Positions 1 to 64,000 of a stretch of DNA of 64,000 nucleotides are shown one piece after another. This DNA comes from Yuukianura sp. NJ FZ-2021 (taxonomy: Eukaryota): positions 1,054,001 through 1,118,000 of the forward strand of contig CM102290.1 in assembly GCA_046563655.1 (NCBI GenBank), given 5' to 3'. How positions within the stretch are numbered: position 1 is the first letter of the stretch; every line of letters begins with the position of its first letter. The position numbers were made by a program, and so were the translations under genes. The notes beneath the pieces were generated by a model. That model searched no databases and was not told where the DNA came from. It worked only from the letters and a program-made list of their open reading frames with translations.

Positions 1-3000
1 GACGTTTTCAAAAAAATCACGTACGTTTAATGGTGTGAAAATAAGGAAAATTTTGTTAGATGATGTGAATCATATCATATCTGAGAAGATTTTGGTTATA
101 TGATCATATCGTATCAGTTCAAATTTTAGCGGAAAAAGTTTCAAAACATTTGCAACATCATAAAAAGTGAAAAGAAAAATATAAAGAATTTTTTTAACAT
201 AACTTAAGCGAACACGAACGGCATTATAACTTCAGGCTTGAAGTTGTGTTTGAGAACTTAACATCGCACGTTTGTTTATATTTATGACAGATATTCAGTT
301 ATGAGTTGAACAGGTTCCGTTGTTGATAGTACAAATCCCGAGGATTTTAATTGCAAATCCTAAACCTCAATTTATCATGGCCACGACACGAAATTTAGCA
401 AAGGGAGAGGAGAAAGCATTACCTTGCGAAACTAATGGTGTGAACTAAAGTTAATCAGAGGAGCCGTCGTGCAAACGGTTAAAAACTTTTTAAATTAAAA
501 AGCTTTCAAATAAATAACTTTTGCATAGTTCAGAGAGGTTCTAAATTGAGTTGCATTTAAACGAAGTCTACTTTCAGCACCCGTGTGTTTGGTTAATTTA
601 AAACTTTTTTGAAACGTACAATTTTGAAACCTCTTTCGCTTTACAAACCTTTGGCTCCTCGATAAACGGCGATCCGGTAAAAAACTCAATTTTTTTGTTT
701 GGTGTGTTAACTTTCACACTGCCGTTAGAATCCTAGTCGTTCCCAACTGACATGATTGTGAAAACTTCAGTTGAAAATTAAGTTTCACTGGTTCTGACTA
801 CTTGTTGTGAAATGGTTTTGCATAGGCACGAATAGGCGGCACTTAACTCAATGACCGACAAAAATGGATCGCGAACTGGATGAATTGCAACAACCAAAAA
901 GAAAAGCTTTTGTTGTGAAAATTGAATCCACTTTAATTGAAAGCCTTTCTACACGCGACTGTTAGTGGAAGTGTTACTTGAAAGAGGCAATTCCCAACTT
1001 TGGAACTATTGCTGAATGGATGTGTGAAAAATGACTTGACCTCTCTCTTCTGGCACCAGCAGTCCATTTTAAAAGCAACGTTCATCCCCTAACGCTGAAC
1101 AGATCCTACGATGACTTGTACCTGGTGGGAATGTTTCCTTATATTTTCCAAGATGGAAACCGTGATAGTCACTGAGGCATGGCCATGGCACTGCATGTCA
1201 AATCCATCTCTAGCAGATGAATCATACACGGTCCTCACAAATTTACAACTTTACATTAATTAGCTAAACATTATTACCCTGCACGATTTAGTGTAGAAGA
1301 AATTCTACCTCCGCTATAGAAGAAAACGAAAGATTGAGTGTTCATTTTTTAATGTTTAACCAATCATCTTCCTCGCTTACTTCCGATCAACCAACCTCGG
1401 AAACTACTTTTTTACAAAGCACAAATAAAGTAACAACAGTTGAAACTTCCAAGTTAAAAAAAATCTGAAACGTTACTGATGGGTTCCAACGACGACGTTG
1501 CAGCAGACTTAAGTTGGAATTACGACTTCCAGAAAAATACGAATCTTTAACTACAAAATAATAAATTAACTTACATTTTGTTAAATTAACATCAGCCAGT
1601 AGGTGAGATTCGAAGATCGGTAAACTTGTGATCTTCTTGGCCCCTACGTCTTATCCCAAATCCATTTGAACACAATTCACAATTTTTGTGGAAATGTAGA
1701 CCATGTTGAGCATTCACTCTCACTTTTGTGACTGAACTTAAAATTGCGGTTGTTTGGAGAGATGAAGTTGGTGATGGATGATCATATCCATTGGAGATCC
1801 ATGCTGCCTAAAACACCACGCACACAGATGAACTTTCACAGATTTCCACCCCGCCCGTCTATTTCGACAAAGGTTGTTCTTCACTTAAGCACAACGCACC
1901 TAAATTCAATTGAATTTTACAAATCTGTGCGTATCTGTGAAGAAGATCATGTTGAGAAGCCACTTCCGTTTCCAGAAATAGACACAAAGTGACATAGGGT
2001 GTATAGGCTCAATTGGTGACAATGAAGCAGCAGAGGGTTGTTCCCACTTAAACTCTCTCTCCCTTCTTCCCTTGTCTTTTTAAACGCTGAACATGCTCTT
2101 CTCTCAATCTGAAACTGTGTTTTGTGGTCCTTGGTTAGTGTGGATTGTGGATCTGCTCATGATTAGGTCTCAAGAGATCAAACATTCGAGACACCTACAC
2201 GAAGTTGGAGCTGAATGCTAAGACATGGACGTAGGGATACCATTAGCCAAGAAAATGGACATTTTTTAACTAAACTGGTAGCAATTAACCCACCTACGCT
2301 ACCATCCTCTCTCCATATGGCCATCCGAGATCACATCTCTGCTCTGTGTATTCTTTCATTTGAGATGACCTCCACTTCAACCACTTTACTACAAAAAAAT
2401 AAGGACAACCGAATGCATTTGAAAGGCTATTCAAAGGCTTGTGTGGTCCAGGTACATTTGCTGCGCAGATCCACAGTTCTTAAAAAAAACCTTAGGTTAC
2501 ACCGAAATTATGTTGTGTTAACGTTGTTGTAGCCTAACTTTGAATTTGTGACTTGTTAGTGTACGCTTCAAGCTTACTGGCGCTAAATCTGTTTTGAAGA
2601 TTCTAAATTTAAAACGATACAGCTATAATGGTCACTCATATCGGTCGCTTGTGTCGGCAAGACGCTGTACATTAATCTAATCCACTTCCATGCTGGAATT
2701 GTAAACCTGCTATGCTTATTACTTGCTGACAGATTCATTAGTTAAAAAAATATTATCTTATTCCAGCTACCCTCTCTGATGGAGAATGTTTACTTACAAG
2801 TTACAAAGTATAAATCTTACCCCCTACACGCCAACTTCCTAATCTGAACTTTCAACAATTTTGTTGTTAAAAACCATGTTATGCCATTTGCCAAATCCAT
2901 GAATCTCGTAGCCTGTGGCGTTTAAATCGGTTATAAACCAACTACAAACGAGTTGCTACAATTTTCACTGTTCGTGTAACTCTTACCTGGTTTTTGTTGT

Positions 3001-3251
3001 GGCTTGTAAGTACAGACCCCGAGTCATAGCCATAGCCAAATACAATGGAAGAGGGAAAAAATCCGTGACCTTGTTTGTTTTTCAATTGAAGGTCACGCCG
3101 TACCATTAACAAGCAATCGTTTCTTAATCCTGTAGCACCCTCAGCACAAATTTTACCAGTAAGAACAAAAGCAAAGCGTCATTTAAATTTTAAAATGCGA
3201 CGAGCGCGACACCTTGCGAAATTTTTTGTTGTAAAAAATCTGATGTGTCGA

Positions 3252-3257
3252 CACGTG
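3252..3257. promoter_or_regulatory. CACGTG E-box near the RPF1 5' end (candidate Myc/Max site)
   Basis: The motif lies ~175 bp upstream of the ATG. Ribosome-biogenesis genes are classic Myc targets, but a single hexamer is weak evidence. Confidence 0.3.
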
Positions 3258-3429
3258 AATTTTATTCAAAAGTGATCGGCGGAATTACACACGAGCGATC
3301 ACATCAACACATGGTAATGGCAAATGGTGTTTTCAAATTTAGTGTAGTTACTAATTATTAATTGTTTTGAGTTAATTATTTTAATCATTTTCAGTAACAT
3401 AAGCTCACCTTACCTAACAATCTGGAACA

Positions 3430-4959
3430 ATGAGGCCTACCAACGCTAAAGAAAAGGCACGAAATCGACCGAAGCAGGGACCTTCTCCAAAGAAGCGCCG
3501 AAATGAAATCAAGGTGATTTATTACTTTACTGGTTATTTTAATTACGTTACTGCAATTAGTGTGTGCCTATGAGTTTGATCTCAATTAGTTATTAATCGT
3601 TTCTTCGAAGCTGAACAGTCCCATAGTCCCATTAACATTTCGCTTCCAGTATAATACGAAGATTGTATGTATTGAAGACAGTGCATATGAAAGGAATAGT
3701 TTTCCAAGTTTTGAAATTAAAACCCATTCTGTGATTATTGAATTACAGGCGGAGAAAAAGAAAGAGCGGAAGCGCGTACTAGCTGAAGCAGAGGCACTAG
3801 GCAAAGAACCACCGCCTAAGAAAATTCCAAAGACATTGGAGTCGTTACGAGAACCGGATGTAACAGTTGTAGAAGAGGCTGACCCAGAAACTGGATTCGA
3901 TCTAACCAACGACAATTTTGCTGCATATTTTAAGAAATCGTATGAACCTAAGGTTTTAATCACGTCTCAAGCAAATCCAACCTTAGTAAGTTTTGTCCAC
4001 TCTTACCATTGCCATTATTTTCGGAAATTACGAAGTTTTGACTGAGTTATGCTTCACTGCTGAATTTGATCGAAGTATTTGCTTTTACAGTGCACTAGGC
4101 TCTTCCTCAAGGAACTACAACGGTTGATACCCAATGCAGAAGTATTTCATAGGAGGCAGTCAACTGTGAAGAAGATGATTGCGCAAGCAATTGAGAAGGG
4201 ATTCACCGATGTTGTTGTTATCAACGAACACAACAAGGAACCAAGTATGGAAAATACTTTATTTAAGTTAATAATTTGAATTTGTTAATAATAAGTTTGA
4301 ACGGCAGGCAGTATGCTGTTATCTCACTTGCCTGAGGGTCCAACCGCTTTCTTTAAAGTGAGTAATGTTAAACTCACGCAGCATATCAAGGTAAGCGTAA
4401 TTTCATATTCTCGTTTTTTTTTTGTCCCGTTGTATGTTGCGTATCTTTGCACTAGTTGTCATTAAAATCTATTCTTCTGAATTCTAGAGGGATTGGCGTG
4501 AAATAACAAGCCATCGGCCAGAAGTAATTCTTACGAACTTCGGAACGCGTTTGGGTGTTGTGGTGGGGCGTATGCTGGCTTCCCTATTTCACTACGATCC
4601 ACAATTTAAAGGACGTCGAGTGGTTACTTTCCATAATCAGAGAGACTACATTTTCATCAGGCACCATCGGTAACTGACGATGAGTCTATTATTTTGAACA
4701 TTACTAAGACAAAGACAAGTAATCGTGTCCTAACAAAGACGTCGTAACTGAAGTTTGTTTTCAATTATGTATTAATTACAGGTACGAGTTCAAGGACGCG
4801 GGAAAAAGAGCAGCTCTGAGAGAGCTTGGTCCAAGATTTACTCTAAAGCTAAAGTCACTTCAAGAGGGCACATTTGATTCTAAAACTGGAGAATACGAAT
4901 GGATCATTACGAACAAGAGACACGAGCTTGAAAGCAGTCGACGCAGATTTCATCTCTAG
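3430..4959 (+). CDS. RPF1: Ribosome production factor 1 (Brix/IMP4 superfamily), 6 coding exons: 3430-3513, 3749-3985, 4091-4244, 4308-4390, 4488-4669, 4782-4959 (~305 aa)
   Basis: GT-AG joins keep the frame. The translation contains [93 protein letters not shown] and a C-terminal RRRFHL*, all characteristic of RPF1. Confidence 0.95.
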
Positions 4960-5179
4960 TAGGTCCATATTCTTCAGAAGGTTCACGCGCGGAACTATTA
5001 TTATCATAAGCGCTAAAGCACTATTTAAAACAAGTTTTACGTTTTACTACTAATATAAAAATTAATAAAATATGTTTCATTTTTTCTTCACTCCCTAATT
5101 TTGTTACATTTCTGCCAAAAATTTTCTCCGAACTCAGGTATGTTGTGCAAAGAAGACTATTTATTTCATTCTCTCCATT

Positions 5180-5290
5180 TCTGTTTGACTGCGATGCCAT
5201 GAAATGAAAATGGATTTTTGGCAAAATCGAAAAAACATGAGGTATTACCTAACCTGTTAAAGAAAAGTAACAAATAATCAACAAACCTTG
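5180..5290 (-). mobile_element. Partial copy of CAAGG-TIR MITE, subfamily B
   Basis: GACTGCGATGCCATGAAATGAAAA...CATGAGGTATTACCTAACCTGTTAAAGAAAA...AACCTTG matches 44790-44896 and the reverse complement of 54260-54370. Confidence 0.7.
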
Positions 5291-8200
5291 TCTGATCGTA
5301 TGATCAAAAACCTTTTTTTTTTGATGGCGACATTGTGTGGTGATAATGCAAGAAACCAAAAAATCGCTAGAATTCGAACTGGCGTTTACTATATAGGCAG
5401 TGAAAATAGGGGGCGCAGGTTTACCTCAACCTAGTTTTTAAACCTACCTACTAATAGGAAAAATATTTCCCGGGATAAACCTTTCATCGAATGATGAAAT
5501 TTTCCGGAAATTGATACGTGTTTTCTTTTCCGAAAGTATAAATTGTGGTCTCATCGGGTCACAGAACCCGTCCGCTGTGACCTCGACAAAACTAATGAAT
5601 GGAAATCATCTTTAGTTGCTCCTATTTTTGCTAGAGTGATATTAATATGCGAGCTAGAGTTACCCAAGTAATCAACTTTGATTTTTCTGAAACCCCATTC
5701 TTTTATTTTCTCATTTTTCTAATGCCCAGAAAATCTGATCCGAGAAACTATAGTTTCAATCTGAGGTGTGTTTAAAGTCAAGGACTTTCTTCGTTTCTTA
5801 CGAAATATCATCCGAATTTGATAGTCCGATCTCTAAAACATCAAAATATTCGTAATTTCAGAGAAATTTTTTTAGTATCTTGGCGTTTTCTATACAAAAA
5901 AAAAAACTTATGCTTACGCACATCATAAATTTTCTGAATTTGAAGGAATCGGTAGGTAGAAAGGAGCGAATAAAGTAAAATCCTAGTATGGAAGTGTTAA
6001 TGACACTTGTCTAATATTTCATTTTCACCAGAGCTGCAGAGAATCGAATCCAAGCGGCAATAAAAGTGCTTGATTAACGGTTTTTGGCAACAGTCATCTC
6101 ATAAACTGATCGTTCATTTAAAATATGCTACAGTAAAATTTGTGAAATTTTGTTTCAATTTGAAAATTATGATGAGCAGTAGTGTTATAAGGCGAAGATT
6201 TAATTTTTGTTGGTAAACCTGTCATAAGAACTCTCACCATCTTCTAACACAGACGGTTTGTGAGGCCCTCATAAACTTCACTCTGAAATAAATTGCTCAA
6301 GTAGGCAACAACTGAAGGGAGACGCTGAATGGACAAAAATCAGGAAGTCGTGAATTCATTTTTATGCAGAGCAGATGCAATTCATGCAATTTTCAAAAAA
6401 AAAAATCACCAAAGTTAATAGACTAATGTAAAACAAATTGACGATGCACCAGATCATTTTCAATAGAGAAATCATCCCTAATTTGAGAGAAGAAGCTGGA
6501 AGGCTGAAAGACTATAATTCAGTTGCCAATTGATTCATGTACAAAAAGAATATTATAACTTATAGCAATTTTTTCAAAAATCAGTTGAGAATTGAGGTGT
6601 AAAGTGAACTCAAAACAAAATGGTCCAAACTTTTTTTGAAATTGAAAAATTAGGCCAAATTACGATAATTTTGAAAATGTTTTTATACTGTAAAGCAAGT
6701 TATTGTGTCTGTTACAGTTCTGATGCCATTAAAACTATGAGAAACTCAATATGTTTTCCCTTTGTATTGACGTTTGACCAATAAGCCGAAGAAATTACAG
6801 TTTGGAACTCTTGACAAAGTACGCAGCATAAAATCTGAAAACATGTACTATCATTTAGAAAAGGAAAAGTATTTGACACACTTTGATGTTAGTAGTAGTT
6901 TGGCAAGGAAAAATACTTATATAAAAGTACTACATTGAAAACTAAAGTTGGATTTTACCAATGTTCAAAAAGTAGTATGTAGTAATAAGTCTTCCAAGCA
7001 GCATCTAGACTTCCAACCCTGCTTCCTCGAGAAAGTTCTAACAATTTGGAAGGTCTATTAGACGAGATAATAAGCGTGGGAAAATGTGATGTAAAGCGAA
7101 AGAAAATTGGTAGTGAAAGCAAGTTGATTTTAAAAAAGGAAAAACAACAAACGTGTCACGTTGTGTTTTGTTCAGGATATTTCAAATTGAAATTTTTGAC
7201 CGAAGAAATTCAATTCCCAGAAATGATGAAAAGCTCATGTGTGTTGATATGTGTGTCATTTTTTTCTAACAGTACTTGTATACTAATTCAATTTGACGCT
7301 CGTGACGTCTAGACGCTCCGGTACTCTCTGCTCTAATTTATGATCATATTACCATCATTTTCATGTTTCTGATTTTGGTTTATTTTGCAAATTTTTCACA
7401 TGTTTCAAAGTTATTTTACAGTTTTGAATTTATAAAAAAAACGAATTTTAATACTAATTTGGCATTTGTTGTCTCGGACTGAAACTTGATACTTGAGCGT
7501 TCTCCTTGTGTTCTTTTGATGTCTTTGTTAGACGAAATTAGTTGTTTGGACTTATCTCTGTTGTGCATCTGCCATTTTTCATGGAAATTATCGTTTTTGT
7601 GAAACATTTCAAAAATACAAATGAAATGCAGGGTTACTTCATGTGGTGTGTATGTAACATTTGTCAAAACATAAAAAAACTCAAACAATGCTATCTTAAT
7701 TGTATTGTTAGGTAGAGTTGTTTGATGGGTTTATGCTTTGTGACTTGTTACTTCAAAGTGCATCTGCATCAATGCTTCTTAAGTGACCTTTGAACACTCA
7801 TTATTTTACAAATGTCTCCAACTTGTCATTTTCTCAAATTATGAGTATTGTATCTGAAACGATTTTCAGAATTGCAACCACTGCCTGCAGACTTGCAATA
7901 TCGGAATTAAACTTAAGCATTGAAGCATAACTTGTTCGAAATGGAAGCAAGACGAATCTCAGTAATTAGAAAAAAAATTGTCTTCCTTATGTTAATGATT
8001 ACAAAAAAAAAAAAGAAGAAAAGTATTAACATCAAAGAAAGGGCACCAAAGAACATCAAAGATTTTATTTTACTATAGCCCAAGTTGTTGAAATATCACA
8101 AACGGATTATGAATCCCTTGCTAGTGATACATTGTCGATCCACTACAACTGAATATCGCGCTAAATTGTTTAAAGTGTGTGCAGTTAGGAGTTTGTTTTA

Positions 8201-10490
8201 TTGATATATTATAATAATAATACTATTATTAGTTAACATGAACAAATTCGTTTTCCAAGGCTAGCTAAAAACCGACATGGAATCAAGTCTATTTTATTGA
8301 ACTCATTTCAACAGTTAAAAAAGTTCGACTATTCGCAAATCGCAATCGTCACGTGGAGTTTTGGCCTTGGCTGCTTTTTTTTCCGTAAATTATTTTTTTC
8401 TCGAAAGGGATATCCCAGAATTGGTAAATTCGTTTTGAAGAAAACTTGTTTTTTCCATTGTTGATTTTACTTTGCATTTTATATCCTCGTTGAAGAGTCA
8501 TCACTTGATTTACGTACCTAGTTTAAGGATTAATTAATTTTTTCATTATTTGAGAATAACATTTTCATAATACTTGAATCGTTTGAAGTGGAAGTGGATC
8601 TTCCAGTTCTCAGAGGATTCCTACTGCTGAATCCATCAACAAAATTACCGTTCTCGCTAGGGTTAGCCCATCCATCCAAACGCTATGGGAAATTATTGTA
8701 ATTCTCACCTTCGTAGCGTTTTTTTTTAATTTCCAAAAATTCGTAGTAATGAAATTCTTCAGGCATAGTCATAACTATGAAAACATGTCAGAGATTTAAA
8801 AAAATATCTGTATTGTAACAAATAAAATTTCCTTCACATTTAGCAATTTCTTTAATTACTAAACTTTCCGTCGAGATTGGTTCATTCGGTCAGCGCAGCG
8901 CTGTTCTGAATAACCGTGGTTGCATGTTTTCGTTACTCACTCCCTAAAAATTCTAAATTTTCAAACAGTTTTGTTTAAATAATGTAAGATTTTCTGGTTC
9001 CTTGACTTTTCACGGTAGTCTTCAAATTGCGGTGATGTCAGGCACCCCTGCCCACAACTTTTGAAGTTTTGTAGCCAGACGCTAGTAAACAATTTTTTTG
9101 AAAACTGAATTTTTCAGATTTCCTCACTTCAAGTCCAAAAGATTTAGAGAATATGTTAATAGGATTTGGAGAAAGACAATGATTTGAAATGCGGTATAAA
9201 CCGCTTCAAATATGGTTTTGGATTTAACTCTCTGCTGTAGTTGTTAACTTTAATTTGGAATGATTTATGATATTATTTGGAGAGGGAAATGACTCGATTG
9301 ATGCAAAGAGTTGTCAGGATGAGTACAATTGTTGTATTTAATCCGCAGTGGCGTCCGCATACATTGCCCACAGAAGTCTCAGAAACAGTAGAAACATGGG
9401 CGGATGGAAGATGAATTGTTGTCCGACCACAAAACAACAATGGAAGCCAACTTTTGAACAATTTATGTCTAAATTTGGGAATAACAATCCTTCCCAAGTA
9501 TCCTGCACAAAAGTACACACGAGTACCAATTTGTCAAATCAAAACCCGCCTCCCCAATACACTTAATTTTAAACGCATTTTTTTCAGCTTTGTCAAAATT
9601 TTGTTATTTGACATAACGAAATGTAGGGGATGATCTCGGATTCTGGATTAGTTGTAGGATCTGAAACAAAATATTTTGAGTCATCAGGTTTTGAAATACT
9701 TGTTTATTTCCGATAACAAAAATTAGTTTGACTACACATTCAACAATTCATCTAAGTTGTAAACCGTATGTTTCAAAATGACGAATAAATTTTACATTCA
9801 AGAGGATCTTATGCAGCGGACTTTTTCTTTCGGACTTTAAAAGGCATCATGGAAAATTTTGTGTTTGACGAAGGGAAAAAGATTGTGTTCGTTTTGGTAT
9901 AATGGAGAACAGAATGTCAAAAATGCACTACCAAGAAATACTGCTTTCACTTGAACCAAAAATTCGGTGTTGACTCGTGGCATATCAATTCTCACTGAAA
10001 TTAAAAATTAGAGGTAGGTGTGGCGGGATATTCGAAAATGTTTGCAAAACATTCCGCAAATTCTTTTTGACCCTGTGTTTATTTTGTGCTATTTTTGCAC
10101 AAACTTCCTAATTTGTAAAAATGAAATCTTAAGGTGATTTTAAATGGATGTTCGTTCTTTAGTTAAAAGTGGGGGAAGTCAAGGTATGTGGAGCGTAGGA
10201 TGACTGTTTGTGTCTAAAGCTTCTGCGGTATTCCACCGTAAAAGGTCACAAGAACCGTCATTAACTTTCTTCAGCAGCAAACAAAAGCTAAACAAAACCT
10301 GCTTAACAATAATTTTAAAACTAATGCCTAGAAAAATTTTGTGGCTCATATTAAAAAAAAGGTAATTTTTTGGAAAATCAATGTTGAAAATGCTTGCTAA
10401 TGACTTTTGAACTTTGTACGACGTTATTTAAAAAATATTTCAGAAATATTTTATTTTAGAGAATGTTTTGGTATTATCTCGATCGAACAA

Positions 10491-10917
10491 TCACTCCGGG
10501 GTGGGTGTGACCGTTTTAATTTTGTTTTTGAGACTTATTGGTGACGACGTTTGATTTGTGTCTGGTTTCCCATTAGTATTTCTGGGAAAGACTGGATTCG
10601 GTGATATGATCTTCCGTGTGGGTGTGTATAATGGTGTTAATGAGGGAGACACGGGACTCCATAGCAGAACTGTATTTTTAAACATGGACTCCGGCACATA
10701 GGAACAACATGAGAAATTACGTAAACGTCCCCACGGCAGGATTCACACCACTGAAATATCCACGAAGGTCTTTACGCACAATTTAAAAATAGAGTTACGA
10801 TTATTACTCAACTCAACATAGCAACGCAGTCTCATTTAACACAAAGTCTTTAACAAATGGAGCACGACGGTTTATATCTTACGCCTTTTTCTGGAGGGCC
10901 ACACCCTCGGGCGACAC
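10491..10917 (-). mobile_element. Possible degraded Gypsy-like LTR retrotransposon fragment
   Basis: The minus-strand ORF (SLTPLY...KIIS...F...NGKPDT) loosely resembles the GPY/F region after Gypsy integrase. The segment starts TGTCGCC on the minus strand and has a TATA-like motif. Weak, by-eye similarity only. Confidence 0.25.
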
Positions 10918-12048
10918 TTCAGCCCTGTCATTTCCAAAGGTCATCAAGTGTCACGGTTCCTTGACCTCAAAATTCTACAGCCTTCGAGCTCCACCCCTAC
11001 CTACTAACTCTAAATTTGGAAAACGTTCCTGAAATGAGTCGTAAAAAGTCGCTTTTGAAAGAAAGTGCGACAGTTTTTCAAAAAAATCAGATTTTTGGGA
11101 ACATTTTTTACTACAAAACTGCAATAATAATTCTAATAATTTTCAATTCAATTGTCATTTAAAGAAATTTAATTTACTTAAAAAAAGCAAAAAAAAAAAC
11201 AATAATAATAATTTCTAACCTGTAGTTAAACAAATAATTTAATAAAATAATTTCAAAACTGGTAAAATGAATATATAGTACTAAATGGCCCTTAATTTTT
11301 GTTTTGGCGAAATTTTATATCTAAAACATAGACATGTTGGAATAAGTTAATGGACGTCGTTAGAAGGTGTTAATAGACCAAGTAATTCCAGGTTTTGTTA
11401 ATTTGCTTTTCATCTTACCGCAGTCATCTAACCGGAAATACCCGGTATTTGGAAAAAAACGTGTCAAAATGACCAAATAAATAATGGAAATGCCCCCTCC
11501 TAGTTCCGTTCAAATTCCAGGAGAAAATGGATTCATATCTAGACTGGACTTCCTGGAAGTACGATACTCCTGTCCATACAGTTACAGTGAGTCCATTCAT
11601 AAGTTTCAGAAACCTTGGTTCTACTTTCACTCTCCTTTTAATTAATTTTCACTAGAACTTTGTAGCATGTTGTAGGGTCATGACCCAAAAAAAAGGGAAA
11701 ATAAAGAAAAGGTGGGCGCCAGCTTTCGTTAGAAAGTCATGCAACGCAACATAGCTTAAGTCATGCAATGCACCTTTAATCTGTGACTCATGGACTAGGA
11801 AGTTGTGGAAGTGAAAGTGTGCAAAGTTCATTTTCAATGGAAATGATACACTTTATGTTTTCTCCAAGCTGAAAAAAAGTAGAGGTACGTACTGTTTACG
11901 CACTTTGTCACGAACGACGCCAAAATTGAAGGGCACTTCAAGACTCATTCCAAGGAAGATTTATGTCACGGATTGGATGATGACTTGTGAAGATGTCAAT
12001 GTCTCCGTTTTTGAGTAGACAATAGACTGCTAGAAGGTTAGATGACGT

Positions 12049-12288
12049 AATGGCATGGGAAGTTTTATGGCATAATGTAGACAAACAACCCTACAGCACT
12101 TGCTGTTATTCTGTTCCTGGCGAATTTAGTGCCAAATATTCACCGGTAAGTCATACCCATTGCGTCATCAGTGTAGTAGTATAGTTATTGCAATGGAAAA
12201 TGATCAGAAAATAGACACAAGATTCGTATTCATTGCTAAAAGGTAGCGGAACTTGCGTTAGCCATACGTTTATGGCTTCCATGCCATT
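12049..12288. mobile_element. Putative degenerate MITE (~240 bp)
   Basis: Imperfect terminal inverted repeat AATGGCATGGGAAG / CTTCCATGCCATT; no ORF; no target-site duplication (TSD) found. Confidence 0.35.
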
Positions 12289-12494
12289 CCGAAGGAAAAT
12301 AAGAACTTTGTTTTGCTAACACCATCATGTGAATTCTGTCACGCGGAAAGGTGTTAACGAACGAGATTCAATACCGCACTAATCATTGCACAGGTTTTTC
12401 CATTTTTCAAAAAGTGATTTTAAAAACAACATTTAGATTTTTTGCTTTGTTTATTTTGAATAAAAAGCAGATATCCCGATTGGTTTGGGTCTAT

Positions 12495-12653
12495 CAAGGT
12501 TGCTATAGCGCGCATTTATACAAATGCGCTAACAGGTTATGCCATAACTCCGATTTTTTTTAATAAAATCACGAAAAAAACAACAACAACTTTTGTACCA
12601 ATTTTGTACGAATTTAAGAAAAAACAAACAAAATTTCGATTTAAACAACCTTG
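12495..12653 (+). mobile_element. CAAGG-TIR MITE, subfamily A
   Basis: Ends are CAAGGTTG / CAACCTTG. The internal TTATACAAATGCGCTAACAGGTTATGCCATAACTC is shared with the copies at 37903 and 57824. Confidence 0.8.
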
Positions 12654-15600
12654 GGGGGCTACCTTTTCCTCAAGTTGTTTGTATTTACAAAATTTGAACA
12701 AAAATAGATCATTGCAATTTAGTAATCCCAAACGTTCAATAAAAATTGAAAGCACCTAGTCGATTTTTAGGAAAAAAGAAAAATTAAACCACGTACCATA
12801 CGTATGTCCAAGCGAACTAAATTATTTCATTGCATTGTAGGACAATGGAAAGTGTGGGAAGTGGTTCAAAAGTCCAATAATGAAAAATTGTGTCGCTCCA
12901 TGCCTGATGTCATCGTGTGGCGACATCCAAACTTGTTTGTTCGTAAGTTTTAAGTAGGGGAGAGTGCGTAGGAATGCTATAATCCGCCAAAAAGCTTTAT
13001 TTTGTATGACACTTTTCAAACGTGTGGGTTCCCACTTTTTGAAAATTATTACATTTCGTTTGTCAAGTTTTTTCTTCCTCTTGGAAGTATTTTCAGCGAA
13101 GGGATGCGATTTCAAGATAACATTGTAGGTTTCAAATGGGCGAAATGACCAAAAATACACTTAAATGTGGCTCCATGAACTGTGTCCAAGAATTCCAAAT
13201 AGTTCCAGTTCATTTCCATCTTGGGTAATGCTCTGATGGTCTCTGACTAATAAAAGATTTAGACAGTATTTTATGCTGGAAGGGGAAAGACACATAGCCA
13301 TTGATTTGTGATTTTCAATTCATATGCCCACTGTTGATCTCTCACTGCTTCGTCATTTGGATTTCCGACTGCTTGACTTTGGTATTATTTGGCCCTATGT
13401 TAATTTCCAATTAATAGTGTTATAAACTTATGCTAATAAACCAGTTGAGGTGCCCATGAGCATTTACATCGGTGTCACTTTAAGAAGAGTAAGAGATCAT
13501 TGATCCAGGCTTCGGTTTTGAAGTACCTCTCATCATCGTCTCGTCGAGACAGTGACAAATGGGTTTAAAACCAAGACGAGTTTTAATTGACCAATGTGAT
13601 ACCGAATGTTTGATGTTAGGTTAACATAACTAGATGATGAAACGTGTTGTGTCATGACCCTGGTTTCAGTGGGTGTCAAGTCCAAAAGAGGCTGCGCATG
13701 AGCTGCATCAACCAGGAGACTGGATCCTCCATTCATATTTACAATGGAATCACCTTGTCAATTAATAATGCTTTATAGAATGCCCCAAAAAGGCCACTTT
13801 AAAGGATTTCCGAAATCGTGGGGCTTTCATTTTCATCTCGCACAAAAACTATGCTGGCTTAAAATTTGAAAGACGTTAACGTTTTAAACAATTTATTAAA
13901 AAAAAGACTGAGCCAAACGCATAATTATTTTGAAAATGGACTGCTTCATACGTAATCACGCTATTTTGAAACTTTATTGAAACCTTATTTTGGATTACAA
14001 TTTCAATAATTTTCTCATACTGGCCACTTTCCATGTTACTAAGGATAAATGAAACTATTACAAAGATAGAACTGTGTGTTTTTCAATGTGAACGTAGACT
14101 GTATTTCGAAATTGACACCAAATTTACCTTCATTTCAGGAGCAACCGGAATCCATATGAAACAAACAGTTGTTTCTAAATTTGGCTACTTAAAGGTTTTG
14201 AAAGGAAATGTTATTCCGACTCTACTTTCATATTGGGAATTGAAGGTAGCCAATTTTCAATTAATCTAATGTCCACGGCTGTACGTTTTTTTTGTTTCAA
14301 ATATTTGAATGAACTTCGTGTTTTTAAAGTAGCTTGCTAATTCTTTAACGACCGGAAGTTTCTGAGTTGAAGAACTTTTATTCATTGGAGTAAACCCACG
14401 ACGTTCTTGTAGAAACAACGCTACGCTGATGACGCGGAAGAGAAAGCAAAGATTCTCAAAAAAGACGAAAGCATAATTCCGTCAAAACCAAACATTTCAA
14501 GTATTTCGCCAGAAATGAAATTTTTTTAAAATCAGGCTTTTGTTACGTTGTGGGCGCTACAATAACTGCACTTCAGAGTACAATTATTTTGGATACTTTG
14601 AAAAAGTAACTGGACGTAGGTGGAAAAATGAGTATGTAACAACCAGCATTCACGCTACAAATATAATTGACAACCTTACAGCCTATGTTAATGCTTGACA
14701 ACCGTTGAAGAGCATGACACAAATGTGTTTTGAATGGGAAGATTAGGTTAACTAACTTAATAAATAATCACATTATTATAAAATTAATGTGAATTTTACT
14801 TGATGTGACGTTTGGCTTGACCTCTGCATCTGCCAATGAATTAAGTTCGATTTGTAAATTGGAATTTGTCATATTCAGTCCCGTAACTGCTAACTTGGCG
14901 AAAAATACTCCAAAAGTTTTTCATCATTTGATCATGGACAACAGGTAGGTGAGTCATATGAGGTTGAGGTGCTATTATGACACGCATTTTCTTGTAACCT
15001 CCATACGAATCGTGTGGCGATGGTTAGGTTAGGTGACTGACTAGACTACTGGCTGCTCCATCCACAAAAACTGGAACAATGGGAAAAGGATCCACAGAAT
15101 CAGGACTTAAGTTGGGGAAGACCATGCACGTCTTTTGAGTAATTAACAGCTCTGTTCAACAAGCATAGGTCCTTGAGCAACTGTCAGCAAACAGCCTCCT
15201 ACTGATCAGTTCCAGCTGAAATTAATTGGAATTGACGAAATTTTAGAGCTGCAACGCAAGCCAGTTAGCGAAGTAGCCGGATGTAAAGGTTCCAGGAAAA
15301 AATAACTTTTTTTTAAAACTGGCAACAAAAAACTTGTTTCGTCTTAGGTCAGTGTCAGTGTTTGTAAGAACACGCCCCAAACCATTTCAATTACCTCTTC
15401 ACATTCATATAGACTTGCCACAATTACTTTTCCAACTAAACACTCTTCTGTAAGTGCTTGTACAATTACATGTTTGACTCATCTAAAAAACTAAATGCTT
15501 TTACCTAAGTTTTTTAAATGGATTGTATGACCCGGCAATAGATTTTGAATAAATTCAACCCAATTGTTATAGATCCATCCGTGCTAAGTACTTTTTGATT

Positions 15601-16708
15601 GCTGACATTTAGCTTTACTTTATACAGTTACTCGGGAGAAAAGTTGTACATTGTACCGTATTGTACATTTACCAATTTATCTAAAAAAAAATAGGAAACG
15701 CTACATTTCAGACTAATTTATTTTGAATTCTTTCAATCCTTGGCCGAAGCAACTTTAAAAAAATCCGACAATTTTAGATTTTGATGTATTGTCCAAAGGG
15801 TGTTCACCTTTTCTATTAGTAGTATTGACATTAGAGTAAAAAATATGAAATACAAAAAATAAAAATACAATTCTCACACACTCTCCGCTTACAATTGATT
15901 ATTGTAAGCCGCTTTAATTCAAAGTTCCCTTAATCTAATCACTGGACATTTGTCAACTTGAAGTCATTCCTATTTCCGAACGCTGCTAATCTCAGGAAAA
16001 GATGACCCACTACATAGCTTAATTCGGAGCATCATAATCCAAAATTCCACTGGTCACTTGTCATCTTTGGTTAGTTTTGCAGTAGGTCTTAGCAATGTTC
16101 AAAAATGTTTGTTTAAAGGAATCAGAAATAAATTGAATGTTTCAAATAAAAATAAACTTACAACGAAGATTTCTTCCAGAAACAAACATGTTTACGTTTA
16201 AAATGAAAGTTTTAAAGAATTAAGTTTTTGTTGATGTGTTAATTGGTTCACTGGTTAGTTAATATTTTTGGAGGCAGTGGTCTGTTTGGACGGTAGCTGA
16301 TGATGATAAGTGTTTTGTGTTGTCAGTGGGAGACAGAATTTGCAATTTGACTTGCTCAATCGTTGGGTGCACATGATGCGATTGGCATGGGGATTTTGCC
16401 ATGTCCAATGGCTACAAATAGGCGAGCAGCGACCGGGGATCAGAAACAGTCAACGTTTGGGCGTCCCAACGTGCGCATTACCTCTTTCCACGACCATGTT
16501 TCTATTGTTCCAAACATAATATAATAACAACATAAACCCAGAACAACCTACACCTCATGGATCAGTGGTACACTCAACAGGTGAAAGTTCCCACACAAAG
16601 TGAAAGTTAATACAACTGTCTCAACTTCCTCTGTGGCAAAAGGACGCCTATTTAGAATTGAACAAAAAAAAATTCTCACTACTAAATTTTTTTGAAATTT
16701 GCCGCAAA

Positions 16709-19700
16709 ATGGCCGTATTCCTGCTCAGATTGAGTCGAGGAGCGGTATGGACGGTTTTAGTACTGTTTCTATTTGTGTCCAGTTCAACTGGAAGGCCATC
16801 GACAGAAAACAATGAGGATCCAGAGGAGTCGGAATTGTCCAGAGTCAAAGTAGCCATTTTAAATGAGCTTGGACTTCATCTCAGTCTTGAACAAGCCGAG
16901 CACATGGACAGACTTCCAATGGTTAGTTAAAAATTATTAACATAAATTCAAAATTATTCTAATTTTAAAATAAAAATTACGTTTAAAAAAAAAGTCAATT
17001 TGGACCCAGTTTGCAAAACAAAAAATTCAAAAACGTTTTGCGGGAGTATAGCGCAAAAAAGTATGTAAACAGATAAAGCTTGGGTGACAATAAGCTTCTT
17101 TGATGTAGTTCTGGTTTAACAATGCAATTTCACCTACACTGTACTGTAATGGGATATTTTGAAAACAAATTTTTTACAAAGAGAAAAAAGAAAATTGCTG
17201 AATTTGACGTAAATCAAAGCATTACCAAGGATAGAGTCGCCTTTGTTCATAACATATTTTCATAACAATTACAAAGATCAAGTTGAACAGTATTTTTGTA
17301 GGTCAAATGTTAAGAATGTTCCCAAAAAAAAAAAATAAAGCCAATACGTAAACTTCCTTCACGCGTGGCAAGGTAGTCAACACTTTTCATCAAACATTTT
17401 TTTTTTGAAAAGCAAAAGGAAAAGTTCCATTAACCTTGTTTCCAAAAAAATCTAAACAGAGAAAAAAGCACGGATTCATGATTTTTTGGCACTTGAATCA
17501 CCAACATTTCGCAACTTGCGGAAGACATTTTTTCATCATAGTTTTCCTTCAGAAATCAAGAATCCCAGAGCAGCTAATTAGAAAAGACTTAATTTGATTA
17601 ATTAGTCACATTGCGGTTCTTTACCTGAGCAACAAGCACCTTTTCAGCACTTTACCTTCACTTTGTTCACGAAACCTCTATTGTTATTTTTCTATTGTTT
17701 TAACTTTATTAAGGTTTCCTACTAGTACATTTCTTGCACTTTTTTTTTCTTGAGCACCTTGTCACTTAAACAGTAATTTCACGCATTTATTTGCAATGTG
17801 AGTGTGACTCACGAGCTGACTTCCCAGAGTTTAAAGTTTCATTGACAAAAAACGGGGAAATACCAACACACACGTTTTCCGCTTACTTCCCTCTGCACAT
17901 CATCGACGTATTTGCACATAGTATTCAGCATGACAATTGATTAGGACGATGACGGATTCATTTCGCCGAAATATGCACACACAAAAAGTTCATCAGATAC
18001 GTGTAAATTGGAAGGTAGGTGTTAATTCCCGTGCTGGAAATTTGTACGAGTACTTGTATATTTTCGAAATTCCAGGTATGGCATCATCATATTATTACGG
18101 GAAAAAGTTCTAAATTTAAAGTTATACATCAAAACAAAAAACTTTTGATGAACGTTTACAACTTGCCAAAACGGACACGGTGAGGTGTTAAAAAATCATT
18201 TTGAACTTTTGCCGTATTTTTTTTTCTCTATGTTGGTGAACTCAAGGAGAAACTAGTGGAGAAAGTTAAAGTTTGGGAAGTGCGGAAAGGGATGATCTCG
18301 TGTGCCAAAAATGACCAAAGCCTTGACTGCCTACGCAAAAGAACCTAGTGAAAAAGTAATTTGTTCATTGAGTAAAATTGTAGTTGAACTTACCAATAGT
18401 TAATAATAACTTGTTCATTGGACATTTTTAGGCTCCCGTCTACTATTTTGAATCTAAAAATAGGAGATCACAAACCCAAATTTGAGAATGTTTCTTGAAA
18501 TAGACAAATACAAAGTGTATATAGAACAGGAAGGAATTTTTCTGGAGCCATTTCCTTCCCATAACTCACACCGTTGTTCGTTCTATTTTGGATAGTTTAA
18601 AAACTTATAACTTTTTGGAAGATTTTTCTATTGATGTTTGTTGGATTTTGAACAAGTTCATTTTCAAAAAAAAATTACTAGGACATAAATCAAGACAAAA
18701 ATTATTGGCAGTAGAGCAGTGTTTCAGTTTCAGGAATTTTTGAAAGTGAATGGAAGACCGTGTGTTACTGAACAAATAACTTAGTGGGGGGATGATGATG
18801 GCATAATTTGAAATGCTCAGTCGTAACTAACTTGTCAAAAATTCAAAAGTTCCCACGCATTCCAGGGATTCTGGGAGATCCATTTGTTTATATGGAGGCG
18901 GCGGGAGAAAGGTCTGTTTTCAAAATATGAAAGCGCTTCTGGATTTGAGTTTTTAGTAGGGTAGGTGGGTAGTTTCGACGTTAAAATTAACCAAAATAGT
19001 TGGCTACTCATTCCTCACCTTTGGTTTTTGGAGTAGTCGTTGTAGTAATAGTAGTGGCTACATCGTTTAAATTTCCATTTACAAAATGTGCAGAAGTTAC
19101 ACATGCCCAACATGCATAAAAACTAACATTGTGTGATACAAGAAAAAGAAAGTGGGAAGATTTAAAAGCGTTCGAATTGGAAACTCCGTTTCCCAAATTC
19201 CCAAAAGTATCGGATTTTTCCAGTTTTTTAAAGTGTACTAACATCAGAAAACCAAAATGAACTGGCTAGTTAAATTTGGTGTTTAAATTTTCCACCCAAA
19301 AGCAGTTTCACTTAATTTTTGGTTCTGGTGACATAGCCCTCCCGCCAAAACTGAGTTTAACTTACCCCTTGCGTCATCCCCCGTTTTAAACCTTGCCTTG
19401 GATTTTTGTGTAAATTCTGACTTGATTTAATAACTATAAACATAAAATATATTCAAATAATTGGACTATACTTCAGATTCTTTTGTATATAACTGTTTTT
19501 CTTAATTTAAACAAAAATCGAAAATTAGAACAGACATGTGCCGAAATTTGGAACATGACACTGTCGCCTCAAACTGTCCTATTCAATCGTCTACAAACAT
19601 CCAATAAGCAGTAGGTGTTTGAGAAATGACCGGAATGTTACTTTTTTTTAATTCTGGCGCCTCGAACCGTAACTCTGCCCAGTTCTTACCGTGTGACTCT

Positions 19701-22700
19701 TTTCAACTACCCTCACGAGTTAATTTTTTTTCTTCAAAAAATAGAAACCAAAAGAAAAGTTTTTTTTTTCAAATTCCAAAATAGTATGTCTGTTGTTCAA
19801 CGAAAAAAGTCTTAAAGAGAAGAAAAGAAATCAACAAGTTTATAATAACTTCACTTTGAAAAGTGAAAAGGAAGTGAAAATGAAGGAGCTTATTTAAATA
19901 ACTTTGACGATTTTTGAGCTCTTGCGTCTCTTGCATCTAGAGCTTCCTGATACATTAGGAAAAGGAAAGTTAAGTACTTTAACTAAGTTATGCACGTTAA
20001 TTACTTAAGTAATTGCGTTGAGCAATTAAGTTCATTTAAATTAAATTTTCAAATGTCCGGATTTCTCCTGCTGTGACAAAACTGGAATAGAGACACGGAT
20101 GTGAACTTTTGTCTTGAATCTGGATTTCCACAGACAGAAAAAAAACTGCTAGGCTTTTAGTCATTGAGCATGCGCAAAGGTATTGATAAACAAAACCCGG
20201 ACGTACAGACAAGTTGTGATCCATTTTTTATGGGTGCCTAGGAGGTTGGTTTTAAATACCGGTTTCTTGAAAAAGTTCTTACACAAGTCTAACTTCTTCC
20301 ATCGTTTCATTAAAATATAGAAAAAAAAATTACGAATTTGGGAAATTCCCATCCCGTTGGCAATTTTTTGCAAAAAAAAAAAGAAGTACGGTAGAGTAAT
20401 TAAACTTTTCTTGGAAATGGAAAAAACTAACTTAAAGACAAAGTGATTTGTTATAGACTCCACTGCTTACTCTTCTACACGACGTTAAGCATCTTTTAGG
20501 ACAAACGGCAATTCGCACAAACTGATCTTCATATTTTTCCACGTAATGTCAAACCAGCACAGTCCAAGTCGCACGGACACAATATTCTATTTGTATTTTA
20601 CCTTTTGCTTCAGGGAGACATGGAAAATTTAAATCAGCACAAAAACAAATTTGAAAAAAAAAGCATTTTGACTTTAATGTAATTTTTTCAATAGAAATTG
20701 TCCTACTTTTCAATTTACGTGTTAAGCAATATGCCAGTCCAACTATTAAAAATCCGTGACAATTTGACATTCCAAACTTAATGTTGACCTGGAAGGTGAC
20801 AAATAATTGCATCTTGCACTTCCATTTTTATAGCAACTGAAATTGTTGATTTTGAAATCACTTTCAGTTCAAATTAATTTTGTCTAAAAGTGGACACAAC
20901 GTTAAGGTCTCCTTTTTGTTGCAAAAGTGTTGAGGGAAAAGGAATGACATTAAAACAAACAAGGGTCCATCATGTTCAAATGTACAGAACAGAGATTTTT
21001 ATCACTTACGGCTTGGACGATCATAAAATAACAAAAGAAATTGTACTTCCAAATACTTGCGGACGAGTTCAGAGGTGCTTGACGCATTTGGATCCAAGCG
21101 AGAGGTTAATATGCTTGAGAAAGTTTAGTTAAAGACTTGCTAAATAAAATTCCCCATTTATTACAACACTAGAGGAATGGAATTGTCTTCATCTTTCAAG
21201 GATCAAGTCTACCTCTGGCATCTAACCAATGACTTTAGAACAGTCCTTGTCAAGGTGTTTTAGTGGCTATTCGCTAAACTCATAAGTCATTCAACGGTAC
21301 CGTAAATTTCCATTTTTAGACACATTGTCACTCCAGTACATTTTTCAAAGTGATAAGATGATCCGTTAAATTTTAGTAGATTTGTACTTAATCCGTATAA
21401 TTCGACCAAAGTACAATATTTTTTGTACACTTGAACTTGGCGATTGGAAGGGATGATTTAATAACTTTGGAACTTTTGACTTTTTGTTGCGAAACATACA
21501 AGTTGTTAAGTTGTATAACAATTTTAGGGCCAATGACTCTGCGGAATGTGCGCATGAGTCCTTGCGCCGCCCGTTTATGAGTTCCTGAACATTGTTCAAT
21601 TTTTCAGACTATTTTTTTGGATGCACATAAAAAAAATGGTTTCGGAATCAATATACAATTTTGCTTGCAGACCTTCCTGCGGAGAACCGACTCCAATCAA
21701 TCCTAATTTATAATTATGCGGTCCAAATTGTTTAGTGCAAAAAGCTATTCAAGTTGTGAGAAGTGCATAAGAAATTTAGCAAGTGCAAATTTGCAAACTT
21801 GTTTTTGACTTGAACTTTTTTTTTCCAAAGAAAGATAAAGTTGGAAGTCCAAAAAGCTTTTTTAATGCGCTTCCGCACTGGGACTATCGATGCGTCTTAA
21901 ACCGGGGTCAAAGCGCTTCTTGCTCTTTGATCGTTTTACTACTTTCTTTGTTGTTGTTCGTTGCTGGTAGGATTTGTACTGCCCTCCACTTGTCAATAAT
22001 TAGTTAAATTGTTGGGAAATTAACACTCCATTTTCACTTAATTTTGTTTTCTTTTTTTCTAGTCTAATATCAGTCAGGCAGAGTACAGGAGAGCTTATGG
22101 TGAGTACATGCGACGCGTTCAGATGAGGAATCTCGAAGAACGAGCCCTCGTCGAGTACGGACACAAAAGTAGAAGGCGAAATGCGAAACGGATCGTGCAA
22201 ATCTTCAATCCAGGTAATTGACACTTGATTAATTGCCGAGATAAGTATTTGTACAATCTTTCGACAAAAAATGCACAAACTTTGAAACCAAACAGCACCA
22301 CTAATTTTCGAAAGGACAACTTCTTTGGTCGGTTTGTTTCAGATGATTCCAAACTTTTAAAATCTTCTTGAAGTTTGAATAATAAGTTTTTGAGAAAATT
22401 TGAAACGTAGTTAGGTACACTTTGGTCATAAAATCAATTAAGTTTTAAGTTGAAAGAGTCAACTGTCAAGATGAGCATGTTCCAAAAATCAACCTTGACT
22501 CGTAACTGGTGATTAACTTTAAAGGGCAGAACATCTTGAAACATGCGTGTGAAGAAATGGATTCGCCATTTTGGAGGTTGAGTTTTCTCCAGACACCTAA
22601 TTGCTGAAAATTGGCACATTTTGCAAAAACTGATCGTCAACAGCACAACTAGAAGGATGACGCAAGACAATCCTAATCTTACACTTAATTAAAACAAATC

Positions 22701-25700
22701 AGCACAATCCGGATTACTTGACTATCTTAGTACTAGTTTCAGATTATAAACGCAGTTTCAAATTCGCATCATTTTCCCACTGTTTTTGTCATTAAACATA
22801 ATTCCCCTAAGGACCAACTTTGGAAATTTTGAAAGGAATGTCGTCATATGGATTTAGGGGGATTTAGGCGTGATTTTTTGAGTATTTTTTTTTCATCACT
22901 TTGAAAAGTCTTTTACGCTTAGACTTTGGGTTCTAACAATTTGTTGCTTTCGTAGAAGTGTTTAGAATCGTATTAAAGTGGACTTGTTTGGACAGTTGAA
23001 AGCCTTCATCCAAAAGGTCGGAATATTAGATCTCGAAGTTTGCTCTTTTTTGGCATTAGTTTCTAGCGTTCTATCATCCTTCACCTTTGACCCATTTTGG
23101 CACATGAATTCGATAACCTCAAAAAAGATTCATTTGCGCCTTGACAGACTTGTATTGTGAAGCCCAATGAGGCTCCCATTTTTCTTAAAAATTCAAACTA
23201 AAGTGATGAGCATTGGAGCAAATTCAATGAAACTAATCAACCCATCAGCAGTGTTTTAAGATCAGCGTTAACCAGAGTGTTGAAGTTTAGAAATCAGATT
23301 GTTGAGAGACAAGCAAATAATTCAATAGTTGGGACAGTGCTGACATTGGTGTCTGATTTGACGAAATGATGGAAAATCCGGACTGTATCAAATTCTGCTT
23401 AGAGTTCATCTCTGTGCACGCCTGACAGAAACCAACTGAACCCTGAAACCAATTTCATCAAGTCTCATTCACAAATTATGTAAAAATGAACTGAACTGGC
23501 GCACATTCAGAAAATGAAATAGAGTGACATTTGAAAAAAAAATGAAGTGAGTGACACTTTTAGTCACGCACTGATTCGCAGATCACAAAGGACGCCGTGC
23601 TGGACAACCATGCATTAGGTTTTACTTAAAAAACCAGTTAGAAATCTTTCCTCTGATGTTTTTTCAAAGATTCAAGTGGAAATTTTACTTTAAACTTTCC
23701 AGTACGCCTCGTGAATGTCTGATAGTGTGGAAAACTGCTAACTATGAACCTAATATATTATGTCATTTAAAAAAGTTGGTCAAGTTATGTTAAATTAAAT
23801 GCATGGTCCATCAGCTAGTGATGATGATGATGAGGAGGAGGAGACTTAAGATTATTAGGAGACTCGGAAGAACTGGCAATGCGACTCTACAAGGAATGAA
23901 TGGGAACGGCGGCATCCGTAATCAATGGTTTAGAAACTATAATATCAAAATTTTAAACTTAAAAAAATGTAACTTCAAGCTTAAGGCCGCCATGTGCCAA
24001 ACTGTTTGGTTCAAATGCCTTCACTGTGTACGCGTTCCACCAATATGGTGTCGAGGTAGGTCATCTCTATGGAACGTACATACACGTTTAGTTCATTTGA
24101 AGCATGACCAAGTCAAATCCAGCCGCCAGTATGCTGGTTGAGGAATAAAACTATGAAGTGAATGCCCTTTATCAATTGTAACGTTAAAGTGGCTGTCGAA
24201 TTTACTAATCGTAAGAAAGGCGGCTCACATCAATTTGTTTAAACTCAAACTTTGAGTCTCAAAGTTAGAAAGAAAAACTTGATTTGGATTTTCAACGTCA
24301 AAAAAATCGCTCTGTGCTGTGAGCGTCACTTTGGAAAAATTTTGGAGGAAGAATTGAATATCAAAATGGAAATCAAGAGATTAAGTACGTCATTGACTAA
24401 AAATTAAACAGTTGGATTACAAAAGCCTTTGAAGAACGTCGAGTCAAGAGGAGGGTTTCCCCGGCCGTCGACGTTTTTTTGTTGTTTGACAAATGGAATT
24501 GGTGTGCAGCATACACAAGGATGTGTGCATAAAGTTTTTATTAGGGATGTGTATACACATAGCATGTGATGTTCATAGGTAAATAATTAATTGGATACTG
24601 GTATGAATGGTAGCAAAAAAAAAGTTCTGAAGTGAATTGAACAGGTCACACGCATTTTTGAAGTGAAACAAAAAACTGGCAAACGTATGGAGATTGCATA
24701 TGTCTTGGGCAGGGAGGAGGCATCAATTGTTCCAAGGTGTGAACGTCATCCTCAAAACTTGAAGAGGGAAAGTACAGAAAAAAAAATCAAATAAGTTTGG
24801 AAAAGTTCGATTGATGCTTCGATGCAAAGTGACGTTAAGAATAACCCTGGATTTTCCCTAATTGGTTTTAATTGGAGCACATTGTGCAAAAAATTTTAAG
24901 CCGTTTTTGAAAATTTTCGGAATTGGTCGTATCTAATTCAGCTCCGTAATCCTGGCTTTTAGCAATAATGGAACTCAGAAGTCTAAATCCATTGTTCTCC
25001 GAATTTCTTTTTTAAGACCAAAAGGTTAGACCTAACCTAATGAAATAATACTCCTTCGGGTAGGTTTTGAACTGGACAAGCCCGACGCCTTCTGATTGGC
25101 AACCTAAAATAAGAAACAAAATTATCTTTTAGATACTTGATCTTTTTTCAGAAAGTGGAAACGAATTATTGGGTTCTAAGTTTGTGCAGTAGTTGAGTGC
25201 GTCTATTCTGCAAGGGAAGGTCAAAAGGAAATCCGAAACACAAGCATTCTTTCGTAACGTTCCTAATGAAACTTTCTCTTTGTTCATAGGAAGCGTTCAC
25301 ACCTACGACAATGTTGAAACTCGACTCGACTTCAACGTCAACTTGAACCTGGAAAGAAGATCTCATCTGCGCGTTTGGAAAGCCTTCATTAAGTTACCGC
25401 ATGGATGCTACTATTTTGATCTCGAAAGGAATGAGACGCTAAGGGGACATGTAGACTTGACGGACAAGTTCACTTCGTGGGTAATGTCACCGGACAGGTC
25501 AGAGTCGGAGGCTGCCCTGGAGCCCTTTGGTCTCACTGTCTACTGCTCTCCTCAGCGGGACGATGGGCAAGGGGTCATTGACCTCTTCATTAGAAAACAA
25601 GATCTTCTGCTGACCACACTCAAGGTCTTCTCGTCACAAGTCTCTGACACGGCGCTCGTCACTCACCAGAACACAAGACTTCGGAAAAGGCGCTCCTACA

Positions 25701-26080
25701 ATCTCAATCACTACGAAGGGCATTCGCCCACAAAAAGTCGGGACTGTGACAAAACACGACACGGAAAAACCTGTTGTCGTCGTTCCATGAAAATCAACTT
25801 TGAAGACTTGAATATTCAGGATTTGATTCTGGAGCCAAAGGAATTTGACGCTCACATGTGTAGCGGGCGGTGTAATACGCGACGTGTACCGTTTGCAACT
25901 ACGCATGCCATGCTCCAGCACACTCTACATCAAACCAAAGGAAGAACTGAAGTTCCAAGACCATGCTGTACTCCCACCAAGCTCCGCCATCTTGACGTTC
26001 TGCACACCGTCCCAGGAACAGATACACTCAAGATCACCATCTTGGCCAACGCCATTGTGGAGGAGTGCGGCTGCTCGTAG
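16709..26080 (+). CDS. mav: TGF-beta superfamily ligand, Maverick-like; exons 16709-16921, 22063-22213, 25290-26080 (384 aa)
   Basis: Signal peptide (VWTVLVLFLFVSSSTG), prodomain helix VKVAILNELGL, furin site RLRKRR, and a mature domain with 9 Cys (C, CC, CSGRC, CC, CGC). ILEPKEFDA, HAMLQ, PRPCCTPTKL..LDVLH and LKIT resemble Drosophila Maverick. Exon phases 0 and 1 join in frame. TGF-beta family is certain; orthology is inferred. Confidence 0.88.
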
Positions 26081-26894
26081 GAAACTCCGCGACTGCGCAG
26101 AAGGGAACTCCTGTCCTTATGTCTAAGAATCGTCTTGCCAATTCATGAGGAACATGACAGGGCCGGATCAAACACCACTTCAAAGTTCCTACCTCCGAAG
26201 ATGGTGCCCTGCGTTCTCTTCTGTTGGAAACTTGTTAGTCCTACAGAGCTCCAATGTACCAATATGAGTCTGAATAGTGGAATCTCTCCTTCCTCTCTGG
26301 TTCAACAAAGACTGTCCCAGTACAAGTCACCATTTCTTTTTTATGTTATTAATTTATTATGTTAGTACAGCCATACATCCTCACGTCAATCCATAATTTT
26401 ACTTTTTTAAACAGTTACACTCTACCCCTTTTGCTAAAATCAAATTCAGAAGTTAGGAACACTGCCAGAAGGTAACCAAACTAAAGTTAAACCTAACATT
26501 CAAAAGGGAAATAGAAGTTGAGTAACGCTAACAATTAATTTCTAAAAGTAAAAACAAATGGATTGCAAAGGCAACTTACAAAAATGATGAGTTTGACCTT
26601 TTCGGTTTCCAATTTCTTTTATTTCCTAAGCAAGGAATCTGGAGACTCAAAGGTTGCGAAAACGTCATGTCTAGTCAAACCAAAGGATCCTAATGTTTCT
26701 CAAGTTTATAAATGTACTTAAGACTAAATTTGACGTTAAGGTTAAACTTGAAGTGTTAATCCAACATTTCATAAGGTACAATTAAGAAAATACTTTTCAA
26801 TTGGCAAAGCGTCAACATCCATTCTTTTGGTGGATATTGGCATTTTTGATATTTGAGTGACCCAATTGACAACGGACTTGGTAGGGAAAAAGAC

Positions 26895-27033
26895 ATGGCA
26901 CAAAGCCCTATCTAAATCATCGTTGGCTGCTATTTAAATTAAATTTTTTACCAGCTATATGGCCAATATTGCGATCATTTTTGCAAATTTTCACCCCTAC
27001 GTTTATGTTATGATACGATTTTGTGCCATGCCC
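26895..27033. repeat. Small inverted-repeat element (CATGGCACAAA ... TTTGTGCCATG), possible MITE relic downstream of mav
   Basis: 11-bp perfect inverted repeat ~115 bp apart. Confidence 0.3.
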
Positions 27034-30000
27034 TTCGTTGTAAATACTAAAATTACAAGTAACTTAAAGTTAAACAAAAAGAAGAAGCAACAAACAATGA
27101 ATTTTGGATTAGAACGATTGGTTTTTTAGTAGAACTCAAAATTTAGGTTAGGTTAACCTATAAAACGGAAATATTTTGACTAAAACGGTTGAATATCAGA
27201 GTGCAATGAATGTTATTTTCTGCTAAAAAAAAATAGAAAAAAAAGTAAATTGAGTTGTAGAATGGGATTTGATTTTTTTAATTTGTATAAAAATGTACAT
27301 TGCAAGAGTGCTCTGCTGTGATTAGTCAAAACAATTATTAATTGTTGGGGAATCTGACCACACTAACGTCATTCATAATAAAGTATTTATGTATTTAAAA
27401 ACAAATTGGAAATTCAAAAAAATGTCCTTTTTATATGCTAAAGACAAATGCTTTCTTAAAATTACATTTGACTTATTTCTAATTTTCCATTTAATGTTTT
27501 TCTTCTTAATTTCTTATGTTTTTAGATTTAATCTTCAGACTGTGATAAAAACGTAACTCGAGCTTACAGTACTTTTTCACTTTGATTTTCAAATGATCAC
27601 GACGGATTTGTTTTTGTTTCCAATTTATACAAAATTGAATATCTTTTTTTATAAGTTCAAAAAATTGGGAAGGTTTTAAAAAGCCTTTGTTAACAATACA
27701 TTTGTGTACCTTCATTGAAACTTGTAAAAAAAAAGGTTTTTGGCGACTAACATCCTTTATATTGTTGGCTTAATCGTAAGATGAGTTTCTATTTTTGTTC
27801 TACATAAGTTCAACTTTGACAAAAAAAAACGTTAATTGAAACGACTAAAAATGAACCATTTTAGATAATTATAATAATAGATACCGTAGATATTGTGTAG
27901 TAAGTTGACACATACGAATTCCCATGCTACTAGGTACGCTGTAAACTTGAATGTTTTCGACATTTAGATTGAATCAATGAAGTATGTAGTTGGAATTAGG
28001 ACTTTTGTATTTATTGTGTGTTTCCTTCCTGCAGTATATACCCTAACCTACCCTAATCCTCACTGTATTAAGTATTATTTATTTTTCGTACTGACCTTCT
28101 TGAGTTGTGCAGATTTTACTCATGTTAAATACTTGTTGGTTAAATAAAACAGTTTTAATTTAATTTGAATACAGTTAGACAATGCAGGCAGCTTACCTTA
28201 AAGTTAAACTTTTAATTTTATAAAGTCTCTTAAGTGTTGCTGTAATTTTGTGTAATGTACATGTGTAGTATTTCGTATCCTTAACTCTCATTAGCTAACA
28301 TATTGAACATTGAGATTTTCAATTACTACCAAAAATCAAAGCCAAATGGAGTAAGGGGGTTAAGGTAAATGAAGACGAAATTAGTGAATAAGGTAAAATG
28401 CAGAAAAGAAAGTGAAAATTAAGTAATTAAATGCTTGGTGAAAGCAAGTTTCATCACAATGAAAAGAAACAATTCTGAAATTGTGTAAAATTTATAGTTT
28501 GAGAAGACAATATGTGCAATGTCATGAAGCTAAACTTCATCGAAAACTCTACTCATTCAATGGTTGTAATAAAATATTATTGCCTCAAGAACATTCTTGG
28601 AAAAAGCTAATTTGAAAATTATTTTTTGGATGGAAAACAAAACTAGAGTGTACAAACATTTGAGGTGAAAGTTGTTTTTTTCCCATAAACAGACAAACAA
28701 AACGTAAACATAAGAAACAAAAATGTTTAAGCGATTTTTTCTCTCGAGTTTTCTGGGTTTTTATGAAGAAAATGGATTAGTATTAGGAACTAAAAAGATG
28801 AACTCGTTACCATCAAAAGGCAGTGACAGCTTAGCATAATTTCAGTCAATTAAAGTGAAAAAAATTAAGTATCGTAACCGCCTCTTTCCGTGGAACGGTT
28901 TTTGCACATCTTGTGCTGATGATTTGACTAGCATTGCATGCATGTTCGTTATTTCCTTCGGGGGAGGAACAGTGCGGAAGTATCTTTGCTTACCTGTTGA
29001 TTGCAAATTTTCGTGTGATGTCTTCATTTCTTCTGTCTCCCGAAAGTTTGTGATTCAAAAATGCAAATTTAAAACCGGTGCGGTGGTGGGATCTTGAGCA
29101 ATTTATTCCTTGACATAAATTCTTTTAAACCAGTGCGATGATAATGCGATGACAGAATTTTACGCACATAAAACCACTTATTGTCGAAATGTCTTTTCAA
29201 AATTTTGAATCGAACATTTCCGTCTAAAGAGGTTGAAATGTATTGACTTGAAACGACTTTCCACCGGCACATTGTAAAAGACGCTTAGAGCCAACGGAAA
29301 AATGTAGTCGTCGTCTCGAACAATTTCTAGGAAAACCTGTTGATATTCTTCATTGTCTGGATTTTGCAAATCCTGTGGAAAAGGAAAGCAAAAAGACATA
29401 AAAATTTATCAGACCCGGAAATGATGTGAAATCTTTCCGAAAGAATCAAAGCAAAGGTTTTTTGTGAAAGCTTTCGATACTTAGAAATCGACACAAACTG
29501 TTCAAAGTCCATAACCAGTTAAAGTACCTATTTGAAAAATACCAAAAAAGTAGGCTAAGTATTTAGATCAAACAGATTTTCCTGTAGACTCTATTCATCA
29601 GAATTTAATGAACTTCCGATTGCTTAGGTTTCAAAAGTTTCCTTAGCCAAGATTAGAGTACTTTTGAAACGTAACGGTAAACTTTTCGGCTCAAAGTTCA
29701 ATAATTTTCGACAGAAAAAATGATCAGAATTTACTTTTAGAAAATCATGTTAAAAAGTAAATGAGTACCTAGGTGTATCATTTACTCAACCTTCTGTCAA
29801 TTGCCACATTTCCGCTTCCATCCAGAAAAACTAAACTTTTCTTCGCTTCCAAAATGGCATGAGTCAGGAAGTTTGAGTAGAAAAAAAAAAGAAACCTTTG
29901 GACTTTTTGTACACTTCATCAATTTGAAATCTCACAAATCATGATGCTCATCTTTTACTCACGTCTGCTATCAGTCAAACCACAAGATTTCTTGACCTCT

Positions 30001-30379
30001 TCATTGAGTAACTCATAAAAGTAATTACTGACTCACTTTGACATGGAAAAACGAGAAAAAGAGAGCTCTTCTTCTTCCGTTTGGACCATCAGAGTTCAAA
30101 TCCTTTAAACATTCATAATAGACATCAAACACTTACACACACAGACCGTAATCCTTCCAAATAATTATAATAATAAAAGCTTAAAGATGAACTCGTTCCG
30201 CTTGCAGAAAAACCGCATTCCACTACGTTTGAGACCCTCTTATCCCTTATTGATTGCCATTCACCCGTGGATCTGTCGCCTAACCGTGAATTTAACTGAT
30301 TCGCCGAGGTGTTTCCTGCCTTCACTCATTCACGTGCCGCTGATGAATAAGTACCTGAAAAACCTCCGAAGACTTTCTA

Positions 30380-30424
30380 GGAAAAACAACTTTTCCATTG
30401 CAACAATGGAAAAGTTGTTTTTCC
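30380..30424. repeat. Perfect 21-bp stem, 3-nt loop hairpin downstream of the GBE1 stop
   Basis: GGAAAAACAACTTTTCCATTG-CAA-CAATGGAAAAGTTGTTTTTCC. Confidence 0.9.
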
Positions 30425-30540
30425 ATGCTGCCAAGCACATGCGCTTCGTAGGAGATTTCGCTCCTGGATTTATTAAGCAGGAAAAGTAATCTCGAACTCA
30501 AAAATTTGGCACGCTAACTCAAATTTGGTACGACTTTACT

Positions 30541-34795
<4,255 letters not shown>

Positions 34796-36871
34796 GCTAC
34801 TGACAATCCAAGAAACAATTATGATCAGGCTTAATTAACAATTGGTAATTGCTTTTAACTTGTAACAACTGCAAATCGACGTGAGACATAAGAATGACCT
34901 CAAATTGACCTTTACCTATTATAGTATGCACTGATCCTGAGACATAAAAAGAGAAAAACAAAGCTTATTCCCACCCTCTCCGATTCAAAATTACTTTTTG
35001 CAACAGATTGTCGCAATGCTAAGCTCACAAATTTCTGTTCCTATTACAATAAAACATATTCGTTTGGTTTATGTCAATTAGTTAGTACATTTAATGTTAA
35101 CGAAGATAGTAATAGAATTATGTAGCAATTTCCTATTAGACGCTAGTTCTACAGTTCTTGTACCCTACGTTTGGCAGGAAATACATATGTAGGTTGGCAG
35201 ACCTAACTCATTAAAAATTTAGCACTTATCAACATTTTTCGACACCGATTGCCAAAAAACAAACTTACAAGCAGTTTCAATGTTCTAATTCCTACTAAAA
35301 TTTAACTGTTTTTGGCCTACATATACATCTCAAATTCACTTTTAGTTACCTTAAACTCGTTCGCTTTTCTATTCTCAATTTCAGTCCTGTTTCAATTTCG
35401 GAAGTGGTGTGTGCAGAGGAGGTAAGATCACTTTTGAAAATGAACATTCATAGTTTTAGAGTCTATCGCGAAGTCAAGGTCCTTCAGATTTCAAGTGGAT
35501 CTTGGCTGGAAAGTGGTCAGAATTAAAGATGTGATACATAAACATTACATTTGGACTTGGGATGTCCACTGCGTGTGTACAATATGATACACTTTGTAGT
35601 GTGTTCACGTTCTCGACTAATTTTGCTATAACGCTTGGCCAAAAACTGAGTTTTACTATTGCAGATTAATCAAAGTATCAAACAGTTAACTCGAATTACG
35701 CAATTTCAAGGACGTTAAAGCTTGTCACGCTATCAGTTTAAAACTAAAAGTTTGAAGAAATCTGAGTAAACTAATTCAAGTGCAAATTGTAATTTTAAGC
35801 TAAAAACTATATAGGTCAAACTGTAGGTCATAAAACAGTTCCTATTGCAAAGCCTTCTCACACTTCTATTCTGTATCTGTATATAATTTGTATATAACCT
35901 GATCAATATCAAAAACTGAAACTATAAGAAAGCATAACCAAAAACAATTTTTTGATAGTATCAAATCGACCTTATTAGTTTATTGATGTCAATATTACTT
36001 CTTGCCCCATGCTTTATAATGTTACAAACCATTTTCAACATAAAATCGTTTTCCAACAACAACAACAACAAAATCATCGAAAGGGCTCCCTTCGCATTTT
36101 TTTTCGGTAGTCGGAAAAGCTTTTCAACACACTAAAACACATTTTCAACATTTTTCAACATAAAAAGAAGTATTACAAAAGGAGGGACACGCTTCCCGTC
36201 ACATTGGAAAAAAAAATGTTTGTTTAAATTTTTTTTGACTTTTTTCTTTTAACTTTCTACGTTGTTTCGATCAAGTTTCCAGCGTTTTCCAAAACAAAAA
36301 TTTACCCAAGGAGTCAGATTTTTTTTTCACTTGACTTAAGGCTTCGTAAACTTTTTTTCGCGTGGTAACGGCAGAGAGTCAATGGCCTTTAGCACTCAAA
36401 ATTTTTACTGGAACAAACAACAGGTATCATCTTTCACGCTCGCTTACATATTTTCTTTTTTCCCTGGGCATAAGAAAAAACTTGGAATTCCAGTTGTTGT
36501 CCATTACATAAATGCAACTATACTATCTTCTCTGTAGGATTCCGTAACCTCGTTGACCGCAGAGTTTAGACTTTTAAAGTTGCGGTGAACCCATTGATAT
36601 ACACAGTATACGAAAACGTTCGCCTTGTACTAAAAGTTAATTTTGTGTAGAAAGAAATATTCACCTTGAGTACTAATTACGGTCAATTGATTCCGATATT
36701 CAAAATGGCGACAAAGCTTGGGTGAGTGTGGTGATCCATGAGTGATTGCTTTCAACGTTTCAACTCATCACTTGTTTGCCACTAAAAACTGCACTTTGTC
36801 ATCCATTTCTTTCAGGCTGTGCAGTTGAACTCTTGACGGTGGACCACTTTGCAATTTGCAGTATTGCAACA

Positions 36872-39800
36872 ATGTGGACTTTACGTTCTGGACTTGGTGT
36901 ATCTGTTTTCTTATTGAGCATCTTATGCTGCCTTGCAGTAAAGAAAAATCCAAAACCTCCACCATGTGACAGGTAATATAAAGTTCATACAACTATGAAT
37001 TATTTGTATTAATTTTTCGTCTCTTTTCTGATTTTTAGTGCAATTTACTGTCATGGGCCACTTTTGAAAATGGTTCAGTTGAATCATATTTTCAGTGAAG
37101 ACAAAATTTTTGTAGATCTCCCGCTTAAATATTCACCGGAAGAGGTGCTAGCGAACTTTGAAACTTTTAGAAAATCTCATACCAAAGCTCCGAAAAAGGC
37201 TGACATCAAAAAATTTGTTGATGAAAACTTTATTCTCAATGGTACGCCTCTTACGAATAATTTTCAAATTTTTGATTTACTTTCTAATTTTGGAAATTGG
37301 CTTTGTTACTTTTTCCAGGTGAAGAGTTTGAGGCATGGACTCCAGCCGACTGGAAAGAATCTCCAAAGTTTTTGGAAAAAATTGAAAATGCGGAGTTACG
37401 TAAATGGGCGTGGACGCTGAACGGGTTTTGGAAGGATTTAGGCAGAAACATTTCGGGTGACGTTAGAACACGACCGGAACGCTACTCATTGCTACCACTC
37501 ACTCATCCATTTATTGTTCCTGGCGGGAGATTTCGAGAAGTTTACTATTGGGACTCGTACTGGATTCTGCGCGGGCTCCTTCAATCCGAAATGTTTGACA
37601 CAGCCAAGGGCATGATCCAAAATTTCCTGGAATTGGTGGAAAAGAATGGCTTTGTTCCCAATGGTGGACGCATTTATTACCAACGAAGTCAACCGCCAAT
37701 GCTAATTCAAATGGTCAAGTCTTACTTTGATGCCACTTTGGACACGGAGTTTCTTCAGTCCGCCCTTCCAGTTTTGGAAAAGGAATTTACATTCTGGATT
37801 ACTCGTCGAATGATTACAATAGTTTCCGACAAACGGAGGTATTCAGCTGCGAGATACTGCAGTGACCGAAGTGGACCACGCCCAGAAGCTTACAGGTAAG
37901 GTCAAGGTTACTTTAGCACCCACTTATACAAATGCGCTAACAGGTTATGCCATAACTCACTTTTTTCCAAAAAAAAAAATTGCGAAAAAAATTAATTTTT
38001 TACGATTTAACAAACAAAAAAAAACAATTTTTTTAAAACAGGAGATATGGCACAACCTGCTAAGAAAAAACAAAGTTTCGAGTTAAAAAACCTTGGGTAA
38101 GGTAGCACCCTAAAAGCTCGTTTCAAACCAGGGTTCGAAAATTACGGTATTTTTGCCGAAAACTACGTAACTTACGTAATTATCGTAACTTACGTAATCT
38201 ACGTACGATTGTAATTTTTCAAACAAGCCGCCTGCACCCCACTCCCATCCCCAAACCATAAACTATTAATATCTACTATCTAATTGCGTTAAAAATCAAA
38301 CCAAGGCCTGATAGAAATATACTGCGGTAGACAATATTTACTACTATTTTATTTTTAAGACTAAACTAACACACTTAACGCAATTAACACAAATAGTTCG
38401 AGAAACATAACACTAATTATTCCACCGCCATCACATCTAACTCTTCCTCAGGCTCGCAGCTCGCTCTCAACAATTAGACTCTGAAAATATTAAAGTGAAC
38501 ATGACGTACTTGGCCCAATTGATTCGGAGTCTTTGCCAACGTTTTGATGTTTCTGTAAGTGTGATTTCATCCTGTACGGGATTCCTGCATGTCTCCAATC
38601 ACACAACTTACAATTTGCCCAGGGGATCTTACTGCCCGGGTTTGGTTCAAGGTCAAAATCGTTCCAAATCGGATCTCTGACTCGTGGCATTTCAATAACA
38701 GCCAGTTAAAACAACAGAAAGAAAAGCTACGAAGAATATCCTGGTATTTCTCGAGCAGACTGCTCGAGAATTATCCTGGTATTTCTCGAGCAGACTGCTC
38801 GAAGAATATCCTGGTATTTCTCGAGCAGACTGCTCGAAGAATATCCTGGTATTTCTCGAGCAGACTGCTCGAAGAATATCCTGGTATTTCTCGAGCAGAC
38901 TGCTCGAGAATTATCCTGGTATTTCTCGAGCAGACTGCTCGAAGAATATCCTGGTATTTCTCGAGCAGACTGCTCGAAGAATATCCTGGTATTTCTCGAA
39001 CAGACTGCTCGAGAATTATCCTGGTATTTCTCGAGCAGACTGCTCGAAGAATATCCTGGTATTTCTCGAGCAGACTGCTCGAGAATTATCCTGGTATTTC
39101 TCGAGCAGACTGCTCGAAGAATATCCTGGTATTTCTCGAGCAGACTGCTCGAAGAATATCCTGGTATTTCTCGAGCAGACTGCTCGAGAATTATCCTGGT
39201 ATTTCTCGAGCAGACTGCTCGAAGAATATCCTGGTATTTCTCGAGCAGACTGCTCGAAGAATATCCTGGTATTTCTCGAGCAGACTGCTCGAAGAATATC
39301 CTGGTATTTCTCGAGCAGACTGCTCGAGAATTATCCTGGTATTTCTCGAGCAGACTGCTCGAAGAATATCCTGGTATTTCTCGAGCAGACTGCTCGAAGA
39401 ATATCCTGGTATTTCTCGAGCAGACTGCTCGAGAATTATCCTGCTATTTCTCGAGCAGACTGCTCGAAGAATATCCTGGTATTTCTCGAGCAGACTGCTC
39501 GAAGAATATCCTGGTATTTCTCGAGCAGACTGCTCGAGAATTATCCTGGTATTTCTCGAGCAGACTGCTCGAAGAATATCCTGGTATTTCTCGAGCAGAC
39601 TGCTCGAAGAATATCCTGGTATTTCTCGAGCAGACTGCTCGAAGAATATCCTGGTATTTCTCGAGCAGACTGCTCGAAGAATATCCTGGTATTTCTCGAG
39701 CAGACTGCTCGAAGAATATCCTGGTATTTCTCGAGCAGACTGCTCGAAGAATATCCTGGTATTTCTCGAGCAGACTGCTCGAAGAATATCCTGGTATTTC

Positions 39801-41250
39801 TCGAGCAGTCTGCTCGGGAAAAAACCGAAAAAATAAACATCTAAATCACTGCTCTTTTGTTATTTTGGACTTCTCCCGCTCCCCTCACTCCTACGCTGTC
39901 TCCCTCCCGCGTAAAATTCAAAAGAATAAAAATTTCGAAAATTACAACCCCTCTGAAAATTACGTAACTTACGTACGTAAGTTACGTAAGTTACAGGACG
40001 TAAGTTACAGCCTTCGAACCCTGTTTCAAACAGCTTTCTTAAAAAAAAAAGTTGGATTTGTAAATATTTCTTGAAATGTTGGCTTTTTTTTCCTATTCTC
40101 ACAGCAAGGACTACGCATTGGTCAAACCTTACAAAACTAACACGGATAGACAGCATTTGTACACGAACATTCAAAGTGCTGCTGAGAGTGGGTGGGACTT
40201 TTCCTCGAGATGGTACATTCCAGAAGATGAAAATGTCCCAGGTCAATCATAAGCACAAAAATAATAACCAAGTTAATCTATTTTCCTTGAAGTTTAGATT
40301 CAATTTTGTTTTCATTTCAGGAAACAACACTGACACGGACCCTTGCCACATAATTCCAGTGGATCTCAATGCTCTCATGTTCCTCAATGCTCAAACAATG
40401 ACCAAACTCTACTCTCTGGTATGAAGCTTCGTTTTCACTTAAACTTTCAAGCTTTTTAACTGATTCTTAAACGGGTGGATTTGCTGGTAGGCCGGTGATC
40501 TCAGACGAAGCTACGTGTTCATCAAATACGCCGACGACTTTAAGCGTACCCTTCAAAAATTGCTGTGGGACAAGGACCTTGGATCGTACTTTGATTTCGA
40601 CAGAACGAACCACCGCAGAATAACTGACTTCTACGCAAGCTCATTCTTTCCGCTTTGGGCCGGCGTTGACAACACACCAAGTACTGTCAATCAAATGCTC
40701 GGATACTGGCAATCTCAGAAGGTGTTTGACTTTCCTGGAGGAATTCCGACGTCACTGCATAACACAGGTCAGGAGCACCATCCGTACTGTCAATTACTAG
40801 GAAAATAGTAGATTGAAATTTCAAAAAAAAACAATCTAAAAATACATGTATTAAAAATGGTAACAGGTCAACAATGGGACTTACCAAACGGATGGGCACC
40901 ACTGAATCACATTGCGATTGAAGCTCTTGGCAAGTCTGGAAATCCAATTGCCAAAGAGATGGCTGTACAAATTGCACAGAAATGGATTGGGACCAACTAC
41001 AAAGCATTTTATGCTCAAGAACCAAATACCATGTTCGAAAAGGTAAGCTTTAAAATAAATTTTTGGAAATTGGAAAATATTTCAATTTTCTCCACATTGA
41101 AATCATATTTTGCTTTCCCAATAGTATGACGTCACTCAATTCGGTAAGCCTGGAAGTGGAGGTGAGTACACCGTGGTTGCTGGGTTTGGATGGACCAATG
41201 GTGTCGTTCTAGATCTGCTCAGCCAGTACGGCAGCGTCTTGTCTGTTTGA
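36872..41250 (+). CDS. Treh: Trehalase (GH37), secreted/soluble type; exons 36872-36972, 37039-37241, 37319-37895, 40105-40241, 40321-40418, 40491-40767, 40867-41042, 41125-41250
   Basis: Signal peptide; IYCHGPLL, PGGRFREVYYWDSYW, RSQPP, PRPE, AAESGWDFSSRW (catalytic Asp), PVDLN, QWDLPNGWAP and GGEY...GFGWTNG (catalytic Glu). No C-terminal transmembrane segment. Confidence 0.97.
37903..38095 (+). mobile_element. CAAGG-TIR MITE, subfamily A (P-element-like), with 8-bp TSD GGTAAGGT
   Basis: Ends are CAAGGTT / AACCTTG. GGTAAGGT flanks both sides (37895-37902 and 38096-38103). The internal sequence is shared with the 12495 and 57824 copies. Confidence 0.9.
38490..38690 (-). pseudogene. N-terminal BED zinc-finger remnant of a hAT transposase
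   Basis: MPRVRDPIWNDF...ANCKLC...MKSHLQKH has the W-x2-F, CxxC, H-x3-H BED pattern. No catalytic DDE or dimerisation domain follows. Confidence 0.75.
38730..39817. repeat. Tandem minisatellite, 31 x 35 bp (CGAAGAATATCCTGGTATTTCTCGAGCAGACTGCT, variant CGAGAATTATCC...)
   Basis: Read directly from the sequence. Each unit junction forms the palindrome TCGAGCAG-A-CTGCTCGA. No spacers. Confidence 0.98.
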
Positions 41251-43332
41251 CAAACTGGTGTTTGATTTGTAAAATGTAAAAAAAAGTACTTTCTCGAAAT
41301 AAAATTAAAGTTTTGACACTAATTTTTTTTAGTTTATTGAATATAATTCATGAGTTGTGAGATGAGGAGATCAAGTTTACATTTTTGCTAAACTTTATAA
41401 TTGACGCACACATAAAGTTTCATGCACCATTTCTGGAGTGTACCTTTCTCCATCAGGTCTACAAGAATTCTTGACTTTCTTTTTTATAGCGAAAATCTTC
41501 ACAATGTAAAGAGTACAACATGCAATACAACTCTGCTAAACTTAGCTTTAAATAGACGCACAATATCTTAAACTAGCGTCTAGCGTTACTTCTAACATTC
41601 TAGAATAAACTACTCTGTATTTTTAAATTTTCAATTAGCACATTAGTAATAACTTAGCTTTTAGCAATGACAATTTACAGTTACACGTCTATACTGATTT
41701 TGTTTATCACTCTCAATGTTAATACTGACACTTAGAAATGCTTCGATTGAAGACGGAAAATGGGAACTAACATGCAGAAAATCTTCTGAGCCAAAGTCAA
41801 GAAAAAGTTAAGTTAACAAACATATTGTCATGATGCAATTTTGGCTTCGTTTTTTTTTTCAATATTGTCATTTTTTCCATTGTGAAACATCCAAATTTTG
41901 TGAGCCACTTTGAGTCTCAAAAAGAAATTTAGAATTTTCAAATAGAATTTGAACAACTTTTAAAATAGTTTAGGCAGAGCAGATAGTTGCACGTATTGTC
42001 CTCACAAGGGAGCTTTATAAGAGAAAGCTTAGAATTTTTCCCAGTTTTAAAACTCCTAATACCAATTTTTTTCCATTTTGAATTTACAATTAGTCATGGT
42101 TGGGGCATTGTGTTCAAAGGTTTAAAAGCTTGTTAATTTGCTTGTTCGAATTTGTTTGCCTTAGAAATCTAAACTTTACTAATAGTCCCACACCAAATGA
42201 CACTTTATACATTGACGATTCTTAAGGTTTAATTATTGTCAGAAGCAAAAAGTATTTATGAATACTTTTTTGTTTAAAAAAAAGTTTTTCAACGACTAAT
42301 TTTTTTTTAGTTTTAGCAAACTTTTACATTATAAGCTTTACAGCTCACAGTGCTTATACTTTTTTCTTTTAATCTTTTTTGTTGCATTTCTTTCTTTTTT
42401 TTTATGAAGCACTAAAGTTAGTAAGTAGCGCCATAGTGCTCAGAACGTTGGTGAACAAAAAATTTCAAAAACGCGCCAAACATTACGTAAAGAGTTAAGC
42501 AAGCTGCCATTAATCATTTGGGTAAAACGTAACTCACAATTTTCAACTCAAAATTCTTCATCTAAAGATTCGAAGCTCCAAAATAAATCAAGGAAACGGA
42601 AACTTTGTTGTTTTAAATTAAAAATTAAAAAAAAATAAGCACAGGATTATTTGAAAAATAAGACGAAGTTTGCGTTATACTCACACCGTGAGAACAATCG
42701 GAGATCTTGGCTGTACTCCTACACTAAAAGCTTATGCTCTTAACGATTGACTTTGACTAGCATTAAATTAAGTCGAATATTTACATTCATTGGACATCAC
42801 ACTGCACCTTCTTTGTTCTTCTGAATCGAAATTCGAAACAAAGGAGTTTTAAAAAATGTGGGAATATCCTATAAGTTAACTTACCAGTCGGTGCACCACA
42901 ACTAGCCTAACGTAACTAACCTCACATAAGTAACCTAACACCTTAAACCACCAAAAACTTATTGTCTCGGTAAAATGTTAGTGTGCACGATGATTGTTAA
43001 GCAATAAGGGAAACAACCCCGTCATTTGAGCGCTAATTTTAAACATCTCTAAAACAACTTTCTGCTCTGTCGAATGTCACTGGAGTCACCAAACTTTTCA
43101 CTGAAGTGCTTTGCAAATATTGTCACTCAAGACAAGCTCATTCCAGAATTCTCCAAATTCTCCATTTCCACCAGTTTTCATTTAAAAATCGTCCTACATA
43201 AAACTCGTGTTTCAATTTTTTTTGTTAAAAGATGTTACAATTTGTACCGACTCAAGTTGTAACTTCTTCCTTTTAGTAACACGAACGGAATGGAATATAG
43301 TTTTGAATTTTGTAATTTCAAGGTAAAGTACT

Positions 43333-43709
43333 GAAGCCAGAGAAAAGTGCCGACTCGTCCTCTGGCTTCTGTTCTTGACACCTAAGAAATTCAAATTCAA
43401 TTTACAAAAAAAAAGACCTCGTCCCTTGTGGCCATTACAAGAGACGAGCGTCTTTTTCAAAATTTTGAAAAAAAGATACGGTTTTAGCCTGAGTATTTTT
43501 TTTTATCAGTTAAGCTACTAATCCTAACTTATCCCAGTCACACCGAAACTCTATCACACCTTTGGAAAAGCAGAAGGAAGAGAGAAAGTGCCGACCTTTC
43601 TCTCTGCTTTCTCTTCAAATGATTACATACTTTAATGTTTAACATTTTTGTTAAGTAGATTACGGAGGTCATAGAGGTCAGCACTCGTGCCGAGAAGTGC
43701 TGTCCTCTA
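43333..43709 (-). promoter_or_regulatory. Three stem-loops sharing a UCGGCAC loop motif in the presumed exchanger 3' UTR (43333-43369, 43579-43605, 43672-43709)
   Basis: Stems on the + strand are GAAGCCAGAG/CTCTGGCTTC, AGAGAGAAAG/CTTTCTCTCT and TAGAGG-CAGCACT/AGTGCTG-CCTCTA, each enclosing GTGCCGA. Function is inferred. Confidence 0.55.
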
Positions 43710-44013
43710 CGTTAGCTCCAATTCCATATGGAACTTCACAAACAAATGACTTAGGGCAAGAGTTCAATAGCTTGATTCAATAGTTTCAGAACTGACGATG
43801 AGATGAGTAAACATAGTTAGCTCTAGTAAATAGGTTCAAATAACTTAATAATTAAGAGTTTCAAGGGACCTTGTGAGAATGAGCCTCAGTTGTTGAGTCA
43901 GGAGAACTAAAATGTTGATGTTTTTTTTCTGAAAATATGAGGATCATGGTAGCAATTAAAGCGAGGAAAGGAGAAAGGTCAAGGGCATGCTGCTCCCTTA
44001 GTTTGTAGTGTTT

Positions 44014-47000
44014 TTAGTACTTGCTGGGACACTCTGGTGGATTGAACTCGGCGAAGACGTTGAGTTCATAGAGTGATGCGAAAATCATAAAGAACAAGTA
44101 CCAGACCATGAGGATCACACCGTACTTTTTGTCCAGTTTCCATCCATTGTAGTGTGTGGCAATAAGGAGAAAGGCCACTGTTGACAAAAGTGACAGCGTT
44201 GAATACACAAGACCTACGTTGAAAAAAAAAGGATCAAGTTTACCAAAAGTAAAACTGTGTTTACAAAACTTTTTTAAGAAACGGTTCCCAGGAGAAAGGA
44301 GAAAGTAACGTTATGAACTTTGATGGAAGCGATAGGTCATATCTACCGCCATACCACCGTGTATTAATGAGAGTTCCACCACAGAACAGGGGTTCCCCAC
44401 CAATTGATTGTTAATTAGTCTCTGTCACACCTTTGCTATAGACGCGGACTGTTCCTCCTGGATGAATGATAACCGTGGATAGAAACCAGGGTAAACCGAG
44501 GCAGACTAGAATATCAAAGACATTGGATCCCACGGCATTGGAAACAGCCATGTCCCCTTGTCCTGGAATCACAAAGCAAACCATGGCAACGGAATCTGAC
44601 ACTCTCCTTCCAAGTTCACCTTACTCAAGGGTCCTTGACAACGAAGAGTTAATTTTCTTTAACAGGTTGGGTACTACCGCTTGTTGACAGAAAAGTGAAA
44701 AACAAGAACAAAAATTGGTACCAATTTTAGTACCACTCCGAAAAATTGCTACCAATTCTTATGCAAAATTTAAAAAACTCGGCTGTATTATTATGACTAC
44801 GATGTCCTGAAATGAAGACACTTTTTCTTTGCCAAATCAAAAAAAAAATGATGTATTACCCAACCTTTTAAAGAAAATCAAAATCAAGACACCTTGCTTA
44901 CCATCTTTTAATACTGCTAGTGAGGACAGAGCGTCTGGAACGCTGACTCCAGCCGCAACGAAAGTTAACCCCATCACTGTATCTGGAATACCCACGGTGA
45001 AACCTAAAAGGGAACCAGAGACAAATCGGACATAAAACGGCGCAGGCCTAACCAAAACCTAATGAAGTCTTTTCATTGGACAAAACTCTCTCCGGTTTCC
45101 TTTTAGCGGCTACACTCAAAAGCCACTTCAAACAAAATGCTTTGTCTACACAAACTCGTAATTAACTTTCCTTGTCCGTCAAACAACAGTCATTAGTTGG
45201 AGGTCTCGAAGGTCCATAAAGACTGTTTTGGTCACAAGCGCATGCGCCGATTCAACTTACCGACAACAGTTATGGTCCAGACCATGATATAGGAGAAGAT
45301 TGCGATCCAGATCATGGAGATGGTAAAGGTGACGAGGTACCACGTTCGCCACTTGTCCATACGACAGTCGGGTACGGTGTAGTACAGGAGATATACCAGC
45401 GGCAGTGACACGCTCCACAAAAACTTCTTCCAGATGCTGTCACCTTTCGGTGGCTCAAATTGAGACAGAATGGTCTCCATGGGACGTCCATGCACTTTCT
45501 TAGCACCTCCAAACTCTGAAGTTCCTGAACCCAAAATTCCATTAGTGTCACCAGCCCCACTGCGACTAACATTTAAAGCCATCGTCTAAGGGATTGAATA
45601 GGAAGGAGATCGGCATTTGGAGCGCTAGCGGACTGATTGGATTGAAGTAAAGAGGGAATTGGGGATTTCTAGAATAATCCCTATTTACTAAAATGACGCC
45701 AACTTATTTTCATTTTGACGCGTCAAGAGCTAAACTTGCCATGAATCTCTGCATTACGCAGCTCAACGTTCCCTTCCTACCGCTTATTGGGGCTTTGAAA
45801 GCAGAAAAAACCGGGAGAGTTTAAGTTTAAAAAGATAAGATTCTAAGATATCCTGAATACTTGGAAATTCTGAAAGTTTTTTATAGTACTCGGTTTTTAA
45901 AGAAACGTTACACGAGATAGGAATTGGGGAAAATGATTTTAAAAATTCATTTTAAAAGTTTTTTTTTCAAAGGTTTCAGTTAGTTTACACCTTTTGTCGT
46001 GTAACAGGATAGTAACAACATCAAGGAAAATTTTAAAGCTTCTAAAAAAATTTAAAATATGAGTGCAAAAGTAGTACAGAAAAACATTTTTTTTTGATTC
46101 AACTCTATTTGAACTCTATGTGGTTACTTCTTATACGATTAGTTTTTTTTTTGACAAAATCCGTAAATCTGTTTGATATTTTTTTTATCCCAAGATATTG
46201 ACTGCTTGGCAACACCAATCAAAGCAAAGGAAAGGTGCTCCTTCCTGTGATGTACGTTAAACGAAAGCATGCACCTTAAATCCGAAAGGTGTAGGAAATT
46301 TTCAGATACAAAAAAACTACTTTCTCCATGTCCTACCATATCATTCGTTACTTTCTTTTGTAAAGAAAAACTCCCGAATTTGTGTCGTTGCCTAGAGATG
46401 TTTTCTTTTGTGAAAAATGGGCCTAAACTTTTCTTTTCTAGAAACTTGGAAAATTTATGGGACGCGTAAAGTTTTTGACTAGAAAACAAATTTGGATTTG
46501 AAACATAATTTTCGTTTTCTTCTACATACCAGCAGCCATACTTTCGTTTTTTTCGTCCAATCCGCTCTCCTCTCCTTCGGTGGACTTGTAAGTGACAACT
46601 TGGGCACTGGCGTTCTGGAGTTCCTTGGATTCACTGCTTGCCACTTGCGGAACGTGGACGGGAAATGGAACGGGCAGAGTGTTAGCCCAGGCTTCAAGCA
46701 AATCATTGATGTACATCACGTAGCAGTAGACGCCATAGAGCAGGAGCAGAATAATTGATTCATACCTATCGAAACCAAAGAACTGGGCATCTCAATCCTG
46801 TTTTCAGTTTTGAACAACACTCCCATGTCGTCACGTTCCTAACTAGGACGCAAAGGTCCACCAGCCAACGAGGAACATGGCAACTTTCTCTCTCCTTTGA
46901 ACTGCTTAAATAATGGTCTCGAATTTTTCGTCCTTGTTAGTTGCAAATCGTTAAAAGAAAACAGTTTTTCAAAATCGTAATTTGATGTATCTACTGTCGT

Positions 47001-49524
47001 TTTCAAAAAAAGCAAATCATATCTTTGAAAAGGCTCTGAACATAATCCAACTGGAGTAAAAATTTTCCACAGGACAACTCCACGGTTCGGTTCAAACCAA
47101 AGCTATTCTAGTCTTATTTCAAAACGAATTTTAGAAGAACATAGACTTACCATTGGATGGTTTCGTCCGCAATGGTTCCCAGAAGAGCGAGAATACTGAC
47201 CATGTAGAAGAAGCAGTCTCGAACGAGTGGCCACCAGTTGAGGTACAGAACCTGCGTAGTCATAAGCCCACATAAGCTGATTACAAACATGATGTTGAAA
47301 ACGGCCGAGCCAATGACGCCGGACACTCCAATGTCATCCTGTAAATGGTAAAAGAGCAAAATTTATTTCAATCTTACAAAATGGAAAACACCCAAGAGCA
47401 TTCCCAAATTCAATTTTAATTTTTTTTTAAAAGATACATCTTCCGCACAAAATTGGAGGCAGAGGAAGCAATAAAACGGCTGCACAGAAAATCACGAGCG
47501 ACGGAAGACAGCGAGGAAATTGAATAGGAGAAAGTTGGCTCCTGACTTTGTTTCAAATGAGTATGAAGTAGGCGGGGAGTAACTGCTGAGATTGACTCTT
47601 GAGAATCACTACGTCTAAAAAGTTAATTTCAAAAGTAGTTAATTAAAGCCTCTCTCTGTCGCTTTTCCATTTTGGTAGTGGGAAACAGCAGTAGAAAGTT
47701 TCCTCTGACTCAAACGACCCTGGGAAGATAAGTGAAAGTTTATGGCCCTTTAGATACTGCAGTTGCCAGGGTTTCCAGAAAATTTTGTTTTCCTTACATT
47801 GAATACAATGTACACGTAGACAGTTTTAGTGGCGAACCTTTTTATAGAAGAAATTTGATCAACATTGTAATACTTAAATTAGTTTTGGTTACTGTTAAGC
47901 TGAGATGTGTACTGCAGATTTTTAAATTCAATGTTTGATTCAGATTTCTAAAATTTCAAACTGCAAAGTATACCGTCATCATAAAAAACATAATTTTACG
48001 CCCTCGAATTCTTCAGAAATTTGAAATTTCCGCGGAGTTGGAGATTGGCGGGATCCAAATAAGGTTATGATGACGTTGCTAAAGTAGTCGTAAGGTTTGT
48101 GTGTCACCCAGAAATGGTCCATTTTCCCTTAGACCTGGCGTATCCTGAACTGAGGCCAGAAAGAAAAAAGTATCTCCAGAATTCATTTGAGTCTGTCTAA
48201 GAATTGAGTTTCTCCAAAGCCTCCTATCATCTTGCCAGACCTTGTCAAAGTCTATTTGAGCAAAAACTATTATCTAAAATCTCTTTTTCTTTTTTAAGCC
48301 TCTCATTCTTCAGCCCAGTGCCCACTGACCTCTGTGACTAAAGCCTCGTGTTCCTAAAAACGGAGGGCATAAAGCCACGTTCTTCTACTGTTCCATTCGT
48401 ACGAATTCCCTTAACGTAACTTTCTCCAGACTCACTACAAAGCCTGGATGTCAGTCAGTGGTCACTCTGCACTGTATCCAAAATGGATTTTTATATCAAA
48501 ATCAAAAACCATTTCATGCCTATCCACCATTTTTCATGTTTTCAACATGATTGAATCTGGATCCTCGTTTTTTCTAAAACTTTCGATATAAATCTCACAC
48601 TCAAACTCCCTTTTTAAAGTGAAAAAGGAATCTATAAAAAACAAGAATTTTGAAAAAGAAGAGATTTTGATCTTGCAATAAACTCCTAAAGTTAAATTTG
48701 GGAACTAACTAAATCTTCAAAAAAAATTTCACAATTCCACAAAAGAGTGTTCCTAAATTTTGAAAAAAATGTTTATAACTTACGTGTGCGATAAAGACGC
48801 CTATTAAAGCTGTTGCTAGTTCTGGAGCAGATGATCCAGCAGCCATGAAAGTTGCTCCAGCTACATCCGGAGAGATTTTGAATACTGAAATGCGAATAGA
48901 ACATGACTTAACATAGAGTTTGTACGTTTGAAAACCATTCGTTGGAGACATCCCAAAGTATTTACATTTTTTCAAAAAAAAAAGAAGGAATTTTCTTTCT
49001 TGAAATTTTGTTCACTTACTTTCACAAAGGATCTCCAATGATGGAACAAAGAATTCATCACAGACGATTGCAACTGCGAGGAAAGTGTAAGCAGTGACAA
49101 GAATGTACATGACGATCCCACCGTGTGCTCGCACGTTTTGCGACATCCATGGGCGTGGAAATTGTTCAATAGCTGGATGGCGGCCGGATGGACAAGCATA
49201 TGGATCTTGCATAGTGCGTCAACAAATAGAAATCCAAAATCATGTTTTCAAAATTATCATTTAAAAACATAAGAACTGACCTTCCTTTGTTGCATTTTTG
49301 GTTTCTGGTTTTGTTGTACTCTGAGTCTCGGTCTTGTCCTTGTCTCCAACTGGTTCCTGTGTGACTGCTACTGTTGTTGGTGTTTGTGTTCCATTTGTTT
49401 CTTCAAGTCCTGGAGCGTGACCTGCCCTAGACTTGATAGCCGACAAGGCAATGCAGAGTCCAACAATGACATAGAAGGCTGGTCTTGACCTTTGCTTTAT
49501 TCTCGTCCGTCCTGGACGATCCAT
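44014..49524 (-). CDS. K+-dependent Na+/Ca2+ exchanger (SLC24/NCKX, Drosophila CG1090-like); exons 49524-49281, 49205-49020, 48884-48784, 47338-47151, 46765-46530, (45792-45758 tentative), 45585-45261, 45003-44902, 44562-44431, 44213-44014
   Basis: Alpha-1 repeat [10 protein letters not shown]...[19 protein letters not shown]...[25 protein letters not shown]; alpha-2 repeat [20 protein letters not shown]...[25 protein letters not shown]-terminus NPPECPSKY. The ATG directly follows an acceptor AG, so upstream exon(s) are likely. Confidence 0.93.
44626..44896 (-). mobile_element. CAAGG-TIR MITE, subfamily B, in an exchanger intron
   Basis: Ends are CAAGGG / ACCTTG. It is a reverse-complement match to 54260-54539 along its length (CCTTGACAACGAA.AGTTAATT, TAACAGGTTG, AATTGGTACCAATT, TATGACTACGATG). 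Confidence 0.82.
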
Positions 49525-49761
49525 CTGTAAAAGTTGACGTAAAATGAAATGGGAGTCACAAAGTTAACATGAAGGTAACCTAAGAAAAACCAAAAACTGG
49601 AGGCATAATTTTTTCTTTTGGACGGTATCAGCTAGCTTTTCTGGATACACTGGATGAACTTTCGTCCAGGACTCAAATGTGGTTCGTACCAAATTAGTTT
49701 TTTTCGTGGTTTCTGGCATTGTGAATCCTATTTCCCCAGCGTTCCAGAAACCACAAACGTA

Positions 49762-49972
49762 GCATGCCATAATCTAGGCAACAAAAATCTAAGCACGCCA
49801 AAATCTAAGCATACCAAAACCTGGGTATGGGTTTAAGGTGATTCAACTATAGGTTCGCAACGTTAGGTAAAGTTTTGTTAGGTTAAGTGTGATTTGATTC
49901 CTAGTTACAAAATATAATCTGCTTAGATTGTAGGTTGCTTGGATTTTGGCTTGCTTAGAATTTAGCATGGAC
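49762..49972. mobile_element. MITE-like element with inverted subterminal AATCTAAGCA repeats
   Basis: Three AATCTA(A/G)GCA units on the left and three TGCTT(A/G)GA(T/A)T units on the right, bounded by CATGC / GCATG. Confidence 0.6.
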
Positions 49973-52900
49973 TTACCACAAGGGCATAGGAATGATACGT
50001 GAAAGTAATTAATCTAGCAAAGACCGCCCACAATTTTTGCGACGAAGCACTGCGGAATCTTTCTACTTCTCCTTAGGTTTAGAAATTGTTTGAAAGAGAA
50101 TATGTTTCAGCGAGAGAAAGTTTTGAGAGGAAGTGGTGCGTCTGGAGTGAAAGTACAGAAACAATGCTATCATCAAATTTCCTTTTTGTTTGAAAACTAT
50201 TTCTTAAAATATTATGTTCTGACTTTAGTTGATTATTCTACTTCCTTTTCATCTACCTCCTTCCTTTCGTTTTGTTTTTGGAAATTTGTAAAATGAAGAA
50301 ACCTTCCAACAAAATTGCACTAAACATTTCTTTGTTTCTACAACAAATTTGTTGGAGAAATAGCTCTTCCTTTCTGTTTTCCAGCGCGTGCGAAAAGAAA
50401 TAAAGGTTTTTCTTTTTGTACAATTTTTTGCATTTCAAATAGAAAATTAACGTATAACCAGAAAATTTAATTTTAAAACTTTTAAACAAACCATTTATTA
50501 CCGGCAGTTAATTTCAACGAAAAGTTGTTAATTCTTTAGGTTATTTTGGGGGATGCTTTCCTTAATCCGTCTTATCTTCTTTTTTGGACAGTTTGACACT
50601 TTGTGCAAACAAGTCGAACAATACGGATTGTCCGTTTCGCACCCAATACTTGAAAATTCCCGAATTCTGTTTGCTTGTTTTTTTTCTCTCTCTTTTTGGT
50701 AATAGCAAACGTTCAAGTGCGTATGAAAGCCTACGAAGAGTTTTGTTTAAATTGAAATCCAAGTCCGCTCTTGTACCAACTTAGATCCTTCTATTGAAAA
50801 TTCCGGAGGAAGATTCACAGTTTTAGCGTGATGGTGGATGATGAGCGGAATGTGTTTGAAGTGCCTCTTGGCACAAATGCCAACAGTTTCAATAATGTTG
50901 TCTTTGTTGACTGTTATGGGAAACCGTCAAGTCCCATGTAAGGATTCCAATTTGGGTATTATTCATTTCCAATCTTATAGGCATGCGCAGGAGCCAACGA
51001 AGTTAAAACACTACACAAAAACCTAGGTCAAATTACTTCAAATACTAACTGAGGCCTTACGACCTCCAAAGCTCCGAATGTAATGACAAACCAACTAAAT
51101 CTGGGTTGATACTTTCAGAAGCTCTGTTAAAAATGTCAAAATGTTCTCAATAGATTTAAATCACCTCTAAGATTTAAATCACAAAGTACAATTACCAATT
51201 GCTAAAAAGCTACATTAGAGTTATTCTGACCTTTCTGTTTAGAATTCCGCGGAGAATTGTTTGTAGAAGGACGCTGTGAGTGAAGAATTGAAAGTTTTAA
51301 AATTTGAATCACAGATACGACTGAAGTTGATGAATGACACTGCTTCACCGTAAGTTCAACAACCGCTTTCAAAATTTTTAGGATTTGAAATTTTTAATTT
51401 GTTCCAGAAACTTGATTGTTTTTTCTGTTTAACGGGATTTAGTTCTTTTTACTAGAACTGATTCAGTTATGAATTTGTTGGAGAAAGATGTTTGAGCCGT
51501 GTTTATGGAGGGAGAGAAATCAGAGACCGATCTGACACGGTGCCAAACGGAGTAAGGCTGGAACATATTGGAAGGAAAGTGTAACATAGATTGTAGAAAT
51601 AAGTTCTAATAGATCCCATGTATCTTAGTTCCACTTCAACCACGGTAAAAGGAAGATGATGAAGGTCCTGGAAGATGAAGTGACGGAAGACGCATGAGCA
51701 GGAAGAGCCAGAATGTGATTCTGAAATTATATTAGGAGGTTTTCTGGAGGAGAAAGCACGGGAAATGAGGAGAAAGCACCAAATGACAACAAGGAGTCGT
51801 TAGGCACGGTCTCCACAAACAGTTCCTTAATAAACTCCCAATTACTTCCCTCTAACCTAACTTCCCGACTTCCTCAACGCTCTGTTTCAAACGAAGACTT
51901 AAGTCCATTTCGCACCAATACTTCACATGGGTAGGCCTTAAGGCTTGCCTAAAAGCGGAAGTTGACCTCTCATGACCTCGGAGAATGCCTGATTTGCAGC
52001 AATTCTGAATTTGACGAATCCTGTTTAATTCAGAAGAAAGTGGTTTTGAATATTTTAATATTTGTGAAACTCATGCTTTTATTATTCAAGTGATTGTTGT
52101 CTTCATGAGTTTTACTTCTTCTTCATGAAGTTTGTTTGTATTTTCCGTAGATTGAACTTCCAGAAGAACAATATTGAAAAGCTTTTTCATTTTTTATGTG
52201 CAATCAATGAGATTTTTTTTTAGAAAAGGAAAAGGCACTCTAGGAAATGTCAAGCTGAGTGGCACTTATCAAACAATCTCCTCCCCCATTGCGACAGAAA
52301 TGATCCAGTACAACCCCAAAGTTAGGTGCCTAATGAACCCCAACGTTCCAGAATCAAAACTCCCCAAAAATAGACGGATTTTTATGGACGATATGCCGTG
52401 AAGCAGAATCCGTCCTTAAATGTAACCTCCGGCAACGGAACTTAATACGCGTCCAAAGAGTCCTGCTACGTTCAGCATATTTAGGAATGTCTTTTGTTCC
52501 TACCGTCGTAGTAGCGTTACCACCATATTTCTAAATCCAATCTTTAGCATCTCAAGTCTTTTGTGAATTTGAACATGTTTAGCCTACTTTACATGAAGGA
52601 GCAGACAACCTAAGCGTAGATTTTGGTTTAAACTTTGAACTCCTTTGATTTTCTTTTTTGCTAGAACCTAACCTTTTGTGTAAAATCCGAAACTTCTTTG
52701 AAGACTAAAGCTGAATTTGTGGGATATGGAGGGGAGATCAGGTGAAAGTGGAGCAGGAGCAAATCGTATAAGAACTGTGTGGAGTCAAGTGTGTACTTCC
52801 GTAGAAACTATGTGGATGTCCCATGTCTCCGAGGAAAAGGAACTTCCGAAAATCTAGTCACTGTAACCTTATACAAAAAAACGGAGTTCTACTAGTCTGA

Positions 52901-54259
52901 ATAACGGATTCTTGTGGGAAATGTGTTAGTGAATCTAGATGGTAGATAAAGAGCGGGAGAAAGTTGGAGACAAACGGGTCGATACATTTGGAAGCTCCCC
53001 TACGCCTCCATTCCCACTTTCACTTCGGTTCACATCCATTCTTCGCATTCCTCCCTTTTCCGGCGGAGGCGGCTGTAAAACCTCTCACATAAAATGGGAA
53101 AAAAAACCAATATTAATTCAATTGAGCCTAATCAGTCTACAGCAACACAGTTTTTCGTACACAACACGAATCCAATTCCGTCTTCAAAGAAAACTCATTT
53201 CCCACCACTCATTTCAGACATTTTTGGTCCAGTTGTTTTTTCTTCAAGCTTGAAATGTAAATTTTTTTTTTCAAATTGAGCACTTTATCTAAGGTTAAAT
53301 TTTTTTAGAAGCCAGTTTTTTACAGTGTTCATTTTGGCAAATACTGGGATCGTTTTCAAAAAAATAGTGCAAAAAGAGTCCAAGGATGGTTGAGAAATGG
53401 AGTGTGGGATGATGCGGTCCAGCCAATTCGAATAACAACCGTCATCGTCGCTCTAGGACTCCACTGGAGCCTTTGCTGGAAGGAAGAGAGCAGTTTTTGG
53501 CAACTTCCCAACAAGTTTTATTCGGTTGAAGTGCAAGGCCTTATCCTCTCGCTCTCTTCAGTCTCCCCGGTCCTTTTGTAGGATTTTTGAGTATATGGTC
53601 CAGAGAGACTTATGTATCCCAGTATGGCTAAGGGGTTCGTCGATTAGTAATCCCTTGGTAGTCAACTACTGCCTTAAATTCTGTTGAAGATTCAATCGAT
53701 AGGGCCCATGCGCCACTTTTCTCCTCATCTCATGTTACAAATCGATCAAGGTTTCATGGAACAGCGACATTGAGGAAGTGGTTCTGGAGGGAAGGCTCAA
53801 AATGCACAAGTCAATAAGTCTTCATCCATCTTTTTAGTTTTGAACAGGGAAAGTGTTACTTCTGTTTGTAAATGACAAACAAAGTCGGAATGGGATCAGG
53901 GAGCGACAAACAGGACGACGACGCTTCGTCTCCAAGCTCCTTTCTCCACGTAGAGGCACGGACAAGAACTCAATCCTAACCTGAAGAAGTCGGAGTTGGG
54001 GAAAGTGGACTTCTGACTAACTGGGAAAGCAGGACTGAGCTTGGTGCATCTTCAAAAACCTGGCATCCCGCCAACATTTGAATCCACTTTGACCTTTTTC
54101 AGTTTCAGATTCGGAGAAAGCTCTGCTGGGAAAGTCCAGCAAATCATAGTATATTATAAATGGAAATCAAGTGGGTGGCATTACAGAGTGGTCATGAACA
54201 CTGACCAAACTCATTGTCCAAGTTTAACGCCACATAGTATTTAAAACTAGATCTTAATA

Positions 54260-54539
54260 CAAGGTTTGTTCACTTTGATTTTCCTTAACAGGTTGAGTAA
54301 TACCTCATGTTTCTTCGATTTTGCAAAAAAAAAATGTCTTTTCATTTCCGGGCATCGTAGTCATAACAATACAGCAGAATTTTTTAAATCTTGTTTACGA
54401 ATTGGTACCAATTTTTTTGGATTGGTACAAAAATTGCTACCAATTTTTGCTTTTTTTTTTCATTTTTTTTTGTCAACAAGGGAGCAGGTAGCACTCAACC
54501 TGTTAAAGAGAATTAACTTTTCGTTGTCAAGGAACCTTG
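54260..54539 (+). mobile_element. CAAGG-TIR MITE, subfamily B
   Basis: Ends are CAAGGTT / AACCTTG, with inverted internal TTAACAGGTTGAGT / ACTCAACCTGTTAA. Homologous to 44626-44896 and 5180-5290. Confidence 0.85.
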
Positions 54540-57500
54540 ATATTAATACTACATCTAAGGAACATTTTTCGTTTAGTCGGCAAAAAATGGAATTTGAGTT
54601 TTTGATTAAAAAAGTGCTACGTTTTCGTTTGGATAACAATTGGATTTTTTTTTATAAGCTCCAATCAAGGTTAGCAAAATGTAAAGAAATTGTATTACTA
54701 CAAAATGTCTTTGCATTTCTGAAATTATTCGCCCAATCTCACTTTGTTAGGAACTCGGCAGTTCTTAGGGTGAAATTTCTAGAAGGAAAACGATTTCAAG
54801 TGTCTACAATGTCACATCGTACTCACAACAGAGAAGACGCTGTAGTCATTTCAACGTCATTTCAACGCTGTAGAAATGAAGAGTGGATGGATTAGGTGGG
54901 AAAAGTGGCTGTGGATTATATGTGAAATGCCTGTTTCATTAACCTGAGTGCTAGTCTCACCATCAGTAAAAATTAATCAGTGTCGAACTGCTTCGACTGG
55001 ATGTGGTCGTTGGTTCTACTGCTTCATTCTCTGTTTTCCAGTGAGACTTCGTGTAGAAAGTCCGAATAAGACAAAGGGGTTTGGGGCGGAGAGAAAGTAT
55101 CAATTTAAGACAACTCAATTCCAGGGCTCCCTAGAGGATCATCCACTCCAGCCACCGCCTTCCACATCAACCTCCACTTTACGCACGCTTAATAAACCTA
55201 ATTCACAAAAGTCTTTAATCTACATTTACCATAAAACAGAGTCCGTCCCACCAAATTCCACCCAGAAGACCCACGCTCCCTAAAGAATCATTCGTTCTTT
55301 AAGGGTAGTCGGTAAACTCGATTTTAAATTGAAGTTTTCTAGCAGAGCTGAAACGATTTGGCCTAATTCGGAGTCACGATTTTTTTAAATTTCGAAGTTT
55401 AAAAGAACGAATTCCAGGCATCGGAAAATTCCGCGATGCAATTATAAAGTTTTTTTTTGAAGCTTTAAGGTCAATGCCTTATTGGTATTCGACCTGATTG
55501 CAGAGATCCTGTGTAAATGACCGTTGATGTTCCATTTAACAGCATGAAGCGAAACTTTATTTTCTGGATTTGGGTTGATCAAATCCATATTTGAGCACGA
55601 CAGCGAACTTTTGAAAGCAGCCGCCACAGTTGAGGTTTAAACAGCGTTGTTCGCCTAACCTAGCAGGCGGTCGCCCTACTGCTGGTGCCTCTGTGGCTGT
55701 TCCTAACCTAAACCCCTTTCATTTTCTATTTTAGAAACCGCTATTTGGGAAAGTGGGTTTGAAAGTGGCAAATGAAATTTATCTTAAACTGCAAATGTGC
55801 TTTCACGCGCTTTCTTCTCACTCTCTTCTACTCCAGTGTCAAAGGCCATATTCCTACTCCAACTTCAAATTATTTTGTAACCTAATTGAATTTTCTAGGT
55901 GGCGAACCCCTTAGTTCTCTACAAAGCACTTTCAAAATCCAAAGAGATAGGAAATTTGTTTGAACAAAATTTTTGTCTAAGTATATTTCTATCTTTGGTG
56001 ATCATACTTTCAGGTTTGAACATTTCCAACCCAGTGAAAGTAGACGATCTTTGCAAAACAACTGAGTGATAAAGTGAAATTAAAATTTCCCTGGGAAAGT
56101 TTACCCTTGAGTGAACCTATTTCTGTTGAACTGAGTGCAGATTCAGTTTAATAGTTTTTGTGTTTAAACTTACGTTGACTTCTATTGACTGCTTTTGATG
56201 TCCAGGATCCTGCGACTTCCTTGACGCATCCGTCCTGACCCCATGACCCTCATTTCCCCTCAAAATAAAACAACTTCCCCTGCCTCTCTCACTCCAGATT
56301 AGGCTAACCGAGGCACCAAGTTCCCTGCACGGGTCGAATAAGATTGTATGAAGCCGATGACAACTGAGAGAGGTGGACTAGTCGACGGGAAACGACGACG
56401 AAACTGAAGAAACCACTAGTCAGGAACTCAGAAACTCAAATGTCCAGACAGTCTTCACAAAAATTGGAGCAACTGAGACTAAGAACAAAAAAAAATATGC
56501 AGACAAAAACTTTGTCCTTGGCGGATCCAAAATAGATTGGAGATGGTGGTCAGGGGAAGATTGGGTTGAGTTTGCTACTTAACTAATTAGTAAATTGAAC
56601 AGAATTAGTTTAGGGTGTAATGATAAATAGTAGGATAATACTTAAATGTTCCGACCCGTGCAGGCCTTCAGCCTCGCTTCTTCCTGCTCTTTCGTCCTAC
56701 GACACACTAAACTGGTGAAAGCACTTTTCCTTTCTCCACCAAACCCACACCAACGTGCCTCCTCTCCTTTCTTCCAAGAATCCAAAGGCGGGACTCGTCA
56801 GTTAGTGCTGCTGTATATCTGTAAACTTCAAATCCTGGTGAAAGCACCTAAAAAAACGTATTATACTAAAGGGAGAGTAGTCGTTGGTTAGGTTTTAGGC
56901 TGGTGTAAAAGGGCCCTGTCTCCACTGGAACTAGGATTTTGCTCCGCATTGATTCCTCCCGCCCGCACAAACTTTCTCCTCCCAACCAAAGAATCCCTTT
57001 GTAGTAAAAGAGCCTTAAATACTTGGAGAGGGGAGCCTTCATGGAACCTAACCTAAGGGATCCACAAGATGGAGAAAGTAAACGACTAGACTTTACACCA
57101 ATGCTCCAACCTTTCAAAAACCTCTTTTCGTTTACAACTTTCATTTTTCTCTTTCTCCATACCATTTTTTGTGACCAGGACAAAGAAATTTTGATGACTT
57201 TAAAAAGTTTTGGAGAGATGAATAAGAAAGTTTCTTTGGAGGGGAGGAATTTGACACTTGGGCAGCCATGTGACGACGACGTCTGAGCAAAGGCATTGAT
57301 TTTTGCGTTGGGAAAACAAAATGGCCTACGATTCCATTCCCCAGTTCAATTTCCGGCTACTGCTGCCTACGGTTCTCAATGCATTTGGAAATGGTTAAGG
57401 ATGCGCATGCGCCTAGACGGCTTTATTTGATTTGGACTTTCTGTTGCTTGATACCAGACACTAATATTTGTGTCCTATTTACTCAAGGGAACTTTTTATG

Positions 57501-57823
57501 AGGAAAAGTGAAAGGCTGTGAGAGGAATGAATACCAAATAAAATAAGTAGGGAAAATACACAAGAAATAGCCTTCGAGGGATCTCATTTTCCGAGGAAAA
57601 GTCCTTTTCCGGATGTATTTATGAGTTTCCAATGTTCGGTCGATAAAATGGGATAATTGCAACAGCAGCAAAGGCCACGAGGGAATCGCAATTCAATGTT
57701 TATTAAATGAGAAACATTAACTTTGTTTAACGGATCTTTCTGTTTACTAATCGCGCACTCTAGGTACAAACTTTTTCCAGTGCTTAGCCAAATTAAATGT
57801 TTCAATTCCATTACACTAAAAAC

Positions 57824-57886
57824 CAAGGTTGCTATAGCGCCCATTTATACAAATGCGGTAACAGGTTATTCCATAACTCCGATTTA
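57824..57886 (+). mobile_element. Truncated CAAGG-TIR MITE, subfamily A, immediately 3' of the IMP4 stop
   Basis: CAAGGTTGCTATAGCGCCCATTTATACAAATGCGGTAACAGGTTATTCCATAACTCCGATTT is nearly identical to 12495-12556. Confidence 0.8.
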
Positions 57887-57903
57887 AAAATCATTAAAAA
57901 TAA

Positions 57904-59317
57904 TTAATCTTCTGCCCAGCCATCATCGTCGGAGAGAAAACGCCGCTTTTTGGCTGTGTTCATGTATGGACGATGTGCCCACTCAACGTCAGCAGCAGCC
58001 GCATTCTCCAATGTTCCCAGCTTTATTTCATAAACTGTAACGAGAAACAAATGCATATTTAGTAGCTTTGAGAGGTTACACCAACGCTGTATTAAATGAA
58101 AATCCATACGTTTCAATTGAAATCGTGGTCCTAATTCGCTCAGCTCAATGTTTCTTCCAGCATCAGCTTTCTTGTATACATGGTGCCTCACAGTGATGTA
58201 GTCCTCATGGTTCGCGAACGTGACCACACGCTTGCTTTCAGGCTTTGGTACTGGATAGAGATACTTGAGAATGTTTTGGACCTATGAACAGCATAAATAT
58301 AAACATTATCTCTATAAACCAAACGTAAAAAAAAGTGTAGTTGTGAATTTACCCGAAGTCCAAGTGGTGATTTAAAATTGTGAAAAATTAGGTGTGGATA
58401 CTGCTGAGGTGCATTTCCTAGTCCCGCAATGTCATGTCTCATCACGGTTCCAGAAATTGTGAAGTATGCCGTTGGTCCGTATGGTAAATGTGAGATAATC
58501 AAACCGTCAGGTTCACCACGGTGTTCCTGCACCAAGATCAAATCGGTGACACTGTTGGCTCTACAGGCGTCCAACAGCTGTTTCAATTCATAACCACCAC
58601 GATTGATGCGTTGGCAATTGGGTATAAGTAGTCGTAGCTCCTAGAGTACATATCGCGAGAGTGAACTCAAATGAAAGTAAACGTAATCCGCAAAATACGT
58701 TAAACATTGTGTAACGACAAACCTTGGTGAACATTTTCAGTCGAGCTGAGGGATCTCTGGAGGTAGTTAACACTACTTTTGGATCTTCAACCCCAGCGAG
58801 CCTATATTCATCATCCTGACTGGAAATTCCAGTACCGCCGCTCTAGAGTAACCAATGACAAAGTTTGGAAGGAAGAACTTACTAAAACAAATCTAATATA
58901 GTAAGTTATAATTAATATAAGTTAATACCTGATCTCCCATCGTCGCCGCCAAAGTCGGTGCTTCGTCGTCCCATTTCAACGATTTCTGAAGACTAAGAGC
59001 ACTTTTCCTGAGATCTGAGTCGATCACTTTGTTTTCTATAGACAAATTTAGAAAATAGTACGATTATGAACTTCACATGTCTTTCATCTTGTAGTCAAGC
59101 ATGCGAAAATAAAATTTGATGCAATCCATCAACTAACCATCCAGTGCTTGGCGTAGCCGGCCCTTCTTCTCTTGTATAGATTTGTTTCGCTCTTCAATAC
59201 CTTTACGATAAATGTACTCTCTCCGTAATCGTGCTTGTCTTCTCAGCTACACAAATGCAATAGCCCAAATTAAAACACACGTTTTTTTCATTGACAAAAC
59301 GTATTGCGACTTACCAT
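57904..59317 (-). CDS. IMP4: U3 snoRNP protein IMP4 (Brix domain); exons 59317-59315 (ATG only), 59246-59138, 59035-58929, 58842-58723, 58640-58353, 58281-58110, 58034-57904
   Basis: MLRRQARLRREYIYRK, DDEYRLAGVEDPKVVLTTSRDPSARL, EHRGEPDGLIISHLPYGPTAYF, ELSELGPRFQLKLYEIKLGTLE, RPYMNTAKKRRFL. Confidence 0.97.
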
Positions 59318-62300
59318 GATTACCGCTGGTCAAATAGGAAAAAGGATGAAAATGAAAGGAAATGAAGAATTGTAACGAGTTCCCAAGCAAAGTAAAGTAA
59401 AAGTAAAGTATAGGAAGGTGTTTAGGTTGAATAGCAGAACGTAGTCGAAGTTCCACGAATTCCGAGTGAAAGTTAGGCAATGGCGACAACAACACCAACT
59501 CTGATTAATTAGAATAATTAATTAGCAAAGTCAGCAGTTACTATAAAAAGAAACGAAGAAACCCGCCACGAGGCTTTTGGCTTTAGGCCGCAAGTCGAGA
59601 AGACGAGACGAGACAACCTCATGAAAAAAAAACACGGCAGACGGCACATCCACATGGGAAAAATTTCAAAAGAATTTGAAATATGGGATTGGCGGCATAA
59701 TGATGTCAAAAAAAAGCCGGTAGCGTCTTTTGGACCAAACCTCTCTTACAACTATGAAAAAAGTCAAATTAAACAAAATTTTGAAGAAAAAACAGCAACA
59801 TTTAAGGCTGATGTGTGTTTTTTAAAAATCTAAACAAAAACTCAAAACCTGAAACGGTCACAGCACAATTCAATAACTTGCAACCCACACTCTTGAAATT
59901 AATAAAAATTCAAAGAACTCTGCATGATCAATCTCAGTTTTAAGAAAGTTTTTATTCAACTTAGGAAGAAAGATGAGGAAATGATAAAATTGTTGTAAAT
60001 TTGTCTTGCAATTTGTTGACAATATGTTTTTTTTTAGTTTTTAGGGTTGACGATCGTTGTCAATTTAGTATAAAACATGCCCAGGTTCATGATTCATAAG
60101 TTACATTATACACAGTGCATTATTATCTTTCCTTGTCTTAATTAGATCTTAGAGAGTAGATTCAAAAGTCTTCTTTGTTGTATATTATAGTTTAGTACAT
60201 TATAATATTATTAGTTTAAAACTATTCTAAAATACAGGTTAAATTCAAGAGGACAGGTTAAGCAGGACAACCAAGAAGAGGACTTTTAGTCAGTTATTTT
60301 TCCTAATTAAAGTAACCAGAGTATCAAATCCGCTTTTAAACATATACTCTGACTTAGGAATGACAATTTTAAACACTAAAATTGAGATAGACAAAACATC
60401 AAAGTAAGACCCACGGCATCAAACAACTTTTAAACGGCTTAATTTTAACTTTAGTTTGACATTCCAATTTCAGTTTTCGTCAAATCCTTAAAACTTGCGA
60501 ACTTTTCTATAAAACCAAATTTTCAAAGAGTAATTTCAGGCTTATTTTACAGCATTTGGTCAATTTAGAAAAAAAGAAAGGTTTTTTTTTAAAGGAAGCT
60601 TTTCATTTGTTTTCGTAAATCTTAAGTGCCACAGGATAGTCCAAAGTGTTAAGTTTTTTTTTCTTCTAATTTTACAATTTTCCCCTCTTCCATGATTAAA
60701 ATTGTAAGATTTTAGATTTGTACACAAAACTAAACCCGTTAAAGGAACGATCCATGGTACACCATGCTGTGTGTACTAACCATAAAAAATCAGCGTAAAA
60801 ATACAAAATTTTCAAAAAGAAAGCAAAAGAATTTTGTAATAGATAAACTGATAGCTTGTAAAGGAGAAGATTTTTAAAATTCGAGGACAAGATGCCTGGA
60901 AGGTAGGAACACTAATCGTTTTTTTTTAAACAATTTTTTTCAATTTTGAAATTGTTTCAATTTCTAAAAGAAAAAAGTTTCAATTTTATGAGTTGTATGT
61001 GGTAGTTTGTTCCTGACCCAAACGTAAACTACAAAGCCCTCCATTTTAGCATAAGGTTTACTTAAAGTGACACAAAAAACGGTTGCGTTTAAAATCAACA
61101 TCACAAATCCAAAATCTATACACCACAAACTAAACCCACATTTTAGTTTTTCAGTTCACGACAAAAAGGAAGAGACAATTTCATAAAAACTTTTAAAATT
61201 ACTTTTTTTTTAAATTCACCGCTCCTTCCTCCAACAGCTTTGTCATGAATTTACAGTTCACTTCCAAGCTCTCCTACTAATTCTCAATTTCTGTTGTTAA
61301 CAAAGAAAAACTTTTCATGCCAAATCCTGAGATCTATTTTTTACAAATTCTCATCAAAATTCAAAATTTCACTTTCAATTTGCAGTTATTTCCACCTACT
61401 TTTTCCTTTGCTTCAAACCTAACTATGGTTAGTAAATCTTGTTTGCTAAATAATTAAAACCCTGATAAAAAACTGGCAGCCATTATTTCCTTAGCTTGTA
61501 AATCGTTCCAGTAGCCCGATTTTTAAACTACTTATTTTTTTACATAACTTCCTATTGAAAGGGGTACAAGATTGAAGAAAGTCAAAGGTCACAACGCCCA
61601 AACAGTGGAATTGGTCAGCAATTCCTGGAGGACTTTAGCTATACATACTTAACGTCCTCACAGAATCTGTAAATTCTACACTCACTGTATAAGTTGGAAC
61701 TGGAAGTTACAATTTCGAACCTTGCGTTCTGCACATTGCCTTTTATAACGTTTACAAACTTATAGTTTTTAGTAGTTGTCAGTTATTGGTTCATCTAGTC
61801 AACTAACCGTTCTAGATACTTATGGTTGTTGGTTTTGTAGGAAATATTGTTACTTTACAATTTGTAACAGTTAGTTAATCGACAATTAGGTATTTTTTAA
61901 TTATTACAGAAAAGTCCCAAAAACCCATCAGCACAGTACAGCATTTAGGCTTTTCAAAGTCTAAAAATCACATCTGAGAAGTTGTAAATTATTCTGCTAA
62001 ACCTTTTACATACAAAAATGTATTTCCTTTCCATATTTTATGTTTTGACGTTTTGAGATTCATCTGCTTGTGACAGATACTATTTTTATACAAGATTTCT
62101 CGAAACTCAAAAGCATTATGGCCACCACACACTTCTACTTTCTTATAAATGGAAATTAATAATTCTTCATCTTCGCCTTATTTCTGATTTGATCTCACTC
62201 TCGACTTATTTAAAGCAAAATTACATCTTTAAGTTGGCACAACACATACTTTATAGACACGGTTCCACAAAACTTATGAACCCAAAGGTGTTAATTGAGT

Positions 62301-62878
62301 GAATTGGCCTGGGGCGTTATTTACAAAAACCCAAATCCGGTTGAAATCAGCCACTTTTGCGCAAACGATGACCTTAACTTAAATCTTTGTTTTGGACGGT
62401 GGTCGGTCATGTGTGATGAGCCTTGGTAAAACTTTAGTTTCGTAAATACAATTTTCCATTTGTCACCCCTTGACAATACGCATTGAGTTTTTGTGTCAAT
62501 CCCATTTTCTGGTTCTGTGCAAAAGGTAAATTTATAACATATTTCGCAAAAGGCTTTCAACATCTCCCCTCGTTCCTAATTATGATTTACATGATTTTCA
62601 TATCTTATTCCTTGATTGCAGCAAAAACAACTTTTTGACCACTTCCCCATCTTTGTTTTAAAGAATACAACAAAAGAGAATTGACAAGACAATCTCCTTA
62701 CTCATCCCTCCGTCTTATGTCGAAATCCTGACCTGAATCCACTTTAAACTTCTACAACCTTAAAATACGTTTTCCACTATAAAAAGTTACAGTCTACATC
62801 TAACCTAACCTTAACATTTGAGTGTGTACAGAGTAAAAAAGGGTTTGAAAGGTGCTGAATTCGCGTGGTGACGCTGGC

Positions 62879-63022
62879 TTAGTACTTATTTAGTGTCGTG
62901 ATGGTAGAGGTGGTGGTGGCTCTTGTAGGCTGGGTGGCTTGGTAGCGGAAGCGTTTAAGGCTAACTGTCATTCCCATTGATGCGGAGACGGTGGTAGCTC
63001 CGAAGGATGAGCCACGGTCGAA
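62879..63022 (-). CDS. Probable terminal coding exon of an unidentified gene extending beyond the window
   Basis: An acceptor (TTTGTTTGTTTTCAG) is followed by a GC-richer open frame FDRGSSFGATTVSASMGMTVSLKRFRYQATQPTRATTTSTITTLNKY*, then ~3 kb of AT-rich UTR-like sequence. No family recognised and the frame is uncertain. Confidence 0.45.
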   Translation of the reverse strand, partial: FDRGSSFGATTVSASMGMTVSLKRFRYQATQPTRATTTSTITTLNKY

Positions 63023-64000
63023 CTGAAAACAAACAAAAATTTAAAAGTTATAGTTTATTTCTAAAATTTAAATTTTGAAAAGTGGAATTCCATATTAGCT
63101 ACGACATTATTTCGAATTACTGCGATTCGATATTTGTTGGCTATGTTTTCAAGTGTTGATTCAAAATTACAGTTTATTTAACTTGGAGGCTTTCGTTTTC
63201 GTTATGAGTTTTTTTCAAAGTTGCAACAATTAAAATTTCTCAACTTCCACCTCTTTCAACCCCGAGCCAAAGTAAGCAAAGTGATGACAGATTTCGCACA
63301 CTGTGTGAGCATAGTAGTCCCCCCATAGGCTAAAAGTGGTGTTGCTAACGTCAAGAAAGTGAAATCTTGTACGATTATGAAAGGTGTCGTCATTTCATCC
63401 AAGGAAAGTGAACCAAAGGGGAACAATGACTCCAAGGAAAAGAAAAGTTAACACTCCCGCTGCCACTTCCTACATTTTGACACTTAAATGCCTCACGAGT
63501 TCTCTTTTCCGAAGCATTTCGCTGACTAACACGTAAAGGAACAACAAATATGGCCACCAATTCCGTATAGCAGTCTGGCACGGCAGGCTCTGCGCAAGCG
63601 CAGCTATTCTAACCAGTTTCAGGACCAATCCAGCCTATGTACACACCAACCAACCTCATAATGGACTCCTTTGATTTACTTGGGTGAGCAGCAGAGGCCT
63701 TGATCAAATTCCACGATGGAAAAGCATGGAGCAGGAGAAAAGGCCTTCACAACTTTCCCCAAATTCTGGTTGACGTCACCCAAAGACCTACGCTAGCTTT
63801 CATTTCCACGAAACCTGTCTCTCTCCTGATGACTTCCAGCGAAGATCAGACCAAAAAAATATTAGATCTTCCATGCCTGAGCCACAACCACACCATCCAC
63901 CTCTAGTTTACAAAAACAAAAAAAAAGTTTACAAAGCGACACTTTGACCTTAGGACTAAGCGTAGGTGAACCTACGGTTGGAATGAAAGTTCATTTGAAA

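Follow-up and report, generated by a model that had tools for sequence, protein, structure and literature searches.

The exchanger gene and its surroundings

The window, by which we mean the whole 64,000-nucleotide stretch of DNA analysed here, carries on its minus strand the last coding exon (44014-44213) of a CG1090-type K+-dependent Na+/Ca2+ exchanger (NCKX), recognised by its translation, its homologs and domain PF01699 and ending in a TAA stop at 44014-44016. This exon is matched by 88 homologs, many of them named CG1090. A 47-row tree places the protein with those of Allacma and Orchesella (support 100/98), which makes a springtail the most likely source animal; no solved structure matched the exon. 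The exon, which lies upstream of the hairpins described below, bears out the view of an earlier note on this DNA that the host mRNA encodes a Ca2+ exchanger. Genes of the Na+/Ca2+-exchanger family also form a tandem cluster at G000:C4:12261871-12290594 (minus strand), with no hairpin array found nearby.

A convergent trehalase gene on the plus strand (stop and polyadenylation signal within 41248-41303) lies outside the element. Its stop codon occupies 41248-41250 and an AATAAA follows at 41298, 48 nt past the stop. We considered, and rejected, an assignment of the hairpins to the trehalase UTR; this AATAAA lies ~1.9 kb before the nearest hairpin and the trehalase gene is absent from the 4 kb downstream of CG1090 in one of the orthologous loci (L022, see below). 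A trehalase intron also holds a 35-bp tandem array (38727-39830) with a palindromic core and inverted-repeat-like ends.

Five hairpins with a common loop

Five hairpins lie 305-780 nt downstream of the CG1090 stop, all within 480 nt and on the minus strand. Three of them had been proposed in the earlier note and were found at the claimed sites, each with UCGGCAC at its apex and each folding better than dinucleotide shuffles, against which all z-scores of folding energy were taken: hairpin a (43672-43709, with CUCGGCAC in the loop and the 7-mer at 43688-43694; z -3.8), hairpin b (43579-43605, 7-nt loop GUCGGCA at 43589-43595; z -2.2) and hairpin d (43333-43369, loop (G)UCGGCA(C) at 43348-43354; z -4.0). 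Two further members, absent from that first reading, complete the set, namely hairpin c (43409-43458, 7-nt loop AAUGGCC at 43430-43436; z -6.0) and hairpin e (43234-43263, 8-nt loop AGUCGGUA, 7-mer at 43245-43251; z -4.2). The loop abuts the 3' arm directly in most copies, and the last base of UCGGCAC is often the closing base; as the final C also varies in relatives (C, A, G or U), the conserved loop word is better given as (G)UCGGCA.

The heptamer UCGGCAC is not enriched across the window (4 matches against 2.5 expected, a count reached by 28 of 100 shuffles). Strong hairpins in which a YGGYM core is unpaired, a motif defined post hoc after inspecting the loops, number five in 1,253 nt, where the shuffle mean is 0.02 and none of 200 shuffles reaches five; the other 124.8 kb of the window, both strands counted, hold 14. 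Folding on the mRNA strand is favoured in 10 of the 15 CG1090 hairpins compared (mean -1.6 kcal/mol), the other five folding as well or better on the opposite strand, and a hand count of the pair table gives 12 G-U pairs against 6 A-C mismatches on the mRNA strand. Two details of the first reading need softening: the stems, described as unrelated, are so for most pairs of hairpins, but b and d have common arm sequence (score 8; 15 of 300 shuffles), and the extra G-U pairs, said to form only on the mRNA strand, fit a, c and d, which fold better there, whereas b and e do the opposite.

Conservation and compensatory change in relatives

Orthologs were sampled in one metagenome scan that yielded 35 CG1090 loci, three of which (L020, L021 and L022) fall in the springtail clade. 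L020 is 94% identical to the window in the last exon and is probably a cDNA, because it is without the last intron found in the window, L021 and L022 (the alternative being intron loss). It has all five hairpins with their order kept and with the loops of c and e letter-identical. The L021 contig stops after hairpin a, the one hairpin kept there, and L022, which groups with Orchesella, has hairpins a, b and d together with a CGGCCG-loop hairpin and weaker sites. The observed number of hairpins was reached by none of 200 shuffles for L020 and none of 100 for L022, and hairpins a and b lie 99, 110 and 112 nt apart in the three species compared.

In hairpin a, 3 of 13 pair positions have changed on both sides in each of three ortholog comparisons, and in hairpin d both-sided changes affect 6 of 13 pair positions relative to L020 (relative to L022, the homology of its columns is uncertain). 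Double-sided changes number two in hairpin e, one in c and none in b, and the closing pair of hairpin c is U-G in L020 in place of U-A. When 16 hairpins from the four species (window, L020, L021 and L022) were aligned without gaps, 59.6% of cells paired, compared with 40.1% after shuffling and 39-50% in slid registers, a figure that measures pairing rather than column homology. The set retains a weak L022 hairpin at 5406 (z 0.2); three candidates (L020 380, L020 655 and L022 4785) were dropped because their motif lies outside stable loops.

The 3' region of springtail CG1090 genes thus holds about five hairpins whose stems drift yet still pair and at whose apex (G)UCGGCA, or a variant of it with a C-to-U change, is retained. 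Neutrality is excluded by the conserved order of the hairpins and the compensation in their stems, and the earlier proposal of selection on structure plus loop is upheld by conservation and compensatory stem changes in three relatives. The array is very probably a functional RNA element of the CG1090 mRNA. A microRNA precursor, in which a stem arm is conserved, the loop varies and the length is about 60-70 nt, was rejected, as fixed loops on variable stems are the opposite pattern.

In the other 32 of the 35 loci (termite-like, copepod-like, mollusc-like and unplaced), the array was not found among the output shown for 1-4,000 nt downstream, and long UTRs may extend past these flanks. Two partial resemblances were set aside: a single GUAGGCA hairpin of termite-like loci, which has a more stable competing fold in L023 and does not occur in all of them, and a sequence in L019 resembling hairpin d, which lies antisense within a coding exon.

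Position of the array in the 3' UTR

The contig of the intron-less L020 ortholog runs through the array, so that the hairpins would lie within the mRNA, as the earlier note had assumed. Several conserved linear boxes, all on the minus strand, surround them. Box AGCTATTGAACTC (43760-43772), just upstream of hairpin a, is found in the window, L020 and L021 and not in L022, whereas TGACAATATT (43116-43125) is common to the window, L020 and L022. Farther downstream, within 42778-42810, the boxes AAGGTGCAGTGTGAT (42796-42810) and TGTAAATA (42778-42785) keep the same order in the window, L020 and L022. These two distal boxes probably indicate how far the 3' UTR continues past the hairpins, and their presence in all three sequences places the array inside it. 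An ATTAAA at 43631-43636 (minus strand), between hairpins a and b and at a position not kept in L020, could yield a short isoform carrying hairpin a alone.

We take TGTAAATA to be a Pumilio site. The box TGACAATATT contains GACAATA, presumably a miR-1000 seed match, which occurs twice in the window (minus strand, 42960-42966 and inside 43116-43125), twice in L020 and three times in L022, as well as three times downstream of the Gad1 gene described below (L164; +1059, +1173 and +1683 past the stop). If it is a miR-1000 match, its presence in the 3' regions of both CG1090 and Gad1 would point to their co-regulation.

Searches for further copies

No Rfam family matched the window at gathering score, in keeping with the claim that the element is undescribed, and at E<=1 the four loci searched gave a single chance-level match, to a miRNA (E 0.66). 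A covariance model (R1) was built from the 16 hairpins and holds 0.43 bits per position. It detects 13 of the 16 hairpins on which it was trained, and scans of 207 kb and 80 kb gave no new match scoring more than 16.1 and 14.2 bits, respectively; the model is weak, and this absence of further matches is accordingly soft. Across 374 kb drawn from paralogs of the exchanger, 3' regions of Imp and other stretches, 32 scattered weak matches and no array were found.

The genome-wide pattern RRRR-GTCGGCAC-YYYY gave 26 matches, 17 of which belong to a single dispersed repeat that forms no long stem. This repeat, which carries RAAAGTCGGCACTYTT, is at least 400 bp long and 77-100% identical among its copies (L086, L087, L089, L091, L092, L094, L097-L101, L104-L106 and L108-L110). 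A triple-motif search of the genome was swamped by satellites, and a paired-motif search gave 70 matches, with no third array among 50 examined plus the two known arrays, at CG1090 and Gad1. Palindromic, MITE-like repeats rich in GAGTCG/CGACTC carry TCGGYAC near their apex (L004 970-1130 and 1490-1645; L009). Apart from this GAGTCG repeat, multi-copy apical arrays were seen at CG1090 and Gad1 only, among 1,196 distinct UCGGYA/URCCGA contexts from 210 loci of the same genome, a biased sample.

Complementary loops downstream of Gad1

The Gad1 gene of this genome (GAD1 match E 2.5e-36; L164) sits on a different contig from CG1090. Three hairpins (G1-G3) follow its stop at +197, +343 and +737, with energies of -24.6, -20.2 and -22.8 kcal/mol, respectively, and the loop of every one of them is UGCCGAC. 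This loop and GUCGGCA, the dominant loop of CG1090, are exact reverse complements, a link that was recognised after the fact, and among all 16,384 7-mers GUCGGCA is the only one to pair so stably with UGCCGAC (-11.2 kcal/mol). Eight of the 16 CG1090 loops pair with it at all seven positions by Watson-Crick pairs and two more do so with one wobble; the remainder pair at six (two loops), five (two) or four (two) of seven positions, hairpin c over 4 nt only (-4.9 kcal/mol). The central four pairs are kept in all 16 loops, with an invariant GG facing CC, and the two positions opposite G carry C (14) or U (2), so that the sole changes are C-to-U. Transitions are the commonest mutations, and the variants represent only two independent events; the pattern is thus consistent with pairing but weak. 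No compensatory changes linking the CG1090 loops to the Gad1 loops were seen, the former barely varying across four species and the latter coming from one genome. Complementary sites for the loop that lie inside CG1090 are not conserved.

Folding models predict that most of these loops are available for pairing. The probability that the 7-mer is unpaired is predicted at 0.72-0.95 in four of the five CG1090 loops and two of the three Gad1 loops, the regional medians being 0.04 and 0.06, respectively, whereas loops d and G3 are predicted to be partly closed (0.02), and the L020 values are 0.33 for a and 0.09 for b. In all 15 CG1090-Gad1 pairings, no extended duplex is predicted to beat the state with two hairpins. 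G1 folds far better on the mRNA strand (-24.6 against -13.7 kcal/mol), and G2 and G3 fold as well or better on the opposite one, so that the strand bias is modest.

The loop match suggests, without proving, that the CG1090 and Gad1 messages pair, and we put the probability that they join by reversible loop-loop kissing at roughly 45%. The earlier note had proposed a selected, undescribed 3' UTR element that is read by an RNA-binding protein; conservation and the Rfam result support its first part, and a protein reader is not established. Given the exact complementarity to the Gad1 loops, RNA-RNA pairing is therefore at least as likely as such a reader. The CG1090 loops would form the key and the three post-stop Gad1 hairpins the lock, and several 7-bp kisses would reversibly tether the two mRNAs wherever they occur together, while the stems stay closed. 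Kissing could thereby co-package or co-localise the mRNAs that serve GABA synthesis and Ca2+ extrusion; alternatively, it could couple their translation or decay.

Competing explanations

A reverse-complement relation would also arise without any RNA-RNA pairing if a single strand-independent element, be it a DNA hairpin, a protein site or a structure in an antisense transcript, stood in opposite orientations after the two genes. The five of 15 CG1090 hairpins and two of three Gad1 hairpins that fold as well or better on the opposite strand fit this idea, but the stems are imperfect and bulged and G-U pairs outnumber A-C mismatches by 12 to 6. Moreover, within each gene all copies face one direction, across the four species; the array is included in the intron-less L020 sequence; and the convergent trehalase gene has its AATAAA 48 nt past the stop and is missing from the 4 kb downstream in L022. 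We regard a strand-independent element as quite improbable.

The kissing interaction might instead be homotypic. GUCGGC is self-complementary with two G-U pairs, and CG1090 mRNAs could dimerise or cluster in the manner of oskar, which provides a precedent in the available text of PMC13549266. The self-duplex of GUCGGCA (-9.7 kcal/mol) ranks in the top 0.9% of all 7-mers and the top 7% of those with the same composition, and L022 has one perfect CGGCCG loop. Against this, self-pairing is lost in the loops of e, of a in the window and of a in L022 (-1.5 to -2.1 kcal/mol), none of the 16 loops has become one of the stronger perfect palindromes that lie one change away, and pairing with the Gad1 loop beats self-pairing in 14 of 16. 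Homotypic kissing is consequently very improbable.

Among protein readers, the best-defined candidate is Imp/IGF2BP, whose KH1 or KH4 domain would read a stem-exposed GGC core, multivalent binding then localising or stabilising the mRNA. UCGGCAC is a 7-mer ligand of IMP3 KH1 in NMR and ITC, and in SELEX with full-length IMP3 the ranks among 4,096 hexamers are 3 for CGGCAC, 5 for ACGGCA, 11 for GGCATC, 13 for GTCGGC, 24 for TCGGCA, 41 for CGGCAA and 61 for CGGCAG, the words of hairpins a, b and d ranking 3-61 (PMC6531468, available sections). By hand count, GTCGGCAC is among just 25 of 65,536 octamers whose three hexamers all rank within the top 29. An Imp gene is present in the genome (G000:C6:3017935-3019706), with a well-conserved KH1 (E 1.7e-30 to IGF2BP3) and a KH4 (E 1.3e-09) whose variable loop is longer. 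In the passages available, KH4 of the IMP family reads GG with non-G flanks, its specificity residing in the variable loop (PMC6768852), and IMP1 KH1 reads CNG (PMC6486635). A possible second Imp-like KH gene lies at G000:C3:10364268-10364807 (plus strand), and a PCBP/hnRNP-K-like gene with an inverted duplicate at G000:C5:10483393 and 10670077.

A GGC-core word (CGGC or GGCA) is present in 12 of the 16 loops. Hairpins c and e (four loops) are without one, and the conserved words of their loops rank low (TGGCCG 639, TGGCCA 734, ATGGCC 964, TCGGTA 1081 and CGGTAC 1517). No CA-rich tetramer stands at a conserved distance across the orthologs, although a spacing of ~15-25 nt would be required. 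In the accessible portions of the literature, KH proteins bound linear motifs only in HTR-SELEX (PMC7397871), fly Imp iCLIP motifs are UA- and CA-rich, with no mention of GGC (PMC4477473), and the 7-mer UCGGCAC derives from a designed 101-mer (PMC6531468). Docking of Imp would furthermore leave the complementary Gad1 loops unexplained, and we consider it unlikely.

Some other protein, or an RNA-modifying enzyme, might read the loop as YGGYM, much as METTL16 does with the MAT2A hairpins and IRP with the iron-responsive elements of TfR1, the Gad1 complement being a matter of chance or a trace of shared origin. The layout, a 3' UTR cluster of hairpins with a fixed loop and free stems, matches that of MAT2A hp1-6 (as far as described in the available text of PMC10578476), the loop is flush with the 3' arm in most copies, and in most stem-loop readers specificity comes from the loop (PMC7397871, available text). 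However, an exact 7-nt complement is expected by chance in about 1 in 16,384 pairs of arrays, and no candidate loop reader was identified. We consider this explanation distinctly unlikely.

Three further readings have been largely refuted and together retain a very slim chance. A neutral relic of the GAGTCG repeat family, which carries TCGGYAC, is excluded by the conserved order and compensated stems, and UCGG is largely paired in that family. Loops of 7 nt in which NGG occupies positions 3-5 are reminiscent of the anticodon loops of tRNA-Pro, but position 37 of a tRNA is a purine, whereas the base after GG in the CG1090 loops is a pyrimidine. The GG of the loop likewise recalls the CNGG of a Smaug element, and a variant of that element could be imagined; the base two positions before GG is, however, U in 13, A in 3 and C in none of the 16 loops. 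The earlier conclusion that this is not a Smaug recognition element is sound for this very reason, as the definition requires a C there (PMC4053848, available text).

Significance of a possible mRNA-mRNA pairing

The array is real, conserved and uncatalogued, and its most likely mechanism would be loop-loop pairing with Gad1 mRNA. It is possible, if rather less than an even prospect, that springtail neurons join the Gad1 and CG1090 mRNAs by a complementary-loop code, so that a single particle holds both for shared transport or control, an arrangement kept across deep springtail lineages. For fly CG1090, published reports describe presence in R5 and sensory neurons (bioRxiv 10.1101/2021.10.22.465404 and PMC10335707) and enrichment in the lamina (PMC9604546); the available text of these three sources yielded no GABAergic expression of CG1090 or co-expression with Gad1.

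A pairing of this kind would bear on whether specific mRNA-mRNA pairing between genes organises animal RNA granules, and the reviews PMC11499389, PMC13467057 and PMC7397151 name, in their available sections, no kissing between two unrelated mRNAs. If true, pairing between CG1090 and Gad1 would constitute a natural, multivalent, heterotypic mRNA-mRNA kissing system; even with a protein reader, the array would represent an uncatalogued, covariation-supported family of 3' UTR elements in an animal. We found no description of the element in the literature on UCGGCAC stem-loops, CG1090, Collembola UTR structure and mRNA-mRNA kissing, a search beyond which most subscription journals lie.

Comparison with known systems

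Iron-responsive elements (IREs) are defined by a CAGUGN loop with a bulged C, and the 3' UTR of the transferrin receptor (TfR1) has five such hairpins, with a fixed loop read by IRP. The CG1090 array likewise has five hairpins in a 3' UTR and a fixed loop; its loops differ from CAGUGN and have no Rfam IRE match, so that the earlier note was right to distinguish it from an IRE. The hairpin loops of MAT2A are of the UACAGAGAA type, a sequence different from that of the CG1090 loops, and the CG1090 array has no Rfam match. The likeness lies in the clustering, within a 3' UTR, of five to six conserved hairpins that work jointly; those of MAT2A (hp1-6) are read by METTL16 (PMC10578476, available text). 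The Smaug recognition element, whose 4-8-nt loop begins CNGG (CNGGN0-4), shares a GG loop, a sequence-free stem and the presence of several copies (PMC4053848, in part), whereas its invariant C is missing from all 16 CG1090 loops. IMP3/IGF2BP3 elements have the words UCGGCAC, CGGCA and GTCGGC in common with the array and also form 3' UTR clusters, but these sites are linear, with a CA-rich element 15-25 nt off, whereas the CG1090 words stand in stem-loops without a conserved CA partner (PMC6531468, in part), and two conserved CG1090 hairpins use low-ranked words.

Closer parallels are found among kissing RNAs. The dimerisation palindrome of the oskar 3' UTR and the SL1/DIS of HIV-1 pair with themselves, linking copies of a single RNA; in common with them, the CG1090 array presents a GC-rich word of 6-7 nt at the apex of stems in the 3' UTR, where pairing in trans would be possible (PMC13549266, available text). 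Their palindrome of 6 nt is perfect, whereas that of the CG1090 loop is a wobble palindrome, perfect in one of 16 loops, and the best partner of CG1090 is another mRNA, that of Gad1, with five loops facing three. RNAI and RNAII of ColE1 are the sense and antisense products of one locus and proceed to a full duplex. They are similar in that two distinct hairpins have fully complementary 7-nt loops, but CG1090 and Gad1 lie on different contigs, their loops alone match and no extended duplex is favoured. One feature of a heterotypic kissing pair, namely two sets of hairpins with complementary loops, is found here in GUCGGCA and UGCCGAC, which match by Watson-Crick pairs at seven of seven positions.
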